From Candidatus Falkowbacteria bacterium (GTDB lineage Bacteria > Patescibacteriota > Patescibacteriia > Patescibacteriales > UBA12465): a DNA stretch of 64,000 bases. The DNA lies in NCBI GenBank assembly GCA_037137655.1, contig JBAXJX010000002.1, forward strand, positions 165,730 to 229,729. The letters run 5' to 3'. This document shows positions 1 through 64,000 of this stretch, in pieces. The stretch's first letter is position 1. The number at the start of each line of letters is the position of its first letter. The notes under the pieces were generated by a model, which saw nothing but the letters and a program-made list of their open reading frames with translations, had not been told where the DNA came from and made no database searches. Both the position numbers and the translations under genes were made by a program.

Positions 1-1541
1 GGCCACCAAAGGACTGTCACCAGTTAAAATTTTCATTTCAATTCCATGTTTAGTCATGAATTCAATTGTTGCTTTTGCTTCAAGTTTTGGTGGATCATAA
101 AAAGCGATAAAACCGGACAGAATCATATCAACTTCATCTTCTTTTTTGTAGGTTTCTTTTGTATCAGTTAAATCTTTGCTGGCAATAGCTAAAACTCTAA
201 AACCTTGACCACTTAGATCATCGTAGATCTTTTTTAAGGCTAATAGTTTTTTGTCATCTAATTTTTTGGTTGCATTGTTATCGCTATAGAATTTACAAAT
301 TTTAAAAACTTCTTCTGGCGCGCCCTTTAAAACCATTTTCTTTTCTAAGCCATATGTATAAATAATTGTAGATCGTTTACGTAAAAAGTCATAAGGGATT
401 TCATCAACTTTTTTATGATCAACTACAGAGAACTCTTTGAAACCGGTAATGGCTTTATCGAGAATACTTTTAATTCCAGTTTCAAAATGACTGTTAATGT
501 AAGCATGCTCCAACACGCTTTCATCTTCATTGCCAGCACCATTTAAATATTTAATAACAGTAATGCGATCTTGGGTTAGGGTGCCGGTTTTATCGGTACA
601 AAGAATGTCCATGCTGCCAAAATCTGGAATCGCGCCTAAGCGTTTTACAATCACGCCTTTTTTGGCCATGTTGATTGAACCCTTAGCCATATTAACACTC
701 ATAATCATCGGCAGCAGTTCTGGTGTTACACCAACGGCAACTGCCACAGAAAAAACTAACGACTCTAATAAGCCTTTGTGTTGCCAAGTGTTAATAATAA
801 AAATCGCCGAAACGATGAGTACGATAATTTTTATTAAAAAAGTACCAAATTTATTAATACCAAGTTCAAAAGCATTGCTTTGACTGTGTTCATTTATCTT
901 GTCGGCAATTTTTCCATATTCGGTGGCGCTACCGGTTTTAGTAATAATGACCTTGGCGAAGCCTGAAAGAACATTGGTGCCAGAATAAACAATATTTTGT
1001 TCATCACGTCTTTTTTCTACCGGAAAACTTTCACCGGTTAAGTTTGATTCATTAATAAAGAAATCGTCGGACTCAATAATTTGTCCATCGGCTGGGATGA
1101 TATCACCGGCTGACAAAGAAATAATATCTCCAGGAACAATTTTTTCAGCGAGGCATTTGCTTTCAGCGCCATCACGAATAATGACGGCGTAGAGGGCAAT
1201 TTTCTTAGCAATTTTTTCAGCGGCTTTGCCGGATTTATATTCTTGTTGAAAATTTAGAGCCACGCTTAATAATATCATGACTCCAATAACAATCGAGTTT
1301 CGATTGTCACCAGTCATGAGTGAAATTATGACGGCGAAGATTAAAATAATGATGACTGGATTTTTAAAATAAGTTAGGAATTTTAAAAATAGAGAAAGCT
1401 CCTCATTTTTTTTAGTTTTATTTGGCCCATAAACCGATAGGCGTTCCTTGGCTTCGTCAGAGCTAAGACCGGAGGCTGAACTTTTTAGGTCGGTAAAAAT
1501 TTTATCTAAACTTTGATTTTTAGTATTATTGTCTTCGTGCA
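1..1541 (-). CDS. P-type cation-transporting ATPase, N-terminal ~513 codons (gene runs off window start)
   Basis: Reverse-strand translation from the ATG at 1541 reads MHEDNNTKNQSLDKIFTDL...SSDEAKERLSVYGPNK. It carries the actuator motif LTGES (~1025-1040) and the phosphorylation motif CTDKTGTLT (~575-600). The ORF is open to the window edge, so it is missing from the ORF track. Confidence 0.9.
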
Positions 1542-1546
1542 TAAGT

Positions 1547-2212
1547 TTATTTTTTATTGTTCTCTTTTTTGTAGGCTAAATAAGAATAAATTGTAACACC
1601 AAGAATCATTTGTAGTGTTCCGAGGATGAAGATAGTTATATTCCAAGGATTACTTAAGTATGGTGCAATTATAATACTTAAACCCATGATGCTAAAAAAA
1701 TAAACACTAATATGGTGGGTTTTTTCCCAAACCGTCACGGAAGACATGGTCCAGGGTGTGCGAATACCAACGAACCAATTGCTCTTTATATCTTTTAACA
1801 TAAAGCCAATAGCAATCATCATAGCGCCAATAATTAAGGAGACGCTTTTTCCGATGTTAATTAGGTAGCCGAGATTGGAAAGTAGGCTGATAGTATAAAT
1901 GGCCGTGAGCACTCCAATTAATAAGGTTTTAAAATTAGTATAGGTTTCAGCAAAATCAATGTAGTTTTCTTTTTTAGGATCAAAGAAGGGTAGAGCAAGA
2001 AAAAGACCATATATAAAAATAGTTAGGCCAGGGAAGAATAAGAGAAAAAAAGTTTTGCTAGACCAACCATTAGCCTCACCGGCTAGATTCCAGTGAGTAA
2101 CAATTTGGTCATTTAAATTTGGATAGGAAACGGCGCTTAAAACGAGTGTGAATAAAATTAAAATAATAGATGGCAATTCTTTCTCAATATTATATTTGAT
2201 TGGATTTGGCAT
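1547..2212 (-). CDS. SdpI/YhfL-family (DUF1648) integral membrane protein
   Basis: 221 aa and multi-TM. The N-terminal motif VTHWNLAGEANGWSSK is typical of DUF1648/SdpI. Confidence 0.65.
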   Translation of the reverse strand: MPNPIKYNIEKELPSIILILFTLVLSAVSYPNLNDQIVTHWNLAGEANGWSSKTFFLLFFPGLTIFIYGLFLALPFFDPKKENYIDFAETYTNFKTLLIGVLTAIYTISLLSNLGYLINIGKSVSLIIGAMMIAIGFMLKDIKSNWFVGIRTPWTMSSVTVWEKTHHISVYFFSIMGLSIIIAPYLSNPWNITIFILGTLQMILGVTIYSYLAYKKENNKK

Positions 2213-2264
2213 ATTTTACATTTTTTAATTATAAGTTTATGATATTTGTATTATAACATAAATT

Positions 2265-2954
2265 ATGGATAATCTAAATAAAAAATCTGGCTTTATTCTT
2301 ATTGATAAGCCGTTTGGTCGATCATCGCATTCTATTGTATGGCAATTGCGGCGCATCACCCAAATTAAAAAAATTGGACATGCTGGAACGCTCGATCCGC
2401 GCGCTACCGGTTTGTTAATTTTGGCGATTGGCCGGGAAGCGACCAAACAAATAAGCCAATTTGTGAAAATGGACAAGGAATACGTAGCTGAAGTATTTTT
2501 AGGTAAAACTACCAGCACTTATGATAGTGAGGGTGAAATTACAAATGAATATCAAGGTGAAAAAATTAAACGGCGAGCAATAAGAATAGCTTTAAAGAAG
2601 TTTAAGGGTGAACAGTTGCAAGTCCCGCCGATGTTTAGCGCTAAAAAGGTTAATGGTAAAAAATTATATGAATTGGCACGCAAAGATATTGAAATTGAAA
2701 GACTTCCTAGTAAAATTACCATTTACAAAATAAAGATTTTAAAATATTCCTGGCCAAAATTAAGTTTACGTATCTATTGTTCCAGTGGTACTTATATTCG
2801 GTCGATTGCTTATGACTTAGGGCAAGAACTTGGTTGTGGGGCATATTTATCAGCTTTGCGCCGTACAAAAATTGCTAAATTTAAAGTTTCTCGGGCTAAA
2901 AAGATTGATAAGGTTAATGAAAAAAATTGGCAGAAATATTTATTTTTCAAATAA
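2265..2954 (+). CDS. truB: tRNA pseudouridine(55) synthase TruB
   Basis: 229 aa with the catalytic-Asp motif GHAGTLDPRATGLL, plus PPMFSAKKVNGKKLYELAR. Confidence 0.93.
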   Translation: MDNLNKKSGFILIDKPFGRSSHSIVWQLRRITQIKKIGHAGTLDPRATGLLILAIGREATKQISQFVKMDKEYVAEVFLGKTTSTYDSEGEITNEYQGEKIKRRAIRIALKKFKGEQLQVPPMFSAKKVNGKKLYELARKDIEIERLPSKITIYKIKILKYSWPKLSLRIYCSSGTYIRSIAYDLGQELGCGAYLSALRRTKIAKFKVSRAKKIDKVNEKNWQKYLFFK

Positions 2955-2990
2955 AAAAGGAACTACATGTTGCGTAATTCCTTTTGTTGT
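2952..2990. terminator. Bidirectional intrinsic terminator between truB and the 3003-3230 gene
   Basis: The hairpin aaggaactac/gtaattcctt is flanked by an A-tract upstream and a T-tract downstream. Confidence 0.6.
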
Positions 2991-3002
2991 TTTTGATGTT
3001 GA

Positions 3003-3230
3003 TTAATTTTTGTTAAATAATTTTTGAAACTCTGGGTCATTTTCATTGTCGACGATTCTAAACGAGTAATTCGAGTTTTTTGTTTTTATTTCTTTTCTTT
3101 CGACATCGATGCGCACGATGCGTCCGGTAATAATGCTATTACCTTGGTCTAATCGTAATGATTTACCATTTTCAGCGGCTTCTTTTAATATTCCGGCGAT
3201 TGTTGGTTGATCATTTTTCGGTGTAAGCAC
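3003..3230 (-). CDS. Small hypothetical protein, paralog of 3378-3707 (N-terminus apparently frameshifted or truncated)
   Basis: 75 aa from a GTG start. The C-terminus YSFRIVDNENDPEFQKLF matches YSVRIVEDDNDEEFKKW of the neighbouring gene. The family ATG (ATGGATAAAAAT, 3261-3259) is out of frame by one nucleotide. Confidence 0.55.
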   Translation of the reverse strand: MLTPKNDQPTIAGILKEAAENGKSLRLDQGNSIITGRIVRIDVERKEIKTKNSNYSFRIVDNENDPEFQKLFNKN

Positions 3231-3307
3231 AAGTTTTGTGCCAGTATCTATTTTTATCCATGACTGTATATGTTTTTAAGTTACAATTATTAATTTCTTA
3301 ATTATGA

Positions 3308-3336
3308 AGTTTAGCGAAATTTTAGGTATTTGTCAA
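3308..3336 (-). promoter_or_regulatory. Sigma70-type promoter for the 3003-3230 gene
   Basis: Minus strand reads TTGACA-aatacctaaaatttcgc(17)-TAAACT. It is a near-duplicate of the promoter at 3755-3783. Confidence 0.55.
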
Positions 3337-3368
3337 TAAAAAAGGAAATTATATTGCAAATTTCCTTT
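3335..3368 (-). terminator. Intrinsic terminator of the 3378-3707 gene
   Basis: 9-bp stem aaggaaatt/aatttcctt, followed on the minus strand by TTTTTTAT. Confidence 0.65.
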
Positions 3369-3377
3369 ATGATATTT

Positions 3378-3707
3378 TTAGATGCTCCATTTTTTGAATT
3401 CTTCATCATTATCATCTTCGACAATTCTGACTGAATAAATGGATTTTTGTGTTTCCATAATAAGTATTGTTTTTGTGTCGCATAATTGATTATAGCTAGC
3501 AATAACATTACTGGTAGTGGCTCGACCATCAAATTCTTTTAAATAAAGTGGTCTGCCATATTCTACATCCATGGTTAGGGTTCCGCTTAATTTTTGTCCG
3601 ATTTCAAAGACTGATTTAACTCTGGGTTTTTTCAGTATTTTAGTAAGGACAATTTTGGTACCAGTTTTAATGACGACTTTTCTTTCGTCCTCTAAATTTT
3701 TCTCCAT
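3378..3707 (-). CDS. Small hypothetical protein (paralog of 3003-3230)
   Basis: 109 aa from the ATG at 3707 (MEKNLEDERKVVIKTGTKIVLT...), preceded by an agagagg SD-like sequence. It shares the TGTK(I/L)VLT and YS(V/F)RIV..(D/N)..EF.K motifs with its neighbour. Confidence 0.7.
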   Translation of the reverse strand: MEKNLEDERKVVIKTGTKIVLTKILKKPRVKSVFEIGQKLSGTLTMDVEYGRPLYLKEFDGRATTSNVIASYNQLCDTKTILIMETQKSIYSVRIVEDDNDEEFKKWSI

Positions 3708-3754
3708 AATTACCTCTCTTTCTTTTTTTGTTAAGTTGCGACGCTTATTTAATA

Positions 3755-3783
3755 AAATTAGCAAATTTTAGGCAATTTGTCAA
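3755..3783 (-). promoter_or_regulatory. Sigma70-type promoter for the 3378-3707 gene
   Basis: Minus strand reads TTGACA-aattgcctaaaatttgc(17)-TAATTT. Confidence 0.55.
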
Positions 3784-3847
3784 TGTTTGCCAAATCATTT
3801 TAAAATGCTAGGATGAAAGATATTAAAATTTATAATAATAAAAAAAT

Positions 3848-4204
3848 ATGACCAACGAACATCAATGTCCAAAATGTAAATCGGAAAGTACCTACCAAGA
3901 TAAAAATATGTGGGTTTGCTTGGAATGCTTTCATGAATGGAATCCGGCTGATTTAAATGAAGCGTCCGAGAATGAGTCATCTGAAAAAATAGTACTTGAT
4001 TCTAATGGTAATGTTCTTAGTAACGGCGATTCAATAACGGTTATTAAAGATTTAAAGGTAAAAGGCTCAGCCTCTGGAATTAAGGCTGGCACTAAAGTAA
4101 AAAATATATTATTAGTTGATAAACACGATGGTCATAATATCTCCTGTAAAGTTGACGGTGTCGGCGCGATGTTTTTAAAGTCAGAGTTTGTGAAGAAAGC
4201 GTAA
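3848..4204 (+). CDS. yjdM: Zinc-ribbon protein YjdM/PhnA family
   Basis: 118 aa. N-terminal CPKC...CLEC zinc ribbon, and a C-terminus [27 protein letters not shown]...KSEFVKKA almost collinear with E. coli YjdM. Confidence 0.88.
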
Positions 4205-4231
4205 ATTATTTTCTGCAAAAATTTTTCAAAT

Positions 4232-4267
4232 AAAAAAGCTCCGAATAAATTCGGAGCTTTTGGTTTT
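4232..4267. terminator. Bidirectional intrinsic terminator (yjdM / 4274-4957 gene)
   Basis: Reads aaaaa-agctccgaa-taaa-ttcggagct-tttggttttt. Confidence 0.75.
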
Positions 4268-4273
4268 TATATT

Positions 4274-4957
4274 TTAATATGAGCCTGGTTTTCGGATAGC
4301 TTTTATTTTGGCTATTTCGGCTCGTAAAATTATTACATCTGGTCTTGTTTTAAGATTTATTATTTCTAGATCCGCTTCTAATTCATTAATAACTTTATCA
4401 CTTAAATAGTATTCTTGAATGGTGCGGTGCAGATACCAGTGTAGCAACATAAGTTTTTTGGCGTCATTAATACCGGCGAGAGCGTTTGGTTCTTTTAAGG
4501 TAGTTTCGGTAATGATTTCACTTAAGCGCCGACCCGGTATTATGCGAAAAGCTAAATCTAGTTCGTTTCTAAAATAATTTTCCGATTCTAAACAAAGAGT
4601 TATTAAATCTCCCAGCTCTTCAATTTTCCAAGCATAAAAAGCTTCCACAAAATATAATTTTAATGTTTCTTTTAAATCATTAGTTTCTTTTTGTGGTAGC
4701 GATAGACAATTTTTAATAATTGTAAAAGCGGGGTCATAATCGATGCGTTTTTCGTTGAGATTTTTTGTGGCCTCGAATTTAATTTTGTTAATTTTTTTCT
4801 GACGGTATAAATTTCTGATTATTAATCCGATAATTAAACTAATAATAATTATTCCGATAAAGATAAGAACTGTTCCCATGACTATTTTTTTAAAGGTTTG
4901 TGTTGTTAAAGTGCTAAATTGATTTAAAATCTTAGTATTAATATATTGTTTTGTCAA
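4274..4957 (-). CDS. Hypothetical membrane-anchored protein
   Basis: 227-aa ORF with one TM segment (VLIFIGIIIISLIIGLII). No family recognised. Confidence 0.65.
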   Translation of the reverse strand: MTKQYINTKILNQFSTLTTQTFKKIVMGTVLIFIGIIIISLIIGLIIRNLYRQKKINKIKFEATKNLNEKRIDYDPAFTIIKNCLSLPQKETNDLKETLKLYFVEAFYAWKIEELGDLITLCLESENYFRNELDLAFRIIPGRRLSEIITETTLKEPNALAGINDAKKLMLLHWYLHRTIQEYYLSDKVINELEADLEIINLKTRPDVIILRAEIAKIKAIRKPGSY

Positions 4958-5001
4958 TTAAAATAAAAAGACCCGGTAAAACCAGATCTTTTTATTTCTT
5001 G

Positions 5002-5073
5002 GGTGCCTACTGGGAGTTGAACCCAGACTACCTGGACCACAACCAGGCGTTCTACCGCTAAACCATAGGCACC
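5002..5073 (-). tRNA. tRNA-His (anticodon GTG)
   Basis: Reverse complement GGTGCCTATGGTTTAGCGGTAGAACGCCTGGTTGTGGTCCAGGTAGTCTGGGTTCAACTCCCAGTAGGCACC. It folds as a cloverleaf with anticodon loop TTGTGGT and the G-1:C73 pair typical of tRNA-His. CCA is not encoded. Confidence 0.9.
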
Positions 5074-5090
5074 ATTCTATATAAAATTAA

Positions 5091-5627
5091 TTATATTTCG
5101 TAAATGTATGTCGTTTCATTATTATTCTGAATTGTCTTTTTTAACTCTAAACCAGGAATGGAAAACATATAACTGATTATTAATGTTCCGCTGCGACATT
5201 CCTTTTTAACTTTTTCTGCTAATTTACCCATCATGCTCGGAATTAAATAGCAGTAAATTAAATCGGCGTGACTAATATCAGTTTTGTATAAATTTTGCTG
5301 AATTAATTTGATATTACTTTTTACTTTTTTTAGTAAAAATTTACCTATCAAATAAGGAACAAGTGAATATTCAATTCCAATTAAATTGGCTTGAGGTTGA
5401 ATTTTTTCAGCGGCTTGTAAGAATTTTGCTGGACCAGCTCCTAATTCAAAAATTGTGACGTTCGGTTTTAAGGTAACGCTGTGCAAAATCAGATCAGTCA
5501 TCTTGGTGTTGATTGTGAAAAAAGGGAACAGTGGGGCAAAACCGCGATAAACAATGTTGAAGAAATCATTAGATGCCCAAATTAAAATCGCTAATAAAAT
5601 TAACCCAAGAATGATTAAAAAAGCCAT
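5091..5627 (-). CDS. Class I SAM-dependent methyltransferase with N-terminal TM segment
   Basis: 178 aa with motif I-like IFELGAGPAKF. Confidence 0.6.
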   Translation of the reverse strand: MAFLIILGLILLAILIWASNDFFNIVYRGFAPLFPFFTINTKMTDLILHSVTLKPNVTIFELGAGPAKFLQAAEKIQPQANLIGIEYSLVPYLIGKFLLKKVKSNIKLIQQNLYKTDISHADLIYCYLIPSMMGKLAEKVKKECRSGTLIISYMFSIPGLELKKTIQNNNETTYIYEI

Positions 5628-5654
5628 ATTTTTGAATATTTAATTATTTCTTTG

Positions 5655-5726
5655 TGCGCCCGGATGGAATCGAACCATCGTATTTAGCTTAGAAGGCTAA
5701 TGTTCTATCCGCTGAACTACAGGCGC
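5655..5726 (-). tRNA. tRNA-Arg (anticodon TCT)
   Basis: Reverse complement GCGCCTGTAGTTCAGCGGATAGAACATTAGCCTTCTAAGCTAAATACGATGGTTCGATTCCATCCGGGCGCA. Anticodon loop is CTTCTAA. Confidence 0.9.
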
Positions 5727-5775
5727 AGACATCCTTGTTAGGGAAAAATTCTTTTTCAATTTATCAGAAAGATGT

Positions 5776-6567
5776 TTAAAAGTCAACAAAGTCTCTTTGG
5801 CGCTGGCCTTCATATATAATGATAGCAGTTGAGACGGAAACATTCAAAGAGTCGATGTTATCTTTCATCGGGATTTTGATCTCAGTTTTGATTTCATCGA
5901 GCCATTTAGTGCTAATTCCAAATTTTTCTGTGCCCATAATGATAGCAAAGGGGGTGCTTAAATCGACTTGATGATAAAACTTTTTGGCCGTGATTGTGGT
6001 GGCCAAGGCTTTTATTTTGTTTGATTTTAGCCATTTTATCGTTTCGTCTATTGACATAACAACGGTTTGTTTGCTAAAAATATGACCCATACTAGCACGG
6101 ATTACGTTGGGGTTGTAAATATCTGTTTGTGGATCATTAATGATTACAGCATCTACCCCGGCCGCGTGGGCTGTGCGCAGTATAGCACCGAGATTTCCTG
6201 GTTTTTCGACAGCTTCTAAAATAATAATAATCGGATTTTTACTGAGTTTAATTTCTTCTGGGGCTAAATATTTTGGTCGGGCTAAAGCTAAAAAACCATC
6301 AGGATTTTCTTTGTAGGCAATTTTTTGGAAAACAAGTTCGCTCACGATATTAGTTTCAATCGGTAACCAAGCTGGAGTTTTTGCTCCGCCGATAATTTCT
6401 GGACAATAAAAAAAGTCCACAATTTCAATTTCGGAGTCGATGGCCATTTTGATTTCGCGCTCACCTTCAATAATTATTAAATTTTGTTTGCGGCGTTCGT
6501 GCGCTTTTTGCAATTTAATAATTTTTTTGATTTTTTCGTTTTGCGGACTACTAATTATATTTTCCAT
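5776..6567 (-). CDS. TrmH/SpoU-family RNA 2'-O-methyltransferase (RlmB-like)
   Basis: 263 aa with the SpoU motifs EKPGNLGAILRTAHAAGVDAVI, IIMGTEKFGIS and SLNVSVSTAIIIYE. Confidence 0.85.
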   Translation of the reverse strand: MENIISSPQNEKIKKIIKLQKAHERRKQNLIIIEGEREIKMAIDSEIEIVDFFYCPEIIGGAKTPAWLPIETNIVSELVFQKIAYKENPDGFLALARPKYLAPEEIKLSKNPIIIILEAVEKPGNLGAILRTAHAAGVDAVIINDPQTDIYNPNVIRASMGHIFSKQTVVMSIDETIKWLKSNKIKALATTITAKKFYHQVDLSTPFAIIMGTEKFGISTKWLDEIKTEIKIPMKDNIDSLNVSVSTAIIIYEGQRQRDFVDF

Positions 6568-6610
6568 ATTTGTTAGGGTTTATAAGTTAATTTTACAGTA
6601 ACTTACAATA

Positions 6611-6640
6611 TTGTCAAAATTTCAATTTTTCGTGTATAAT
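6611..6640 (+). promoter_or_regulatory. Sigma70-type promoter (extended -10) for the LCP-der-pth operon
   Basis: Reads TTGTCA-18 nt-tgTATAAT. Confidence 0.5.
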
Positions 6641-6683
6641 TTTTATATAAATTAATTAAAAATTTGTGATGCGTGGCGATTTT

Positions 6684-6707
6684 TTATTGCCAAGAGCTTG
6701 GCAATAA
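6684..6707 (+). promoter_or_regulatory. Perfect 11-bp-arm palindrome in the leader of the LCP gene
   Basis: Reads ttattgccaag-ag-cttggcaataa, ending 15 nt before the ATG at 6723. Confidence 0.4.
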
Positions 6708-6722
6708 AGTTTATTATTTTCT

Positions 6723-8198
6723 ATGGCGGAATTAGATTTGGATTTTAAAGAAAAGATTGATGCTGATGAAGCGCGCCGCGCCAAGTTGCTTCGAAAAAAA
6801 GAAAAATTGGCAAAAATTTTTTATGTTTTTGGTTTTTTAATAGCTGTCTATATAATTTTTTCGATCACGATGATTATTACCGGTGATAGTTCGGAAACTT
6901 GGTATGAACGTTTGCCGATTGTTGGACAACTTTTTTCTGACACTGCCAATAAACAAGTGATGGGCGAGAGTGATGATCGGATTAATATTTTACTGATGGG
7001 CATGGGTGATAAAGGTCACGATGGTGCTTACTTAACCGATACAATGATTTTAGCTAGTCTAAAACCATCGACCAAGGAAGTGGTGTTATTTTCTATACCG
7101 CGTGATATGTGGGTGAAAATGCCAGATGGTGGTTATGGTAAGATAAATTCGATTAATGCTTATGCGGAAAAAAATCATCAAGAGGGTGGTTTGGTTGCTA
7201 TGCAGGCGGTAAGTGAAATGTTTGAATTACCAATTCAATATTATGTGCGCGTAGATTTTTCCGGTTTTGTAAATATTGTTGATGAACTTGGTGGTGTGAC
7301 GGTTGACGTGGAAAATACTTTTGACGACTACACTTATCCAGCTGCTGGCCAGGAAGATAATCCGGATTACTATGCTCGTTTTGAACATTTGCATTTTGAT
7401 AAAGGAGTGCAAACTATGAATGGAACAACAGCTTTAAAATATACTCGTAGTCGCCATGCGCTTGGACCGGAAGGTTCTGATTTTGCTCGTGGTAAGCGTC
7501 AACAAAAAGTGATTGCGGCGGTAAAGGAAAAACTATTACAGAAAAGTAATTTGTTACATCCTGGTATGTTGGCAAGTATTGCTATGCAATTAAAAGATCA
7601 CTTCGCTACCAATGTTAGTATTGTTGATGGTCTTAAAATTTGGAGTTTATTTAAGGAGGCTGGTAAAGATAAAATTCATAGCGAATCATTTGATAATTCG
7701 CCGGGAAATTTTTTACATGATTCTGTTAGTGCAGCCGGGGCCTACATTTTATTACCTAGTGCTGGCAACTTTTCTAAGATGACGGAGTTTATAAAAAATA
7801 TTTTTGATACCTTAGCTCCAAGTCAATTGGATAATGCGGAATTAAAGATTGATACCCCAGCTTCGGTGGAAATTAAAAATGGCACCAATATCAGTGGTTT
7901 GGCGGCAACTGTCTCGGAAAAACTAAAAACGGCCAATTTTGACGTTTCCGCGGTCAGTAATTCTAGTAAAAGAGACTTTAGTCAGGCTGTTATTTATGAT
8001 TTAACCTATGGTGATAAGCCGGAAGCCTTAAATGTCCTAAAAACCAAGCTTGGGGCGCTGGTAGAGACAAACTTGCCAGAATGGTTGCTTAATGACATTA
8101 AAACTGATATAAAGAATAATCCCTCTAAGATACGTCCGGATTTCATCTTAATCCTAGGACAAAATAATAATCAAACAACTTCAACAACCTTGAATTAA
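6723..8198 (+). CDS. LytR-CpsA-Psr (LCP) family cell-envelope phosphotransferase with LytR_C-like C-terminal domain
   Basis: 491 aa. N-terminal TM segment, then INILLMGMGDKGHDGAYLTDTMILASL and ALKYTRSRH motifs. Confidence 0.85.
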   Translation: MAELDLDFKEKIDADEARRAKLLRKKEKLAKIFYVFGFLIAVYIIFSITMIITGDSSETWYERLPIVGQLFSDTANKQVMGESDDRINILLMGMGDKGHDGAYLTDTMILASLKPSTKEVVLFSIPRDMWVKMPDGGYGKINSINAYAEKNHQEGGLVAMQAVSEMFELPIQYYVRVDFSGFVNIVDELGGVTVDVENTFDDYTYPAAGQEDNPDYYARFEHLHFDKGVQTMNGTTALKYTRSRHALGPEGSDFARGKRQQKVIAAVKEKLLQKSNLLHPGMLASIAMQLKDHFATNVSIVDGLKIWSLFKEAGKDKIHSESFDNSPGNFLHDSVSAAGAYILLPSAGNFSKMTEFIKNIFDTLAPSQLDNAELKIDTPASVEIKNGTNISGLAATVSEKLKTANFDVSAVSNSSKRDFSQAVIYDLTYGDKPEALNVLKTKLGALVETNLPEWLLNDIKTDIKNNPSKIRPDFILILGQNNNQTTSTTLN

Positions 8199-8205
8199 TA
8201 ATTAT

Positions 8206-9660
8206 ATGGAAAAAGAATTAGGACCAATCGTCGCGCTTGTTGGCCGTACCAATGTTGGTAAGTCAACCTTATTTAATCGCTTGACCGAAAGAAATCAAGC
8301 TTTAGTTTCTAATATTGAAAACACGACTCGTGATAGTAATATCGGGCCAGTGGAATGGTTGGGAACGTCTTTTTCTTTGGTAGATACTGCCGGTGTCATT
8401 GATATTAAATATTTAGTGAGCGGTAAGGCAGCTACCAAGAAATTAATGAAGGAAAATGCCGTTAATACTAAAACTCAAAAACAAGTAGCCGACTTCTTTA
8501 AAAGAGCTACTCTAATTATTTTTTTAGTAGATGGTCAAAGTGGATTACTTCCAGCGGATAAAGAAATTGGTGCTTTTTTAAAGGCCGATCAAACTTTTAG
8601 TAAAAAAACTTTGTTAGCGGTAAATAAAGTTGATAATTTTAAAAATCGCAGTGAAGCTTCAGAATTTAATAAGCTAGGTTTAGGTGAGCCAGTAATGTTT
8701 TCAGCGGCGACCGGATCTGGTACGGGTGATCTTTTAGATTTAATTATTACCAAACTTAAAGTTAAAAAGAATAAAGTTAAAAAAGAGGGCGAGGAAGTTG
8801 AAGAAGTGCCAAAAATTAATGTTTGTATCTTTGGTAAACCAAATGTGGGTAAATCTTCACTTTTAAATTCTTTATTGGGTTATGAGCGGGTGATCGTAAG
8901 TGAAATTCCTCATACCACACGTGAACCACAAAATACTGAAATAATTTATAAGGGTAAAGTAATTAATTTGATTGATACGGCCGGTATTAGTAAACATGGT
9001 CATAAAATGAAAGGTTTAGAAAGTAGTAGTATTGGTCGTTCCATGATGATGATGCATAAGGCGGATATTGTTTTGTTAATGTTGGATATTAATTCAGAGA
9101 TTACTCACCAAGACGCTTCATTAATTTCCGAAATTGTGGAAAGTGGAAAAAGCTTTGTGATCTTGGCAAATAAATGGGATTTAGTTTCGGAGCGCAACAC
9201 TAAAAAATTTACTGATTATATTTATGGTAAGTTACCATTTGTAATGTGGGCGCCGTTACTTTTTATTTCCGCATTATCCGGTGAAAAAGTTAATAAAATT
9301 TTTGATTTAATTTTAACTATTGGCGAAGCGCGCTCTTTGCGTTTAAGTGATTCACAATTGGATCATTTCTTAAGTCGCATCGTTAAAATTCATAAACCAT
9401 CAAAAGGTAAGGGTGTTAAACATCCTCGTATTTATGAATTATCCCAAACTCATTCTAATCCACCGAAATTTGAATTGCGTATCGGTCACGCTGATGATTT
9501 ACACTTTTCTTATATTCGCTTCGTGGAGAACCGTTTACGGGAAAAATATAGTTTTATTGGTACACCGATTAAAATTAGAGTTTCGAAAACTAAAAAAATC
9601 CATGGTATCGGCGATGCCGGCCCTAATCGTAAAGAGTCTAAAACTCCAGATTTTGTTTAG
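8206..9660 (+). CDS. der: Ribosome-biogenesis GTPase Der (EngA)
   Basis: 484 aa with two G domains (GRTNVGKSTLFNRL and GKPNVGKSSLLNSL; DTAG twice; NKVD/NKWD) plus a KH-like C-terminus. Confidence 0.93.
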   Translation: MEKELGPIVALVGRTNVGKSTLFNRLTERNQALVSNIENTTRDSNIGPVEWLGTSFSLVDTAGVIDIKYLVSGKAATKKLMKENAVNTKTQKQVADFFKRATLIIFLVDGQSGLLPADKEIGAFLKADQTFSKKTLLAVNKVDNFKNRSEASEFNKLGLGEPVMFSAATGSGTGDLLDLIITKLKVKKNKVKKEGEEVEEVPKINVCIFGKPNVGKSSLLNSLLGYERVIVSEIPHTTREPQNTEIIYKGKVINLIDTAGISKHGHKMKGLESSSIGRSMMMMHKADIVLLMLDINSEITHQDASLISEIVESGKSFVILANKWDLVSERNTKKFTDYIYGKLPFVMWAPLLFISALSGEKVNKIFDLILTIGEARSLRLSDSQLDHFLSRIVKIHKPSKGKGVKHPRIYELSQTHSNPPKFELRIGHADDLHFSYIRFVENRLREKYSFIGTPIKIRVSKTKKIHGIGDAGPNRKESKTPDFV

Positions 9661-9686
9661 AAAAAATTTATCTCCTTTATTATATA

Positions 9687-10232
9687 TTGAGTATGAAAAT
9701 AATTGTTGGTCTCGGTAACCCGGGCACACAATATGATAGAACCAGACATAATGTTGGTTTTAAAATTGTCGACACTCTTGTGGGTGAAGGCAATTGGCGT
9801 TTGGAAAAAAAGTTCAAAGCCTATGTCTGTGAAAAAAATGGTGATTTATTTGTGAAGCCTCAAACTTTTATGAATAAGTCCGGCGAGAGTGTTGCTGCCA
9901 TTCTAAACTATTATCATTTGTTACCGAAGAAAGTCGGCTTATTCAAAACCAAGGATGCCGATTTAACTGAAGTTCTAACTGTTATTCATGATGACCTAGA
10001 TATTGATATGGGTAAGTTTAAGTTGGCTTTAAATTCTAGTAGTGCTGGACACAACGGCGTACAATCTATTATTGATTATTTAAAAACCAAGAACTTTAAA
10101 AGAATCCGAGTTGGTATTAAAAATGAATTGCGAGAAAAAATGCCAACCGATAAGTTTGTGCTTGGTCACTTTAGTGAGGCCGAACTTAAAAATATCACAG
10201 AATTGCTTCCGGGTATTACGCCACAAATTTAA
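9687..10232 (+). CDS. pth: Peptidyl-tRNA hydrolase
   Basis: 181 aa with IVGLGNPGTQYDRTRHNVGF and VIHDDLD motifs. Confidence 0.92.
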   Translation: MSMKIIVGLGNPGTQYDRTRHNVGFKIVDTLVGEGNWRLEKKFKAYVCEKNGDLFVKPQTFMNKSGESVAAILNYYHLLPKKVGLFKTKDADLTEVLTVIHDDLDIDMGKFKLALNSSSAGHNGVQSIIDYLKTKNFKRIRVGIKNELREKMPTDKFVLGHFSEAELKNITELLPGITPQI

Positions 10233-10247
10233 TATTTGTAATTTATT

Positions 10248-10272
10248 GCCCCGAGCTATTCGGGGCTTTTTA
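10248..10272 (+). terminator. Intrinsic terminator after pth
   Basis: Reads gccccga-gctat-tcggggc-ttttt. Confidence 0.75.
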
Positions 10273-10379
10273 GTTTTTAGGATCTTGCCCAGACTTTTAA
10301 TTTTTCTACGCAAATTTCGGAGGGGCAATTTGCTTGGATAATTAGAACCGGGCAAAATTTTGTAAAGTAAATATTTTTT

Positions 10380-11468
10380 ATGCGCGAATATTTTGTGGCC
10401 TTTAATTGTTTTTCTAAAATTGGACCAGTGCGTACCAAGAGATTGTTAGATTTTTTTGGTAATTTAGAGTTGGCTTATAAAGCGACACGAGAAAATTTAA
10501 TACAGGCTAAAATCGAAACCAAGATTGTGGATGAATTTGTAGTGTGGCGGCAAACTTTTGATTTAGAAAAATATTTAGGTCGACTGGAGAAAGAAGATAT
10601 TAAGTATGTGACGATTTTAGATGAAGACTATCCGCCACTTTTATTTGAGATTTATGGCCCACCACCATTATTATATTATCGTGGTACGTTAGAGTGTAAA
10701 GGTTATTTTCCTTTAGCAGTGATTGGCGCACGTAAATATTCACCTTATGGCGAGCGGGTGGTAAATGAAATTATCCCTAGTCTAATTAATAATAAATTTT
10801 GTATTATCAGCGGCTTGGCTCGCGGCATTGATTCTTTGGTTCATCGGGCGACGTTATTGGCTGAAGGAAAAACTTGGGCGGTACTCGGTTCGGGGTTGGA
10901 TTGGAAAAGTATTTATCCACCAGAAAATATTACTTTAGCGCGGGAGATTATTAATTCTGACGGCGCGGTGTTTTCGGAATTTCCGCTCGGCACAGCACCG
11001 TTACCAATAAATTTTCCCTTGCGCAATCGGATTGTGGCTGGTATGTCTAAAGGGACATTGGTAATTGAGGCACGGCAAAAATCTGGTGCTTTAATTACAG
11101 CCACTTATGCCTTAGAGCAAAATCGCGAAGTACTGGCCGTGCCGGGAAACATCTTTTTGGAAACTTCGGCTGGGCCCAATGATTTGATAAAAAGCGGTGC
11201 TAAAGTTGTTACAAGCGCTAATGATATCTTGGAATTATTTGCTTTTGTTGCTGGTCCGGAAAAAAATGTTGCCAGAACAAGGGTTAAACCAGAACTAGAT
11301 GAAATGGAGGAAAAAATTTATGTAGTTTTGTCGGATTTACCGATGCACATCAATGAGATTGCTCAAGCGACCAAGCTTGACACTAAAAATATAAATAGTA
11401 CACTGAGTATGTTAGAATTGCGCGGAATCATAAAAAATACCGGCGCCGGAGAGTATGTTTTAAATTAA
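10380..11468 (+). CDS. dprA: DNA-processing protein DprA
   Basis: 362 aa with SGLARGIDSLVHRATL and RNRIVAGMS motifs and a C-terminal winged-helix tail. Classic dprA-topA synteny. Confidence 0.9.
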   Translation: MREYFVAFNCFSKIGPVRTKRLLDFFGNLELAYKATRENLIQAKIETKIVDEFVVWRQTFDLEKYLGRLEKEDIKYVTILDEDYPPLLFEIYGPPPLLYYRGTLECKGYFPLAVIGARKYSPYGERVVNEIIPSLINNKFCIISGLARGIDSLVHRATLLAEGKTWAVLGSGLDWKSIYPPENITLAREIINSDGAVFSEFPLGTAPLPINFPLRNRIVAGMSKGTLVIEARQKSGALITATYALEQNREVLAVPGNIFLETSAGPNDLIKSGAKVVTSANDILELFAFVAGPEKNVARTRVKPELDEMEEKIYVVLSDLPMHINEIAQATKLDTKNINSTLSMLELRGIIKNTGAGEYVLN

Positions 11469-11483
11469 ACTAAAATTTCCTTT

Positions 11484-13703
11484 ATGAATTTAATTATCGT
11501 GGAGTCGCCGACCAAAGCCAAGACTATCGCCAAATTTTTAGATAAGAATTATAAAGTCGAATCATCCTTCGGTCATATTCGTGATTTGCCGAAGAGTGAA
11601 ATGGGGATTGATATTGAACATGACTTCGCTCCCAAATATATTGTGCCAACTAAGGCTAAAAAAACGGTTAGTAATTTAAAAGCTTTAGCGGCCAAAGCCG
11701 ATGAAGTTATTCTGGCGTCCGATGAAGATCGTGAAGGAGAAGCGATTGCCTGGCATCTCGCCGAGGCTTTAAAATTGGATCCAAGTAAGGCGAAACGTAT
11801 CGTTTTTCATGAAATTACCAAGTCAGCTATTATGGCGGCTTTGGAAAAACCACGAACAATTGATCTTAAATTAGTGGATGCACAACAAGCGCGTCGTTTG
11901 CTTGATCGTTTAGTTGGTTATGAGTTATCACCTTTTCTCTGGAAGAAGGTCGCTAAGGGCCTCTCAGCCGGTCGTGTGCAAAGTGTGGCAGTTAGATTGA
12001 TTGTAGAACGAGAGCGTGAAATTAAAGAATTTAAAGTTGATGAATATTGGACAATCGCTGGTGACTTTAGCGCGAGTGGTAAAAATGCGGAAAATTTTAA
12101 AGCTAACTTACACGAAGTGGCGGGTAAAAATATTGATAAGTTTTTTATCAAGAACCAAGCCCAAGCCGATGAGTTAACTGGTGAAATTAAAAAATTAGAA
12201 TATAAAGTAGCGGCCGTTAACAAAAAGGCGACTAAGAAAAATCCACCCGCTCCGTTTACCACTTCAACTTTACAACAGGTGGCTAATCGTATGTTAGGTT
12301 TTAGTGCGAAGCAAACCATGACCCTGGCGCAAAAATTATACGAACTTGGTTTTATTACTTACATGAGAACCGATTCGCTTAATTTGTCGGGAAAATTTAT
12401 TGGTGATGCTTACGAATATTTGAATAAAAATTTAGGCGCAGAATACGCTTTGAAAGATGGTCGGGTTTTTAAAACTAAAAGTAAAGGCGCACAAGAAGCG
12501 CACGAAGCGATTCGTCCGACTGAAGCGGCTAGTACCCCAGAATCTTTGCAAGATAAATTAGATCCTGGTCAATTCCGTTTGTATCGTTTAATTTGGCAAA
12601 GATCATTAGCAACCCAAATGCCAGAAGCTATTCTGGATACAACAACAGTTGAAGTGATGAGCTTGGATGACAAGTATGGTTTTCGAGCGAGTGGTCAGAT
12701 TTTACGTTCCCCTGGTTATTTAAAAATTTATCCCGAACAAACCAAAGATCAAACTTTACCAAATGTGAGTGCGGAAGAAAAATTAGATTTGTTAGGAGTT
12801 GATCCGGTCCAACATTTTACCCAACCACCAGCGCGCTATTCGGATGCTGGCCTCGTTAAAGAATTGGAAAAATTTGGTATTGGTCGTCCTTCCACTTACG
12901 CCCCAACAATTTCGACCATCATTGATCGCAATTATGTAATACGGGATGATGGTAAACGCTTGGCGCCAACTGATATTGCTTTTGTCGTTGTTGATTTATT
13001 AGTAGAACATTTTCCTCATGTGATCGATTATAAGTTTACGGCGGAAATGGAAGCTGACTTTGATCGCATTGCGGATGGTGAAAAAGAGTGGGTTGCAGTT
13101 ATTAAAAATTTTTATAATCCCTTCCACCTCAATCTGGAAAATAAATACCAGGAGGTTAACAAAAATAATATTATGCCAGAAGAAACAAGTGACGAAGTTT
13201 GCGACAAATGTGCTTCACCAATGTTGGTAAAAACTGGACGCTTTGGAAAATTTTTAGCTTGCTCTAATTTTCCAACTTGTAAGAATATTAAATCTCTTGG
13301 TGGTGCGAAGCGCGCTGATGTAACTCCAGAACAAGAAGCGAAGATTGCTGTTTTGCAGGAGAAATACAAAGGTACGATTTGTGACAAATGTGGCTCACCA
13401 ATGTCAGTCAAAAATGGTAAGTTCGGACCATTCCTGGCTTGCTCCAGTTATCCAACTTGTAAGAATATTAAAAATATTGATGAAGATGGCGGTCCAGAAA
13501 TTAAATGTCCACTTTGTGGTGAAGGCACGATCGTGAAAAAGTTTAGTCGTCGTGGTGCTTTCTACGCTTGCTCCGCTTATCCAAAATGTAAGAATGCTTA
13601 TTGGGGCAAACCAACGGGCGAAACCTGCCCAGATTGCAAAGCCTTGTTAATTGAAGGCAAGGATGGAATTGAATGTAGTAAGAAATGTGGTTATACGAAA
13701 TAA
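11484..13703 (+). CDS. topA: DNA topoisomerase I
   Basis: 739 aa. TOPRIM N-terminus (LIIVESPTKAKTI), ITYMRTDS around the catalytic Tyr, and three or four C-terminal CxxC...CxxC zinc ribbons. Confidence 0.95.
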   Translation: MNLIIVESPTKAKTIAKFLDKNYKVESSFGHIRDLPKSEMGIDIEHDFAPKYIVPTKAKKTVSNLKALAAKADEVILASDEDREGEAIAWHLAEALKLDPSKAKRIVFHEITKSAIMAALEKPRTIDLKLVDAQQARRLLDRLVGYELSPFLWKKVAKGLSAGRVQSVAVRLIVEREREIKEFKVDEYWTIAGDFSASGKNAENFKANLHEVAGKNIDKFFIKNQAQADELTGEIKKLEYKVAAVNKKATKKNPPAPFTTSTLQQVANRMLGFSAKQTMTLAQKLYELGFITYMRTDSLNLSGKFIGDAYEYLNKNLGAEYALKDGRVFKTKSKGAQEAHEAIRPTEAASTPESLQDKLDPGQFRLYRLIWQRSLATQMPEAILDTTTVEVMSLDDKYGFRASGQILRSPGYLKIYPEQTKDQTLPNVSAEEKLDLLGVDPVQHFTQPPARYSDAGLVKELEKFGIGRPSTYAPTISTIIDRNYVIRDDGKRLAPTDIAFVVVDLLVEHFPHVIDYKFTAEMEADFDRIADGEKEWVAVIKNFYNPFHLNLENKYQEVNKNNIMPEETSDEVCDKCASPMLVKTGRFGKFLACSNFPTCKNIKSLGGAKRADVTPEQEAKIAVLQEKYKGTICDKCGSPMSVKNGKFGPFLACSSYPTCKNIKNIDEDGGPEIKCPLCGEGTIVKKFSRRGAFYACSAYPKCKNAYWGKPTGETCPDCKALLIEGKDGIECSKKCGYTK

Positions 13704-13714
13704 CACCTCACCTC

Positions 13715-13782
13715 TGTCATTCCGGACTTGATCCAGAATCTATTGACTAGCCACGTGCCCGCCCTTGGCGGGTTATACGTGG
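13715..13782 (+). repeat. GC-rich palindromic (REP/MITE-like) element downstream of topA
   Basis: tgtcattccggacttgatccagaatc shares the GTCATTCC...GAATC frame with the repeats at 16311 and 16668. It is followed by a nested hairpin ccacgt-g-cccgcc-ctt-ggcggg-ttat-acgtgg (13751-13782). Confidence 0.55.
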
Positions 13783-13787
13783 GCAAA

Positions 13788-13823
13788 TAAAAAAGGAATC
13801 CGATGTTTTGGATTCCTTCTTGG
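13788..13823. terminator. Bidirectional terminator (topA / lipoprotein gene)
   Basis: Reads aaaaa-aggaatcc-gatgttttg-ggattcct-tcttggttt. Confidence 0.65.
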
Positions 13824-13824
13824 T

Positions 13825-14460
13825 TTATTTTGTAACAACTGCACGACCGCGAAGATCACCGCCGTAAAAGTCGACACTGCACCAATCGCCGTAGAGCTCA
13901 GAATCGTCAGAATTCCAATGGACGAAAGGAACATAGCCACCAGAGTCACGCGAACCGGAACATAATGTCCAATTTTTGATATCGAGATGTTTCTTAGTGT
14001 TATCGAAATAGAAAACTTCGAGCAGTAATCTTTCAAGTAAGGTGATGCCGGAAATATTCATTTCAATAAGCTTGTTAGTGGAAAGATTTTTTAAGTTATC
14101 ATCAGCCTCAATGTTTTTATTAAAGATGATGACGTAACCTTTATCGGCAATGCGATCATTAGTAGTGGCTGATGAATCTAAATTTTCATTGTATAAATGT
14201 ACATTGAATTTCTTCTTTATAGCAGTAACCACTTCATTCATAGTTGTTCCTTTAGCTACAATAATAGCAAAATGTTTGTCTGGATTGTAAAAGCTGGGAA
14301 CAGTTAGATTTGTAAAATCAACTTTTTTATCGAACTGGTTTTGATAAATGTTGGTCCAGGTTTGTTTTAACTCTTTTGATTGAGCAGTTTCAGAATTGTT
14401 GTTTTGGCAAGAATAAAAGCCGCCAACTAAAATTAGTAAGTAAATGACGATATTTTTCAT
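13825..14460 (-). CDS. Hypothetical lipoprotein
   Basis: I take the start at the internal ATG at 14460 (MKNIVIYLLILVGGFYSCQNN, signal peptide plus lipobox Cys), which lies just downstream of the promoter at 14511-14539. No family recognised. Confidence 0.65.
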   Translation of the reverse strand: MKNIVIYLLILVGGFYSCQNNNSETAQSKELKQTWTNIYQNQFDKKVDFTNLTVPSFYNPDKHFAIIVAKGTTMNEVVTAIKKKFNVHLYNENLDSSATTNDRIADKGYVIIFNKNIEADDNLKNLSTNKLIEMNISGITLLERLLLEVFYFDNTKKHLDIKNWTLCSGSRDSGGYVPFVHWNSDDSELYGDWCSVDFYGGDLRGRAVVTK

Positions 14461-14510
14461 GGTATGTAAGATTTGGGTTGTGAATGGACTATATTTATTT
14501 TGATAAGACA

Positions 14511-14539
14511 ATTGTATCACGTTTTTAGTAAAAAGTCAA
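14511..14539 (-). promoter_or_regulatory. Sigma70-type promoter for the 13825-14460 gene
   Basis: Minus strand reads TTGACT-ttttactaaaaacgtga(17)-TACAAT. Confidence 0.65.
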
Positions 14540-14589
14540 TATTGGCGAAATAAGCTAATGAAATCGACATTTTTAGCTTCTTATGAAAT

Positions 14590-14825
14590 ACGTATCTGAA
14601 GCGAGTCGAGACTTTTTACGGGAAATGTAGCCGCTAGGCGAATTTCGCGGAAAAAGGGCTCGATCGATTCGCCCCAGACGATAAAATCACAAAAGAAAGC
14701 GGAGTCTCAAGACGAAGCGAGATTACACTGATTAGATTATAAAAATTGATGTGACCGAAAATTGAGAAAATGGCTATCTGTTAATAAAAATTGGAGGTCA
14801 CAATTTGTGACTTCCAATTTTTTTG
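14590..14825 (+). ncRNA. Candidate structured RNA (sRNA or cis-regulatory leader) ending at an orphan terminator
   Basis: No ORF of 60 aa or more. Locally GC-enriched. Complementary segments: gtc-gagact (14605-14613) with agtctc-aa-gac (14703-14713), and ggcgaat (14637-14643) with attcgcc (14667-14673). GAAGCGAG occurs twice. It ends at the strong terminator at 14791-14825. Confidence 0.35.
14791..14825 (+). terminator. Strong intrinsic terminator with no upstream plus-strand gene
   Basis: 12-bp stem ttggaggtcaca/tgtgacttccaa followed by seven T residues. The nearest upstream plus-strand gene (topA) is 1.1 kb away and separated from it by a minus-strand gene. Confidence 0.75.
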
Positions 14826-14887
14826 TTGAATAATTGTTTTATATTTGATAAAATAAGGTTAGTATTATTTATAATTAATACAAAATT

Positions 14888-15244
14888 ATGCCAGAAAAAT
14901 TTGGTCCATGTCTAGATAAAAATTGTTCTCATTGTTGTGATCCAGTTAAGATTGAATTTAGAAAAGGTTATGATTATGACGGAATACCTTTGGCTAAAGA
15001 TAAGAACGGTAATGAGATTTGGGAGAGAACTGGTGAAGTATTTGCTCCGGAAGTTAATATTGATACTGTTCGAGTCGCAACGTTTAAATGTAATAATTTT
15101 GATAAAGAATCTGGCAAATGTTTAGATTATAAAAATAGACCAGATATTTGTCGTAACACTAGTTGCATCGATGAGTGCTCTGATAAAAATGTGGACGATC
15201 AACACAAAGAATTTGTTGATAATAAATTTATTAAAGTAAAATAA
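14888..15244 (+). CDS. YkgJ-family cysteine-cluster (CxxCxxCC, putative Zn/Fe-chelating) protein
   Basis: 118 aa with CLDKNCSHCCDP and FKCNNF...GKCLDYKNRPDICRNTSC, matching the C..C..CC / C.{1}Y..RP..CR signature. Confidence 0.7.
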   Translation: MPEKFGPCLDKNCSHCCDPVKIEFRKGYDYDGIPLAKDKNGNEIWERTGEVFAPEVNIDTVRVATFKCNNFDKESGKCLDYKNRPDICRNTSCIDECSDKNVDDQHKEFVDNKFIKVK

Positions 15245-15249
15245 ATATT

Positions 15250-16233
15250 ATGAAAACAATCGGATTATTTTTTGGTGGACCAAGTAATGAACATGAAGTG
15301 TCAATAAAATCGGCTAAAAATATTGTTAAAAACTTTGATTATAAAAAATTTAATTTAGTTTTAGTTTACTGGGATAAAAAAGGCGTTTTTTATTTACTTA
15401 AAGACATTAATAAATTAAGTGCGGCTAAAAAAAACATCAAGTTGGAAGATTTTAAAAGAAATTTTGATATCGCTTTATTAATGACTCATGGTAAGTATGG
15501 CGAGGATGGTGTTTTGCAGAGCTTATTAGAATCGCAAAAAATTAAATATTGTGGTTGCCGTGCTTTAAGTTCGGCTCTGTGCATGGATAAAGGTTTATTT
15601 AAGCAATATTTATCCGGACAGGGAATTAACCAAGTTAAATTTTTAATATTGGATTACAATTTAGAAACGGCAATAGGTATAGAAGAAAAAATTAATACTA
15701 TCAAAGTAAATTTTAAATTTCCGCTGTATATTAAACCGGCTAATTCCGGATCGTCTGTTGGGGTGAATAAAATTAACAATCTTTCGGAAATAAAAAGCGC
15801 TATAAAGGACGCCTTGAAGCATGATTCTAAAATTATAATTGAAGAGGGTTTGATAAGTCCAAAAGAAATTGAGGTGGCGGTTTTGGGCAATAAGGAATTA
15901 AATATTTCTCAACCCGGCGAATTAAAATTAGCTAAAGATTTTTATAATTATGATGATAAATATAAATTAGGCGAAGCTAAAGTGGTTATTCCAGCGGAAA
16001 TACCCGATAAACAAAAAAAAGATATTTTTGTGTTGGCGGAAAAAATTTATAAACTTTGTGCTTGCTCAGGATTTGCGCGTATAGATTTTTTTGTTGCTAA
16101 TAATAAAGTTTATTTGAACGAAATTAATACTTTGCCTGGTTTTACGGATGCTTCGATGTATCCCATACTTATGATGAATAATGATTTGAGCTATAAAAAG
16201 TTGATAAACAAAATTATTGAATTGGCTTATTAA
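15250..16233 (+). CDS. ddl: D-alanine--D-alanine ligase
   Basis: 327 aa. N-terminus IGLFFGGPSNEHEVSIKSAKNI, ATP-grasp core, and C-terminus LNEINTLPGFT. Confidence 0.93.
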   Translation: MKTIGLFFGGPSNEHEVSIKSAKNIVKNFDYKKFNLVLVYWDKKGVFYLLKDINKLSAAKKNIKLEDFKRNFDIALLMTHGKYGEDGVLQSLLESQKIKYCGCRALSSALCMDKGLFKQYLSGQGINQVKFLILDYNLETAIGIEEKINTIKVNFKFPLYIKPANSGSSVGVNKINNLSEIKSAIKDALKHDSKIIIEEGLISPKEIEVAVLGNKELNISQPGELKLAKDFYNYDDKYKLGEAKVVIPAEIPDKQKKDIFVLAEKIYKLCACSGFARIDFFVANNKVYLNEINTLPGFTDASMYPILMMNNDLSYKKLINKIIELAY

Positions 16234-16242
16234 TAAATGTTT

Positions 16243-16271
16243 AAAAAATCCGCTTAAGGCGGATTTTTTTG
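16243..16271 (+). terminator. Intrinsic terminator after ddl
   Basis: Reads aaaaaatccgc-ttaag-gcggattttttt. Confidence 0.75.
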
Positions 16272-16310
16272 TTTTACTTTAATCTCTTCCGATTCTGAGG
16301 TTCGTCTCAA

Positions 16311-16336
16311 TCGTCATTCCCGCGTAGGCGGGAATC
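16311..16336 (+). repeat. GC-rich palindromic repeat, left flank of the GIY-YIG gene
   Basis: tcgtcattcccgcgtaggcgggaatc contains the hairpin attcccgc-gtag-gcgggaat. It matches 23 of 26 positions of the inverted copy at 16668-16694. Confidence 0.8.
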
Positions 16337-16346
16337 TAGGAGTCCT

Positions 16347-16646
16347 CTAGAATAATGTTTCATATAAATCTCGCCAATAAAAATTGTTTTCCTCTATTAA
16401 TCTCATCTTCCATTTTCGTTGCCACTTTTTCAATTGTTTTTCACGATACAGAGCTCGCCCAATATTACTAAATAACTCATAATAAACCAATTTATCAATA
16501 TTGTATTCGTCTGTAAAACTATTAGTAATTGTTTTGTTCTTATGTTGCGTAATTCGCTTGATTAAATTATTAGTAACTCCAATATAGATTGTGCCATTAT
16601 TTTGACTGGCTAGAATATACACATAATAAGATCTTTCTTTAAACAT
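16347..16646 (-). CDS. GIY-YIG nuclease superfamily protein (UPF0213-like)
   Basis: 99 aa. YYVYILASQNNGTIYIGVTNNLIKRITQHK carries the GIY...YIG motifs plus a conserved R and E (REKQLKKW). Confidence 0.85.
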   Translation of the reverse strand: MFKERSYYVYILASQNNGTIYIGVTNNLIKRITQHKNKTITNSFTDEYNIDKLVYYELFSNIGRALYREKQLKKWQRKWKMRLIEENNFYWRDLYETLF

Positions 16647-17038
16647 AAAAATATATTTAATATTCCTGGATCCCCGCCTACGCGAGGATGACGAGGTTGT
16701 TCATATCCAACTTTAGCTAACCAACGTTTAAACGGCTCAGCTTTAGGTGAGGGAATTGATTGGATGATACGGAAAATACCTTCGGTGTTGGCGCAATTCA
16801 TTTTTTGTTTGCCACCAGCAGTTTTAACTTCAAGGGTACGGACAATTTGTCCATATCCTTTGTTTAATTCTTCATCTCTTTGGAGCATTTTATTTATATA
16901 ATCCTTGGGATTAACCGATTCAGTTAAAACCAAAACAATATCTTCCACTACAAACCACCACTCATTGTTATAAATAACTCGTCGCACTTTTTGGCCATGA
17001 AATATGGCTAATTTGTCTGTTTCCATAATTATATTCAT
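16610..17038 (-). CDS. Bro-N domain protein, 3'-truncated (reading frame runs into the palindromic repeat)
   Basis: KLAIFHGQKVRRV...WWFVVEDIVLVLT...ANTEGIFRIIQSIPSPKAEPFKRWLAKVGYE is a typical Bro-N N-terminal domain. Family similarity stops at about 16700, where the repeat begins. The start may instead be the ATG at 17026. Confidence 0.7.
   Translation of the reverse strand: MNIIMETDKLAIFHGQKVRRVIYNNEWWFVVEDIVLVLTESVNPKDYINKMLQRDEELNKGYGQIVRTLEVKTAGGKQKMNCANTEGIFRIIQSIPSPKAEPFKRWLAKVGYEQPRHPRVGGDPGILNIFLCLKKDLIMCIF
16668..16694 (-). repeat. GC-rich palindromic repeat, right flank of the GIY-YIG gene (inverted copy)
   Basis: The reverse complement is tcgtcatcctcgcgtaggcggggatcc. It is translated as ...QPRHPRVGGDPG... 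at the tail of the Bro-N ORF. Confidence 0.8.
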
Positions 17039-17090
17039 TAATTGTAAATGATTATAATTATGCCAAAAGTGAGATAAACTTTTTCTAAAC

Positions 17091-17119
17091 TTGACTTATT
17101 TTAGCAAATATGCTATTAT
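17091..17119 (+). promoter_or_regulatory. Sigma70-type promoter for the 17167-17418 gene
   Basis: Reads TTGACT-17 nt-TATTAT. Confidence 0.6.
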
Positions 17120-17166
17120 ATGTTTACTAAACAATGGTGTTTAGCTATCTTTAAAAATTAGAAAAA

Positions 17167-17418
17167 ATGAGTGAAAAAATCGGAGAAATTCCAACTCTTT
17201 CAGAAGAAAGAAAAGGGCAAATTGCCTTAATGATGATGAAAGAAGATTTTGCTAAAAGAGCAATTTCTTTAAATCGTACCGATATAATGAGAAAAATCGG
17301 ACAAGCTGCTGCGGTTTTAGAACCTCAAGGTGTGAAAAAAGAAGAATTAATTGCGTTTTGCCAAGAACTTATTAACAATGCTGTTAAAGATCTCTTTCCT
17401 AATTCCGTCGCAGAGTAA
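17167..17418 (+). CDS. Hypothetical small protein
   Basis: 83-aa ORF with its own promoter. No family recognised. Confidence 0.6.
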   Translation: MSEKIGEIPTLSEERKGQIALMMMKEDFAKRAISLNRTDIMRKIGQAAAVLEPQGVKKEELIAFCQELINNAVKDLFPNSVAE

Positions 17419-17524
17419 TCTAAAAAATCGATCCAGGTTAGAACTAAAATTCGCTAAAAGGGTAATTGCTTTTCCCTGATATCAGGCTTAAAGCAGAACA
17501 AGAACCTCTCCTCATCGAAAAAAA

Positions 17525-17565
17525 CAAAAAAGGAAACTTACAACAAGTTTCCTTTTATTTTTTAT
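17525..17565. terminator. Bidirectional intrinsic terminator
   Basis: Reads aaaaaa-aggaaactt-acaaca-aagtttcct-tttattttt. Confidence 0.7.
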
Positions 17566-17580
17566 GTATAATTTTTTCAA

Positions 17581-17946
17581 TTAAGCTTTCTTACTCTTCA
17601 TCTTTTCTTTCTTCTCTTGCATGAAGTCGAAGATTCTTTTTAGGACTTCACCGATAATCATTAAATGAGTGCCGCTGTTACTTAATTTATCTTTTAAAGT
17701 GTTTAAAATGTCATTGGCTTTTTCACCGAAGTCGCCCATCATTTTAGCGCCGTCTTCTAATTTTTGTTCTAACATAGTTGTTAGATTGCTAATTTTTTCG
17801 GCGGTGTCGGCAATTTGCGCGATCACTTTATAAACGCTGCGCAACGTGGCCACAACATAATACAATGACCAACAAATAAAAAAACTTAAACCTAAAACAG
17901 AGACACCTAAAATCCAATTTAAAATATCACGACTAGTTGCGAACAT
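17581..17946 (-). CDS. Membrane-anchored coiled-coil protein (DUF948-like)
   Basis: 121 aa. An N-terminal TM segment followed by a helical, charged region. The family assignment is tentative. Confidence 0.55.
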   Translation of the reverse strand: MFATSRDILNWILGVSVLGLSFFICWSLYYVVATLRSVYKVIAQIADTAEKISNLTTMLEQKLEDGAKMMGDFGEKANDILNTLKDKLSNSGTHLMIIGEVLKRIFDFMQEKKEKMKSKKA

Positions 17947-17965
17947 ATTTTTTTATTTTATTAAA

Positions 17966-20389
17966 TTAAAAGTTTCTAATTTGGGCTTCAAATCTTTTTT
18001 CAAGATTGGCGATTAAATCTTTTTGGATAGCGTCAATTTCTTCAGTGGTTAGAGTGCGGTCGTTTGATTGATAAATAATGTGAAAGGCTAAATTCTTTTT
18101 ATCTTCACCCAAATTTTTACCAGCATAAACATCAAACAATTCAACGCTCTTAATTAGATCATGAAAATCTTTAATTTCATTTCTAATATCATTATATAAT
18201 ATTTTTTGGTCAATGACAAAAGCTAAGTCACGCACCATCGGTGGAAACTTTGGAATATCTTCGTAGTTTTTATTTTTTTGAATGTGGCTTAAGAGAACTA
18301 AATCTTTAAAATCCATTTCAACTAGAACAGTTTCTTTTTTAAGACCGATACTCTTGGCGATGTCGGCGTCAATTTTAGCGATTGTACCAATATTTTTTCC
18401 GGCGACATTGATCACGGCTTTTTCGGCATCATCAGCATAGCCAATAATTAAATCACTTGGTAAAAAAGCGATCTCGGTATTTTTGTCGGTTAAGCTTATT
18501 ATGAAATTACTAATCAAACTTTTGCCGTAAGCAAAAATATTTGGATAATTTCCAGCCAAAGCTAAGCTCAACATTTTTTCTTGGTGGGGCAAACTCTCTT
18601 CACTGTCCTCCCGTTTTTTAAATTCACCCGGGACATTTAAAAAGATAGTGCCAACTTCGAATAAACCAAAGCTTTCATATTTATGTTGATTGGTTTTAAC
18701 ATTATTAATTAAGCCGAGGCTCAAATTTTGGCGCAGCATGGTATATTGTTTGGAGATTGGATTGGCTAGTCGAATATAAGTCGAAAAATCCATATTGATT
18801 TTCTTTAATTCGTCCTCACCGACAAAAGAGTAATTATAAACTTCGCACAAAGCATTCTCTTGGGCTAAAATATTTTTGATAGTACGTTCAATGGCGTGTT
18901 CTTCGTTAATTTCGGCTGGCACCATCGGAATCATTGGTACTTGAACTGGGAAATTATCATAACCGATAATACGCATTATTTCTTCGGCGACATCTTCTTT
19001 TATTTTTATATCTTTGGTGGCGCGCCAAGTTGGAATGGTTACGTTAATAATATCTTCTGATTCTTCTGTGCAGATAAAACCTAACTTTTCTAAAATTTCA
19101 ATAACTTTCTTTTTATCAATGGTATGTCCAGCAATCTTATTTAACCAATTCAAATTTAGTTCAATTATTTTAGCTTCATTGTTTGTTTGATTAAGATCAA
19201 TGATGTTGCTAACAATCTTGGCATCCGGACAAATTTCCATAATTAAACCCACGGCTATATTAAAACCGATTTCAGCTAGGGCTGGGTCTAAGGCTTTTTC
19301 GTAGCGGACAGAAGCGTCAGTGCGTAAGGCGATGGCGCCAGAAGTTTTTCTAATGGAGTAAGCATCGAAAGTGGCAGCTTCTAAAATTATTTCACTGGTC
19401 TCGTCTTTAATAGCACTGAATTTAGCACCCATGATACCGGCGACGGCGATTACCTTTTTACTATTAGCGATAACTAACATAGAATCATCTAGTTTTCTTT
19501 CTTTATTATCAAGACATTCTACTAATTCATCTTTTTTAGCGGTGCGGACAATAATTTTATCAACTTCTTGGGCATCAAAAGCGTGTAATGGTTGACCAAC
19601 GGCCACCATAACGTAATTAGTAATATCAACAATATTGTTAATTGGTTTTAAACCAACAGCACTTAATTTTTTTTGTAACCAAAGTGGAGATGGGGCAACT
19701 TTAATATTGTCCAATTTCACGCTCATGTAACGTGAGCATAAATTTTTAGCTTCAATCTTAACGTCTAATTTTTTATGTTTGGCTTCAGAATCATTTTCAA
19801 TCTTATTAATCTCTAAAGCATTTAATTTTACATCCAAGAAAGCACTGATCTCACGGGCAATGCCGTAATGAGAAAAAAGATCGGGACGATTAGATAATGA
19901 TTTATTATCAACTTCTAAAATAGTGTCGTCTAATTTTAAATATTCAGCTAAGCTTTGTCCGATTTTAGCTTTTTCCAAAATCATAATACCGCTATGATCA
20001 GTTCCTAACCCTAATTCATCTTCGGCGCATAACATGCCGTATGATTTTTCACCACGAATTTCCGCTTCTTTAATTTCCATGCCGTTTGGCATAATAGTGC
20101 CAACGGTGGCGACGGGAACTAATTGACCGGCGGCAATATTTGGTGCGCCACAAACGATAGTTAATTTTTCTTTACCAATATTAACTTCGGCAATTTGCAA
20201 ATGAGTAGCGTTGCCGTGTTTTTTTACTTCTAAAATTTCTCCCACTACAACGCCATTAAATTTAGCACCTTCATTCTCAAAACCCTCAACTTCCACTGTA
20301 TGTAAAGTCATGGTTTTTGCTAATTCTTCCGCACTTAAATTTTTTGGAATATTAACGTATTCTTTTAACCAGTTTAATGATAGTAACAT
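17966..20389 (-). CDS. pheT: Phenylalanine--tRNA ligase beta subunit
   Basis: 807 aa. Starts MLLSLNWLKEYV, then a tRNA-binding OB domain, B3/4, B5 and a C-terminal FDX-ACB domain. It lies directly downstream of pheS. Confidence 0.95.
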   Translation of the reverse strand: MLLSLNWLKEYVNIPKNLSAEELAKTMTLHTVEVEGFENEGAKFNGVVVGEILEVKKHGNATHLQIAEVNIGKEKLTIVCGAPNIAAGQLVPVATVGTIMPNGMEIKEAEIRGEKSYGMLCAEDELGLGTDHSGIMILEKAKIGQSLAEYLKLDDTILEVDNKSLSNRPDLFSHYGIAREISAFLDVKLNALEINKIENDSEAKHKKLDVKIEAKNLCSRYMSVKLDNIKVAPSPLWLQKKLSAVGLKPINNIVDITNYVMVAVGQPLHAFDAQEVDKIIVRTAKKDELVECLDNKERKLDDSMLVIANSKKVIAVAGIMGAKFSAIKDETSEIILEAATFDAYSIRKTSGAIALRTDASVRYEKALDPALAEIGFNIAVGLIMEICPDAKIVSNIIDLNQTNNEAKIIELNLNWLNKIAGHTIDKKKVIEILEKLGFICTEESEDIINVTIPTWRATKDIKIKEDVAEEIMRIIGYDNFPVQVPMIPMVPAEINEEHAIERTIKNILAQENALCEVYNYSFVGEDELKKINMDFSTYIRLANPISKQYTMLRQNLSLGLINNVKTNQHKYESFGLFEVGTIFLNVPGEFKKREDSEESLPHQEKMLSLALAGNYPNIFAYGKSLISNFIISLTDKNTEIAFLPSDLIIGYADDAEKAVINVAGKNIGTIAKIDADIAKSIGLKKETVLVEMDFKDLVLLSHIQKNKNYEDIPKFPPMVRDLAFVIDQKILYNDIRNEIKDFHDLIKSVELFDVYAGKNLGEDKKNLAFHIIYQSNDRTLTTEEIDAIQKDLIANLEKRFEAQIRNF

Positions 20390-20398
20390 ATATTTGTT

Positions 20399-21427
20399 TT
20401 AGAATTGTTCAATGAATCTTAAATCGCCACTGTTAAATAAACGAATGTCATCAATTTTGTATTTCAACATAGCTAAACGATTTAAGCCTAGGCCAAAAGC
20501 AAAGCCGGTGTAAACTTCAGGATCAATACCGCCAGCGCGTAAAACGTCAGGGTGAATCATACCGCAACCACCAATCTCTAGCCAGCCACTATGTTTGCAT
20601 AAACGGCAACCTTTGCCTTGGCAGAGAAAGCAGGAGTATTCCATGTTAGAACCTGGCTCCACGAATGGATAAAATTTTGGACGCATACGTAATTTAGTGT
20701 CTGGTCCGTATAATTTTTTCCCAATTAATTCTAGAACATATTTGAGGTGACCAAAATTAATATCTTTGTCTACGACCATGCCCTCGAATTGATAGAAAGT
20801 GTGTTCGTGACGTACGTCAGTTGCTTCGCAACGATATACGCGACCAGGAGCAATACCGTAAAGTGGTGCACCATGTTTTTGCATTGCTCGAATTTGGACG
20901 GACGAGGTGTGGGTACGTAAAACCATATCATATTCACCGTCTTTATTTTTTTTATCAATATAAAAAGTGTCTTGCATGTCGCGAGCTGGATGATGCGGTG
21001 GAATGTTTAAAGCTTCAAAATTATAAAAATCACCTTCTAGTTCTGGACCATCTAGAATTGTAAAACCCATCGATGAAAAAAGATCCTCCATTTCATTTTG
21101 AACAATAGTCATTGGATTTAAATGACCACGTTTTAATGTTTCACCCGGCAAAGTAACATCAATTAAATTTTCTACAGATTGATTTTTGTTGAGGGTTTTT
21201 TTGGCCATTTCTAGTTTTGCCATGACTTCAGTCCGTACTTCGTTGGCAATTTGCCCAACTTCACGGCGAGTTTCATTACTTAAATCTTTGATATTTTTTA
21301 GAACAGCACTTAATTCGCCTTGGCGACCAAGATACTTGTTTTCTAGTTCATGTAAAAGCTCACTGTTTTTAACAACTTCGATTTGGTCTAAGATTTCTTG
21401 TTTTAATTCTTGTAATTTATTTTTCAT
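20399..21427 (-). CDS. pheS: Phenylalanine--tRNA ligase alpha subunit
   Basis: 342 aa with class II motifs HPARDMQDTFY, LRTHTSSVQIR and GFAFGLGLNRLAML. Confidence 0.95.
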   Translation of the reverse strand: MKNKLQELKQEILDQIEVVKNSELLHELENKYLGRQGELSAVLKNIKDLSNETRREVGQIANEVRTEVMAKLEMAKKTLNKNQSVENLIDVTLPGETLKRGHLNPMTIVQNEMEDLFSSMGFTILDGPELEGDFYNFEALNIPPHHPARDMQDTFYIDKKNKDGEYDMVLRTHTSSVQIRAMQKHGAPLYGIAPGRVYRCEATDVRHEHTFYQFEGMVVDKDINFGHLKYVLELIGKKLYGPDTKLRMRPKFYPFVEPGSNMEYSCFLCQGKGCRLCKHSGWLEIGGCGMIHPDVLRAGGIDPEVYTGFAFGLGLNRLAMLKYKIDDIRLFNSGDLRFIEQF

Positions 21428-21432
21428 ATTTT

Positions 21433-21822
21433 TTATAGTGATTTCGGATGGCGACGACGATCAAGCATGAGGAATTCGGCCAAGCTTAGAATAATAATGA
21501 GTAAAAAAAGGTTAAACCAGCTAAATAATTTTTGGGATAATAGGTAGAGGACAACGGTAATTAATAGGGAAAAGATGAATGATTGACGAAAGGCAGTCTT
21601 AACGGAATTGAATATTAGGTCCTCTTTTAGGAGTTTAAAACGAATAAAGAAGCCAATAATAGCAATTGAGCCACTAAGTGAGAGGAATAAAATCAAGTAA
21701 AAAAGGGTTAATCCGAGAGCATTAGTGGTGAAAGGGTTGATGGTGTTAATGAGTAATAAAAAAACTCCCCAGGCAAAGCCGGTGATAACCCCCATGATGA
21801 TTAGATAATTCTTTAAAGTCAT
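21433..21822 (-). CDS. Hypothetical integral membrane protein (4 TM), first gene of the pheST operon
   Basis: 129 aa and hydrophobic. There is a 5-nt gap to pheS. Confidence 0.6.
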   Translation of the reverse strand: MTLKNYLIIMGVITGFAWGVFLLLINTINPFTTNALGLTLFYLILFLSLSGSIAIIGFFIRFKLLKEDLIFNSVKTAFRQSFIFSLLITVVLYLLSQKLFSWFNLFLLIIILSLAEFLMLDRRRHPKSL

Positions 21823-21828
21823 ATAAGT

Positions 21829-21857
21829 AGGATACCAAAAAGACCTTTTTCCGTCAA
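21829..21857 (-). promoter_or_regulatory. Candidate promoter of the membrane-protein/pheST operon (possibly leaderless)
   Basis: Minus strand reads TTGACG-17 nt-TATCCT. The -10 element ends 6 nt before the ATG at 21822. Confidence 0.4.
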
Positions 21858-21860
21858 TTC

Positions 21861-21889
21861 TTGACGCTTTGCATTATTGGCGTTATAGT
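21861..21889 (+). promoter_or_regulatory. Sigma70-type promoter for the DHH phosphoesterase gene
   Basis: Reads TTGACG-ctttgcattattggcgt(17)-TATAGT. Its -35 forms the palindrome cgtcaa-ttc-ttgacg with the divergent -35. Confidence 0.55.
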
Positions 21890-21938
21890 AAAATGATTTA
21901 CTCCGGCGCTGTCGGGTATGTTTTTAATTTTTTAGAGC

Positions 21939-23069
21939 ATGATAAGTCAGGAACAACAGATATTTAATCAAATTGATCGAGCGCAAAATATTTTATTAAC
22001 TTTTGCCTCGGACTGGAATGGCGATTCTTTGGGAAGTGCCATGGCTTTTTATTTGTTTTTAAAGAAAATTGGCAAAAATGTGGAAATTGCGGCTGATAAT
22101 TTAGCGACTGATAATTCCCGGGCCTTTTCTTTTTTGCCTGGTTTTTCTGAAATTCAAAGTTCTTTAAATAATTTGGCCAAGTTTATTGTCTCTTTGGATA
22201 TTACTAATGCTAAAGTTGATCAGATTAAGTATGTGGTTGAAGAAAATCATTTGAATTTTATTATCTCTCCGAAAGAGGGTTGGTTTAATAAGGATGACGT
22301 AAGTACCACCAGTTCTGGTTATAAATATGATTTGATTATAATTTTAGGTTCACCGGATTTAGAGTCTCTGGGTAAGATTTATGATAATCATATCGATTTT
22401 TTTTATAAAACTACTATTGTGAATATTGATCATAATCACCATAATGAGGAATTCGGCCAGGTTAATTTTATTGAGCTTAATGCTGTGGCGACGGCTGAAA
22501 TATTATTTGAGCTCCTGAAAGACTATAAGGAAGATTTGATTGATGCGGATATTGCAACCTGCTTGTTGTGTGGCATTATTTGTAAAACTAGAAGTTTTAA
22601 AACTGGGAATTTATCACCGCACGCCTTAACTGTAACCTCAGAATTAATGACTCGGGGCGGTCGGCGCGAAGAAATTGTTAATAAACTTTATCGTTCTCGC
22701 GATTTTAATACCTTAAAATTGTGGGGAAAGATTTTAAATAATATTCAACAATCTGGCGACAGCAAGATAATTTGGTCGGTCTTAAATGATATTGATTTGG
22801 GGGTTGATTTTAAGGAGGATAGTTTAGCTGGCGTCTTAGAAGAATTAATCGTGAGCGTACCACAAGCCAAAGCCCTTGTAGTTTTTTATCAACAAAAAGC
22901 CCTTGTTTATGCGGCGCAAAATATAAATTGTCTTGATTTGGCGAAAGAATTTTCTCCGACTGGTGGTCGTCGAATGGCCTATATTGATTTGGGCGGATTA
23001 GCCGTTTTATCACCGGAAGAAGTCATTAATTCTATGACTCGTCGCCTTGATAAATTAATTTCGCAGTGA
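21939..23069 (+). CDS. DHH-family phosphoesterase (NrnA-like oligoribonuclease/pAp phosphatase)
   Basis: 376 aa with DWNGDSLGS (DxD), NIDHNHHN (DHH) and a DHHA1-like C-terminus (GGRRMA). Confidence 0.7.
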   Translation: MISQEQQIFNQIDRAQNILLTFASDWNGDSLGSAMAFYLFLKKIGKNVEIAADNLATDNSRAFSFLPGFSEIQSSLNNLAKFIVSLDITNAKVDQIKYVVEENHLNFIISPKEGWFNKDDVSTTSSGYKYDLIIILGSPDLESLGKIYDNHIDFFYKTTIVNIDHNHHNEEFGQVNFIELNAVATAEILFELLKDYKEDLIDADIATCLLCGIICKTRSFKTGNLSPHALTVTSELMTRGGRREEIVNKLYRSRDFNTLKLWGKILNNIQQSGDSKIIWSVLNDIDLGVDFKEDSLAGVLEELIVSVPQAKALVVFYQQKALVYAAQNINCLDLAKEFSPTGGRRMAYIDLGGLAVLSPEEVINSMTRRLDKLISQ

Positions 23070-23088
23070 TAAACTGAAGACAAATATC

Positions 23089-23161
23089 GTGCCCATAGCT
23101 CAGGGGTTAGAGCACCGCCCTTATAAGGCGGGGGTCGATGGTTCGAAACCATCTGGGCGCA
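23089..23161 (+). tRNA. tRNA-Ile (anticodon TAT)
   Basis: GTGCCCATAGCTCAGGGGTTAGAGCACCGCCCTTATAAGGCGGGGGTCGATGGTTCGAAACCATCTGGGCGCA. Anticodon stem CCGCC/GGCGG and loop CTTATAA give anticodon UAU. Confidence 0.85.
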
Positions 23162-23211
23162 CAAAGTGTTAAAAAAGTTCTTTTTAAAATATAAATTTAA
23201 AATAAGTGGTC

Positions 23212-23478
23212 ATGAAAACAAAATCCAATTCCGACCCAGGCCACTATTTTATGAAAATAGTTATAGTGATAATTATTATTACTATTAGCCTTGGTTTATT
23301 CCTTGCCGTTATGATATTATCATATAATCATACGGTCACTATATCTATTTTGGAACAAAAAATTGCCGCCGCCATTCTATTCGCTCTACTAATTTGTAGT
23401 ATTTTACTGCTAATGGTGAATAATATTAACAAAAAAAGACGAGACGCAATAATTGAGCCGGAAATAAAAAACGAATAA
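23212..23478 (+). CDS. Hypothetical small membrane protein
   Basis: 88 aa from the ATG, with two TM segments. Confidence 0.55.
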   Translation: MKTKSNSDPGHYFMKIVIVIIIITISLGLFLAVMILSYNHTVTISILEQKIAAAILFALLICSILLLMVNNINKKRRDAIIEPEIKNE

Positions 23479-23517
23479 GAAGTCTTTTTAGAGGCTTCTT
23501 TTTATTTTTACTAACTA

Positions 23518-23546
23518 TTGACATTATCGTTAAAATAGTGTATAGT
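23518..23546 (+). promoter_or_regulatory. Sigma70-type promoter for the 23593-24009 gene
   Basis: Reads TTGACA-ttatcgttaaaatagtg(17)-TATAGT. Confidence 0.65.
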
Positions 23547-23592
23547 GGAAAGAATATAGTTCTTGAAAAATTAACCTTTAAAACTTGTTGTC

Positions 23593-24009
23593 ATGAAATT
23601 GGAAAATAAACTTGCTTGGGCCAATATATTTTGGCTAACTGGTACTATACTTATTATTGCTGAGGCCTGTGTTTTTTTAAGTCTCGGGTATTATGTTCTT
23701 ACTACTGGTTTAGTGATTAGTACTATACTTATTGTTTGTTCGATAAGTATAACATCAAACAGTAATAAGAAAATTCGCATATCAACACCGGAGATAAAGC
23801 TGGGTAAGATTTATCATTTGCTTTATTTTAATAAAAAAAACCATGTGATTGATGCTATTTTAGAATACACTAATAATGATGGTGATAGTACGATTGAAAT
23901 ATTTAGGGATGTTAAGTTTGCTGTTGATCCGTCGCGGTGTGATTTGAACACTTCCTTTGCTTCTTGTATGGTTGATCGTATGCCCAAACTCAATAAACTG
24001 GATAAATAA
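23593..24009 (+). CDS. Hypothetical membrane protein
   Basis: 138 aa with two N-terminal TM segments. Confidence 0.6.
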   Translation: MKLENKLAWANIFWLTGTILIIAEACVFLSLGYYVLTTGLVISTILIVCSISITSNSNKKIRISTPEIKLGKIYHLLYFNKKNHVIDAILEYTNNDGDSTIEIFRDVKFAVDPSRCDLNTSFASCMVDRMPKLNKLDK

Positions 24010-24029
24010 TTTTTAGGGGTGGGGATCCT

Positions 24030-24090
24030 GGGAGTCTAACATAGGCTCCCTTTTTTATTTTTAAAACCGCAATATTTCGCGGTTTTTTTG
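24030..24090 (+). terminator. Two tandem intrinsic terminators
   Basis: Reads gggagtc-taacata-ggctccc-tttttt, then aaaaccgc-aatatttc-gcggttttttt. Confidence 0.7.
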
Positions 24091-24132
24091 TTTTTATGTT
24101 ATAATTTTATGGTAATAATTTTTTAAAATAAT

Positions 24133-25476
24133 ATGGCTAAAGAAAAAAATAATTTTCAAGAAAGCAATAAAGCTTATGTTTTATCGGCTGATATGGGCTA
24201 TGGGCATCAGCGCGCCGCTTACCCGTTTATATCAATCGCCGAGGGTGGCATTATAACTATTAATGATTATGATGGTATTTCGGAGTGGGAGAAAAAATAC
24301 TGGAGTGATAGCCTGAAACAATATGAATTATTGTCTTATTTTAAAAAAGTTCCATTATTAGGAAATTTAGCCTTTTCAGTAATGGATTTCTTTCAAAAAA
24401 TCCCACCTTTTTATCCGCACCGTGATTTATCTAAGCCAAGTATCCAAGAAAAATTCTTCTATCAAAAAATTGAGGAAGGTGTGGGGAAAAATTTAATTGA
24501 GCGACTTAATAAAAATCCGTTACCACTTATTTCTACTTTTTTTGTTGGAGCTTATTGTGCCGAATATTATAATTATAAAGGTGAAATATATTTAGTGGTG
24601 TGTGACGCCGATGTTTCTCGTTCTTGGGCGCCGCTGGAGCCAGAAAATACCAGAATAAAATTTTTAGTACCAAATCATCGTGTTAAAGATCGTCTAATTT
24701 TATACGGTGTTAAGCGGGAAAATATTATTGTGACTGGCTTTCCTTTACCGACGGAAAATATTGGTGGTGTTGATCAGGAAATTTTAAAAAAAGATTTACG
24801 CCAAAGGTTGGAGGTTTTAGATCCACGCGGAATTTATCGTAATAAGTACGCTAAATTAGTGGAAGCTTATTTGTGTCCGCTATCTGAGATGGATGGACCA
24901 ACGCGACCAATAACTTTAACTTTTGCAGTGGGTGGTGCTGGGGCACAAAGAGATTTGGGTGTTTTAATTTTGCGTCGTTTGAAAAATAAATTAATGGAGA
25001 ATAAGGTTCGTTTTAATTTGGTGGCTGGTAGTCGCCAAGATGTTTTTGATTATTATACTAAAGTCTTAAAAGATTTATTTTTACATAACAATGAAAATGT
25101 AAAAATAATTTTTGATAAAGATAAAATGGAAAGTTTTAAAAAGCTTAATGTGGCTTTACGCACCTCAGATGTTTTATGGACTAAACCGTCAGAGTTGAGT
25201 TTTTATGCTGGTTTAGGTTTGCCAATAATTATGACCCAACCAATTGGTTCGCAAGAAGAATATAATCGTCGTTGGTTGTTAGGAATTGGCGCGGCCGTTG
25301 ATACTAAAAATCCGAATTACGTGGATGAGTGGCTGTTTGATTTTTTAACTTCTGGTTGGTTGGCCGAGGCGGCGATGCGCGGTTTTTTAAATGGACCAAG
25401 AAATGGAACAGATAACATTGAGGATATTGTTTTACGTAACAAAATTCACGAGGTTGAGAATGTTCACTTGTTATAA
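24133..25476 (+). CDS. GT-B glycosyltransferase, MGDG-synthase/UgtP-like (GT28-like)
   Basis: 447 aa. N-terminus VLSADMGYGHQRAA resembles the GxGH..AA motif. C-terminus TKPSELSFYAGLGLPIIMTQPIGSQEEYN resembles the KPGG..SEA...G.P....PIPGQE motif. Confidence 0.55.
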   Translation: MAKEKNNFQESNKAYVLSADMGYGHQRAAYPFISIAEGGIITINDYDGISEWEKKYWSDSLKQYELLSYFKKVPLLGNLAFSVMDFFQKIPPFYPHRDLSKPSIQEKFFYQKIEEGVGKNLIERLNKNPLPLISTFFVGAYCAEYYNYKGEIYLVVCDADVSRSWAPLEPENTRIKFLVPNHRVKDRLILYGVKRENIIVTGFPLPTENIGGVDQEILKKDLRQRLEVLDPRGIYRNKYAKLVEAYLCPLSEMDGPTRPITLTFAVGGAGAQRDLGVLILRRLKNKLMENKVRFNLVAGSRQDVFDYYTKVLKDLFLHNNENVKIIFDKDKMESFKKLNVALRTSDVLWTKPSELSFYAGLGLPIIMTQPIGSQEEYNRRWLLGIGAAVDTKNPNYVDEWLFDFLTSGWLAEAAMRGFLNGPRNGTDNIEDIVLRNKIHEVENVHLL

Positions 25477-25482
25477 TTTTTT

Positions 25483-26397
25483 ATGTCTTGGATATTAATT
25501 ACAATTTTAGCTTATTTTCTTTTAGCTATAAACGCTGAAGTTGATAAATTTTTATTAGATAAGGTTTTGTCGAGCAGTCGAGCTTATGCCTTTTTAATTT
25601 CTTTTTTAAGCGGTTTGGTTTTGGTGATTGCGCCATGGTATTTATCATGGCCGGGCTGGATTGGCCTGATCATAGCGTTGCTTAGTGGTTTTGCTTTTTG
25701 TGCGGCAATTGTTTTTATGTTTGAAGCACTTAAGCGGGGTGAGGCTTCACGCGTTACAGTTATCACTGGCGGCTTTGTCGCGATATTTAGCGCAGCACTA
25801 TCTTATTTATTTTTGCATAGCGGCTTTTCTTTTGGTGAGAGCCTGGGAATGTTATTTATGCTTGGCGGCATATTTTTAATTGCCACAATTTCTTCCGACC
25901 AACACAGTAAATTGTTTACTGATAAAAAATCTTTTTACTTTTCTATATTGTCCGGTCTATTATTTGCCTTATCATTTATTGGAACAAAATATGTTTATAG
26001 TAGCCAAAGTCCAATGAGTGGTTTTATTTGGATTAGGGTTGGTGCTATGCTCTTGTCTTTATCATTTTTAATTCGCACCAAGGATCGCGCAGATATTTTG
26101 TCCAGTTTTAAGTCGGGTCCAAAGACGGAGAAATTTAGCCGCCGTCTTTTAATTATTGGAAATCAAGCCATTGGCTCAATCGCTTTTGTCCTACAAAATT
26201 ATGCGATATTTTTGGGACCGGTTGCTGTTATTAATGCTTTACAAGGAGTACAATATGCCTTCCTATTGATTTTTGGATTTCTGATGACAATTTTTAAACC
26301 AAAAATAATGAAGGAAAATATTAGCCGTTCGGTTCTCATTAAAAAAATTGTGGCCATCATTCTAATTAGTGCGGGTTTATATTTTATCATGCTTTAA
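25483..26397 (+). CDS. EamA/DMT-superfamily-like membrane transporter
   Basis: 304 aa with about 10 TM segments, as two EamA-like halves. Confidence 0.5.
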   Translation: MSWILITILAYFLLAINAEVDKFLLDKVLSSSRAYAFLISFLSGLVLVIAPWYLSWPGWIGLIIALLSGFAFCAAIVFMFEALKRGEASRVTVITGGFVAIFSAALSYLFLHSGFSFGESLGMLFMLGGIFLIATISSDQHSKLFTDKKSFYFSILSGLLFALSFIGTKYVYSSQSPMSGFIWIRVGAMLLSLSFLIRTKDRADILSSFKSGPKTEKFSRRLLIIGNQAIGSIAFVLQNYAIFLGPVAVINALQGVQYAFLLIFGFLMTIFKPKIMKENISRSVLIKKIVAIILISAGLYFIML

Positions 26398-26401
26398 TTT
26401 T

Positions 26402-27409
26402 ATGAAAAAAAAATTATATATAATTTTAGGTGTTATTTTAGTTCTGGCTTTATTTGCTTTTTGGTTACTAAAATTTTCTAAAAATTATCCAAGTCAGATT
26501 ACGTTAGAACATCCTCAAAATTATTTCGGTGTAACTTACTCAAAAAAATTTGCCCGACTACTCGGCCTTAGTTGGCGCCAAGCCTATTTGGCCATGCTAG
26601 ATGATTTACAAGTTAAAGAAGTGCGCTTGCCGGTTTACTGGGATGACTTGGAGGCGGTGGAGGGGGTCTATGATTTTACTGATATGGACTATATGTTGAA
26701 AGAAGGCGCGGCGCGGAATGTTAAATTCGTCTTGGATATCGGAGAGCGCACTCCTCGTTGGCCAGAGTGCCATGCGCCGAGTTGGGTTGCTGGAAAGTCG
26801 ACTCTTGATCGACAAGCCGCAACAATGGTGATGATTGCAAAAGTAGTGGAACGTTATAAAGACCATCCGGAGTTGGTTGATTGGCAAGTGGAAAATGAAC
26901 CGCTCTTAAATGTTTTTGGGGAATGTCCACCGGCCGATGCTAATTTTTTACGGAGTGAAGTGGCCAAAGTTAAAGAGCTCGATGCTAGCCGCCAAGTAAT
27001 TATTTCTGGTTCGGGTGAGCTTAGTTCTTGGGCGCCTGAGGCAAAAATTGGTGATATTTTTGGCGCTACCATGTATCGCGTCGTTTACAATTCCTGGTTT
27101 GGTTATGTCCGCTATCCATTTCCAGCCGCCTTCTATCGCTTAAAGGCGGATTGGGCTGGCATTAAACCAGAAAACAGAATAATTATGGAGTTGCAAACCG
27201 AACCCTGGGTGGCTAATGGTCGCATGCAAGATTTAACTGATAAAGAATTAGCTAAGTCATTTAGCATGGATCAATTTAAAGCTAATGTGCAATTTGCGAT
27301 TAACGTTAATTTTGGGAAAATTTATATGTGGGGCGTGGAATGGTGGTATTTGCAAAAACAAAATGGTCATCCGGAATATTGGGATTTTGCTAAAACATTA
27401 TTTAAATAA
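26402..27409 (+). CDS. Membrane-anchored clan GH-A (TIM-barrel) glycoside hydrolase, GH5/GH42-like
   Basis: Start taken at MKKKLYIILGVILVLALF (signal anchor). Motifs: VYWDDLEAVEGVYDFTDMDYML, WQVENEP (acid/base NEP) and ELQTEPW (nucleophile region). Confidence 0.55.
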   Translation: MKKKLYIILGVILVLALFAFWLLKFSKNYPSQITLEHPQNYFGVTYSKKFARLLGLSWRQAYLAMLDDLQVKEVRLPVYWDDLEAVEGVYDFTDMDYMLKEGAARNVKFVLDIGERTPRWPECHAPSWVAGKSTLDRQAATMVMIAKVVERYKDHPELVDWQVENEPLLNVFGECPPADANFLRSEVAKVKELDASRQVIISGSGELSSWAPEAKIGDIFGATMYRVVYNSWFGYVRYPFPAAFYRLKADWAGIKPENRIIMELQTEPWVANGRMQDLTDKELAKSFSMDQFKANVQFAINVNFGKIYMWGVEWWYLQKQNGHPEYWDFAKTLFK

Positions 27410-27423
27410 ATTTTACGATAAAA

Positions 27424-27452
27424 TAAAAAAACCGCTTTGAGCGGTTTTTTTG
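27424..27452. terminator. Bidirectional intrinsic terminator
   Basis: Reads aaaaaaa-accgct-ttga-gcggt-ttttttt. Confidence 0.75.
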
Positions 27453-27465
27453 TATATAGATTATT

Positions 27466-28560
27466 TTATTTTTTTGGTTTGGCGCTATCTTCAATAATTT
27501 TTATAAACTTAGCCTCAGCTTGTTCCACCCAATGTTTGAATTCATTTTGTTCGTTGTCGTGATTGGCGATGTGTTCCATGAAGCGGTCAAAATCAAAATG
27601 TTTTCCGCTAATTCCAATGTCGGATCTGACGGCATCAAGCGCGTTACATTTTTGTTCAAAATGTTTTGTGGTGGGACGAAGAAAAATAGGTTTGCCTAAA
27701 TAAGCGGCCTCACAAATTGATTCAAAGCCGGCAGTTGACATAAAACCACGGCAAGTTTTTAAGGCTTCTAAGAATTTGTGTCCGCTGATTAAATGAAAAC
27801 TAAGGTTTGGTTGCGGGGAGTAATCATCGCCAAATTCAGCATTATCCCAAAACACTTTCATTTTAACTTCGGGATGTTTAATTTGCCAGTTTTTAATTTC
27901 TTCGGCATATCCGGGATTTAAAATGTAGATTAAAACATGGTCATGTTTTTCAGCATTCAATTTTCCAACATCCGAACGGAGAAGTGGCGGTACGACAAAA
28001 ATATTTTTATCTGGCATGTCTGAAAAGTCCTTAAAAGATAGGGCAAGACGGGCGGTGGCTTTATGCCCAGTTAGTTTAGTGAAAGTTTTAAATAAAAATT
28101 TACTTGTTCCTTGGCCTTTAGGGAATTCAAAATTAGGATGAAGGGAAAAATATTGGTGACCGATACAAATAAGCGGGGCGGGCATGTTTTTGCGCCATGA
28201 ATAAATTCCACCAAGTGAGTCGTAAAAATTAACAATTAAATCCGGCTCCCATAATTTCATCTGGGTGTCGATAAATTTTAGACTGCGACGATATTCTCTT
28301 AAATTTTTTAAATTATAAATAGCGGTGCGGGAAAAATCGATAGCTTGTTTTTTTCTGTCCATGATAAAATTAGGACTTAAAAAGCTTTCTACTGGCGCCT
28401 CAATTTGCTCGTGAAAAAAATCTGGAATTTTTCGGGTGGCACTTTTACCAATTAAAACTCCGCTAACTTCGTGTCCAGCTTTTTTTAAATATTCTTTTAG
28501 AGCGATTGCTTGTGTCATGTGACCGCGACCCTCACCTTGAACAATAAAAACTAATTTCAT
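27466..28560 (-). CDS. GT-B glycosyltransferase (MJ1255/TIGR00661-like, MurG/UDP-glycosyltransferase fold)
   Basis: 364 aa. N-terminus MKLVFIVQGEGRGHMTQAIALKEYLKKAGHEV. C-terminus MSTAGFESICEAAYLGKP. Confidence 0.65.
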   Translation of the reverse strand: MKLVFIVQGEGRGHMTQAIALKEYLKKAGHEVSGVLIGKSATRKIPDFFHEQIEAPVESFLSPNFIMDRKKQAIDFSRTAIYNLKNLREYRRSLKFIDTQMKLWEPDLIVNFYDSLGGIYSWRKNMPAPLICIGHQYFSLHPNFEFPKGQGTSKFLFKTFTKLTGHKATARLALSFKDFSDMPDKNIFVVPPLLRSDVGKLNAEKHDHVLIYILNPGYAEEIKNWQIKHPEVKMKVFWDNAEFGDDYSPQPNLSFHLISGHKFLEALKTCRGFMSTAGFESICEAAYLGKPIFLRPTTKHFEQKCNALDAVRSDIGISGKHFDFDRFMEHIANHDNEQNEFKHWVEQAEAKFIKIIEDSAKPKK

Positions 28561-28565
28561 AGGAC

Positions 28566-29213
28566 TTATTTTTCAATAATAACATTTTTGTTTATTGGTT
28601 TCTCGTGATTTTTAAAGCCACTAATTATGTGCCAAACGATCCCCACGATTATTAATAGAATTATGATTTTGTGAAAACGATCCCAAAGTGGTCCAAGTTT
28701 ATCCCAATTCTCGCCCATTTTAATCCCGGCGTAAATTAAAGCATAGCTCCAAATCCAAGAGCCGATAAAAGTATAAAGACAGAATTTTTTAAAATCACCT
28801 TTGGAGATACCGGCAACAAAAGAGATAAAAGTGCGCACTACTGGCAGTAGACGGGAAAAGAAGTAAGTTAGATTTCCGTACTTCAAGATAAAGGCATCAG
28901 CATGATTTAAATCGTGATGAGAGATTAAAAGCCATTTACCGTATTTCCATAAAAATGGGCGACCCAATTTTTGTCCAAGCCAATAAGATAGCATTGATCC
29001 AATAAGGCAGCCGAAACCACCGGCAAAGGCCGCAAGATGGATATTCATTTGACCATTATTAACTAAAAAGCCAGCATAAGGCAGAATTACCTCGGAAGGG
29101 ATTGGGATATTGCAAGATTCTAAGGCCATTAAAAAAGCAACGCCAAAATAACTGAGTTTGGCGACGAAAAACACGATAAGTGCGCTTAGTTGTTTAACAA
29201 TAAATTCAATCAT
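28566..29213 (-). CDS. DedA-family membrane protein
   Basis: 215 aa with ESCNIPIPSEVILPYAGFL and LLPVVRTFISFVAGI motifs. Confidence 0.85.
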   Translation of the reverse strand: MIEFIVKQLSALIVFFVAKLSYFGVAFLMALESCNIPIPSEVILPYAGFLVNNGQMNIHLAAFAGGFGCLIGSMLSYWLGQKLGRPFLWKYGKWLLISHHDLNHADAFILKYGNLTYFFSRLLPVVRTFISFVAGISKGDFKKFCLYTFIGSWIWSYALIYAGIKMGENWDKLGPLWDRFHKIIILLIIVGIVWHIISGFKNHEKPINKNVIIEK

Positions 29214-29259
29214 CTAGGGTTCAGTATAGCAAAGAAACTAAATAAGTAAAATTCAACTT

Positions 29260-29288
29260 TTGCGACCTTTTATTTTTTGTGGTATAAT
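29260..29288 (+). promoter_or_regulatory. Sigma70-type promoter (extended -10) for the 29314 gene
   Basis: Reads TTGCGA-17 nt-(tgg)TATAAT. Confidence 0.6.
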
Positions 29289-29313
29289 ATAATTAATAAT
29301 AAATAAAAAATAT

Positions 29314-29739
29314 ATGAAAAAAATTATATTTGTTTTGTTTTTAAGCTTATTTCTGGGTGCTTGTACGGCGCCGAGTAATTTAAGATATATTCCAACGGCC
29401 AATGTGCAGGAGACCGGTGCACCAGATTTTCAATATAAAACTAGTTTGGAATGTACAGTTGGTATTTCTACTAATTCTAATGAGATCGGCAGCGCGATTT
29501 CTTTTACCGGGTTAGATACTTTGTCGCCAAAAGTTTTATATCAAGCTGATCGCCCAATTGATTTGGAAAAAGTTTATGATAATAATGGTCGGATAATTTT
29601 GCAAACCATTGCCGGTGGTAATCCGAATATCGATACTTTCTTAATTAATAAAGAGACTGGTGTTTTTGCTAAAAGTAGTATGGGTGATTTTTGGGGAATC
29701 TATGTGGTGGCCACTAAAGGCACTTGTGTCGGAAAATAA
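29314..29739 (+). CDS. Hypothetical lipoprotein
   Basis: 141 aa with signal peptide plus lipobox LFLGAC. Confidence 0.65.
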   Translation: MKKIIFVLFLSLFLGACTAPSNLRYIPTANVQETGAPDFQYKTSLECTVGISTNSNEIGSAISFTGLDTLSPKVLYQADRPIDLEKVYDNNGRIILQTIAGGNPNIDTFLINKETGVFAKSSMGDFWGIYVVATKGTCVGK

Positions 29740-29762
29740 AATTTTTAAAATTCATCAAATAT

Positions 29763-29797
29763 AAAAGCCGGTCATTTCTGATCGGCTTTTTGTTTTT
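29763..29797. terminator. Bidirectional intrinsic terminator
   Basis: Reads aaaa-gccggtc-atttct-gatcggc-tttttgtttttt. Confidence 0.65.
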
Positions 29798-29813
29798 TAT
29801 GTTTTATTTAATT

Positions 29814-30338
29814 TCAATCCCATCTTAAGATGAGGCCATTTTTTTCTAAAAATGAACTTATTTCTCTTACGGTTATTGCACCACAACCTTGGTATTTTAA
29901 TAAATCATCTTTGGAAAATTTAATTAAATCACCTAAGCTTTTTATATCGGCTTTAACGCAAATATTCTTAATACGGGTAGCATGAAAGCCAAGTTCTTCG
30001 TCTAAGATATCTTCAATCTTTATTTGTAAAAGTGAACTTATATCGATCATGACAAGTGATCTTTGCTTAGCCTCTTCTATTATATTAGGAATTGATAAAG
30101 CTATTTTTGTTAGATACTCGCAAGCAGATTCAAAGAGAATTATAAATTGTTTTTCCGTAATACCAACTTCTTTGGCATATTGCGCTATAGTTTTGCCGTC
30201 TTTATTAAATAGGGCCTCAACAAAAACTGGTTCAATCTTTCGGTGTATTAGTGGTTTTCCTTGATAAGCTATTTTTATAAATTCGCTGATTGTTTTAGCG
30301 TCATCTACTCGTTGCATGTAAAAAATTTTTTTAACCAT
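29814..30338 (-). CDS. Protein with C-terminal RNA polymerase alpha-CTD-like helix-hairpin-helix domain (paralog A)
   Basis: 174 aa. The C-terminus EELGFHATRIKNICVKADIKSLGDLIKFSKDDLLKYQGCGAITVREISSFLEKNGLIL is collinear with E. coli alpha-CTD [55 protein letters not shown]. Confidence 0.65.
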   Translation of the reverse strand: MVKKIFYMQRVDDAKTISEFIKIAYQGKPLIHRKIEPVFVEALFNKDGKTIAQYAKEVGITEKQFIILFESACEYLTKIALSIPNIIEEAKQRSLVMIDISSLLQIKIEDILDEELGFHATRIKNICVKADIKSLGDLIKFSKDDLLKYQGCGAITVREISSFLEKNGLILRWD

Positions 30339-30368
30339 GATTTGTATTTTTTAAGTTCAACAATAATT

Positions 30369-30869
30369 TTATTCTTTTCTGAGACTTAGACCAAATTTAT
30401 ACAAAGTGGCTTCAATTTCGTCTAATAGTTTAGCGCCAAATCCTGGTGTGCAGGCTAAGTCACCTCGACTTTTGCTTGTTAAATCTTCCAAGGTCTCAAT
30501 TTGATATTCAAGACAAGATTTTATTATTCTGGCTCGCAGACTTTGATGGAATTGAACATTGATAATTTCTTTTTTTAATGAGGCAGCTCGTCCAGTATCA
30601 ACTTCTGATTCATCGCGAAAAGCTTTGAGCATGTTTGGTATTTGATATGAAACTATTAATAATTGTTCATAGCCTTTTTCAAAGATCTCAAGCACCTCGG
30701 CTTCCGTTTTGGGGTTATCTTTTAATGTCTTGATATATTCGCTGGGGCTAACTTTATTAATTAGCAACTCGAGCATAATACTATTGCTCTCAAGTTCGGC
30801 TGGATTTTCGCCACTGTAGATTTGACTAATTAGGGCGGAAATTAAAAACTCTTTTTGTATCTTTTTCAT
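30369..30869 (-). CDS. Protein with C-terminal RNA polymerase alpha-CTD-like helix-hairpin-helix domain (paralog B)
   Basis: 166 aa with C-terminus FHQSLRARIIKSCLEYQIETLEDLTSKSRGDLACTPGFGAKLLDEIEATLYKFGLSL. It shares the central YQIPNMLKAF / LSIPNIIEEA region with paralog A. Confidence 0.65.
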   Translation of the reverse strand: MKKIQKEFLISALISQIYSGENPAELESNSIMLELLINKVSPSEYIKTLKDNPKTEAEVLEIFEKGYEQLLIVSYQIPNMLKAFRDESEVDTGRAASLKKEIINVQFHQSLRARIIKSCLEYQIETLEDLTSKSRGDLACTPGFGAKLLDEIEATLYKFGLSLRKE

Positions 30870-30911
30870 CGGTTTAATTTTTAAGGTTCGACATAGATTC
30901 TGTTAAAATGG

Positions 30912-30940
30912 ATATTACGATATTATTATTATTTTGTCAA
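30912..30940 (-). promoter_or_regulatory. Sigma70-type promoter for the alpha-CTD-like gene pair
   Basis: Minus strand reads TTGACA-aaataataataatatcg(17)-TAATAT. Confidence 0.6.
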
Positions 30941-31050
30941 ATAAAAAATCCCTTCTTGTGAAAGCGATTGGAGATGTTTACCTAAAGGCATTAATAAAAA
31001 TCTCTAAGGTTTGCCAGGCACCGATGTTTTGTTTTGGTTAAGATTGTAAT

Positions 31051-31087
31051 AAAAAAAAGAACGGCTCAGATGAGTCGTTCTTTTTTA
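31051..31087. terminator. Intrinsic terminator after the tRNA-Asp/tRNA-Gly pair
   Basis: 9-bp stem gaacggctc/gagtcgttc, flanked by A8 and T6 tracts. Confidence 0.7.
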
Positions 31088-31088
31088 T

Positions 31089-31163
31089 TGGAGCGGGTAA
31101 GGGGAGTCGAACCCCTATCTCGACCTTGGCAAGGTCATATAATAGCCGCTATACGATACCCGC
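31089..31163 (-). tRNA. tRNA-Gly (anticodon GCC), CCA encoded
   Basis: Reverse complement GCGGGTATCGTATAGCGGCTATTATATGACCTTGCCAAGGTCGAGATAGGGGTTCGACTCCCCTTACCCGCTCCA. Anticodon loop is TTGCCAA. Confidence 0.9.
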
Positions 31164-31178
31164 AATATTGTAAACTAG

Positions 31179-31252
31179 CGGAACGGACGGGACTCGAACC
31201 CGCGACCTCCGCCGTGACAGGGCGGCGCTCTAACCAACTGAGCTACCATTCC
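31179..31252 (-). tRNA. tRNA-Asp (anticodon GTC)
   Basis: Reverse complement GGAATGGTAGCTCAGTTGGTTAGAGCGCCGCCCTGTCACGGCGGAGGTCGCGGGTTCGAGTCCCGTCCGTTCCG. Anticodon loop is CTGTCAC. Confidence 0.9.
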
Positions 31253-31309
31253 AAACAAAAAATCTTAGATAAAGATATCTGTCAGAAATTTTAGCAAACT
31301 ATTTTGGGC

Positions 31310-31338
31310 TTGTCAAAGCCTAGGAGGTGCGCTATAAT
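31310..31338 (+). promoter_or_regulatory. Sigma70-type promoter for the dksA-like/lspA operon
   Basis: Reads TTGTCA-aagcctaggaggtgcgc(17)-TATAAT. Confidence 0.6.
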
Positions 31339-31372
31339 GTTCTTATCAATTATTAAGAATAATCGTAAAATT

Positions 31373-31774
31373 ATGAGTAATGAAATCAAGGCTGGCGAAG
31401 GTTTTGACGACGCAACTTTGAACGAAATTAAAGCTGGGTTGTTGAAAACAAAAAATCAAATTTTAAAAGATTTGGAGGATTTATCACGTAAAGATCCACA
31501 TGAGGTTGATAATTATTCAACTAAATTTCCAGAATACGGTGATAAGCCTGATGAAAATGCTCAAGAAATTAGCGAATATTCAGCTAATATCGTAACCGAA
31601 AAGGTATTGGAAGATACTTTGGTGGATATTGAGAAAGCTCTAAAAAGTATCGATGGTGGCAATTACGGCGTTTGCAAATATTGCGGCAATTTGATTAATG
31701 TTAAAAGATTACAAGCTCGCCCAACTGCCAGCTCTTGTGTTGATTGCAAATCAAAATTGCAAGAAAATGAATAA
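31373..31774 (+). CDS. TraR/DksA-family C4 zinc-finger protein
   Basis: Start taken at MSNEIKAG, downstream of the promoter. The C-terminal zinc finger is CKYCGNLINVKRLQARPTASSCVDCK. Confidence 0.8.
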   Translation: MSNEIKAGEGFDDATLNEIKAGLLKTKNQILKDLEDLSRKDPHEVDNYSTKFPEYGDKPDENAQEISEYSANIVTEKVLEDTLVDIEKALKSIDGGNYGVCKYCGNLINVKRLQARPTASSCVDCKSKLQENE

Positions 31775-32240
31775 TAAACGATTTCAAAATATTCTCAGTG
31801 AAAACATAGCCTTTATAATTTTGGCTATGTTTTTTGTTTTTGACCGCTTTATTAAAAATGCCATTGGCGCCGGGCGAATGCTTGGCCCAAAAAATATTAT
31901 CGGCGATATTTTCACATTTAAATTTACGCCCAATTATTATATTTCATTTTCCTTGCCATTCTCAGGCATTTACCTTAATTATTTTATTGTAGCTATAATA
32001 GTTGGATTATTTATCATTACGCTTTATTTAATATTAGCCAAAAAATGTGAAAAGGCGGAATACTTGCCCTTGACATTTATTATATTTGGTGCTATAAGTA
32101 ATAGTATTGATCGTTTCCGTTATGGCTATGTAATTGATTATTTAGACCTTAAATATTTCACCGTGTTTAATCTAGCTGATGTGTTAATTAGCACGGGGGT
32201 AGTATGGTTAATTATAAAAACTTTAAAAGATAAAAAATAA
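31767..32240 (+). CDS. lspA: Lipoprotein signal peptidase (signal peptidase II)
   Basis: Start at the ATG at 31767, overlapping the dksA-like stop. Four TM segments. The motifs DRFRYGYVIDYL and FNLADVLISTGV carry the catalytic Asp residues. Confidence 0.85.
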   Translation: MNNKRFQNILSENIAFIILAMFFVFDRFIKNAIGAGRMLGPKNIIGDIFTFKFTPNYYISFSLPFSGIYLNYFIVAIIVGLFIITLYLILAKKCEKAEYLPLTFIIFGAISNSIDRFRYGYVIDYLDLKYFTVFNLADVLISTGVVWLIIKTLKDKK

Positions 32241-32241
32241 T

Positions 32242-32952
32242 ATGGCCCGACCAGATAATTACAATCGAATTGATAGAGCTTCTAGTTACATTGAAAGAAC
32301 TGGTAGTGTTTTGGAGGCGGAATTTATCGGTGGCGTTGATAAGGATGAATATGATAAGTTGGCTTTTGAAATTTTACGTAAAGATGAATTGGCACGAATA
32401 AATAAAATTGAGGATAAGGATGAAAAAATCTTTCAGAGATTTAAGGCGATGGAACAAGCTAAAAATATGTTTTTATCTCATCATGATTATGTTGCTAAAG
32501 ATAATTATCTTGGCCGACAGGACTCCATTGAATTAGTTGAAAAAACCCAAAAAGGTGATCCGGAAAATCCAAAACGTTTCTTTATTAGATCATTACTTAA
32601 CGCCATAAAGGGGCGGTTTGATGAAAAATATACTTTGAAATTCTTTACAGCTGCCGGTGGAACGCATTTAGATGTGGCCCACGGAATTGATGGTTTTTTT
32701 AAGTTGTATGATAAGGATTCAGGTAAGGAATTAGCGATGGCTACAATTGATTTATCCGGAAACAAATCTAAGGATAAGGTAAAAAAAGCTGACGTCCTAA
32801 TAAGTATTAATGGTGATGAAAGAGATAGATATATCCCTAGTGCTGAAAATAAAGATTTTGATAAAGAATTCTTTAATGAAAAGATGGAATATTTTTCCGA
32901 GGAAATTGTTAATGCTTTGATAACTGATTATCAAAATAGATATAAAGATTAA
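32242..32952 (+). CDS. Hypothetical protein, co-transcribed with lspA
   Basis: 236-aa ORF starting 1 nt after the lspA stop. No family recognised. Confidence 0.65.
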   Translation: MARPDNYNRIDRASSYIERTGSVLEAEFIGGVDKDEYDKLAFEILRKDELARINKIEDKDEKIFQRFKAMEQAKNMFLSHHDYVAKDNYLGRQDSIELVEKTQKGDPENPKRFFIRSLLNAIKGRFDEKYTLKFFTAAGGTHLDVAHGIDGFFKLYDKDSGKELAMATIDLSGNKSKDKVKKADVLISINGDERDRYIPSAENKDFDKEFFNEKMEYFSEEIVNALITDYQNRYKD

Positions 32953-33020
32953 AATAAACAAAAAGTTTAAAATTTATTTTTAATGTTAATTAAAAGTTAA
33001 ATAGAGAAAAGGAGGATGTG

Positions 33021-33317
33021 ATGGCAACAAATGTTGATTATCGCGAAAGCAGTATTTATGAGTCATTTAAATTGTTAACAACAGTTACTCGACAAAAATG
33101 TATTAAATGCGGGTGTGTTGATGAACTTAATTTACATGCGGCAAGTGGACTGCTTAGGATTATGGGAGTGCTAGGTGCTTTTCCAGAAATTAGCCTTGTC
33201 AGTAAAGAAGATTTCAAAAAATATTATTTTGAAACTAATTACTGTGGTCATTGTATTAATGGTAAAGAGGGCGATCTTACGATTGAAATAAAAGAGTTGA
33301 AATTTCAACTAAAGTAA
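33021..33317 (+). CDS. Hypothetical small Cys-containing protein
   Basis: 98 aa. A strong SD (aaggagg) lies 4 nt upstream of the ATG. CIKCGC...CGHC could form a zinc ribbon. Confidence 0.6.
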   Translation: MATNVDYRESSIYESFKLLTTVTRQKCIKCGCVDELNLHAASGLLRIMGVLGAFPEISLVSKEDFKKYYFETNYCGHCINGKEGDLTIEIKELKFQLK

Positions 33318-33325
33318 AAATGATG

Positions 33326-33352
33326 GGCAGTTTTGATTAACTGCCTTTTTTA
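33326..33352 (+). terminator. Intrinsic terminator after the 33021 gene
   Basis: Reads ggcagtt-ttgatt-aactgcc-tttttt. Confidence 0.7.
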
Positions 33353-33362
33353 TTTGTCTAAA

Positions 33363-33388
33363 TAAAAAAACCACCTTATTTGGTGGTC
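33363..33388 (-). terminator. Intrinsic terminator after greA
   Basis: Minus strand reads accacc-aaataa-ggtggt-tttttttatt. Confidence 0.7.
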
Positions 33389-33407
33389 TTGTTTTTGGTT
33401 AATACTT

Positions 33408-33899
33408 TTACCATTGGTAATCAATTTCAGCGATAGTCATTTCAGTTTTTCCGGCCATAACTTTATCTCCAAGCTTTTTGCCGAGTAATTGGCGACCGAC
33501 AGGAGAAATGTAATCAATAATATAGACTTCTCCTTCTTTATGTGTTCCGCCATCAACAATGAGTTTTGTTTCGTCCCCGTTTTGATTACAAATAACAACT
33601 TGGCTGCCAATTGTAATCACATTTTTTTGTTTGTCGACAGAAACAATTTCGGCATTGTCGAAGGCCATTTGAGCGGCGCCTAATTTAGAATCAAGTTCGC
33701 CTTCCAATACTCTTTGATACTCTTCCACTTCTTGCCCCTTGTCTTTGGCGTCGGCTAATTCTTTGCAGAATTGTGCACACTTATTCTTTTGGGTTTTCAG
33801 TCTTTCTTCTAAGATTATTTTCATTTTCTTAGTCATTTTTTTAGCAGTCCTGTGTCGCATTATTGCCGCTCTTTCTGGCGTCATTATCTCATCTCCCAT
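33408..33899 (-). CDS. greA: Transcription elongation factor GreA-like
   Basis: Start trimmed to MGDEIMTPE (ATG at 33899) to avoid overlap with tsaE. An N-terminal coiled coil is followed by a C-terminal FKBP-like domain: ITIGSQVVI...YIIDYISPVGRQLLGKKLGDKV. Confidence 0.8.
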   Translation of the reverse strand: MGDEIMTPERAAIMRHRTAKKMTKKMKIILEERLKTQKNKCAQFCKELADAKDKGQEVEEYQRVLEGELDSKLGAAQMAFDNAEIVSVDKQKNVITIGSQVVICNQNGDETKLIVDGGTHKEGEVYIIDYISPVGRQLLGKKLGDKVMAGKTEMTIAEIDYQW

Positions 33900-33945
33900 T
33901 TTATACGGATTTAATGTTAAAAAACTTTTATTTATAAATTTGATA

Positions 33946-34398
33946 TTATATTTTTTTGGCTGTTTTGTCAAGACTAATTTTAATTTCTCGTTCATCCTCA
34001 TTTTTATGTTTGATCTCGATTTTAATGCTTTTTTTCGGTAAAATACCTCTAACTTGGCCGGCCCATTCAATTACACTAACAGTGTCGGCGCGGCCCAAAT
34101 AGTCAGTAGCACCAATTGCTTCTAGGTCATCAGCGCTGGTTATACGGTAAGCATCGATATGACAAAAATGGTTAATAGTTTTATGACCACTGACTTTGTA
34201 AATTTTCATTATCACAAAGGTTGGGCTATTAACTGGTCCTTTGATTTTAAGGCCAGCGGCTAATCCTTGACTTAAACAGGTTTTACCGGCACCAAGATCG
34301 CCGTTGAGGGCAAAAACTTCACCGCCACAACATGTCCGGGCTAATTGCTTGCCGAACTCGAAAGTGTCTTTTTGGGAGTGACTAATAAATTTTTCCAT
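33946..34398 (-). CDS. tsaE: tRNA t6A37 biosynthesis ATPase TsaE
   Basis: 150 aa with LNGDLGAGKTCLSQGLA (Walker A), SPTFVIM and HIDAYR motifs. Confidence 0.88.
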   Translation of the reverse strand: MEKFISHSQKDTFEFGKQLARTCCGGEVFALNGDLGAGKTCLSQGLAAGLKIKGPVNSPTFVIMKIYKVSGHKTINHFCHIDAYRITSADDLEAIGATDYLGRADTVSVIEWAGQVRGILPKKSIKIEIKHKNEDEREIKISLDKTAKKI

Positions 34399-34440
34399 AT
34401 ATTTATTATAGCATAAGTTTTTAAATCGCCAATCTTGTTA

Positions 34441-34469
34441 TTGACAAAAAATAACATATATTCTATTAT
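34441..34469 (+). promoter_or_regulatory. Sigma70-type promoter for the 34511 gene
   Basis: Reads TTGACA-aaaaataacatatattc(17)-TATTAT. Confidence 0.65.
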
Positions 34470-34510
34470 TGGCTCGTAGTTCTTTAAAAAATAACCAAAA
34501 ATATTTATTT

Positions 34511-35086
34511 ATGGATATAAAAGCCTCAGAGTTATCCAAGCTCTTGGATGTTATAGATGAGAGAGGGGTGACCATTGCCCAAGTTATTAAATTAATAAAA
34601 AAGTGTACTAAAGAGCCTATTTTAGATCTTGACTTGCCAAAGATTGGTGATGAATTACCACTTGTTTTTAAATGCCCCAAAACAATACTTACTCCAATTT
34701 CTCGGGGTAATTATGTTGATATGGCAGATGGTATTGAGCCTAAAAACTTCCCTATCTTACCAGGTTTAGCCGGTAAAGAGTTTAATTTGGTGGCTAAAAT
34801 ATTTACACCACACGGAGTTTTTGGTAGCGATTTACCAATTAAAAAGATGACCAAGGCTGGGTTTCGTCCAGCAACGACCGTGGAGATGCTTTATTTTATA
34901 GAGCAATATCCAAAAGTACAAAGAAGGTTAACTATGGTGGCACTAGCTTCAGTTTGGAAACCAAAAGGAGGTAGCCACAATGTTATTTGTGCTGAGAATG
35001 ATGGCGTCAGTTGCAAGCTAGTTATGCACTGGCTGACCGATATCTGGAGTGATAAATTTTGTTTTTTGGGAATTAAAAATGTTTAA
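34511..35086 (+). CDS. Hypothetical protein
   Basis: Start moved to the ATG at 34511 (MDIKASELSK) because the ORF-track start overlaps the -10 box. No family recognised. Confidence 0.65.
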   Translation: MDIKASELSKLLDVIDERGVTIAQVIKLIKKCTKEPILDLDLPKIGDELPLVFKCPKTILTPISRGNYVDMADGIEPKNFPILPGLAGKEFNLVAKIFTPHGVFGSDLPIKKMTKAGFRPATTVEMLYFIEQYPKVQRRLTMVALASVWKPKGGSHNVICAENDGVSCKLVMHWLTDIWSDKFCFLGIKNV

Positions 35087-35160
35087 ATTCTGTCCCGTTT
35101 CTTCGTTGAGGCGGGATTTTTGTTTGCTATTTTTATTTAGAATAATTATACTTTACGCAT

Positions 35161-35946
35161 ATGAATCTAAAAAATATTAAAACGCAAAATATTATTTTAA
35201 GTTTACTGGTAATTTTACCGGTACTTTTTTCGGCTAAAATTTCTTTAGCAGCAACTACCACCACTGATAAATTTTGTTTAACCGTGCCAATTTTAATGTA
35301 TCACCATGTTGAGCCAACAGCCCAAGCTAAGGCTAATGGTCAGGAAAAACTTTACGTTGATTCCGATATTTTTGCTAAACAAATGGAGTATTTTAAAAAA
35401 AATTCTTACCATTCAATTTCAACCGAGGAGTTGATTGCAGCTTTAAGAACTGGTAAAAAGTTACCGAAAAAAACAATTGTAATTACACTTGATGATGGTT
35501 ATCAAGATAATTATGATTATGCCTTTCCAGTGGCGAAAAAATATGGCTTGATAATAAATATAATGGTACCAACTGGCTTATTGGAATCAAGCGGTTATTT
35601 GTCATGGGGTGAGGTGCTGGAAATGGCGGCTTCAAATTTAGTTTTTTTCTACAATCATACTGACTCCCATTTTCCTTTAGCGCAAGGAAAAAAATCTAAA
35701 GTACTTTATGAATTAAATTTAGCACAAGATAAATTACAGAAAGCTCTTGGTTATAATGTTCCGCGCATCATCACTTATCCTTATGGAGATTATAATTCCT
35801 CGACAATTAAAATTGCGCAAGCTGATAGTTTTATTGCTGGATTAACTACAAAAAAAGGCAACTACCAATGTAGTGCCTCAATCATGGAGCTTCATCGCCA
35901 ACGAATTGGCAACACTTTAAAGATGCGCGAGTATTACGGTTTGTAA
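35161..35946 (+). CDS. Polysaccharide deacetylase (CE4) family protein, secreted
   Basis: 261 aa. A signal peptide is followed by LMYHHV and ITLDDGYQDNYDYAFPVAKKYGL (NodB motifs). Confidence 0.8.
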   Translation: MNLKNIKTQNIILSLLVILPVLFSAKISLAATTTTDKFCLTVPILMYHHVEPTAQAKANGQEKLYVDSDIFAKQMEYFKKNSYHSISTEELIAALRTGKKLPKKTIVITLDDGYQDNYDYAFPVAKKYGLIINIMVPTGLLESSGYLSWGEVLEMAASNLVFFYNHTDSHFPLAQGKKSKVLYELNLAQDKLQKALGYNVPRIITYPYGDYNSSTIKIAQADSFIAGLTTKKGNYQCSASIMELHRQRIGNTLKMREYYGL

Positions 35947-35951
35947 TCTAT

Positions 35952-36779
35952 CTATTTTTTAACTAAAAGATTTATCTCGGCATTACGGCGGGCGTTATTT
36001 GCGGCGTGCAAAATAACAATGACGCGATCCTTGCCGTTTTTGTTGAGGCGAATAGCGCAGTTATCTTTAGCCTCGGTTAAATAACCAACTTTCATGCCTA
36101 GTGGCTTCATGGCTAAGAGGCTATTGTTGCGGCTGTAAATGCCAATGCTACGATCAGTATTAATTTCCTTAAATTTATAGCTTGGTGAAGCGCTGGCTTG
36201 GCGAAGAGATAAATTAAGATAAGCATGACGAGCAATAACGGCCATTTCTTTGGCAGTGCTAACATTATTTGGATCAATACCGGATGGTTCAAAAAATTTA
36301 GTGTGTTTTAAACCGTAAGCCTTGGCTTTAGCATTCATGCGTTTAATAAATTGAGCACGGCTGATACCGGAATTATCAACGAGGGCAACAGCTGCTTCAT
36401 TGGATGAGGCGATTAACATGGCGTGCCACAAATTATCTTTAGTTACTTTGTCACCGGACTGTAAATCGATTTTACTGGTAACGTCGCCTTGAGAAATGTA
36501 AGGCGCAGTGTAATCAATTTCAGCTTGAGTGATAACTACTTTTTTATCAAAGTTTATTTTTAGATCTAATAAAACCAGTGCTGTCATCAATTTGGTAAGT
36601 GAAGCTAATGGTAAAACAACATCTTGATTTTTGCCACCGATAAATTTTCCGGTTTTGGAATTTAGTTCGGCGCTAGCCAAACCAACATTATCATAGGCAG
36701 CAGCTTGAACTGGTAAAAATTGTAAAATAAAACTAGCTAGAAGTGTAAAAATTATTAAATTTATTTGTAACTTCTTCAT
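35952..36779 (-). CDS. D-alanyl-D-alanine carboxypeptidase (S11, PBP5-like)
   Basis: Start at MKKLQINLIIFTLLASF (signal peptide). Motifs: SLTK (SxxK), SSNEAA (SxN) and KVGY (KTG-like). Confidence 0.82.
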   Translation of the reverse strand: MKKLQINLIIFTLLASFILQFLPVQAAAYDNVGLASAELNSKTGKFIGGKNQDVVLPLASLTKLMTALVLLDLKINFDKKVVITQAEIDYTAPYISQGDVTSKIDLQSGDKVTKDNLWHAMLIASSNEAAVALVDNSGISRAQFIKRMNAKAKAYGLKHTKFFEPSGIDPNNVSTAKEMAVIARHAYLNLSLRQASASPSYKFKEINTDRSIGIYSRNNSLLAMKPLGMKVGYLTEAKDNCAIRLNKNGKDRVIVILHAANNARRNAEINLLVKK

Positions 36780-36789
36780 GGGCAGGAAA

Positions 36790-37524
36790 TTAAATAAAAT
36801 AGGAGATGAAAAAAATAAAAAGAGTGCCGGCAATTGTGAGGCCAATTTTTTCAAAAGAGCTTTCTTGGCTATGTGCTTCGGGCAAGATATCACTAGCGCC
36901 GATGTAAAGTAGAAAACCGGCAAAGAAGCCGAGATAGAGAACTAGAAATTGGGGTGAAACTTTAAAAAATAAAGTTGAGGTCGCACCAATTATTGGGGCA
37001 ATAGCATCTATAAATAAAAACAGTTTAGCCTTTTTTTGACCATTGTGATGTCTTAGCATCATTGTCACTGTATTCATGCCATCGGTAAAGTCATGGGAAA
37101 TTACGGCTACGGCCATTAAAACGCCTACTACGGGGCTAATTTGAAAGCCTAGACCGATACTAACACCGTCCATTAAACTGTGCCCAGCTAGGGCCAGGGC
37201 GGAAATAACTCCGACTTGTGGATGGTGATGGTGGGCGTAATCTGATTCGTGCGCGTGATGGATTAAAACAGTTTTTTCTAAGACATGAAAAAGGAGGAAA
37301 CCAAAAACTAAAGATATCATTATTCCGGTTGAGGCAAAATTATTTATTTTTATTTGTTCAATGATTTCTGGAAAAATATCAAAGCTGACTACGCCGAGTA
37401 AAACTCCAGCTGTAAAAGCCATGATAGAGTGGATTTTATTCTTAAACTTCAAAGCAAAAAGACCACCCAAAAAGGTGGAGCAAAAAGTGGTAAGTGCGAA
37501 TAATATCGGCGTAAGGGAGTGCAT
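36790..37524 (-). CDS. ZIP-family divalent metal transporter (ZupT-like)
   Basis: 244 aa, multi-TM, with a His-rich loop HHAHESDYAHHHH and the motifs HSLMDGVSIG and HDFTDGM. Confidence 0.85.
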   Translation of the reverse strand: MHSLTPILFALTTFCSTFLGGLFALKFKNKIHSIMAFTAGVLLGVVSFDIFPEIIEQIKINNFASTGIMISLVFGFLLFHVLEKTVLIHHAHESDYAHHHHPQVGVISALALAGHSLMDGVSIGLGFQISPVVGVLMAVAVISHDFTDGMNTVTMMLRHHNGQKKAKLFLFIDAIAPIIGATSTLFFKVSPQFLVLYLGFFAGFLLYIGASDILPEAHSQESSFEKIGLTIAGTLFIFFISYFI

Positions 37525-37582
37525 AGTAAATAGATTAGTATAATAAATTGATTATAGCAAAGATTTTTCGGAAAAAACATAG

Positions 37583-37611
37583 TTGACATTTTACCTAATA
37601 ATAAGTAAGAT
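37583..37611 (+). promoter_or_regulatory. Sigma70-type promoter for the 37661 gene
   Basis: Reads TTGACA-ttttacctaataataag(17)-TAAGAT. Confidence 0.6.
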
Positions 37612-37660
37612 TAGAAATCAAATAATGTTTATAGTATGAACCTTTAAAACTGAATAAATT

Positions 37661-38521
37661 ATGGAAAAAATCATATTGCTTCACCCCGGTCTATTTTATA
37701 GCTCGATGTTTTTGTTTTTGTGTTTTTTATTTTGGAAGACTTTATCGATTTTTTATTATCGGAGGCTAAAAAGTGAAATTGATAACATGAAAACCGTTGT
37801 TGACTTGCGTCAACTTAATGATTTGTTCGCGCATGCCTTTTCTCGTCAAAAACGCCAAGCAAAATTTTTAGCTTTGTTGGATTTGGCGATTGTTAAGGCT
37901 GACGAAATTCTGGCGGAAAATATTAAAAGTAATCCACCAAAATCATTGCTTTATCTTTTGGATTATCATCCTAAAAATCGTGGCGGGTTTTATCCAGAAT
38001 TTTCTTATTTTAATCAAGCTATTACTGTTAGTTATTGGCGCACAGAAAGTCGTTTTGGTGGCAAGCTAAATAAATTTGAAAAATTAGCAGCGAAGTATGG
38101 TTTGATTTATGCTGATAATTGGGAAGGAGATTTAAGTGATGTTCGTATGACAGTCGATTATGATGCTAAGGCTTATCCGAAATATTGCCAAGCCATTATT
38201 AGATTTGCTCTGGAAGAGGTTCGCGTTGATTTGTTTAAAAAGCATTATCACGACGTCAGTCAAATGTTGAACAAGCCATTGTGGCGCGCTAAACCGGATC
38301 CTGATAGACAAAATGATTTTGAAAAAAGTTTTATTAAATTCTTGTTAAGTGATGTTAATAGTCTCCCGATAGATTACATGTTGGATGTCCACCGTTATGT
38401 TTTTCAGGATAATTATTCTCTCTTAAGAGCCCTTAGTCAGCAAAAAGCTTTTCACAAGGTTGTGCGGCGCGAATTAGAACAATATTTATTTCAACCTGAA
38501 TCCGATTGTGTTAAGTTGTAA
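37661..38521 (+). CDS. Hypothetical membrane-anchored protein (ORFan)
   Basis: 286 aa with one N-terminal TM segment. No family recognised. Confidence 0.65.
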   Translation: MEKIILLHPGLFYSSMFLFLCFLFWKTLSIFYYRRLKSEIDNMKTVVDLRQLNDLFAHAFSRQKRQAKFLALLDLAIVKADEILAENIKSNPPKSLLYLLDYHPKNRGGFYPEFSYFNQAITVSYWRTESRFGGKLNKFEKLAAKYGLIYADNWEGDLSDVRMTVDYDAKAYPKYCQAIIRFALEEVRVDLFKKHYHDVSQMLNKPLWRAKPDPDRQNDFEKSFIKFLLSDVNSLPIDYMLDVHRYVFQDNYSLLRALSQQKAFHKVVRRELEQYLFQPESDCVKL

Positions 38522-38529
38522 AAAAATCC

Positions 38530-38605
38530 CAAGCTCGTTATCTAATTATAACGGGCTTTTTTATTGCAATAAAAAAGTCACCGTTGTTGGGGTGACTTTA
38601 GTTTT
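38530..38605. terminator. Two back-to-back intrinsic terminators (one per strand)
   Basis: gctcgttat-ctaatt-ataacgggc-tttttt on the plus strand. aaaaaa-gtcacc-gttgttgg-ggtgac on the plus strand acts as the minus-strand terminator. Confidence 0.7.
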
Positions 38606-38615
38606 TGTTTTTAGG

Positions 38616-39236
38616 TTATTCCGGAATTGGCATAGCCAGTTTTTGTATGGAAACATCGAGTGTGCCGAATTTAATATCGGTGCCTAGAAAATTAAGCGCG
38701 GCTTCTGTTTTGCGTGGATCCAAATTTTTCCATAATTTTTCACCTTCTTTTATTTGAATAGAATCTATTACTTCTTTAAGTTGGTTTTTTGCCGCCCATA
38801 AACCAGGTAGATACCAAAATTCTAAAAATTTAGCATTGGGATCACGACGAGAGCGTAAACATTCAAAGCCATAAGATTCTAATTTCTTAGCATAAAGTTG
38901 GTATTTTTCCGGGGTGTAGAAATAGCCACATAAACTTTGAATGATTATTGATGGTGAACGATAATCTTCTTTCTCAAAAATAGCATTGTTAAATAATGTG
39001 CCCTGAGCCATTTCTTCTTCGCTGGCTTGGCGCCAAAACGGTAGCATACTTTTGTCGGCAATCGGTCCAGGCAAATCTTTAAACTTAGGCACTGTTTTTA
39101 ATTGACCGTCTTCTACTTTGATATAACTATTGCCAAAATTTATAGCTCCATAAATTTTTTCAATTTCTTCTTGGCTTAGCCCAGTAATGGTTAATTCGCC
39201 ATTTCCATGACTACTAACTCTTATTTTTCCATTCAT
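38616..39236 (-). CDS. Hypothetical protein (ORFan)
   Basis: 206 aa with its own promoter and terminator. No family recognised. Confidence 0.65.
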   Translation of the reverse strand: MNGKIRVSSHGNGELTITGLSQEEIEKIYGAINFGNSYIKVEDGQLKTVPKFKDLPGPIADKSMLPFWRQASEEEMAQGTLFNNAIFEKEDYRSPSIIIQSLCGYFYTPEKYQLYAKKLESYGFECLRSRRDPNAKFLEFWYLPGLWAAKNQLKEVIDSIQIKEGEKLWKNLDPRKTEAALNFLGTDIKFGTLDVSIQKLAMPIPE

Positions 39237-39284
39237 GATTTATATAGTTTAATTGGTTTATACTGTAAAGGAACTTAATGATTG

Positions 39285-39313
39285 ATATTAGGATAAGAAT
39301 GTGGTTTTGTCAA
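39285..39313 (-). promoter_or_regulatory. Sigma70-type promoter for the 38616-39236 gene
   Basis: Minus strand reads TTGACA-aaaccacattcttatcc(17)-TAATAT. Confidence 0.65.
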
Positions 39314-39350
39314 ATAAAAAAGTCGCCTGGGTTAGAAGCGACTTTAAGGT

Positions 39351-39740
39351 TTAATTAAAGATAAACCACATTAATAAGATATGCATAGTATTGTCTACTG
39401 CCACATAAACTATTGTAGAAAAGGCTAAATCGATTTCCCGAAATTCTGAAGTCGATTTGTAGGCACTTATGAAATCTCGTCCCTTTATGAACTTTAACCA
39501 TTTGCTAGCTAAAGACCAATGATCAATTGGGAAGTGGCTCATAAAAATTAAAAAAATTTTTATTGGATCGGTGGTTTGCGTGAAGATGCTAATACTCAAA
39601 GTGTATAAAAAACAATGCGATATACACCACATCAAACCGTTAAGGTCTTTGTTTGATTTTAACAAAGCCATTTTTTTTGATTGGATCATGTAGTCACCGA
39701 CTAAATGTCCAAGTATCATTTTTTCAAAGATGGTAGTCAT
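39351..39740 (-). CDS. DUF3307-like membrane protein
   Basis: 129 aa with an HLVGDYMIQ motif and a second His motif, SHFPIDHW. It overlaps the upstream coaD-fusion gene by 17 nt. An aggagg SD is present. Confidence 0.6.
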   Translation of the reverse strand: MTTIFEKMILGHLVGDYMIQSKKMALLKSNKDLNGLMWCISHCFLYTLSISIFTQTTDPIKIFLIFMSHFPIDHWSLASKWLKFIKGRDFISAYKSTSEFREIDLAFSTIVYVAVDNTMHILLMWFIFN

Positions 39741-40785
39741 TTTTAAGTCCTCCTGAAATTAAATTGTTAAACTTTTTTGCTTTTTCGAATAAGGTTTCCA
39801 AAGAACAATTAGTGTTGATGTAAGCAGCCTTTAATTTATACTTTTTTACAATTCTAATTGTGATTTCTTTATTTGGTATTCTTTTTATAAACTCCGCCAA
39901 CTGGGGAGTTCCGCGAGCGATTACTCTCTCTAAATTTTTATTCTCATCATCACAACCAATGTGAATTATTTTCCCGCCCACAAAACGAAACATTAATTTA
40001 TCGACTTGCAAACCATAGGGAATTTCGATGAAAACATTTGCTCCAGTTGGAGTTGATTTTAGAGAATCGTTTAGAAGTTTAAACCAAGAATGAGCAATAA
40101 CTTTTTTCATGGCTTTCTCATTTTTTATAGCCACTTGAATTAAGTCTTCTTCGCCGAACTCAGCCTTTAATAGCGGCTTCAATTGTTGGTTAAAATCATC
40201 GGTGTTGATATGAAAATTATTAATGTTAATTTCTTTCATTATCTTTAGGAAGGTTGATTTGCCAGCACCAGGTTGGCCAACGACTAGAAAAACATTTTTT
40301 AACTCCAAAGATTTTTCCAAAAGAGCTGAAATTATTAAGGGTGAGACTTGGTGACTTAAATTTTTTAGATTTAAGTCGTTTGCCTCTAATCTAACTCTGG
40401 AAGATGAAACGTCTTTATATTTTTTAGCTCCCAAAATATAGAAAAATTTATTGATACCAAAATGTTGGCGGTTAAAAAACATCACTTCCTTTTCTGCTTC
40501 GAAATCATTGGCACCTCTTAGTCCGCGAATCATCACAATCTTGGAATTTTTTACTTTTAATTTTTGTAATTCGGTGAATGTTAATATTCTAACGTTTTGA
40601 GGCAGGGTATAACTTGACCATAAATTTCGGCACTCTTCTGGTGTAAACCAATTATCTTTTTTGTTTGGATTTTCCGAACAAAGTATTGTTAGTTCGGGAA
40701 AAAGCGCAGCTGCTTGGCGCACAATGTTTAGATGACCAAGAGTTGGTGGACAAAAAGTCCCGGGATAGACATAGATTGTTTTCAT
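39724..40785 (-). CDS. coaD: Bifunctional protein: phosphopantetheine adenylyltransferase (CoaD) fused to a CoaE-like P-loop kinase
   Basis: N-terminal half: YPGTFCPPTLGHLNIV (T/HxGH), IRGLRGANDFEAE and VSSSRVR, collinear with PPAT. C-terminal half: VVGQPGAGKSTF Walker A, INTDDF, FIEIPYG and a tail resembling dephospho-CoA kinase. A strong SD (aaggagg) precedes the gene. Confidence 0.7.
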   Translation of the reverse strand: MKTIYVYPGTFCPPTLGHLNIVRQAAALFPELTILCSENPNKKDNWFTPEECRNLWSSYTLPQNVRILTFTELQKLKVKNSKIVMIRGLRGANDFEAEKEVMFFNRQHFGINKFFYILGAKKYKDVSSSRVRLEANDLNLKNLSHQVSPLIISALLEKSLELKNVFLVVGQPGAGKSTFLKIMKEININNFHINTDDFNQQLKPLLKAEFGEEDLIQVAIKNEKAMKKVIAHSWFKLLNDSLKSTPTGANVFIEIPYGLQVDKLMFRFVGGKIIHIGCDDENKNLERVIARGTPQLAEFIKRIPNKEITIRIVKKYKLKAAYINTNCSLETLFEKAKKFNNLISGGLKNDYHL

Positions 40786-40922
40786 AATAAACCTCCTTTT
40801 TTTAAATTGTTAATGTTCTGAGCTTAGTATAGGATTATTATTTAAAAGCGTATTTATTTTTGGGAAATTTTTTGACGATTGCTTGCTTTCCTTTTAAAAC
40901 TGGGCTAATATATAAGTACCAT

Positions 40923-40940
40923 TGTCGAACTTTTTCGACA
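40923..40940 (+). promoter_or_regulatory. 7-bp-arm palindrome upstream of the TrmB-like regulator (candidate operator)
   Basis: Reads tgtcgaa-cttt-ttcgaca, ending 15 nt before the ATG at 40956. Confidence 0.35.
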
Positions 40941-40955
40941 GAAACCATAAAATAT

Positions 40956-41702
40956 ATGATTAAAGATATTAAAAATTATTTAAAAGAGTTAGGTTTTAAT
41001 AAAAATGAGGCCAGTGTTTATTTAGCGCTAACTAAGTTGGGCGAGGCTAAGGCTTCGCAAGTAGCCAAAACGGCCGAGTTACCACGAACAACTACAATTA
41101 GTATTTTGCAGAAATTGGCGGAAGAAAATTATATTACCACCCATGTTTATAAAGGTGTAACGGCTTATTGGATAGAATCGCCGCAAGTTTTACTGGATAA
41201 TTTAAATACTAAATTAGAAATAGCCGAAAAGTTGAAGGAAGCTTTGCCTGGTATTTATCATACTGAAGGACGTTTTCCGTCGGCTAAATTTTTTGACACC
41301 AAGAAAAGTATTAAGAATTTTATTGAAAAAACTTTAAATGGTTTGGAGAAGGGTTCGATTATTTATACAATTGATACGCCACAAGAGGGTAATTATAAAA
41401 AGATTTTTTCCGACGACGTTGAAGGTATTATTGCTAATATAAAAAAACGACGTGGACTTATAACTAAAACTTTGGTGCCAGCCGAATCTTTACTTGGCGT
41501 TTCTAAAAACAAAATCGCGGAACAAAATATCTTAATTAAAGAATTACCAGAGAGTTTAAAGTTTCAGGGCTCGTTGTGGTTAATTAAAGATATGTTAATT
41601 AATTTTTCCGGCAACCCGCCATTTTTAGTGGCCACTAAACACGCTTCAATTGTTGACGGTATGAAAGGCCTTTATAACTTTTTGTGGAGCGTGGCGAAAT
41701 AA
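40956..41702 (+). CDS. TrmB-family transcriptional regulator
   Basis: Start at MIKDIKNYLKELGF. The winged-HTH region reads NEASVYLALTKLGEAKASQVAKTAELPRTTTISILQKLAEENYI. Confidence 0.8.
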   Translation: MIKDIKNYLKELGFNKNEASVYLALTKLGEAKASQVAKTAELPRTTTISILQKLAEENYITTHVYKGVTAYWIESPQVLLDNLNTKLEIAEKLKEALPGIYHTEGRFPSAKFFDTKKSIKNFIEKTLNGLEKGSIIYTIDTPQEGNYKKIFSDDVEGIIANIKKRRGLITKTLVPAESLLGVSKNKIAEQNILIKELPESLKFQGSLWLIKDMLINFSGNPPFLVATKHASIVDGMKGLYNFLWSVAK

Positions 41703-41704
41703 AT

Positions 41705-41740
41705 AAAAAACCCAGCATTTAGCGATGCTGGGTTCGGGTA
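41705..41740. terminator. Bidirectional intrinsic terminator
   Basis: Reads aaaaaa-cccagcat-ttagcg-atgctggg-tt. Confidence 0.6.
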
Positions 41741-41754
41741 GGAAACTTTTCTAG

Positions 41755-42855
41755 TTATTTCATTTTAGCTCTAACAATTAACCATACTACTAATATAATG
41801 AATGCTATAACAGCTAGAACTTGAAAAAAGATCAAAGCAGCCTCTTTCATTTCTTGCTCTTCGATTTTTTGTCTCTTGGCTAATTCTTTTTTCATTATTT
41901 CAACTGGCTCTTGTCCAAGTTTTTTTATAATGGAATTTATGGAATTAGTGATGGCTGGTTCCCATTGTTTTTTTTCACACAACGGAATCATAATTTCATC
42001 TTCAATTTCACGGCAACTAGCGTCTGGCAATAATCCTTCTAAACCATAGCCTGGTTGTATTCTTAAAATTTCGTCTTCGGAAGAAATTATAATCAGAATT
42101 CCATTATTAGCGCCGCTTTCTCCAATGCCCCATTTATCAAATAAAACTTGAGCATAATCTTCTAAATCGATTTCATCGCCTAAAGTTGGAACTGTTAGAA
42201 CGGCAATTTCTGCTCCGGTAATTTTTTTGTAATGGCGGATGAGATAATTTATTTTTGGCTCATCTCGATCAGGAATTATTCCGGCATAGTCCGATAAAAA
42301 ATTAATTGGCTGCAGGTCAGTAATTTCTAAACTGTCCTTGTTGTGCTTTTGTAATGAGTCAGTGAAAAAGGCTGAAGATCCGGCACCGCCAGATTTACCC
42401 TTACCAAATCCTGGAAAAGCATTAGTGTCTACGCGCAAACTGTCATGGTAATAATTATTATGGTGATAAGACATCAACAAATAATAGTTTAAATAGGGAT
42501 TGTGAAATCTAACCGGTCTGGTGTAAGTGTAGCTTACAGATCGGCGAGCGTAGCGGGAAGTGCTAATAGTTTTTGGTTTAGAAAAAGCGCGGCCGATATA
42601 TTTACTGATTGATTTCGGACTTGAAGCTTTGCTAAAACTTCTGATACCTCTTGATCCGCCAGCACCTATTTTTGAATAATTTCTGCTACCACTTCTAATG
42701 CCGCCGGAGCGAGTGCCAAAACTATTACGAGAACCGCTCATACGAGAGCCACTCATGCGACATCCGCCGAAACTACCACCTCGACCAAATACTTCTGTTT
42801 GACCAATGGATAATGCCAATAGGCACAATGAGATAATCATTATTCTGTTTTTCAT
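41755..42855 (-). CDS. TPM-domain (YgcG-like) protein with signal peptide, R/S/G-rich region and C-terminal TM anchor
   Basis: 366 aa. The TPM core reads LSDYAGIIPD...TGAEIAVLTVPTLGDE...NGILIIISSEDEILRIQPGYGLEG. The low-complexity N-terminus reads GSRMSGSRMSGSRNSFGTRSGGIRSGSR. Confidence 0.75.
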   Translation of the reverse strand: MKNRIMIISLCLLALSIGQTEVFGRGGSFGGCRMSGSRMSGSRNSFGTRSGGIRSGSRNYSKIGAGGSRGIRSFSKASSPKSISKYIGRAFSKPKTISTSRYARRSVSYTYTRPVRFHNPYLNYYLLMSYHHNNYYHDSLRVDTNAFPGFGKGKSGGAGSSAFFTDSLQKHNKDSLEITDLQPINFLSDYAGIIPDRDEPKINYLIRHYKKITGAEIAVLTVPTLGDEIDLEDYAQVLFDKWGIGESGANNGILIIISSEDEILRIQPGYGLEGLLPDASCREIEDEIMIPLCEKKQWEPAITNSINSIIKKLGQEPVEIMKKELAKRQKIEEQEMKEAALIFFQVLAVIAFIILVVWLIVRAKMK

Positions 42856-42982
42856 CTTTTACTGCTTTTTTTGGTTAATACTAGAAAATTAAATTTTTAA
42901 AGAATGATTAAATTTATCATGTAATATGGTAATTGTCAATTATAGCACAAAAAAACAACCCTTTCGGATTGTTTTTGCTTTG

Positions 42983-43056
42983 TGGGCGCACAAAGATTCG
43001 AACTCTGGACCCCTTCGGTGTAAACGAAGTGCTCTAACCAGCTGAGCTATGCGCCC
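42983..43056 (-). tRNA. tRNA-Val (anticodon TAC)
   Basis: Reverse complement GGGCGCATAGCTCAGCTGGTTAGAGCACTTCGTTTACACCGAAGGGGTCCAGAGTTCGAATCTTTGTGCGCCCA. Anticodon loop is TTTACAC. Confidence 0.9.
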
Positions 43057-43072
43057 TATATTGGGTGTGTAC

Positions 43073-43159
43073 TGGTGGGCGAGAGGGGATTCGAACCCCC
43101 ACGGAGTTTAATCCGCAAACACCTCAAGCTTGTGCGTCTACCAGTTTCGCCACCCGCCC
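43073..43159 (-). tRNA. tRNA-Leu (anticodon GAG), type II with long variable arm, CCA encoded
   Basis: Reverse complement GGGCGGGTGGCGAAACTGGTAGACGCACAAGCTTGAGGTGTTTGCGGATTAAACTCCGTGGGGGTTCGAATCCCCTCTCGCCCACCA. Anticodon loop is TTGAGGT. Confidence 0.88.
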
Positions 43160-43188
43160 GGAATAAGGCTTGCGCCTTACCGGAAAAA

Positions 43189-43530
43189 CTATTTTTTATC
43201 GGCTTTTACAACTCTTTCTTTCAATTTTTTCTTATATACTCCTCTTAAGAAATACAATTTAGCGCGGTTAACTTCAGCAATCTTCTTGATTTCAACTTTT
43301 GTGATAGTTGGTAAGCTTAATGGGAAAATCTTTTCCACACCAACGCCATCAGAAACTTTTCTCACAGTAATAGTCGCACCAATCTCTTTATTGTGTTTAC
43401 GCGCAATAATCAAGCCCTCAAAATATTGGACTCTTTCTTTTTCTTCGCCTTTAACATTTAACTCTTTAATTTTTTGGTAAATACGAACAGTCATGCCTGG
43501 CTTCAGTTCGGTTTCCTTTTTTTCTTCCAT
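43189..43530 (-). CDS. rplS: 50S ribosomal protein L19
   Basis: 113 aa. PGMTVRIYQKIKE...ERVQYFEGLIIARK...ITVRKVSDGVGVEKIFPL.SP.I.KVEI...RAKLYFLRG is collinear with L19. Confidence 0.93.
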   Translation of the reverse strand: MEEKKETELKPGMTVRIYQKIKELNVKGEEKERVQYFEGLIIARKHNKEIGATITVRKVSDGVGVEKIFPLSLPTITKVEIKKIAEVNRAKLYFLRGVYKKKLKERVVKADKK

Positions 43531-43607
43531 ATTTTTAAAAAAATAATACGCTGCCCAAATTACTCTGATTTAGCGTTTTCTCACTTAATTATTTATTAGC
43601 AATAACT

Positions 43608-43636
43608 ATCTTATAAATAAAACTATTTTTTGTCAA
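43608..43636 (-). promoter_or_regulatory. Sigma70-type promoter for the rplS-tRNA operon
   Basis: Minus strand reads TTGACA-aaaaatagttttattta(17)-TAAGAT. Confidence 0.6.
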
Positions 43637-43683
43637 TATTAGCTCAAATATATCATAAAATGCCCGAAAAATAAGGGGAATCT

Positions 43684-45063
43684 TTAGCCTAGGAAAAAAT
43701 AAAACAATAGCCCATAAATACTTATAAGATAAATTGAGGCTATGAGTAGTTTTTCTTGGCGACTGCTATTTTCTGGATTAGTTGCAAATATTATCAAAGT
43801 TAGAAGCAAAGAACAGAGATACCAGGGCATGAACCAAGTAAAAAAACTGGCGCAAATACCAACAAAAGCTAAAGTGGAAAATTTAATAAAAGTGATTGTA
43901 AGCTTATTTGGATCTTTGGAGGCTTGAGAAATCCGGGCTCGCCCAATAAGATAAATATAAAAAAATAGAAAAACAAGTCGACTGACAGTTACAGCCAATA
44001 AGTTGTAATTGTTAAATGACAGGTAATGAGTTGCGCCCCTAAAAAATAAAATTAATGGTGAGCATAGTAGTGCACTGGAGATGTTCGATTGTGCTGATAC
44101 GGACTTTAATGATTTGAAAATATTTAGGTCGAAGGGTAGATAGCTTAAAATAATCATTAAGCTACCTAATAAAAATAAGCTAAGGCTGTATTTAAGGCGT
44201 TGTCTTGTGGTGCTTATGTTATGTAGTGACAATAAATAAAAAAATGGCAGAATAAGTAATGCTGTGTACTTAATTAAAATTGCTGCCATTAAAGCCGCAA
44301 AGGAAAATAGATAATATGTGCGATTGTTATTTTTGACGGCCTTTTTAAAAAAGATAAAGGTTAAAAGTATAAATAAAATTACAAGTGATTCGTTGTGACC
44401 ATTAACAATTAATTCAAATAGTAATAAAGGATTAAAGGCAAGAAGATAAAAAGCTTTTTTACCAAAATGACGATAGACTAAATAAGCGCAAAGAATGGTG
44501 ATTAGAAAGAAAAATAATTTAAAGCTGAATATGGTTGCAATTAAATTATATTTAAAAATACTGCATAGCCCAGCACTAATAATTACGAAGAGCGGTCCAT
44601 AGGGAGTTGCTCTGTCGGTGGATTGCATGATTGATAGGTTGTGGTAGAAAGAATCGGAAATTAGAGTTTTGTAGGTAGTTACGAAAGGGTTGAGATGGCT
44701 AATGGCCATTACGCGCCCCTGATAAATATAAGCATAAATGTCGCTCGACCCGATCGGAAAGACAAATAATAATATGGCTCCGATAAAAATAAAAAATACA
44801 AAAAGAGCTTTGAATGAAAATTTTTCAGAGTATTTATAGAAAATTAAAGTGATAAATAGTTGAAACAGGAGAAGTAGGATGAAAATAATATGATCAGAGT
44901 AACCGATAAAGTTGGAGTAGATATTGTCCGGGCTTGTTATTGTATAATGGCTAAAGTTAAAAAAAATGAAGAAGACGGCGTAAATTATTAAGGTGGCTGA
45001 GCTAAAAAGTATTAGGCTTTGCTGTTCTTTAATTATTTTCCAAATGCTCTTGAATGTAGTCAT
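43684..45063 (-). CDS. Polytopic membrane protein, possible GT-C-type glycosyltransferase (DUF2029-like)
   Basis: 459 aa with at least 10 TM segments. The function is inferred only from size and topology. Confidence 0.4.
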   Translation of the reverse strand: MTTFKSIWKIIKEQQSLILFSSATLIIYAVFFIFFNFSHYTITSPDNIYSNFIGYSDHIIFILLLLFQLFITLIFYKYSEKFSFKALFVFFIFIGAILLFVFPIGSSDIYAYIYQGRVMAISHLNPFVTTYKTLISDSFYHNLSIMQSTDRATPYGPLFVIISAGLCSIFKYNLIATIFSFKLFFFLITILCAYLVYRHFGKKAFYLLAFNPLLLFELIVNGHNESLVILFILLTFIFFKKAVKNNNRTYYLFSFAALMAAILIKYTALLILPFFYLLSLHNISTTRQRLKYSLSLFLLGSLMIILSYLPFDLNIFKSLKSVSAQSNISSALLCSPLILFFRGATHYLSFNNYNLLAVTVSRLVFLFFYIYLIGRARISQASKDPNKLTITFIKFSTLAFVGICASFFTWFMPWYLCSLLLTLIIFATNPENSSRQEKLLIASIYLISIYGLLFYFFLG

Positions 45064-45595
45064 ATATTTTTTTTAGAGCTTCCTTTTTGCTTAACTCGCT
45101 TGTATCTATAATAAGATCGTAATTTTTATGATCATTAACATCTATATTATAATATTGTTGATAGCGTTTTTTATCACTGGTTAGACGACGACTATTACTG
45201 GCTAAAACATCTTCCCAAGTGGAGAGATTTTTGTCTTCATTGCGATCTTTAGCATTTTCTTGCAGTTCGTCAAAAATCCGTTTAGCACCAACTTTCGGGT
45301 CAACATCGATATAAATTTTTAGAGAATTAGGTATAAGATACCAAGAGGTGCGGCCCTCGATGATAAAATTATCTTGAGTTTGGCCGAGTTCTTTTTGATA
45401 ATCATCAACGAATTTGTCAGTTTCCGGGTTGGTTTCACCGAGTTTATTATATTCTGCCAAGGTTAATCCTAATTTTTTTGCCGCGGCGCGCCGTAAGCCA
45501 CCCATATAGTAACGGGGCCATTTTAGTTTTTTAGCCAAAGATTTGGCGAGAGTACTTTTACCGGAACCTTGCGCCCCGCTTATTGATATAATCAT
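45029..45595 (-). CDS. Cytidylate-kinase-family (AAA/NMP kinase) protein
   Basis: 188 aa with MIISISGAQGSGKSTLAKSLAKKL (P-loop) and a nucleoside monophosphate kinase-like layout. Confidence 0.65.
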   Translation of the reverse strand: MIISISGAQGSGKSTLAKSLAKKLKWPRYYMGGLRRAAAKKLGLTLAEYNKLGETNPETDKFVDDYQKELGQTQDNFIIEGRTSWYLIPNSLKIYIDVDPKVGAKRIFDELQENAKDRNEDKNLSTWEDVLASNSRRLTSDKKRYQQYYNIDVNDHKNYDLIIDTSELSKKEALKKIYDYIQEHLENN

Positions 45596-45670
45596 ATTAA
45601 CATATTATAATATTGTTAAGCTAATTCGTAAAGTTTATTCACGAATTTTTATTTTTTTAACTTTTCCCTT

Positions 45671-48600
45671 ATGTATTTAGAGAAACTGGAAATCCAAGGT
45701 TTTAAATCTTTTGCCAATAAAAATAAATTAATCTTCCCTGGCATGCTTGATAAAACTCATCGTGGCATCACGGGCATCGTTGGTCCAAACGGATCCGGTA
45801 AGTCTAATGTGGCCGATGCGATTCGCTGGGCATTGGGAGAACAAAGTATTAAAACTTTGCGTGGTAAAAAAAGTGAAGACGTGATTTTCTCCGGTTCAGA
45901 TAAAAAAGGTCAACTAGGCATGGCCGAAGTTTCACTTTATTTAAATAATAGTGATCGCAAAATTAAACAACCTTTGTTGATTGAAGAAATTGAGAATAAG
46001 GAAGCGCCTGATGAGAATATTTCTGAAGAGGAAAAAACTAAACAAGTTAAAACTAAGAGCGAGGAAAGCATCGTGGAAAATATTCTAAGTAAATCAGAAA
46101 TAATTTTAACTCGTCGCATTTACCGCGATGGTAATAGTGAATATTTAATTAATAATGTTCGCGCTCGTTTAACGGATGTACAAATGTTGCTCGCCAAAGC
46201 GAACTTTGGTCAAAAGACTTATAGTGTGATTGGGCAAGGTTTGGTGGAAGGTTTTTTAAATACTAGTTTGGCGGAACGTAAAGATTTTTTTGATGAAGCG
46301 ACTGGCGTGAAACAATATCAAATTAAACGTGACATCGCTTTAAACAAATTACAGGGCAGTTACGAAAATTTAAATCAAGTTGAAATATTACTAAATGAAA
46401 TTGAACCACGTCTAAAGAGTTTGACGCGCCAAGTGGAAAAATTGAAAAAACGCTCTGAGTTAGAAGAGTCTTTAGGTACAATTCAAATCGATTATTACCG
46501 CCAGTCGTGGCATGAATTGAATGATCGTTTTCATGAATATAATGCGAAATTTTTAGATTTGGAAAAAGTAAAAGCCGAAAAGGAAGATAAAATGGCAACT
46601 CTTAATGTGGAGTTGAGCCAAATCGAAAACCAACCTTCTATTGGTACAGAATTTAATGAGTTGCAAGCGAAAATTTCTGAGTTGCGTAATAATAAAGATA
46701 ATCTTGGTAAACAATTGTGGCGCTTGGAGTCATGGTTGAAGTTGCAAGTAGAAATGCCAAATTTTGGTAACCCGAAGGAGTTGGAGGCACAAAAAGAAGA
46801 GGTTAATACTAAGATCACAGTACTACAAACTGAATTAGAAACGATTAAACAAGGTGAGGTTGATAATCAAACTTTGACGGCGCAAAGAAATTTAGTTTTA
46901 GAAACCCAAAGTGCTAGTGATCGTATTGAAAAAGAAATTGCGAAATTAAATGCGTGGTTGGAAATGAAAATGGAATCCCAAGGTCAATTTGATTTGTCTT
47001 TTTTAAATAATAAAAAACAAGAATTGGAAAAGGAAAGTTTGGGAATTGATGAGGAAATAAATCAAAACCAAAATTTCATTGAAACGAAAAAATTAAAAGC
47101 TCAACAATTAGTGGAGGATCGTAATCGCTTAAGCAATCAGATTTCCGAATTGAATCGTGAATTAATGAAGGTCAGCTTAAAAGTGGGTGATGATGAAATC
47201 AACAAAATTAATGCTCAACTCCAATCATCTTTGCATAAGTTAGTGGCAGCGGAAGCAGAAATGGATATTGCTAAAGTGCGCTTGGCTTTAAATGAAATTC
47301 GCGCCGAGTTGCAAGAAATTTTAGATCTTTCGACTGGTTCAAAGAGTCGCTCGACCTTAGAAAAATTACAAAAAGAATTATCTGGCTTAACTGATGATAA
47401 AGAAAATTTGGCTAATGAAATAAACACTCTAAACTTGGAAGTAAATGGTAAGCAACAATTATCTCGCATGTTATCAGATAAGAAGCAGCAAAATGCTAAA
47501 GAGTTAGATGGTATTTCCAAAAAATTAATTCAATCCCAAACTGCAGTTAATACGAAAGACGTGGAAAAACAACGGGATGATTTAAGTGTTCAAGCGGAAG
47601 AATTAAATAAAAAATTACAAAGCGCCAAGGAAACTCTAAGTAAAACTACTTGGGAGGCGGAAGCGCGCCGCGATCAATTGTTTAGTAAACAACGAGAGAT
47701 CCAATATTGGCAAGGGGAGATGAATAAACTTAATAATGAGTTAAATGATATTCGCCTTAACCATGCTAAATTTGAAACTCGTTTGGAGGATTTAGAGTCT
47801 AGCTTGCGTCGTTATAAATTAACGGAAGATTTGGAAAATATTAATGAAGTTAATGTTCGCTTGGAAGAAAAAACTTGTCGCGATAAAATGACTTTCTTAA
47901 ATCAAGAAATTACTACTCGACAAGCTAAGATCGATCAATTTAATGCCGAACAGGAAACTAAGCGTCATTATTTATTAAGTTTACAGAAGAATATTCAGGG
48001 CTTGCAGATGGAAATTAATGGTTTGTCCAATCAACTAAATGATTTGAAAATTCAAGCGACGCGCCAAGAAACTAAATTGGAAGATTTGGAAAATAATATT
48101 CGCGCCAATAATTTGGATATTCAAAAAATTCGCGCTGACCGTACGGCGATTGAAATCGATATGGCTCGGGCCGCAGAAGAAATTGGTCGTTTGCGTCATC
48201 AATTGGAACAAATTGGTGGTATTGATCCTGAGGTTAGTACGGAATATGAAAACACCAAAGAACGTTATGATTTCTTGTTTGGCCAAACCACAGATTTAAA
48301 TGGTGCGATCAAATCACTCGAAAAAATTATTTATGAATTGGATGTGACGATTAAAGCTAAGTTTGATGTCGAGTTTGATATTATTTCTGAGAAGTTTACG
48401 GAATATTTTAAAATTTTATTTAATGGTGGTAATGCGCGCATCGTGAAAGTGATGGCGAGCGACGAAGCGATGGATGATGATTCTGGTGTCGGTGAAGAAA
48501 CACAAAAATCTTTAACAGCTGATGAAAAAGCACAACTTAATTATAATAATAGTAATCGTTTGAAATTCTTGAAGCGTCACAATGCTACTGGTTTGGCTGG

Positions 48601-48943
48601 CATTGAAATTGAAGCGACACCTCCAGGTAAAAAGATTAAATCGATTTCGATGTTGTCTGGCGGCGAACGCGCTTTAACGGCGATTGCTTTAATCTCGGCG
48701 ATTATTTCTAACAACCCATCACCGTTTGTCGTGCTCGATGAAGTTGATGCCGCGCTTGATGAAGCTAATTCGGAACGCTTAGCAAAAATTTTGGATGACT
48801 TATCAAACAAAACTCAATTCATTGTGATCACTCATAATCGTGCGCCGATGCGCAAAGCTAGTGTGCTGTACGGTATTACCATGCAAGCTGATGGTATCAG
48901 CCAATTGCTCAGCGTGAAGTTGGATGATATTAAAATGGATTAA
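45671..48943 (+). CDS. smc: Chromosome partition protein Smc
   Basis: 1090 aa. N-terminal FKSF...[25 protein letters not shown], a long coiled coil, and the C-terminal signature [14 protein letters not shown] plus Walker [13 protein letters not shown]. Confidence 0.95.
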
Positions 48944-48961
48944 TTTAAAACTGCTGCAAAT

Positions 48962-48997
48962 AAAAAACGACCTTCGTGAGAGGGTCGTTTTGGTTTT
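48962..48997. terminator. Intrinsic terminator, copy 1 of a repeated terminator module
   Basis: aaaaaacgaccttc-gtgaga-gggtcgttttggtttt matches 33 of 36 positions with 51526-51561. Confidence 0.75.
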
Positions 48998-49008
48998 TAG
49001 GGAAAAAA

Positions 49009-49209
49009 TTATGGATGCATAGTTAGTGCGTATTCGTGGTTTTTGCCACAAAAAGAACAGGCCACTATTATAGTTTTCCATGATTTTGATTCTTCTCCTG
49101 AAGGGCCGCTTTCTTTGGCCTCCCAAACGTTTTTTGTCATAGTTCCATTTCCAATGATTGGGCTTTTTACTGGTTCTTTAGCTTGTGGGCAAACATGATT
49201 TATTTCCAT
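49009..49209 (-). CDS. Hypothetical small protein
   Basis: 66-aa ORF downstream of the 49242-49616 gene in the same orientation. It contains HVCP...CSFCGKNH. Confidence 0.45.
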   Translation of the reverse strand: MEINHVCPQAKEPVKSPIIGNGTMTKNVWEAKESGPSGEESKSWKTIIVACSFCGKNHEYALTMHP

Positions 49210-49241
49210 TGTATTTTTAATTTTTAATGTTCAACACTCCG

Positions 49242-49616
49242 TTAATTGATTTTTGTTACAGATCCAACTCGCCAGCCAAAGCTAGAATCGTAATAAAAAA
49301 AGATTTTAAATTCATGTATACCATCATTCTCATAAATTAAGCCTGGCTCACCGTGTGCAAAAAAATTACAAAAGCTTTGTGTAGCCTCCTCAATCGTTTC
49401 GCCTACAAAGTTAAGTTGCCTTGTATTATTGCGATCAGTAAAGGTGGCGACTGTGGTTTGCATGTTTTTCCCCAAGCAAAATTTTCCATTAGTTTGAACC
49501 CAAATGTCAAAGTGAAAACATATTTTTTCTCCAGTTTTTTCTAAAACATTTCTTGAAATTGCCAGTTGCAATCTTAAGATTTCATTAATTGCATTTTTTT
49601 GGTCTTTTATTTCCAT
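49242..49616 (-). CDS. Hypothetical protein (ORFan)
   Basis: 124-aa ORF with the promoter at 49662-49690. Confidence 0.6.
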   Translation of the reverse strand: MEIKDQKNAINEILRLQLAISRNVLEKTGEKICFHFDIWVQTNGKFCLGKNMQTTVATFTDRNNTRQLNFVGETIEEATQSFCNFFAHGEPGLIYENDGIHEFKIFFYYDSSFGWRVGSVTKIN

Positions 49617-49661
49617 GACTTATAGATTTTAAAAGTTCGTACGTTATTTGATTGATTTTGT

Positions 49662-49690
49662 ATATTACAATTTTTAATTAAGAATGTCAA
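49662..49690 (-). promoter_or_regulatory. Sigma70-type promoter for the 49616 operon
   Basis: Minus strand reads TTGACA-ttcttaattaaaaattg(17)-TAATAT. Confidence 0.6.
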
Positions 49691-49790
49691 ATAAATGCCA
49701 CTAAATTCTAATTGACTTTCCTTGATTCGTGTGGTAATTTTAAAAATCAACTTAGTTTATTTAGTTTATTAACAATTTAATTTTATAGTC

Positions 49791-50183
49791 ATGAGAAATA
49801 TTATTATTGTTCAATCGGTGCCGGATGCCTTGGAAGAGGTAAAAAAATCTATAGAAATTTATTTGCCAAAGATCGAAAATGTTATCTATCAACATAATTT
49901 TGAAAAAACTTTGGCGGAAATTCCAAACACTGGTGAGCTTATTGTTATTGCTAGTGATGCCTATCATGATGACGATAACAAAAAATTTACTGCCGCCGAA
50001 AAGGATGGCAGTCGCTTAGCCGAAGAGATTAAAAAAATAAATCCAGCAGCTAAAGTTTATATATTTTCTACTTACAATCCGCGCCTGGATTTCGTCGACG
50101 GTCATTTTCTAAAATCTAATCATGGCGATGATGTTTTTGTGGAAATATTGCAAATTTTTCGTCATTTAGGATTAGATTCTTAA
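49791..50183 (+). CDS. Hypothetical protein, possibly a degenerate CheY-like receiver fold
   Basis: 130 aa with the pattern IIIVQS...LIVIASDAYHDDD...KVYIFSTY...FLKSN. This resembles receiver beta1/beta3/beta4/beta5 landmarks but lacks the N-terminal acidic pair. Confidence 0.5.
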   Translation: MRNIIIVQSVPDALEEVKKSIEIYLPKIENVIYQHNFEKTLAEIPNTGELIVIASDAYHDDDNKKFTAAEKDGSRLAEEIKKINPAAKVYIFSTYNPRLDFVDGHFLKSNHGDDVFVEILQIFRHLGLDS

Positions 50184-50263
50184 GCAAAGTGAACTTTAAT
50201 TTTCCAGTTGTTAAAACCACTAGAACAGTGTTATTATGACAAAGAATGTCATTAATTTGTTTA

Positions 50264-50296
50264 AAGGCTTTTGTGTAAACACAAGAGCCTTTTTTA
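50264..50296 (+). terminator. Intrinsic terminator after the 49791 gene
   Basis: 10-bp stem ggcttttgtg/cacaagagcc, loop taaa, then tttttt. Confidence 0.75.
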
Positions 50297-50373
50297 TATC
50301 TACCATCAACTATTTTTATTGTTTTATTTTTTTTGCTATAATATTAGCAGTATTATAAACTCATTTAAAAATT

Positions 50374-51510
50374 ATGAAAAAACAATTTGGCGTTTTTTTG
50401 GCGGTGGCGTTTATGGTGGTGTTTATTCCGGCTCATCAATCTCGAGCGGCGGAATCATCCACGAAGTTAAATGGTCGTATTCTTTTGCAAGTTGAGTCTC
50501 ATGGTGAGGCTTGGTATGTTAATCCGAAAGATAGTAAACGGTATTATATGGCGGATGGTTCATCGGCCTATAAAATTATGCGTAATCTTGGGGTTGGAAT
50601 CGCTAATAAGGATTTAGATAAAATAAAAGCTGACAAAAATTTTGCCAAAAAGAATCAAGGTAAGATTTTTTTACAAGTCGAAAGTCATGGCGAAGCTTAT
50701 TATATTGATATCAACGGTAACGCTCATTATTTGAAAGATGGCGCCGCGGCTTATGGTATCATGCGCGATTTGGGGTTAGGTATTAAAAATAGTGATCTAG
50801 GTAAAATCACTTCATCTGCAACTGGTCTACAATTGGTGTTGAAAGATTTTGGCATGCCAGATGTTCATTATTTACAACCAACAATTAAAGAAATTGAATT
50901 AAAAAATGTGGCCGGGGTGTGGGTAAAAATTTGGAGTAGCGCCACTGGCACAGCCGTGCGCTTAACACCGGATGGCGCGGAAACAACTTTGGACACGGTT
51001 AGCGTTCCGGCTGGAACTTACAATGGTACACGATTATTTGTCAGCACAATGGATGTCGGCGTTGACGTTAACCGGGATGGTGATATTTTAGATAAAAATG
51101 TGCAAACAATTTTAACGGTAGCTGAATTTAATGCTTTGCCAGCTAAAGAAAGACCAAATGCTCCAATGTCACCACTAGCTTCTAGTACATCAATTACCAC
51201 AACAACTTTAAGTGTTAGTGGTAGTAAAGACTCAGGTAAGGATAAGCCATCTAAACCTTCAGAGCCAAGCGCGCCATCCGAACCAGCAGCACCTTACACT
51301 ATTAAAGACGGCTATGTTTATTTGCCAGAATATCAAGATGAGGAACATACCGATACAATTAACAATTATATTATTCCTCAATTCCCAAGTAGCTTCGTTT
51401 ATGATGGTGGCGCTGGTAAGATCGTCTACGACTTTACTTTGCACCCATTGTTGCCACGCGGTCAACACATTTCCATTGAAGCCTCAGTTTCAACTTCAAC
51501 CCCAGAATAA
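50374..51510 (+). CDS. Secreted protein with two tandem ~55-aa repeats, a central beta-rich region and an S/T/P-rich linker
   Basis: 378 aa with a signal peptide. The repeats are GRILLQVESHGEAWYVNP...YKIMRNLGVGIANKDLDKI and GKIFLQVESHGEAYYIDI...YGIMRDLGLGIKNSDLGKI. The linker reads KPSKPSEPSAPSEPAAP. Confidence 0.7.
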   Translation: MKKQFGVFLAVAFMVVFIPAHQSRAAESSTKLNGRILLQVESHGEAWYVNPKDSKRYYMADGSSAYKIMRNLGVGIANKDLDKIKADKNFAKKNQGKIFLQVESHGEAYYIDINGNAHYLKDGAAAYGIMRDLGLGIKNSDLGKITSSATGLQLVLKDFGMPDVHYLQPTIKEIELKNVAGVWVKIWSSATGTAVRLTPDGAETTLDTVSVPAGTYNGTRLFVSTMDVGVDVNRDGDILDKNVQTILTVAEFNALPAKERPNAPMSPLASSTSITTTTLSVSGSKDSGKDKPSKPSEPSAPSEPAAPYTIKDGYVYLPEYQDEEHTDTINNYIIPQFPSSFVYDGGAGKIVYDFTLHPLLPRGQHISIEASVSTSTPE

Positions 51511-51525
51511 TTATAAATCTGAAAC

Positions 51526-51561
51526 AAAAAAACGACCTTCATCTGAGGGTCGTTTTGGTTT
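51526..51561 (+). terminator. Intrinsic terminator, copy 2 of the repeated terminator module
   Basis: Reads aaaaaacgaccttc-atctga-gggtcgttttggtttt. Confidence 0.75.
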
Positions 51562-51572
51562 TAATAAATTGA

Positions 51573-51601
51573 TTGACAGTAATTTAGCTTTTTGCTATAT
51601 T
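51573..51601 (+). promoter_or_regulatory. Sigma70-type promoter for the 51648 gene
   Basis: Reads TTGACA-gtaatttagctttttgc(17)-TATATT. Confidence 0.65.
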
Positions 51602-51647
51602 TTTTGGATTACTTTAACAATTTAATATTTAAAAACAGGAGGTTAAA

Positions 51648-51935
51648 ATGCAAGTGTTTAAAGAATTAAAAAAATTTGAAGATTATAAAGGATTAAATTT
51701 AGAAAATTTTCGCATTCATGAGTATACCCATCTTTTTGTTATCGATCAGTCTAGGGAGCTACAAGGAATATCTCATTGTCTGGGTTTTTTTGAATCTCCG
51801 ACTACAGCCAATCAAGTACTTGAAGAACAAAAACTTGAAGGGGTGTGGTGTCAAATTGAAATAGTTTCTATTCTGACTGATGGTAAAATTGGTTTTAGAA
51901 TTGGAAATCCGGTGGAAATAGTTCAGGAAAAATGA
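51648..51935 (+). CDS. Hypothetical small protein
   Basis: 95 aa. A strong SD (aggagg) lies 5 nt upstream of the ATG. Confidence 0.65.
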   Translation: MQVFKELKKFEDYKGLNLENFRIHEYTHLFVIDQSRELQGISHCLGFFESPTTANQVLEEQKLEGVWCQIEIVSILTDGKIGFRIGNPVEIVQEK

Positions 51936-52046
51936 TTTAAATATAAGGTCTTTGTTCAAAAAAACAAGGCCTTTTTTATTACTTAACTAGATTTTTTTAC
52001 CTGATTTTGCTATAGTTTTATTAAGAAAAATACACTAAATAAAAAT

Positions 52047-53843
52047 ATGGCCAATAAAACTATTAATGATAACAAATGGAATTTTAACACTTTAACGAAA
52101 GTTGATTTTGCTAAAAAGCGCCAAATAATAAGTTTGGTGCATGATAAATTTATTGCTAAGTGGCAAAAGAATCGCGATTGGCTACAAAGCCCATTGGTTT
52201 TGCAAAAAGCTTTAGTTGAATTTGAAAAATTGCGTGAAACTTACTCGGGCGGCGCGGAAGAGTCTTTTTATTATGGCTTGAGATCCGAAGTGGAAGAAAA
52301 TAATACGGAGGTTAAAGCTAAATTTAATCAGGTGAATGATTTTGTTTTGGGTTTGGAAAATAAACTGCAATTTTTTGAACTTGGTTTGGCGCGTTTACCA
52401 AAAAATACCCAAACTAAATTTTTGCGTGCTAAAAATTTACAGACCTATAAACATTTTTTGGAAAAAATATTTGCTAGCTCTAAATATTTATTAAGTGATG
52501 AGGAGGAAAAATTAATGCGCCTAAAAAGTCAAAGCTCTTATTATAATTGGGTTAAAATGACCTCGGAATTTTTATCAGCGGAAACAGCCATGGTCTTAAA
52601 CGAGAATGGTAAACTGGTTAAAAAATCATTTTCAGAAATTTCTAATCTTAGTAAAAATCAAAATAAGAAAGTGCGCGATGATGCGGCTAAAAAATTAAAT
52701 CAGATTTTAAGTAAAAATATTAAGGTGGGGGAGAATGAGATAAATTCGATTTTGGCTGATAAAAAAGTTAATGATGAATTGCGTCAAATGCCGCGGCCGG
52801 ATTTTTCCCGTCATCTACATGATGATATTGATAGTGTGACGGTTGATACGATGATAAAAATTGTGGCGGCCAATTTCTCGGTGGCTAAAAAATATTATCA
52901 ACTCAAGGCTAAGTTGTTGAAGGTTAAAAAATTGAAATATCACGAAAGAAGCGTGTCATTGGGAGATGTTAAAATTAAATATAGTTATGAAAAAGCTAAA
53001 AATTTATTGCGTGCTGTATTAGAAAATTTGGATACTGATTTTTTAAAAGTATTCAATAACTTTGATGAGCAGGGTTTGATTGATATTTATCCACGATCAG
53101 GTAAAACCTCCGGTGCCTTTTGTGCAGCTGAATTACGGTCTCTACCAACTTTTATTATGTTGAATCATAATGAGACACTTAATGATGTTCTAACTTTAGC
53201 ACATGAAGTTGGTCACGGTATTAACAATGAAATGATGCGCCAAAAACAAAGCGCTTTAAATTTTGGTACGACCCTTGCGACGGCGGAAGTGTCCAGTACT
53301 TTTTTTGAGGATTTTATTTTGAAAAATATTTTACGCGATTGCTCGGATGAGGTGCGCTTGGAAATTTTAATGGAAAAATTAAATAATGACGTGAGCACGA
53401 TTTTCCGCCAAGCGGCGCTGTATTTGTTTGAACAAGAATTACACCAAGAATTTAGAGCGAAAGGTTATTTGAGTGCGACGGAAATCGGGGCGCTATTTAA
53501 AAAGCACATGGTGGCTTATATGGGTGAATATGTGGAGCAAAGTCCGGGCTCCGAGAATTGGTGGTTGCAATGGTCCCATATTCGAAATTATTTTTATGTT
53601 TATTCTTATGTGAGTGGCTTATTAATTTCCAAACATTTCCAGAAAAAAGTCGCGGCGGACAAAAAATTTGTCGAGAAAGTAAAATACTTTTTATCGGCCG
53701 GATTATCAGAAGCACCGCAAGATATTTTTGCGCACATGGGAATTAATATTAACGATGGCGCTTTTTGGCAGGAAGGAATTAAAGAAATTAAAAGTTTATT
53801 AGCCGAAACTGAAAAATTGGCCAAGAAGTTGAAGAAGATATAA
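52047..53843 (+). CDS. pepF: Oligoendopeptidase F-family (M3B) metallopeptidase
   Basis: 598 aa with the zinc motif LAHEVGHGI (HExxH) and typical M3B size. Confidence 0.85.
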   Translation: MANKTINDNKWNFNTLTKVDFAKKRQIISLVHDKFIAKWQKNRDWLQSPLVLQKALVEFEKLRETYSGGAEESFYYGLRSEVEENNTEVKAKFNQVNDFVLGLENKLQFFELGLARLPKNTQTKFLRAKNLQTYKHFLEKIFASSKYLLSDEEEKLMRLKSQSSYYNWVKMTSEFLSAETAMVLNENGKLVKKSFSEISNLSKNQNKKVRDDAAKKLNQILSKNIKVGENEINSILADKKVNDELRQMPRPDFSRHLHDDIDSVTVDTMIKIVAANFSVAKKYYQLKAKLLKVKKLKYHERSVSLGDVKIKYSYEKAKNLLRAVLENLDTDFLKVFNNFDEQGLIDIYPRSGKTSGAFCAAELRSLPTFIMLNHNETLNDVLTLAHEVGHGINNEMMRQKQSALNFGTTLATAEVSSTFFEDFILKNILRDCSDEVRLEILMEKLNNDVSTIFRQAALYLFEQELHQEFRAKGYLSATEIGALFKKHMVAYMGEYVEQSPGSENWWLQWSHIRNYFYVYSYVSGLLISKHFQKKVAADKKFVEKVKYFLSAGLSEAPQDIFAHMGININDGAFWQEGIKEIKSLLAETEKLAKKLKKI

Positions 53844-53863
53844 AATTAATAATTATAGATAAT

Positions 53864-54520
53864 ATGAAATTACTTTTAACATCTGCGGGAATTTACAATA
53901 AATCAATTGCTAAAGCCTTATTAAAATTATTGGGCCAGCCTTTTAAAAAATCGTCCATGATTTATATTACCACCGCTTCAAATATTGATGGCGGCGATAA
54001 ATCTTGGTTGATTGATGATTTAGTTAATTTTAAAAAACTTGGCTTTGCCTCCATTGATATTATTGATATAGCGGCGGTAAATAAAGATATTTATTTGCCA
54101 CGCTTAGAGGTAGCCAATGTGATCGTGTTTGGTGGCGGCAATGAAGCTTATCTAATGGCTCAAATAAAAAAATCTGGCCTACAGGAAATATTACCAAGCT
54201 TATTAAAAAATAAAGTTTACGTTGGTATTAGTGCTGGTAGTATGGTGGCCTCTGAAAAATTATCTAACGAAATTTCTTTAGAAATTTTCGGCGAAGATAT
54301 TACTAAATATAAAATTAAGAAAGCTTTAGGATTTATCAACTTCCAAATTTGTCCACATTTAAATTCACCGCATTTTGCAAAGAATAAGGTGAAGAATGTG
54401 GATAAAATCGCCCAACGCTTAAAAGAAACAATTTACACAATTGATAATAACACAGCCATTGCTGTTACGGGTGGAAAAATTGAAATCATTTCTGAAGGTA
54501 AGTGGTATAAGTTTAATTAA
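53864..54520 (+). CDS. pepE: Peptidase S51 (dipeptidase E-like)
   Basis: 218 aa. MKLLLTSAG, and VYVGISAGSMV carrying the nucleophile Ser. Confidence 0.75.
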   Translation: MKLLLTSAGIYNKSIAKALLKLLGQPFKKSSMIYITTASNIDGGDKSWLIDDLVNFKKLGFASIDIIDIAAVNKDIYLPRLEVANVIVFGGGNEAYLMAQIKKSGLQEILPSLLKNKVYVGISAGSMVASEKLSNEISLEIFGEDITKYKIKKALGFINFQICPHLNSPHFAKNKVKNVDKIAQRLKETIYTIDNNTAIAVTGGKIEIISEGKWYKFN

Positions 54521-54535
54521 TTTTATGAAATAAAA

Positions 54536-54554
54536 GTGGGGTTGAAGAAATAAT
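54536..54554 (+). repeat. 19-bp direct repeat, copy 1 (just after the pepE stop)
   Basis: gtggggttgaagaaataat is identical to 56592-56610. Confidence 0.95.
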
Positions 54555-54634
54555 ATTCTTGGAAAGTGCTTTTCTAGTATTGCTGAATCATACCAATCGT
54601 ATCATTAAATATTACTAGATGATATAATATAAAA

Positions 54635-54853
54635 ATGAATGAAATATACGACAATTTAAAAAAATCCCTAGACGATTCTGGTAAGGCTACAGATAGATTA
54701 TCTATTAATATAGTTAGCTCTGTTGGCAGGATTATTGAATCAAATGAAAAGCTCCAGGCGAGTAATAATAATTATGTTTGGTGGTTTAAGCTGCTTACAG
54801 CGCTGCTTATTATTACAACATTATTGGTTGGGGTGTTACAATATATTAAATAG
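54635..54853 (+). CDS. Hypothetical small membrane protein (ORFan)
   Basis: 72 aa with a C-terminal TM segment. It starts ATGAATGAA, like proS. Confidence 0.55.
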   Translation: MNEIYDNLKKSLDDSGKATDRLSINIVSSVGRIIESNEKLQASNNNYVWWFKLLTALLIITTLLVGVLQYIK

Positions 54854-54912
54854 GCTAATGGCAACGGTTTATATATTGTGTAAAAATAAATTTATAATTT
54901 AGTGTTATTTAT

Positions 54913-56079
54913 ATGACTTTATCTGAAGAAAATTATATTAAAGACGAGTTAAAAAACAATGAATTAGTCCGTGATTATATTATCTCTGGTGTTTTTAATA
55001 AATATTCTAAAGAAGAAAATTTAGAAAATAATGATCTTAAAATACAATTATTGAAATGTTCGTTGGACTGGGCAATTCCATCTTTATCTTACTCTTTTCA
55101 GGATTATTTAGCAGAACCAAAAAACGAAGAGATTGGAAGAGAGCTAGAGAAAGATGAAAATTTGATTTTCTCTAAAGGTTTAGAAATTTTGAATTCTGAT
55201 ATTCTTTTAGAAAAACTGGTGTTTTTTTATGTCTCATATGGTGTTTACTTAGCAAATAAGTTGCTTCCGGAACATGAAGACGATAATTTTTTTGGAGCTG
55301 AAAGAATGGCAAGGTGGTTAAATATGACAACTGACAAACATCCAGACATCGAATCATCACAATTTAAATTAGAATATAAAGAACTCTTTGTTAAATTTAT
55401 TAATGAATATAATAAATATGGCGATATTTTAGCTGGAAAAGTTATTGATTCTGTTTTTTCTATTAGTGATGAGAATGTTATTACTAGGCAAGAAGAACGT
55501 CTAGGGGTGTCTGTGGACATGGTCGCTGCTGCTCAAGAATCAGTTCGTGATAATATTAAAGAAAACTCCGGTATTGATATAAAAAACATTGTTATAGAAG
55601 TAGGGAAGGAAATATCTTGGGCAGATATTGTAAATCATTCATTTCGTGTTATAGGATTTGATAGAAATGGAACAATAATTGATAGAAATAATAAAGTAAA
55701 AGCAAGAGGTTTTTTTAAGCCATATGGATACTTAATTGCGGAATCGCCGATTTTAAATAATCGCGTTAAATTGCCAATTGTCCATCGAGATGATTTTTTG
55801 CTTGCGGCAAGTGTGTTCGACAACCAAAAATTAACAAGTCTTTCTATTAGTGATGAATTGATTGTGACTTATTCTCCTGAAATTTTACTTAAGAATGGCT
55901 TGGCTGGTGGCTTTCGTCATCCGTTGCATTATGCGATCGAGCCACATGGAACTTTGGATCATTATTATTCTATGGATAATGACATAAATTACGGTAACCC
56001 AAATCCTCAGAAATTTTTTGGTCCATTTGTTTATAATGGTGAAATAAGTGTGAAAATAAATCCATTATTAAATCTATGA
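54913..56079 (+). CDS. Hypothetical protein (ORFan), translationally coupled to def
   Basis: 388 aa. The stop overlaps the def start (ATGA at 56076-56079). No family recognised. Confidence 0.65.
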   Translation: MTLSEENYIKDELKNNELVRDYIISGVFNKYSKEENLENNDLKIQLLKCSLDWAIPSLSYSFQDYLAEPKNEEIGRELEKDENLIFSKGLEILNSDILLEKLVFFYVSYGVYLANKLLPEHEDDNFFGAERMARWLNMTTDKHPDIESSQFKLEYKELFVKFINEYNKYGDILAGKVIDSVFSISDENVITRQEERLGVSVDMVAAAQESVRDNIKENSGIDIKNIVIEVGKEISWADIVNHSFRVIGFDRNGTIIDRNNKVKARGFFKPYGYLIAESPILNNRVKLPIVHRDDFLLAASVFDNQKLTSLSISDELIVTYSPEILLKNGLAGGFRHPLHYAIEPHGTLDHYYSMDNDINYGNPNPQKFFGPFVYNGEISVKINPLLNL

Positions 56080-56609
56080 TCATCAAAGAAATAACGCAAA
56101 TTGGAAATCCGATTTTAAGTCGGAAGTCAGAAATTGTTAAAGAGGTAAATTGCAAAGAAACGGAACGAGTCATAAAAAATTTAACGGACTCCGTGCGCTT
56201 CCATGGTTTAATTGGCATGGCCGCTTCACAAATCGGTGAAAAGCTTAGAATCTTTGTAACTGAAGTGCGCCCAACAAAATTTCGCAAAGCGATTAAAGAT
56301 GAATTGCGGGTTTATGTTAATCCAAAAATTATTTGGTCATCAAAAAAACAAGTTGTTATTTACGAAGGTTGTGGTAGCGTGGCTTACGCCAATCTTTTTG
56401 GTCCAGTGAAGCGACCGGAAAAAATAGTGATTGAAGCTCTGGATGAAAATGGTGTTAAATTTCAATTAAAAGCCGAAGGATTATTGGCGCGCGTTATTCA
56501 ACATGAATATGATCACTTAGACGGCATTGAATTCACTGAAAAAATTACCGATATCAAATTAATTATGAGTAGCGGGGAATATCAAAAAATGGTGGGGTTG
56601 AAGAAATAA
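56076..56609 (+). CDS. def: Peptide deformylase
   Basis: 177 aa with motifs GMAASQIG, EGCGS and QHEYDHLDG. Confidence 0.93.
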   Translation: MIIKEITQIGNPILSRKSEIVKEVNCKETERVIKNLTDSVRFHGLIGMAASQIGEKLRIFVTEVRPTKFRKAIKDELRVYVNPKIIWSSKKQVVIYEGCGSVAYANLFGPVKRPEKIVIEALDENGVKFQLKAEGLLARVIQHEYDHLDGIEFTEKITDIKLIMSSGEYQKMVGLKK

Positions 56610-56610
56610 T
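56592..56610 (+). repeat. 19-bp direct repeat, copy 2 (last codons and stop of def)
   Basis: gtggggttgaagaaataat encodes ...VGLKK* of Def. Confidence 0.95.
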
Positions 56611-56626
56611 TCAGATCTATTTCTAT

Positions 56627-56655
56627 TTGACTAAACCTAAAAAATTTCATATATT
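56627..56655 (+). promoter_or_regulatory. Sigma70-type promoter for proS
   Basis: Reads TTGACT-aaacctaaaaaatttca(17)-TATATT. Confidence 0.6.
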
Positions 56656-56675
56656 GGCTATATTACAATAAAATT

Positions 56676-58172
56676 ATGAATGAACAAAATAACAAAACAA
56701 AACAAACAGGTATTACAACCCGAAAGGCTGATTTTTCACAATGGTATTTGGATGTGATTGAAAAGGCTGATTTAGCCGAGCACTCCGTGGTAAAAGGTTG
56801 TATGGTTATTAAACCTTATGGTTACGCCATTTGGGAGAACATGCAAAAAGTTTTAGATAAAAAATTCAAAGAAACTGGCCACAAAAACGCTTATTTTCCC
56901 TTATTAATCCCAAAATCATTTTTAAGCAAAGAAGCTAGTCATGTTAAAGGTTTTGCCAAGGAATGCGCTATTGTGACACATTATCGCTTAATTGATAATC
57001 CGGATGGTTCAGGTGTGATGGTGGATCCAAAAGCAAAATTAGAAGAGGAATTAATTATTCGTCCGACTTCAGAAACAATTATTTATGATACCTATTCTCG
57101 TTGGGTGCAATCTTATCGTGATTTACCAATTTTGATTAATCAATGGGCCAATGTCGTTCGCTGGGAAATGCGTACTCGCTTATTTTTACGCACAACAGAA
57201 TTTTTATGGCAGGAGGGCCATACTGTGCATGAGACTGAAGCAGAAGCAGAAATTGAGGCGCGAAAAATGTTGGAAGTTTACCGTGATTTCTCGGAAAATT
57301 ATTTGGCTATGCCGGTAATTACTGGACGTAAACCAGAACATGATAAATTTCCGGGCGCTTTACATACTTATTGTATCGAGGCGATGATGCAAGATCGAAA
57401 ATCTTTGCAAGCCGGCACTTCACATCATTTGGGACAAAATTTTGCTAAAGCTTTTAATATTGTTTTTACTGATAAAAATAGTGAAAAACAATTTGCTTGG
57501 CAGACTAGTTGGGGTGTTAGCACGCGACTCATCGGCGGCTTAATTATGACTCATAGCGATGACAAAGGTTTGGTTCTACCACCAGAAATCGCGCCAATTA
57601 AAGTGGTGATTATTCCAATTTATAAAACTGACGAGGAAAAAGAATTAGTGCAAAAAAATATTGAAAATATCAAGGCTGATCTTGATCTTGGTTTGGAAAT
57701 TGAGGTTGATTACCGTGATAATCTAAGCCCAGGTTTTAAATTTAATGAATGGGAAAAGAAAGGTGTGCCGTTGCGCGTTGAAATTGGACCGAAGGACGTG
57801 GCCAATAATCAAGTAGTTTTAGTGCGCCGTGATTCTGGTGTTAAGCAATTTATTTTAATGGCTGATTTGAAGTCTGTCGTTAAAACTGAGTTGCTCGACA
57901 TGCAAAAAAGTTTATTAGCGAAAGCGCAAGATTTTAGAAAAGATAATTCTTTTGTAGTTGATAATTATGAGGAGTTGATAAAAATTCTAGCTGGCGACGG
58001 TGGCTATGTTTATAGCCATTGGTGTGGTGATCCAGCTTGTGAAGATAAAATTAACGCTGAGGTTAAAGCGGCAATTCGTTGTTTACCATTCGAGCAAAAG
58101 GATGAAGCTGGCGAATGTGTGGTTTGTGGTAAGAAATCCGAACGCCGTGTGATTTTCGCTAAGGCTTATTAA
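56676..58172 (+). CDS. proS: Proline--tRNA ligase (archaeal/eukaryote-like type)
   Basis: 498 aa. DFSQWYLDVIEKADL...VKGCMVIKPYGYAIWE, the class II motifs, and a C-terminal zinc-binding tail CGDPACE...CVVCGK...FAKAY. Confidence 0.93.
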   Translation: MNEQNNKTKQTGITTRKADFSQWYLDVIEKADLAEHSVVKGCMVIKPYGYAIWENMQKVLDKKFKETGHKNAYFPLLIPKSFLSKEASHVKGFAKECAIVTHYRLIDNPDGSGVMVDPKAKLEEELIIRPTSETIIYDTYSRWVQSYRDLPILINQWANVVRWEMRTRLFLRTTEFLWQEGHTVHETEAEAEIEARKMLEVYRDFSENYLAMPVITGRKPEHDKFPGALHTYCIEAMMQDRKSLQAGTSHHLGQNFAKAFNIVFTDKNSEKQFAWQTSWGVSTRLIGGLIMTHSDDKGLVLPPEIAPIKVVIIPIYKTDEEKELVQKNIENIKADLDLGLEIEVDYRDNLSPGFKFNEWEKKGVPLRVEIGPKDVANNQVVLVRRDSGVKQFILMADLKSVVKTELLDMQKSLLAKAQDFRKDNSFVVDNYEELIKILAGDGGYVYSHWCGDPACEDKINAEVKAAIRCLPFEQKDEAGECVVCGKKSERRVIFAKAY

Positions 58173-58206
58173 TTGTTCAAAAATAATTTAGAAAAAGTTT
58201 AGCAAG

Positions 58207-58236
58207 AAGCATCTACACTGTAGATGCTTTTTTGTT
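58207..58236 (+). terminator. Intrinsic terminator after proS
   Basis: Reads aagcatctaca-c-tgtagatgctt-ttttg. Confidence 0.8.
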
Positions 58237-58251
58237 TACTAACTTTTTTCT

Positions 58252-59772
58252 ATGGCTAATAAAATTTTATCAGCCGCGGTCATTGGGCTGAACGTGGATT
58301 TAGTGGAGGTGGAGGCTGAGGCTGTTAATGGCGACCTGGGTTCGATTATTATTGTCGGCTTACCAGACGCAGCAGTATCGGAATCCAAAGAACGGGTGCG
58401 CACGGCGATTAAAAATTCCGATCTTAATTTTCCAGTGCGCAAAGTGGTGATTAATTTAGCGCCGGCCGATTTGAAAAAACATGGACCGGCCTATGATTTA
58501 CCAATCGCCGTGAGTATTTTAAGTTTAAAAAATAATTTTAAAATTGATTTTAAAACCAGTTTGTTCGTCGGTGAATTATCACTTGATGGTGTTGTCCGGC
58601 CGATAAATGGTGCCTTGGCTATTGCACTAAAAGCTAAGGAAATTGGGATTAAAATGCTATTTTTGCCGGAGAAAAATGCGGCGGAAGCCAAAATGGTTGG
58701 TAATGATTTAGAAATTATTCCAGTTCATTCACTTGCTAAATTATTTTTACATTTGAAAGGTATAGAAAAAATTAAAGCACAAGAAGCTGTGCCATTTAAT
58801 TTTTGTAATGACAAAACACCTTTTGATATGGCTCATGTTTGCGGACAGGAAAGCGTGAAGCGAGTGTTAGAAATTGCGGCGGCCGGCGCTCATAATATTT
58901 TAATGTTTGGCCCACCCGGATCAGGCAAAACTTTGATGGCGAAAACGATGCTTTCAATTTTACCAAAATTTTCAATGGACGAAGCTTTGGAAGTAACTAA
59001 AATTTATAGTGTGGCAGGAGAATTAAAAAATGGAGAGCCCTTGGTTTTTTCCCGGCCGTTTCGCGCGCCGCATCATACCTCGTCTTCCGTATCTTTGGTT
59101 GGCGGCGGTACTTGGCCGCGCCCCGGAGAAATATCTTTGGCCCATCGGGGAATTTTATTTTTGGATGAATTTGCGGAATTTCCGCGGGTGGTCTTGGAAA
59201 ATTTGCGCCAACCACTGGAAGATGGCGTGATAAATGTAAGTCGCGCTCAGGGGCGCTTAAAATTTCCGGCTAAGTTTATTTTAGTGGCAGCGATGAATCC
59301 CTGTCCTTGTGGTTATTATAAGGATCGCGACCGGACTTGCACTTGCTCGGAAAAACAAATTGCCAATTATCGTCGGAAAATTTCTGGACCGATTTTAGAC
59401 CGGATTGATTTGCATGTGGAAGTCCCACGACTAGAGTTCTCGAAACTTAATCAGGTTTCGGATGGGGAGACATCGGACAATGTTAAGACTCGTGTCGAAG
59501 CGGCGCGGGCCATTCAATTGGAACGCTTTGCCGGGCAACCATTTTTAAATAATGCGGAAATGAATTCGCAAGCAGTTTATAAATATTGTCCGATTGATGT
59601 TCCGAGTCAGCGCCTAATGGCGAGTGCCATGGAAAAAATGAAGTTGTCGGTGCGCTCGTACTTTCGAATTTTGAAGTTGGCACGGACCATTGCTGACTTG
59701 GAAGGTGAGGGAAATATTTTACTCAAACATTTGGCTGAGGCTTTGCAATATCGACCGAGCCTGGAAGACTGA
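58252..59772 (+). CDS. comM: YifB/ComM-family Mg-chelatase-like AAA+ ATPase
   Basis: 506 aa. A Lon-protease-like N-terminal domain, then MFGPPGSGKTLMAK (Walker A), GILFLDEFAEF (Walker B) and a CPCG...C.C zinc motif. Confidence 0.9.
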   Translation: MANKILSAAVIGLNVDLVEVEAEAVNGDLGSIIIVGLPDAAVSESKERVRTAIKNSDLNFPVRKVVINLAPADLKKHGPAYDLPIAVSILSLKNNFKIDFKTSLFVGELSLDGVVRPINGALAIALKAKEIGIKMLFLPEKNAAEAKMVGNDLEIIPVHSLAKLFLHLKGIEKIKAQEAVPFNFCNDKTPFDMAHVCGQESVKRVLEIAAAGAHNILMFGPPGSGKTLMAKTMLSILPKFSMDEALEVTKIYSVAGELKNGEPLVFSRPFRAPHHTSSSVSLVGGGTWPRPGEISLAHRGILFLDEFAEFPRVVLENLRQPLEDGVINVSRAQGRLKFPAKFILVAAMNPCPCGYYKDRDRTCTCSEKQIANYRRKISGPILDRIDLHVEVPRLEFSKLNQVSDGETSDNVKTRVEAARAIQLERFAGQPFLNNAEMNSQAVYKYCPIDVPSQRLMASAMEKMKLSVRSYFRILKLARTIADLEGEGNILLKHLAEALQYRPSLED

Positions 59773-59840
59773 TTTTTTGGACTTGTTTTGTTTTTTTTGT
59801 TATAATGTAATTATCTTATAATTTTCATTTTAAGCCTTAT

Positions 59841-61214
59841 ATGCGTAAAAAAATAATAGGGTTATCACTTCTTTTTGTTTTTATAATTACCTCTGGTTTT
59901 GGTTGTAAGGCCTCGACCGCTCAATTAGCGGCCAAAATGACTCCAGTGACGATTGAATTTTGGGGAACTCAAGATGATTCCGATGCTTACGTTGATATTA
60001 TTAATAGTTATAAGCAATTACATCCATTCATCACAGTTAATTATACCAAGTTTCGTCCAGAGGAATACGAGGATGCCTTACTTAATGCTTTTGCCGAGGA
60101 TCGTGGTCCTGATATTTTTTCTATTCACAACACTTGGATCCAAAAATATTTACCAAAATTAGCTCCATTACCAGCTAAAATAACCATGGTGTATCCAGAA
60201 GTGCAAGGTACAATTCAAAAAACAACCGTGCCGGTTGAAAGAACTACTCAGAGTTTAACTTTAAATGATTTGAAAAATAATTTTGTAGATGTAGTTTCAC
60301 GTGACGTGGTGGACAATAGCCAAATTTGGGGGCTACCAATGTCAGTTGATACTTTAGCAATGTATTATAATCGTGATCTATTGAGCAATGCTGGGTTAAC
60401 TGATGTGCCAAAATATTGGAATAGTAATTTTCAACAAAGTGTTAAAAAATTAAGTAAACAAGATATTAAAGGTAATATTATTCAATCTGGTGTAGCCTTG
60501 GGTGGTAGCACTAATATTAACCGTTACAGTGATATCTTGGCTGCTTTAATGATGCAAAATGGCGCTACTTTATTGAGTGATGGTGGTACAGTGCTGTTTA
60601 ATCAAGTTCCGGTTGGTTCAAATGATACTTCTTACAACCCTGGCGCTGCCGCTTTAAAATTTTATACCGATTTTTCTAATCCAATTAAAGAAGTTTATTC
60701 TTGGAACAGCGAGATGCCTAATTCTTTAGATGCTTTTATGGGCGGTAATTTAGCCTTTATGTTTGGCTATTCTTACCAATTGCCAGTTATTAGAGCTCAA
60801 GCGTTAAAATTGAATTTCGGTATTGCTCCGCTACCCCAAATTGAAGGCTCTGGTAATAGTGTTAACTTTGCTAATTATTGGGTTAATGGTGTTGCTAAGA
60901 AAAGCAAAAATCCAAATATTTGCTGGGATTTTATTCAATACATGAGTAAGGCAGAAAATGTTAAAGGTTACCTTGATAAAACAAAGCGCCCAACTGCGCT
61001 CAAGGCACTTATTCCAGCACAACGTCAGGATTTGGATATTGGAGTTTTTGCCGATCAAGTTTTAACAGCTAAAAGTTGGTATCGTGGTCAAAATGTTAAA
61101 GTAGCTGAGGCAGCTATGGGCGAAATGATTGATGCCGTTGTAAAAGATGATACAAAGATTATGGAGGCGATGAATTTAGCCGCTTCACGGGTTCAACAAA
61201 CAATTAGCCAATAA
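59841..61214 (+). CDS. ABC-transporter-type extracellular solute-binding lipoprotein (family 1, sugar-like)
   Basis: 457 aa with lipobox SGFGC. The overall pattern (EFWGTQDD..., GLPMSVDTLAMYYNRDLL) is typical of SBP_bac_1. No permease or ATPase genes are adjacent. Confidence 0.7.
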   Translation: MRKKIIGLSLLFVFIITSGFGCKASTAQLAAKMTPVTIEFWGTQDDSDAYVDIINSYKQLHPFITVNYTKFRPEEYEDALLNAFAEDRGPDIFSIHNTWIQKYLPKLAPLPAKITMVYPEVQGTIQKTTVPVERTTQSLTLNDLKNNFVDVVSRDVVDNSQIWGLPMSVDTLAMYYNRDLLSNAGLTDVPKYWNSNFQQSVKKLSKQDIKGNIIQSGVALGGSTNINRYSDILAALMMQNGATLLSDGGTVLFNQVPVGSNDTSYNPGAAALKFYTDFSNPIKEVYSWNSEMPNSLDAFMGGNLAFMFGYSYQLPVIRAQALKLNFGIAPLPQIEGSGNSVNFANYWVNGVAKKSKNPNICWDFIQYMSKAENVKGYLDKTKRPTALKALIPAQRQDLDIGVFADQVLTAKSWYRGQNVKVAEAAMGEMIDAVVKDDTKIMEAMNLAASRVQQTISQ

Positions 61215-61218
61215 ATTT

Positions 61219-61647
61219 ATGAAAAAAAATACCTATAAAAAAATTGTCGCTTTTTCAATTTTAGTTTTTTCTTTGTTTTTCTTTTTGGCTGCCAGTAACG
61301 CCATGGCCCAAAGCGGTGGTATTATACCGGATGGTGGCAAGAAACAAACTGGTAATTATGAATTAAATGACTTTGTGCGTTTAGGTCTTAATGTTTCACA
61401 GTGGATTTTGGGTATTACTGGCTCACTAGCTTTATTGTTTTTTGTTTATGGTGGTTTTACATTTTTAATTTCAGCTGGAGACAGCTCTAAGGTTGATGAG
61501 GGTAAAAAAATTATTTCCGGAGCAATTATTGGTTTAATTTTAGTATTTTCCAGTTATATGATTATCCAATTTGCCATGAAAACATTAGGTGTGGAATGGA
61601 AAGGTACGACCAATGCATTAAAAATTGATACCAATGTTGTAAAATAG
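61219..61647 (+). CDS. TrbC/VirB2-like (T4SS-pilin-like) small membrane protein common in CPR genomes
   Basis: 142 aa. A signal peptide (ASNAMAQ) is followed by two TM helices flanking ISAGDSSKVDEGKKIISGAIIGLILV. Confidence 0.55.
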   Translation: MKKNTYKKIVAFSILVFSLFFFLAASNAMAQSGGIIPDGGKKQTGNYELNDFVRLGLNVSQWILGITGSLALLFFVYGGFTFLISAGDSSKVDEGKKIISGAIIGLILVFSSYMIIQFAMKTLGVEWKGTTNALKIDTNVVK

Positions 61648-61656
61648 TTTTTGTTT

Positions 61657-62322
61657 ATGAATAAATTCATTTCCCGCCAAGTTTTTTCTGAATACAAAGG
61701 TATTGGTGAACAATTGCATTTGGCCCGTGTTAATAAGGGGTTAAGTATAAATGCCGCAGCCGCAGCTGTTAAAACTGATCCAAGGTATGTCGAGGCGCTA
61801 GAAGCAGAGAATTACACAGCCTTACCGGAAGGTTTTTATGGAAAGATTTTTTTTAAGAAGTATATAACGTTTTTAGGCTTGGATTATAAAAAGGTTAATA
61901 AGGGTTTTACTAAAGAGCGTAAAAGCTTCGCTAGTCAGAATAATGTTTTTTCAAAAAAAGTTGTTAAGTCTTCGGGGTTAATAGTATTTCCAAAGATTTT
62001 TCGAAATATTTTAATCACTTCCGTGGTGCTAATATGTTTCTTATACTTAGCTTTATACCTTAAAAATAATGTTACGCCACCAGAGTTGAAAATTGTATCA
62101 CCGACAGTTAATCAAACCCAACATGACTTATCAGCTCTAGTAAGCGGCCAGACGGCGCCGGAATCTGAGGTGTTAATTAATGGTCAGTCAGTCTTAATTG
62201 ATCAAAATGGTTTATTTTCGGAAAGTATTAACTTGAAAAAAGGGGTTAATATAATTGTGATTCAATCCAAGAAAAAATATGGTCAAGAAGCCATTGTTAC
62301 TAGGCAGATATTAGTTGAATAA
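61657..62322 (+). CDS. RodZ-like HTH membrane protein with C-terminal Ig-like domain
   Basis: HTH region LHLARVNKGLSINAAAAAVKTDPRYVEALEAENYTALP, then a single TM segment, then a beta-rich C-terminus. Confidence 0.6.
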   Translation: MNKFISRQVFSEYKGIGEQLHLARVNKGLSINAAAAAVKTDPRYVEALEAENYTALPEGFYGKIFFKKYITFLGLDYKKVNKGFTKERKSFASQNNVFSKKVVKSSGLIVFPKIFRNILITSVVLICFLYLALYLKNNVTPPELKIVSPTVNQTQHDLSALVSGQTAPESEVLINGQSVLIDQNGLFSESINLKKGVNIIVIQSKKKYGQEAIVTRQILVE

Positions 62323-62338
62323 TAATAAATTTAAAAAT

Positions 62339-62884
62339 ATGATTACAAAAAATAGTTTACTAAATATTGAAATGATTTTAAATCAACTGGAAAAGCATGA
62401 CGGCATGTCAGTGGCTGATTTCGGTTGTGGTAATTTTGGTTTTTTTGTTTTTCCTCTAGCTAGATTAATCGGCGAAAATGGTAAGTTGTATGCAGTTGAT
62501 ATCTTTAAAAGCGCTTTAGATGAAATTAAGCGTAAGGCCCGTTTGGAGAATTTACCACAAGTCGAAACAATTTGGGGTAATTTAGAGAAAGTCGGTGGAG
62601 TTAAGATTCCGGACAATGAATTGGACGCTGCTTTACTCGTTAATACGCTCTATCAGGCCGGTAAAAGCATGGAAATGCTTAAAGAAACGGCTCGGACCTT
62701 GAAAAAAGGTGGAACCTTTGTTATTGTTGATTGGACGCAGGAGCCGGCTCCTTTTGGGCCGCCAATTGATTCGCGTATTAAGAAAGATAAATTAAAATTA
62801 GCTTTGACTAAAATTGGCTTTGATTTTAAAACGGAGTTTAACCCGGGAGACTATCATTACGGTTTGGTTTTTATAAAGCAATAA
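62339..62884 (+). CDS. Class I SAM-dependent methyltransferase
   Basis: Motif I VADFGCGNFGF, with DIF at the post-I position. I prefer the ATG at 62339 to the TTG at 62315. Confidence 0.7.
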   Translation: MITKNSLLNIEMILNQLEKHDGMSVADFGCGNFGFFVFPLARLIGENGKLYAVDIFKSALDEIKRKARLENLPQVETIWGNLEKVGGVKIPDNELDAALLVNTLYQAGKSMEMLKETARTLKKGGTFVIVDWTQEPAPFGPPIDSRIKKDKLKLALTKIGFDFKTEFNPGDYHYGLVFIKQ

Positions 62885-62888
62885 AACT

Positions 62889-63275
62889 ATGGGAAATTTT
62901 TTAACTTTTAACTTTTGGTTTGATTATTACTTTACTCCACTGACACCATGGTGTTTTAATATTTTTGTGGCTGCGGTTGCTATTTTTATCGTTGCTACGA
63001 TTGTTTTTCTAATCTTAAAATTAAAGGCTCAGACCAAGAAAAAATTGTGGTCAGAAATTTTTGATTTTTCTTTAGGTAATGCCGTTATTGGTTTAATTTT
63101 ATTATTAGTTTACTACGAGGAAGTTAATTTCTTTTCCGCTCGCATTTGGTTCGCCTTCTGGTTTATTGAAATTATTTTTTGGGCTTGGCATTTAGTTAAA
63201 TACGGTAAAACCTTTTTTGCTAAAAGAGATGATGCTAAAGCACAAGACACTTTTAAAAAATATTTGCCTAAATAA
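62889..63275 (+). CDS. Hypothetical membrane protein (3-4 TM)
   Basis: 128 aa and hydrophobic. It is the last gene of the 59841-63275 co-directional cluster. Confidence 0.6.
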   Translation: MGNFLTFNFWFDYYFTPLTPWCFNIFVAAVAIFIVATIVFLILKLKAQTKKKLWSEIFDFSLGNAVIGLILLLVYYEEVNFFSARIWFAFWFIEIIFWAWHLVKYGKTFFAKRDDAKAQDTFKKYLPK

Positions 63276-63298
63276 GTAATAAATAAAAACAAAATAAT

Positions 63299-63335
63299 TA
63301 GCCCTCTCCTTTTTTGGTGAGGGCTTTTTTGTTTT
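63299..63335 (+). terminator. Intrinsic terminator
   Basis: Reads agccctc-tccttttttggt-gagggct-tttttgttttt. Confidence 0.65.
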
Positions 63336-63345
63336 TAAAAAAAAT

Positions 63346-63708
63346 ATGGAAAATGATGACAAAAAATTAGGAGTCTTGGGTGAGGAAATCGCGGTAAAAT
63401 ATTTATTATCCCACGGTTATCAAATTTTGGATCGTAATTGGCGCGACGGCCACAAGGAGTTGGATATTGTGACGCGCTTAGATGGGATGACTATTTTTGT
63501 GGAAGTGAAGTTGCGCCGCGATTTATCGTTTAGTGGCGAAATTGGCGCACTCCATCGCGATCAAATTAAAACTTTGCGCTTAGCCATTTTAAGCTATTGT
63601 TTTAAACACCGCATTGATTTGGAAAAAACACGGCTAGATTTAATTATTGTCAGTCCAGATTTTGTTAAAAAAGTGGCGCGCATTAAATATTTCCCTGGTC
63701 TTTATTAA
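63346..63708 (+). CDS. yraN: YraN-family (UPF0102) endonuclease-like protein
   Basis: 120 aa with GEEIAVKYLLSHGYQILDRNWR...ELDIV...FVEVK motifs. Confidence 0.85.
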   Translation: MENDDKKLGVLGEEIAVKYLLSHGYQILDRNWRDGHKELDIVTRLDGMTIFVEVKLRRDLSFSGEIGALHRDQIKTLRLAILSYCFKHRIDLEKTRLDLIIVSPDFVKKVARIKYFPGLY

Positions 63709-64000
63709 TTTTTATTAAACGAAGCTTGAGCTTGAATAGATTTTTTATAAAGAGAAGCGAGTCTTTAAGAACTTTAACTTTGCTGGTTCTTTGCTCATAA
63801 CGATTTTCTTGCCAGTCAACTGGAATCTCCTTTATTTTAAATTTGAAATTATTAGTAAAGGCGATGAGCTCGGTGTCGAAAAACCATTTGTCATCTTGAA
63901 TATATGGTGCGATTTTAACGAAGACTTCTTTTTTAATTGCTTTAAAGCCGCACTGCATGTCGGAAAAGCTATGACCCAAAATTAATCTGGAAAGGAAGTT
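63683..64000 (-). CDS. Family 2 glycosyltransferase, C-terminal part (gene continues beyond window end)
   Basis: The reverse frame is open to the window edge. ...DMQCGFKAIKKEVF...DDKWFFDTELI... is typical of GT2 / dolichyl-phosphate glycosyltransferase-like enzymes. Confidence 0.75.
   Translation of the reverse strand, partial: NFLSRLILGHSFSDMQCGFKAIKKEVFVKIAPYIQDDKWFFDTELIAFTNNFKFKIKEIPVDWQENRYEQRTSKVKVLKDSLLFIKNLFKLKLRLIKINKDQGNI

Follow-up and report, generated by a model that had tools for sequence, protein, structure and literature searches.

The window, by which we mean the whole 64-kb stretch of Candidatus Falkowbacteria DNA that was analysed, holds a small GIY-YIG nuclease gene between two inverted hairpin repeats, flanked on either side by the two ends of a single dinD-like gene. 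Along the forward strand, the features of the locus are:

15250-16233, plus strand: ddl, convergent with the dinD-like remnant
16243-16269, no strand assigned: bidirectional terminator-like hairpin (A-run, stem, T-run; 12 pairs and then a T-run in the terminator scan)
16274-16306, minus strand: 3´ remnant of the dinD-like gene, its last 10 codons (DEPQNRKRLK) and stop, from a ranking against intact-homolog tails
16312-16339 (full arm 16311-16341), plus strand: left (gene-distal) NTS/SRM repeat, CGTCATTCCCGCGTAGGCGGGAATCTAG, by SRM regex match
16347-16646, minus strand: ssnA-like gene for a 99-aa single-domain GIY-YIG nuclease, apparently intact (Pfam GIY-YIG, 4e-16)
16666-16693 (full arm 16664-16694), minus strand: right (gene-proximal) NTS/SRM repeat, CGTCATCCTCGCGTAGGCGGGGATCCAG, by SRM regex match
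16695-16699, minus strand: 5-nt spacer (minus-strand sequence CAACC) separating the repeat from the last host codon with homology, from the junction alignment
16700-17038, minus strand: 5´ fragment of the dinD-like gene, codons 1-113, with a complete Bro-N domain (Pfam Bro-N, 7e-17)

The terminator-like hairpin is common to ddl and the end of the dinD-like remnant. The left repeat lies 7 nt past the ssnA stop, on the strand opposite to ssnA, and the right repeat lies 19 nt upstream of the ssnA ATG, on the coding strand. An open reading frame at 16610-17038 (minus strand) consists of the Bro-N stub and a meaningless 29-aa tail, its frame running through the repeat and into ssnA.

The original prediction of a 99-aa GIY-YIG reading frame (16347-16646) between two inverted repeats is borne out by the Pfam match and by a repeat search that recovered both arms. 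The sequence TCGTCATTCCCGCGTAGGCGGGAATC at 16311-16336 has an inverted copy with 3 mismatches in 26 positions (0 matches in 100 shuffles); the copy had been placed at 16668-16694 and is actually found at 16669-16694, one base off. In the repeat search the arms extend to 31 nt (16311-16341 and 16664-16694) and are 87% complementary. As also proposed, each repeat is a hairpin, and both arms fold in single-stranded DNA (ssDNA) as an 8-bp stem with a 4-nt loop. The folding energy of the left arm is -8.9 kcal/mol (z -3.65), and the right-arm hairpin is weaker because of one T.G mismatch in the stem. The published SRM motif, HGTCWYN(0-2)YYVSBRHN(0-5)WNVSBRGN(0-2)RNCYNB, matched once on each side, at 16312-16339 (plus) and 16666-16693 (minus), with 0.05 matches expected from shuffles. 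No further repeat copy or SRM match was found in the 64-kb window besides the two arms.

The left repeat differs by one base from the Neisseria NTS consensus, CGTCATTCCCGCGMAVGCGGGAATCYRG, and aligns almost base for base with NTS copies of N. gonorrhoeae. Both arms align with Neisseria NTS copies and carry the oriented CGTC tag and the CYRG tail; the right repeat keeps GTC in front of the palindrome and C behind it, positions that are critical for cutting and binding in N. meningitidis (Chenal et al., 2025; PMC11893778). The CGTC-tagged REP superfamily is characterized by an unpaired CGTC tag, a stem of 8-9 bp starting with A-T pairs, a loop of 4-5 nt, and a short unpaired tail (Di Nocera et al., 2013; PMC3733652). 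All four elements are present in both arms, as CGTC, an 8-bp stem (ATTCCCGC or ATCCTCGC), the loop GTAG, and a CTAG or CCAG tail, and the copy number of such repeats within the 64-kb window is two. Judged by these features, the repeats of the cassette are of the NTS/SRM, “CGTC-tagged REP” or dRS3 class. GC-rich stem-loops around a small gene in an AT-rich genome could also be ordinary terminators or regulatory elements that happen to lie beside a naturally short Bro-N protein. We consider this extremely improbable: neither stem is followed by a T-run and the scan places no terminator at the arms, the oriented tag and tail of NTS are present, and intact homologs of the Bro-N protein have ~274 aa. 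Nor is the repeat scattered through the 64-kb window, as would be expected of the generic terminator that the original prediction had named as a possible refutation. Rfam returned nothing at threshold on the locus, hence neither an intron nor a ribozyme; the two arms show a weak similarity to RF02748 (FtrB).

In the 99-aa protein, residues 7-81 match Pfam GIY-YIG, and no second domain is found above cutoff. The protein has 3495 homologs, nearly all of 94-105 aa. The published criterion for the Ssn family is E < 1e-10 to N. meningitidis SsnA, for which the N. gonorrhoeae ortholog served here as a proxy; the identity was 58.6% (E 8e-26; tblastn in a 7.3-Gb collection) and, in blastp against the translated N. 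gonorrhoeae locus, 59% over 87 aa (E 2e-36). Numbering of the N. gonorrhoeae ORF reproduces Y6, Y17, E64, and the length of 94 aa given for SsnA. Y10, Y21, and E69 of the window protein align with these residues, the mutated catalytic residues of N. meningitidis SsnA, and are invariant columns in its alignment with homologs. NCBIfam holds no specific model for the nuclease; the sole match, to TIGR01453 (group I intron endonuclease family), spans the GIY motif only and is below threshold (22 bits versus a cutoff of 56). A PDB sequence search gave only a weak match to 1YWL, a UPF0213 GIY-YIG protein, and no Ssn structure. Homology, single-domain size, catalytic residues, and flanking repeats all fit, and on these sequence characters the window protein is a member of the Ssn family, presumably of the CDD cd10448 type (GIY-YIG_unchar_3). 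Proteins of this family bind and cut site-specifically, in ssDNA only, on one strand and a few nt 5´ of the repeat, and the activity has been measured only for the proteins of N. meningitidis, N. elongata, N. wadsworthii, and Wolbachia (PMC11893778). By analogy, the Falkowbacterium protein is presumably an active nuclease.

The most convincing reading of the locus, which we regard as probably correct, is that of an NTS-ssnA-NTS cassette of the Ssn family, i.e. a nuclease gene with two inverted cognate hairpin repeats, placed inside a once-intact dinD-like gene. As judged from sequence, the element is thus of a kind already known (Ssn family; Chenal et al., 2025; PMC11893778) rather than a novel type. 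Its anatomy and family membership, like the truncation of the host gene and the similar junctions in other genomes described below, are directly observed. That the element belongs to the known Ssn/NTS system went unnoticed in the original prediction.

The relation between gene and repeat is seen again at other loci. Among 80 metagenome loci with Ssn homologs, 64 could be evaluated, and at 34 of these one or more SRMs lie no farther than 400 nt away, either upstream on the coding strand or downstream on the other strand. Upstream SRMs are on the coding strand at 19 loci and on the opposite strand at 5; downstream SRMs are on the opposite strand at 25 and on the coding strand at 3. Most lie within ~30 nt of the Ssn gene, as do those in the window (19 nt and 7 nt). 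Chenal et al. found at least one SRM at 71% of homologs and SRMs on both sides at 42% (PMC11893778). One Ssn cassette has been inverted in situ between its repeats, and some other pairs of loci have in common only the cassette of ~420-460 nt. In a syntenic group of five loci (L116, L136, L137, L161, and L129), the cassette occupies one fixed place, which suggests long-term stability over frequent movement.

These observations bear on the idea of a MITE carrying a passenger gene, which had been offered for the locus and is not upheld: the repeats are the very sites that the encoded nuclease recognises (PMC11893778), and the association recurs in the Ssn metagenome loci. In a broader form, the unit would be non-autonomous, with REP/MITE-like ends moved by a transposase or recombinase encoded elsewhere (RAYT-type, IS200/IS605-type or IS110-family) and the GIY-YIG gene as a passenger. 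Di Nocera et al. class the repeats as CGTC-tagged REPs that “lack a dedicated transposase” (PMC3733652), Chenal et al. cite, for the dRS3 repeats, work on how filamentous phages integrate in Neisseria (reference list; PMC11893778), and the repeats in the window have a TIR-like orientation. This version is nevertheless very improbable in our view, given that nuclease type and hairpin type change together from cassette to cassette (canonical Ssn is paired with ATCCCCGCG-type hairpins, the KGGSRKKK subtype with those of ATTGCGAG type), that the association of gene and repeat is documented across phyla (PMC11893778), and that no target-site duplication (TSD) is present. Further, the repeats bracket only the GIY-YIG gene in the window, since no other copy occurs there.

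The host gene is represented by its two ends. The Pfam Bro-N match covers profile positions 1-92 of 96, and homology to Bro-N relatives ends exactly after VGYE, with E113 (codon 16700-16702) lying 5 nt from the right arm, in agreement with the proposal that the right repeat marks the end of Bro-N similarity. A profile HMM built from 63 intact homologs matches at 4e-65, and the match stops at model position 110 of 274. The gene in the window is truncated, because intact relatives have 272-283 aa (about 274) and continue past VGYE as ...VGYERVQEIEDPELATKRTR... (63 of 80 GTDB loci). It follows that the usual C-terminal half is missing, as had been claimed, and that Bro-N homologs do not naturally end at VGYE, the other finding that would have spoken against the original prediction. 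The product encoded by the host gene is a remnant and not an intact DinD-like Bro-N protein: the conserved C-terminal half (~160 aa, ending ...NYLxxPxxxKxL...) is missing except for its last 10 residues. These were identified by an empirical ranking, a profile search being too insensitive for so short a remnant. DEPQNRKRLK ranks first of 3557 C-terminal 10-mers from a six-frame translation of the window scored against 63 intact tails (compare L079, ...NYLDEPERKKRLK*). This sequence match shows that a full-length gene once stood at the locus. As only codons 1-113 and the last 10 codons remain, the cassette replaces about 150 host codons, roughly codons 114-262, rather than simply interrupting the gene. 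The original prediction of a small nuclease-carrying insertion is thereby supported as to the disruption of a Bro-N (dinD-like) gene and revised as to simple insertion; with ~150 codons missing, the insertion is not a clean one and its course cannot be retraced. JGI labels the homologs “DNA-damage-inducible protein D”, and no NCBIfam model matches the window proteins or intact dinD-like relatives. Contigs encoding the junction-spanning protein (P0121) number 3 under NCBI and ENA. We also asked whether intact dinD-like genes hide an NTS around codon 114; the 63-gene consensus CGAGTGCAGGAAATTGAAGATCCGGAA is only faintly similar at its ends and is not relied on.

Related disruptions are found in other genomes. 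In L165 and L171 the very VGYE junction seen in the window is occupied by other hairpin/GIY-YIG cassettes, and in L170 and L001 cassettes are situated 9-13 codons beyond VGYE; these interrupted examples were chosen from truncated proteins. L171 and L001 also retain a dinD 3´ remnant past the cassette. The nucleases at the shared junction are mutually only 43-52% identical and the window protein is nearer to Neisseria SsnA than to either of the other two, and they therefore represent separate events. A general linkage of dinD-like and Ssn genes is rejected: an Ssn-type gene is found within 4 kb at 0 of 80 GTDB dinD-like loci, and the association is therefore rare overall. In L007, which has the same pheT neighbour as the window, the dinD-like gene reads through the site uninterrupted. 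The comparison with relatives proposed by the original prediction yielded an uninterrupted gene in distant genomes (PheT 42-44% identical) and no empty site in a close relative of the window genome.

One alternative is that of an old and fixed arrangement, in which a Bro-N-only stub and an Ssn-type cassette downstream of pheT are vertically inherited, perhaps as a functional two-gene unit, with the cassette serving the host, e.g. by restricting incoming ssDNA. The order pheT ... Bro-N(1-113) and then GIY-YIG, with the identical break after VGYE, recurs in the distant CPR genome L165 (PheT 44% identical); the stub in the window retains a complete Bro-N domain and an open frame, ssnA is intact, and domestication of the cassette has been proposed by Chenal et al. 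(PMC11893778). We find this arrangement unlikely, as the cassettes of the window and L165 are non-orthologous (46% identity, with hairpins and spacers that differ), the window protein resembles Neisseria SsnA more than it does the L165 nuclease, and the regions downstream of the cassettes are unrelated. Moreover, the gene reads through the site at the syntenic L007, and the 3´ remnant shows that the gene in the window was once full-length. A single ancestral insertion common to the window and L165, as shared pheT synteny and the identical junction might imply, is likewise unlikely because the cassettes are non-orthologous.

The recurrence at one junction also recalls homing. The product of a free-standing homing endonuclease gene would cut both strands of dinD-like alleles lacking the cassette, and repair would then copy the cassette in, as with phage T4 Seg/I-TevI. 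Three different cassettes at the identical VGYE junction and two more a few codons away are in line with this, as is the sub-threshold TIGR01453 match. Furthermore, a TIR-bounded GIY-YIG element of a different family, together with its MITE-like derivative, cleanly interrupts the same gene family; our literature search found no paper on TIR-bounded GIY-YIG elements of bacteria or on MITEs that descend from such elements, which is weak negative evidence. Against these points, the window protein is a bare catalytic domain, and a homing endonuclease combines catalytic and DNA-binding domains and cleaves duplex DNA, which characterised members of the Ssn family neither bind nor cut (PMC11893778). 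The intact target region has no clear resemblance to the hairpin site, host sequence is deleted instead of being precisely interrupted, the cassette occurs at none of the 80 GTDB dinD-like loci, and there is no space for an intron. The homing-endonuclease-like character first suggested for the element is thus not supported, and we regard homing as quite improbable.

Returning to the NTS-ssnA-NTS cassette, a route of arrival can be proposed from the properties of the Neisseria and Wolbachia enzymes. The protein would bind the hairpin only in ssDNA, e.g. during replication, transformation or conjugation, and the nick would fall a few nt 5´ of the CGTC tag, making the spacer at 16695-16699 the predicted nick region. 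With inverted copies, nicks are predicted at both outer borders of the cassette, one per strand. On the 5´ side host homology is read directly and stops 5 nt from the repeat; on the 3´ side it stops ~5 nt from the repeat, a placement that depends on the 10-codon remnant alone. By this analogy, the predicted nick borders would coincide with the ends of host-gene homology. The cassette most likely arrived by recombination or repair at the hairpin ends, and the intervening host DNA would have been lost at arrival or later, leaving the Bro-N-only stub and the 10-codon tail. Cut-and-paste transposition is excluded because GIY-YIG nucleases form no covalent intermediate. A point against the proposed route is that a pair of nicks, one in each strand, is not enough to release a double-stranded segment. 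Neither a TSD (the border flanks, ...TCTCAA on the left and GGTTGT... on the right, contain no direct repeat) nor an empty site differing only by the element, as would define an insertion sequence or transposon, is found at the locus. The role of Ssn in movement of the cassette, and the order of events, are what we infer from these relations.

That the cassette lies within what is left of a conserved dinD-like gene argues circumstantially for the mobility of such cassettes. Comparative sequence data suggest the same: the recurrent junctions in other genomes, the TIR-bounded element and its derivative in the same gene family, and the Ssn cassette inverted in situ. One intriguing possibility, which we put forward tentatively and with more doubt than belief, is that hairpin-flanked single-domain GIY-YIG cassettes (NTS-ssnA-NTS and the siblings with ATTGCGAG hairpins) are mobile in their own right and form a mechanistically new class, in which an ssDNA nuclease nicks the outer hairpin edges, host repair or recombination completes the process, and the region at or just after VGYE in dinD-like genes is a preferred landing zone. 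If so, the window would be a natural snapshot of the event and evidence of a mobility that was only hypothesised in 2025.

When the Ssn family was described in 2025, its role outside Neisseria and the mobility of the NTS-ssnA-NTS unit were left open (PMC11893778). With the locus in the window, the Ssn system reaches an ultra-small CPR bacterium, whose recognition hairpin hardly differs from the Neisseria type. Together with the four related loci, it presents cassettes in the wreck of one conserved gene, with borders where the nick is expected and a junction shared by three unrelated cassettes. The mobility hypothesis becomes testable, with defined substrates and a defined target. In addition, many “Bro-N domain-containing” and GIY-YIG annotations in metagenomes are flagged as artefacts of hairpin read-through, with SFPRRRES or DSRLRGND as telltale tails.

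Several known systems are comparable to the window cassette. With GIY-YIG homing endonucleases (T4 Seg, I-TevI) it shares the catalytic core, the position of the gene in or beside a disrupted or polymorphic host gene, and the recurrence at one site. It differs in that the protein has neither linker nor DNA-binding domain and is flanked by its own recognition hairpins, in the restriction of Ssn family members to cutting ssDNA, and in the deletion of host DNA. REP-associated tyrosine transposases and IS200/IS605 elements similarly consist of a small gene between inverted hairpins that are recognised as ssDNA by the gene product, and non-coding copies can spread or persist elsewhere; the same analogy was drawn by Chenal et al. 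(PMC11893778). Their fold and chemistry are unrelated to those of GIY-YIG nucleases, which nick hydrolytically without a covalent 5´-phosphotyrosine intermediate, and strand transfer is therefore not expected from the Ssn protein alone.

The CGTC-1 family, that is Neisseria dRS3, resembles the window repeats in its terminal CGTC tag, 8-bp stem starting with AT, 4-nt loop, short unpaired tail after the stem, and pairs in opposite orientation (Di Nocera et al., 2013; PMC3733652). CGTC-tagged REPs were described as high-copy families, mostly from alpha-proteobacteria, and concluded to be without a dedicated enzyme (PMC3733652), whereas the two copies in the window bracket an enzyme now known to recognise them. 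Closest is the Ssn/NTS system of N. meningitidis and other bacteria, with a single-domain GIY-YIG protein of ~94-100 aa, the catalytic Tyr, Tyr, and Glu kept, an inverted repeat on each side of the gene, and the key bases for binding and cutting retained (PMC11893778). The window differs in its host, a Candidate Phyla Radiation bacterium (Falkowbacteria) from a group unmentioned in that study, and in having two flanking repeats in 64 kb, with no genome-wide expansion visible within the window. Finally, the cassette in the window lies inside a disrupted gene, whereas only 2% of N. meningitidis NTS are intragenic (PMC11893778).

The 99-aa GIY-YIG gene lies between two inverted hairpin repeats on a low-GC contig of about 965 kb from a CPR bacterium (Candidatus Falkowbacteria), and its product matches an NCBI MAG protein from Candidatus Falkowbacteria at 100% identity. 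The locus is organized as follows:

16311-16341: left arm of the inverted repeat, 31 nt
16347-16646, minus strand: GIY-YIG ORF between the arms, 99 aa (Pfam GIY-YIG, 4e-16)
16664-16694: right arm, 31 nt, 87% complementary to the left arm
Adjoining the right arm: Bro-N ORF (Pfam Bro-N, 7e-17)
Next to the left arm on its outer side, immediately ahead of the ddl terminator, same strand as the Bro-N ORF: 3´ remnant DEPQNRKRLK plus stop

The 26-nt core of the repeat has a second copy with three mismatches (0 matches in 100 shuffles), and each arm folds as ssDNA into a palindromic hairpin with an 8-bp stem and a 4-nt loop. Because the TCGTC head and the CTAGGA/CCAGGA tail are non-palindromic, the two copies are truly inverted. 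Within the 64-kb window, a nuclease gene of this kind and a Bro-N/dinD fragment each occur once, and the repeat occurs only twice. Arms, shuffles, folds and Pfam matches bear out the arrangement proposed in the original prediction, a GIY-YIG ORF between inverted hairpin repeats with a Bro-N ORF at the right arm. Both arms also give weak hits to Rfam RF02748, the Francisella sRNA FtrB (16289-16360 and 16646-16713; 27 and 23 bits, far below the gathering score of 66), a model that may have an NTS-like hairpin inside. Elsewhere, the window carries a tRNA-Ile gene with anticodon TAT (UAU) at 23089-23162; a UAU anticodon for AUA is an uncommon decoding route among bacteria.

Neisseria meningitidis SsnA, a GIY-YIG protein of 94 aa with a single domain, binds the NTS repeat (CGTCATTCCCGCGMAVGCGGGAATCYRG), a subset of dRS3, solely in ssDNA form and cleaves a few nucleotides 5´ of it (Chenal et al., 2025; PMC11893778). 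NTS-like SRM repeats typically flank Ssn homologs across phyla, with at least one in 71% and both sides in 42% (PMC11893778); they were earlier named "CGTC-tagged REPs", without a dedicated enzyme (Di Nocera et al., 2013; PMC3733652). Two sites in the window fit the degenerate SRM motif in its published form, namely the two arms (shuffles give 0.05). A single base separates the left arm from the NTS consensus of Neisseria, and gonococcal NTS copies align with the window arms almost base for base. The window protein is 58.6% identical (E 8e-26) to sequence on two N. gonorrhoeae chromosomes in PLSDB and 59% identical (blastp, E 2e-36) to the translation of a Neisseria locus, L169 (VYILASQRNGTLYIGVT...REKQLKKW...DII), whose numbering matches the published SsnA Y6, Y17 and E64 and the 94-aa length, and whose ssnA is surrounded by NTS arrays. 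The equivalent residues in the window protein (Y10, Y21 and E69) are invariant in the family alignment, and the repeats keep both the C behind the palindrome that is critical for binding and the GTC ahead of it that is critical for cutting.

The geometry of the repeats was compared across 80 loci from metagenomes that gave an Ssn alignment, 64 of them evaluable. In 34/64, one or more SRMs lay no further than 400 nt away, either upstream on the coding strand or downstream on the opposite strand. Upstream SRMs were on the coding strand in 19 cases and the opposite strand in 5, downstream SRMs on the opposite strand in 25 and the coding strand in 3, mostly about 30 nt or less from the gene. The window repeats are arranged in the same way, 19 nt and 7 nt from the gene. 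Since repeat, protein, ortholog and geometry all matched, the window feature is an NTS-ssnA-NTS cassette. By analogy with its homologs, the nuclease would be enzymatically active.

L169 corresponds to NZ_CP119142.1 1880219-1883476. The two gonococcal chromosomes, 2.17 Mb each, are listed as plasmids in PLSDB; in both, the reading frame of the ssnA start (ATGCACGGTTTATATT...) differs from that of the remainder of the gene, so this copy may be a pseudogene or use another start. Many GIY-YIG and Bro-N database proteins carry N- or C-terminal extensions (SSPRRRGS, SFPRRRES, LDSRLRGND, LDPRLRGDD, IPAQVGIQ, RHSRESGNP; in P0005, P0033, P0040, P0071, P0088, P0112, P0115, P0142 and P0224), which are the flanking hairpin repeats translated by gene-calling read-through.

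Relatives of the Bro-N ORF form a family in which JGI labels some members "DNA-damage-inducible protein D". Among 80 dinD-like loci from many phyla in GTDB, the gene is intact (272-283 aa) in 63 and reads on beyond VGYE (...VGYERVQEIEDPELATKRTR.LYK.KGYS..WIEKRMRGIAIRE...). Bro-N homologs thus do not naturally stop at VGYE, and the proposed truncation at the right repeat is confirmed: against a profile of intact proteins, the window ORF aligns only to model position 110 of 274, and it diverges after E113 (codon 16700-16702), 5 nt ahead of the right arm. Scored on the 63 intact tails, DEPQNRKRLK ranked top of 3557 C-terminal 10-mers when the window was translated in six frames (compare the GTDB locus L079, ...NYLDEPERKKRLK*). 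With the Bro-N fragment on one side and this 10-codon remnant on the other, the cassette sits between the two ends of a gene that was once full length. An insertion disrupting a phage-related gene had been predicted; a Bro-N (dinD-like) gene is indeed interrupted, but not by a clean insertion. As read from the sequence, roughly codons 114-262 are missing and target-site duplication is absent at the cassette borders, and the event is a replacement, or an insertion plus deletion.

The dinD-like protein (L005-L084, GTDB) retains 64-80% amino acid identity across CPR, Chlorobi, Planctomycetota, Omnitrophota, proteobacteria and even archaeal MAGs, far above PheT between two CPR genomes (44%), and its neighbours are often R-M, Fic or DGR genes, which suggests a horizontally travelling gene. 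Some members (P0153, P0167, P0221, P0236; loci L042, L083) have in-frame deletions without a cassette, from about residue 106-131 to 183-243, approximately the central part that cassettes replace; such deletions could have been left behind by excision, or these members could be naturally short.

Junctions were compared among truncated members of the family that lie on longer contigs.

Junctions between dinD-like host genes and hairpins
Window: host gene to VGYE; spacer CAACC; hairpin from TCGTCATCCTCGCG...
L165: host gene to VGYE; spacer CCCGCCAT; hairpin from TGTCATTGCGAGCGACCGC...
L171: host gene to VGYE; spacer AGCCCTTTTC; hairpin from TCGTCATTGCGAGGCTTTGCG...
L170: host gene to ...EDPG; spacer 14 nt; hairpin from TGTCATTGCGAGGAGCG...
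L001: host gene to ...DPELAT; spacer CTCTTGT; hairpin from TGTCATTCCCGCGAAGGCGGGAAT...

A GIY-YIG gene comes next after the hairpin at all five loci, an inverted hairpin copy lies beyond it in L165, L170 and L171, and a dinD 3´ remnant past the cassette is also found in L171 and L001. The three nucleases at VGYE junctions share only 43-52% identity, that of the window being nearer to Neisseria SsnA (59%) than to the other two, and nuclease type and hairpin type co-vary across the loci. Low identity and co-varying hairpins argue for separate events rather than one inherited insertion, and this reading holds despite the pheT neighbourhood common to L165 and the window (PheT 44% identical). In L007, a CPR locus that is also pheT-syntenic, the dinD-like gene is uninterrupted across the site; an empty site in a close relative of the window genome was looked for and not found. 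Interruption is rare, as an Ssn-type gene near the dinD-like gene was absent from all 80 GTDB loci. The interrupted examples were chosen from truncated proteins, and selection for stubs with the whole domain could partly explain why junctions cluster directly behind Bro-N.

The CPR locus L165 has two GIY-YIG cassettes inside 1.3 kb, the variant at the VGYE junction and, immediately upstream of the Bro-N stub, a canonical ssnA between head-to-head NTS dimers (1890-2390). Ahead of both the stub and the next gene (ORF6N domain) stands a roughly 100-nt direct repeat (2409-2510 and 3290-3420; …GGGATTTTTCGCTGAC…GGCGTAAAATCCGCG…AATTGTGACCGGTT), which may be a common promoter or leader.

At L129:2930-3361, an Ssn cassette is inverted in situ relative to L116, L136, L137 and L161, related genomes with the same flanking genes, and the switch points fall within inverted variant SRMs (TGTCATCGCCCGGCTTGACCGGGCGACCCAG). 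In several locus pairs, the cassette of about 420-460 nt is the sole common segment. A second small GIY-YIG element encodes an 84-aa protein that is not Ssn-type and has perfect terminal inverted repeats of 12-14 bp:

L002, 4517-4812: full copy, TIRs ACCCTGTTAAATAA/TTATTTAACAGGGT, at about codon 172 of a dinD-like gene
L166, 1250-1349: internally deleted MITE-like derivative of about 115 nt, TIRs CCCCGTTAGATA/TATCTAACGGGG, at about codon 139 of a dinD-like gene

Both insertions are clean, with both host-gene halves intact, and the read-through tail PVRYYFQK... of this element occurs in six truncated proteins. No published description of such a TIR-bounded GIY-YIG element was found in the literature searched.

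DNA hydrolysis by GIY-YIG enzymes involves no covalent intermediate, and a duplex is not excised by two opposite-strand nicks, so any movement of the cassette must depend on host recombination or repair. On the 5´ side, host homology ends 5 nt short of the CGTC tag; on the 3´ side the distance is about 5 nt, this border being placed solely by the 10-codon remnant. In the proposed mechanism, Ssn would bind each hairpin while the DNA is single-stranded and nick just outside it; after host processing, the nicked ends would be joined such that the cassette entered the dinD-like gene and the central part was lost.

Overall, the arrangement described in the original prediction is confirmed and its interpretation partly supported. 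The element itself is the known, recently described Ssn system, of which the window holds a CPR representative. Its value lies in the circumstantial evidence that such cassettes are mobile and favour a particular target gene. At present, the cassette may act on ssDNA bearing the repeat by analogy with Neisseria, where SsnA reduces transformation by NTS-bearing DNA (PMC11893778).

Follow-up and report, generated by a model that had tools for sequence, protein, structure and literature searches.

Two neighbouring genes, here called pA and pB, in the stretch of DNA that we analysed (64,000 nucleotides, hereafter the window) encode proteins whose C-termini are, by sequence and by predicted structure, alpha-CTD-type (HhH)2 helix-hairpin-helix domains, resembling the C-terminal domain of the RNA polymerase (RNAP) alpha subunit RpoA. 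Together with P0012, the ortholog of pB in metagenome contig L001, they make up a family that is tiny and, judged by its alignments, unusually fast-evolving. The explanation that we prefer, and put forward tentatively rather than with confidence, is that pA and pB are genuine genes, with the look of being expressed, whose small cytoplasmic products have two domains and may act as lineage-specific regulators of transcription or of DNA architecture, either binding DNA or associating with RNAP. The host is a tiny-genome Falkowbacteria (CPR) bacterium, with a genome of ~0.97 Mb. The two proteins and their parts, as obtained from ORFs, database hits and alignments, are:

30369..30869, minus strand: pA (P0002), 166 aa
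30576-30869, minus strand: pA N-domain, residues 1-98, acidic (pI 4.7), 4 residues deleted at the HTH turn
30372-30575, minus strand: pA alpha-CTD-like domain, residues 99-166
29814..30338, minus strand: pB (P0001), 174 aa, the putative ancestral copy, with its ortholog P0012 at the syntenic L001 site
30027-30338, minus strand: pB N-domain, residues 1-104
29817-30026, minus strand: pB alpha-CTD-like domain, residues 105-174
30129..30188, minus strand: HTH-like signature of pB, residues 51-70, IAQYAKEVGITEKQFIILFE, with a helix at 51-58, a turn at VGI and a helix from 62 in the AF2 model

The two ORFs lie exactly where the sequence-only reading had put them, and its claim of tandem paralogy is borne out: pA and pB align over their full length with 29% identity and 46% positives (E 6e-12), and among the 488 six-frame ORFs of the window each is the other's sole match (E 1e-10 and 2e-11), with no further alpha-CTD paralog and no rpoA in that set. 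We count both as real genes because the ortholog of pB is intact at a syntenic site in L001, and because the identical pA-pB pair was assembled from independent samples, on a 965-kb ENA contig and on a 15-kb Logan contig. Neither sequence has a signal peptide.

That the C-termini are collinear with the RpoA CTD, as had been proposed, was upheld by Pfam, by profile search of the PDB and by the predicted structure. Pfam family PF03118 (RNA_pol_A_CTD) matched the C-terminal ~60 residues of pA with 25.7 bits and of pB with 25.2 bits, just over the gathering score of 23.8 bits, and the C-terminal 80 aa of pB alone reached 27.5 bits; P0012 on its own fell short of E 0.01 on this model. Every match at E < 0.1 among PDB sequences, in phmmer as well as profile searches, was to RpoA, and the best match of the three-sequence family profile was the B. 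subtilis alpha-CTD (3ihq_B, E 1.4e-7). An AF2 model of pB from its single sequence was useless (pLDDT 45), whereas the three-sequence alignment gave a mean pLDDT of 79, and of ~90 over residues 105-170. Compared with PDB structures by Foldseek, this model superposed best on the B. subtilis alpha-CTD (1z3e_B; TM 0.89, rmsd 1.4 A over 72 columns), and all 50 PDB matches listed were RpoA. The rpoA equivalog model TIGR02027 gave 30.0 and 24.6 bits for proteins of the pA/pB family, along model positions 221-298 only, against a whole-protein cut-off of 227.8 bits. The N-domains, all-helical in the model, had no match to the RpoA N-terminal domain in Pfam; pA and pB are not RNAP subunits and do not belong to RpoA. 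Nor does the earlier term 'stand-alone' fit them, as each is a two-domain protein with a helical N-domain of ~100 aa ahead of the CTD.

(HhH)2 domains also occur in ComEA, RuvA and UvrC, where they bind nucleic acid in a generic manner, and pA and pB could be binders of this kind working outside transcription, as nucleoid-associated proteins or in DNA uptake, repair or recombination. We regard this as unlikely. Weak secondary Pfam matches to HHH_5 (E 0.025-0.1) and POLH-Rev1_HhH point in its direction, as do the signal-peptide-like N-termini of many alpha-CTD-like repeat proteins among the matches listed, which suggest that the wider superfamily has roles outside transcription. These rival HhH families stayed below threshold, however; the RpoA CTD was the best match by every method, pA and pB themselves lack a signal peptide, and no repair or competence genes adjoin them in the window or in L001.

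The sequence-only reading had further described a shared N-terminal domain of ~100 aa of unknown type, and indeed this region takes part in the full-length alignment of pA and pB and gave no significant family match. Taken alone, it had zero sequence matches in the PDB by phmmer or profile search, nothing consistent in Pfam and nothing in NCBIfam; the best PHROGs matches (E 0.024) were to families of unknown function, and the PADLOC anti-phage defence models gave no match at E <= 0.1 for pA, pB or P0012. A Foldseek search with the full pB model was dominated by the CTD. In that model, the N-domain consists of helices at residues 13-24, 32-44, 51-58 and 62-93, and pB and P0012 resemble sigma-70 region 4 and other small HTH domains in having a helix (8 aa), a turn (Gly/Asn) and a helix after two preceding helices; the difference is that the turn is missing in pA owing to its 4-residue deletion. 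Aligned by hhalign to region 4 in a seven-sequence sigma alignment, whose sequences we take to be correct, the N-domain fell in register with region 4.2, but at 15.8% probability, and Foldseek against BFVD returned weak matches to phage Sigma70_r4, ECF sigma and InsA-HTH proteins (E 0.27-1.2). The HTH in the pB N-domain is thus a lead and not an established assignment, being statistically not significant. In charge, the N-domain is basic in pB and P0012 (pI 8.7) but acidic in pA.

NCBI names pB after DUF1062 (PF06353), a family without known function that we compared with pB by profile alone. Residues 32-134 of pB matched DUF1062 positions 33-131 of 135 with 26.6 bits (27.4 for the fragment alone; cut-off 23), and there was no match for pA, P0012, pB residues 1-105 or pB residues 60-134. 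We set DUF1062 aside as an explanation, the match being marginal, specific to pB and lost once either half of the region was removed; the literature on it consisted of gene-table listings.

The DNA-binding '265 determinant' of E. coli alpha comprises R265, N268, C269, G296, K298 and S299. In our alignment, which takes the E. coli alpha sequence and numbering as given, pA, pB and P0012 show no variation at the equivalents of R265, I275, L281, G296, L307, G311 and L314. R265, N268 and G296 correspond to R122, N125 and G153 of pB, and R265, G296 and K298 to R114, G145 and K147 of pA. At the other positions the three proteins vary: in the order pB, P0012, pA, the residues are N, S and K at N268, I, F and S at C269, I, I and K at K298, and T, T and L at S299, with A in all three at K297. 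The E. coli UP-element determinant thus appears to be kept only partly. The residue motif given in the sequence-only reading is accurate for pB and partly degenerate in pA, which has K at the N268 equivalent and E at the G279 equivalent. Identity to genuine alpha-CTDs is 18-31%, and the CTD of pB is slightly acidic (net charge -1).

These residues bear on a second alternative, in which the head would not bind DNA at all and pA and pB would be RNAP-directed mimics or adaptors, occupying the partners of the alpha-CTD (sigma region 4, activators, NusA-type HhH repeats) or docking on RNAP in trans. One variant of it would be a decoy or anti-activator, another a detachable alpha-CTD, should the genome's RpoA lack its CTD. 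We consider a role of this kind rather doubtful, albeit not far-fetched. Sequence and fold are specifically alpha-CTD-like, and pB and P0012 have the acidic segment DEEL where E. coli alpha has D258/D259 of its '261 determinant', while both proteins are without the DNA-contacting K297/K298; but the E261 position is Gly in both, the DEEL segment is deleted in pA, and the equivalent of R265, the key minor-groove residue, is invariant. The rapid evolution described below would fit a protein-protein interface driven by conflict. On the other hand, the CTD profile scored RpoA CTDs (24-34 bits) no higher than free alpha-CTD-like repeats (median 29, maximum 43 bits). Genes for DksA/TraR-type and GreA-type RNAP factors lie within 3.5 kb of pA and pB, but this neighbourhood is not conserved in L001, where the upstream context is another, and we rejected a functional tie to them.

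Under the regulator reading that we prefer, a short linker would join the C-terminal (HhH)2 domain to the helical N-domain of ~100 aa, with its HTH-like core in pB and the ortholog. The invariant Arg and Gly (R265 and G296 in E. coli) would bring the alpha-CTD-like head into contact with the A/T-rich minor groove, and the N-domain would provide a second DNA contact, dimerisation or both, such that two heads act together. This is how the RNAP alpha dimer operates, and possibly also the many proteins that carry at least two alpha-CTD-like domains per chain; that all 148 of the best non-family matches listed do so speaks for a pair of heads as the usual unit. In this scheme pB would be the ancestral protein and pA a tandem duplicate that was copied along with its leader, lost the HTH turn and became acidic; pA would probably modulate pB, for example as heterodimer partner or competitor. 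Counted against a DNA-binding regulator are the partial 265 determinant, the acidic CTD of pB, the weak HTH, the lack of a candidate binding site, the fast divergence and the missing pA in L001. What the data show is the identity of the C-terminal domain, the paralogy, the anatomy of the operon, the orthology and the rate of evolution, whereas DNA binding, dimerisation and the regulatory role are inferred.

A more specific proposal, which we hold to be a long shot, is that pB (with pA) forms a trans-acting alpha-CTD module, whose HTH would tether the head at promoters, where it would engage sigma region 4 or RNAP, or compete with the genuine alpha-CTD; in the extreme version, RpoA would have no CTD and the domain would be supplied in trans. 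The alpha-CTD is the main docking platform of UP elements and class I activators, and such a module, if true, would be a new, portable recruiter or blocker of RNA polymerase in a CPR bacterium poor in transcription factors. On this view, its hypervariability would be the mark of an arms race, fought against phages or against the host on which this organism probably lives as an episymbiont.

As to expression, pA and pB appear to form a single unit, as had been suggested, with the following elements around and between them:

31053-31086: tRNA-Gly terminator, upstream of the promoter-like site
30941..30970, minus strand: conserved 30-nt hairpin with T-run, CAATCGCTTTCACAAGAAGGGATTTTTTAT, which abuts the -35 hexamer; ~28 of 30 nt are the same in L001 3843-3872
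30912..30940, minus strand: promoter-like site of sigma-70 type, TTGACA-17-TAATAT, 10/12 matches, 42 nt 5' of the pA start
30878..30889, minus strand: leader motif GAACCTTAAAAA, separated from the pA start codon by 8 nt
30347..30358, minus strand: second copy of the leader motif, GAACTTAAAAAA, within the 30-nt spacer, 8 nt before the pB start
29763..29790, no strand assigned: G+C-rich hairpin of 12 pairs (5 G-C) between pB and a convergent gene for a 141-aa lipoprotein-like protein, conserved in L001

The site, spacer and hairpin of the proposed unit are present, but the promoter, which had been called canonical, is plausible rather than proven, because promoter-like sites are frequent in DNA of 35% G+C (17 in the window, 8.7 expected); its hexamers are not conserved in L001. 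The hairpin that abuts it has one stem mismatch in the window copy, has its ortholog in L001 in the terminator of the Peptidase_C15 gene upstream, and marks the synteny breakpoint. The hairpin beyond pB suggests a bidirectional terminator, from the T-runs on either side, and the intergenic region between pB and the lipoprotein-like gene is 76% identical to L001. Readthrough or fusion of pA and pB was rejected: the two are in the same frame, but three in-frame stop codons intervene in the 30-nt spacer. The leader motif belongs to a repeat family of 18 nt (D1), whose spacer copy is 78% identical to that before pA; in L001 it is followed after 9 nt by an in-frame ATG that lies two codons 5' of the called start of P0012. 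As a specific operator or RBS, the leader GAAC(C)TTAAAAA was also rejected (10 in the window against 5.8 expected, not significant). Other genes carry similar A/T-rich leaders (Shine-Dalgarno sites precede 2 of 40 genes), so the motif is probably generic or a trace of the duplication. No candidate binding site for pA or pB was found.

Searches across 1.84 and 5.8 billion proteins confined the family, and with it the N-domain, to three sequences, pA, pB and P0012. P0012 was the sole addition when HMMER was run exhaustively over 1.84 billion representatives; word-index searches with the single proteins and with the alignment gave nothing beyond these three, pattern scans of genome, metagenome and viral contigs found zero further members, and tblastn against phages and plasmids returned weak CTD-only matches, to RpoA. 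The sequence-only reading had named absence or decay of the paralogs in relatives as one of two findings that would speak against it. In L001, the sole relative found, this holds for pA, which is absent, and not for pB, which is kept but highly diverged. While neighbouring genes share 75-95% amino-acid identity with their L001 counterparts, pB and P0012 share 39-44%, and the dN of pB is 0.65 against 0.06-0.18, so that it evolved 4-10 times faster than its neighbours at non-synonymous sites; its coding sequence is even less conserved than the flanking intergenic DNA. Within the protein, constraint is clearly stronger on the CTD, at 54% identity, than on the N-domain, at 28%. Divergence this rapid is atypical of a housekeeping regulator.

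Such rates could also mean that constraint on pA and pB has relaxed and that they are duplicates either decaying or non-essential, the debris of an alpha-CTD gene with little function left, pA perhaps heading to loss; this we find improbable. It would account for the excess of non-synonymous change, for a family of three members in billions of proteins, for the absence of pA from L001, and for what pA has lost, namely the HTH turn and the equivalents of N268 and G279. Yet neither ORF is disrupted, nor is that of the diverged ortholog, the CTD shows no change in its hydrophobic core or at its key residues, and the stronger constraint on the CTD than on the N-domain argues against decay, as does the covariation in a three-sequence alignment, which was enough to lift the AF2 pLDDT from 45 to 79. 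Furthermore, a genome of ~0.97 Mb would usually be expected to purge useless genes.

Free copies of the alpha-CTD are no rarity: alpha-CTD-like matches outside RpoA fell into 1031 clusters at 50% identity, including tandem arrays, TPR fusions and phage proteins. The domain call is accurate and had already been made by automated annotation, pA being named 'RNA polymerase subunit alpha C-terminal domain-containing protein' by NCBI; the unusual part is the fast-evolving N-domain, which the searches found in three sequences only. The value of the pair lies in a hypothesis on a three-member orphan family rather than in a demonstrated mechanism, and a minimal one-domain alpha-CTD, coupled to what may be an HTH and encoded by a genome of ~1 Mb, would offer a tractable entry to free alpha-CTD function. 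In the literature searched, we found no paper characterising a free-standing alpha-CTD-like protein.

Among known proteins, phage products annotated 'RNA polymerase, alpha subunit, C-terminal' (A0A6J5QDR9, A0A6J5MNY7 and A0A6J7WD60 in BFVD) are small and two-part like pB, but shorter (128-135 aa). Their models aligned to pB by Foldseek over 139-146 columns across the N-part and the alpha-CTD, the best being A0A6J5QDR9 (146 columns, E 1.9e-4, 26% identity); because the global TM-scores are low (0.33-0.52, from a comparison of models, not sequences), we do not take their domain arrangement to be the same. At the sequence level, tblastn against GenBank phages gave two weak matches, both CTD-only. 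The free alpha-CTD proteins (P0003-P0150) form arrays of 2-13 repeats, ~445-aa TPR proteins with two alpha-CTDs, or signal peptides followed by repeats, and like pA and pB they have no known function. Domain for domain, they are as similar to the pA/pB CTD profile as genuine RpoA CTDs, or more so. They differ, however, in number and strength: all 148 non-family proteins among the best 150 matches listed carry at least two alpha-CTD-like domains and score 70-450 bits on PF03118, whereas pA and pB each carry a single one, at ~25 bits; and none of the 148 matched the pA/pB N-domain on its own, the best stretch always including the C-terminal domain. With the alpha-CTD of RpoA itself (PF03118; 1z3e_B, 3k4g, 1lb2), pA and pB share the Pfam family, the predicted fold, the equivalents of R265 and G296, the hydrophobic core and the C-terminal position behind a linker, but they do so without the N-terminal assembly domain of alpha.

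The two genes between 29814 and 30869 that had been read as tandem paralogs are indeed such a pair. Both ORFs were found, and their products, pA (P0002) and pB (P0001), align end to end with 29% identity (E 6e-12), and a comparison with every six-frame ORF in the window showed no other relative of either. The genes share a reading frame, in which three stop codons intervene, and are separated by a 30-nt spacer. An independent 15-kb contig carries the identical pair. The locus comprises:

29763-29790: G+C-rich hairpin after pB, common to the convergent 141-aa gene
29814-30338, minus strand: pB, 174 aa
30369-30869, minus strand: pA, 166 aa
30940-30912: promoter-like TTGACA-17-TAATAT, downstream of the tRNA terminator hairpin and upstream of pA
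31053-31086: terminator hairpin of tRNA-Asp/tRNA-Gly
31089-31252: tRNA-Asp and tRNA-Gly, upstream of pA

The proposed single transcription unit behind a promoter is borne out as an apparent operon. The G+C content of the DNA is 35%. Across the window, Shine-Dalgarno-like sequences are nearly absent (2 of 40 gene starts examined), and the leaders are A/T-rich, several of them with (G)AACCTTTAAAA-like strings. The window also holds a tRNA-Ile with anticodon TAT (UAU), an uncommon bacterial means of reading AUA codons, called by both ARAGORN and Rfam (23089-23162, plus strand), and, at 61219-61647 (plus strand), a gene whose 142-aa product has a type IV secretion system pilin domain (PF18895); it is followed by an HTH_25 plus Glucodextran_B protein.

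The family has very few members. Among 5.8 billion proteins, word-index searches returned pA, pB and one further protein, P0012 (177 aa), which was also the sole full-length relative when 1.84 billion representatives were searched exhaustively with HMMER; scans of genome, metagenome and viral contig collections gave no further members. P0012 sits on L001, an 18-kb JGI contig that is syntenic with the window downstream of P0012 (141-aa gene, VTT, glycosyltransferase, glycosyl hydrolase and EamA, on to PheS and PheT), and it is the pB ortholog, matching pB at E 1e-27 as against E 3e-7 for pA. L001 lacks pA, and a Peptidase_C15 gene precedes P0012 in its stead. A 30-nt hairpin with T-run just upstream of the promoter (30941-30970, minus strand) is ~93% identical to the terminator of that Peptidase_C15 gene (L001 3843-3872). 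Since the hairpin is nearly identical in both, the promoter-proximal DNA is orthologous, with pA lying between it and pB. The hairpin marks a rearrangement breakpoint adjoining tRNA-Gly and tRNA-Asp; upstream of it in the window the Peptidase_C15 gene is missing and the tRNA genes stand instead. Within 3.5 kb of pA/pB are genes for two RNAP secondary-channel-type factors, a DksA/TraR C4 zinc-finger protein (31304-31774, plus strand), whose ORF overlaps the lspA ORF start by 77 nt, and a 220-aa protein (33408-34070, minus strand) in which a GreA/GreB C-terminal domain was the only one detected; this neighbourhood is not kept in L001.

pB is ancestral, and pA is lineage-specific or was lost elsewhere. 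An 18-nt leader occurs both before pA and before pB, which fits a tandem duplication of gene and leader together; alternatively, the two leader copies may have recombined in L001, with loss of pA. By domain, pA is 24-36% identical to pB and 25-27% to P0012, distances so alike that they do not decide between the two.

Both pA and pB end in an alpha-CTD-type domain (CTD). They score 25.7 and 25.2 bits, respectively, with Pfam RNA_pol_A_CTD (gathering score 23.8 bits), while NCBIfam rpoA models match by their C-terminal ends only, far under equivalog cut-offs. RpoA accounted for 22 of 23 phmmer matches of pB to PDB sequences and for every PDB match of the three-sequence family profile at E < 0.1 (best 3ihq_B, E 1.4e-7). 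An AlphaFold2 model of pB built with the three-sequence alignment had a mean pLDDT of 79, rising to ~90 over the CTD, as against just 45 from the single sequence. Among the matches listed, Foldseek of the pB model against the PDB gave alpha subunits only, with B. subtilis alpha-CTD 1z3e_B as the best (TM 0.89, rmsd 1.4 Å, 72 columns). Because Pfam, the PDB profile and phmmer searches and Foldseek all point to RpoA, and not to the unrelated HhH family considered as the alternative, the sequence-only reading named the domain correctly. Its term 'stand-alone' went too far: the domain does lie outside RpoA, but an orphan N-domain is fused to it. The CTDs also weakly match the C-terminal extension of an RNA polymerase beta' class (NCBIfam NF011498 (PRK14906), positions ~1297-1370, E 0.003-0.13), and plasmid-collection match H6 (Collinsella aerofaciens NZ_OY725717.1, 540180-540347) falls in the same extension at tblastn E 8, which hints that an alpha-CTD-like HhH module may have been appended to beta' in some lineages.

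The N-domain is an orphan helical domain with a possible HTH core. Helices are predicted at 13-24, 32-44, 51-58, 62-93 and 95-104, with an invariant Pro84 inside helix 62-93. Residues 51-70 of pB (IAQYAKEVGITEKQFIILFE) show a classic helix-turn-helix pattern, albeit without statistical support, that is retained in P0012; in pA, 4 residues are missing from the turn, and its N-domain is acidic (pI 4.7 versus 8.7 for pB and P0012). Searched alone, the N-domain had no match among PDB sequences and no consistent match in Pfam. With hhalign it matched a sigma region 4 alignment in the expected register at just 15.8% probability, and Foldseek against viral models gave weak matches to Sigma70_r4, ECF sigma and InsA-HTH proteins (E 0.27-1.2). 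The NCBI name of pB, 'DUF1062 domain-containing protein', stems from a marginal match (26.6 bits, cut-off 23 bits; residues 32-134), which is lost once either half of that region is taken away and was not found in pA or P0012.

pB and P0012 have evolved unusually fast. Between the window and L001 their amino-acid identity is 39-44%, compared with 75-95% for 9 of 11 other shared genes (an 89-aa ORF is an exception at 62%), and their dN is 0.65, compared with 0.06-0.18 for 8 of 9 neighbours computed. Coding nucleotide identity is 53%, against 76-85% for neighbours and 66-76% for flanking intergenic DNA, so that pB coding sequence is conserved less than the surrounding non-coding DNA. A formal dN/dS is unreliable because synonymous sites are near saturation. 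The exception among the neighbours, a 138-aa ORF (23593-24009, plus strand; 43-45% identity, dN 0.46), is the only other gene of the syntenic block to have diverged as fast, and had no Pfam or PADLOC match. Divergence of this kind points to diversifying selection, to allele replacement or to a strong relaxation of constraint. Identity is 28% over the N-domain versus 54% over the CTD. The ORFs are intact and the core of the CTD is invariant, which speaks against simple decay under relaxed constraint, a reading that we regard as improbable.

We aligned the CTDs of pB, P0012 and pA with the alpha-CTDs of E. coli and B. subtilis, numbering residues as in E. coli:

CTD residues compared with E. coli alpha
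R265, I275, L281, G296, L307, G311, L314: same in pB, P0012 and pA
N268: N in pB, S in P0012, K in pA
K297: A in all three
K298: I in pB and P0012, K in pA
S299: T in pB and P0012, L in pA

The key minor-groove arginine, R265, is retained in all three, and the remaining UP-element determinant is kept in part only. We tentatively suggest, at somewhat less than even confidence, that pA and pB are small cytoplasmic regulators with an alpha-CTD-like DNA-contacting head and an HTH/dimerising N-domain. The head would probably contact the A/T-rich minor groove via the conserved arginine, and the N-domain would probably make an HTH contact, dimerise or do both, allowing two heads to work jointly, as they do in the RNAP alpha dimer; pA, with its degenerate HTH and acidic N-domain, would modulate pB. 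The main rival, in which the proteins serve as an RNAP-directed mimic or adaptor, seems rather unlikely, and a generic HhH nucleic-acid-binding role improbable. The significance of the locus would rise sharply only if rpoA were truncated or the proteins acted directly on RNAP or at promoters; rpoA was not found among six-frame ORFs of the window.

A free alpha-CTD is not unusual, and 'no precedent' would be too strong a term: 1031 clusters gave a match to the family profile with an E-value of at most 1e-3. In the literature searched, we found no paper characterising free alpha-CTD-like proteins. The best 148 non-family proteins each have at least two alpha-CTD-like domains, up to 11 by local count, and their architectures include tandem arrays (P0003-P0005), a large group with TPR plus 2x alpha-CTD (~445 aa), and domains behind signal-peptide-like N-termini; such multi-domain relatives may likewise use their heads together. 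Signal-peptide-like hydrophobic N-termini, as in P0043, P0070 and P0139 from other organisms, occur in 14 of 149 repeat proteins by a crude count, which suggests that part of the superfamily may act outside the cytoplasm. The present locus, in which one diverged alpha-CTD-like domain is joined to an orphan N-domain, is a variant of a kind that is widespread but uncharacterised. Against the pA/pB CTD profile, free domains among the best 148 score a median of 29 and a maximum of 43 bits per domain, equal to or higher than genuine RpoA CTDs (24-34 bits), and a viral structure library holds several ~130-aa proteins named 'RNA polymerase, alpha subunit, C-terminal' that Foldseek aligns to pB over 139-146 columns.
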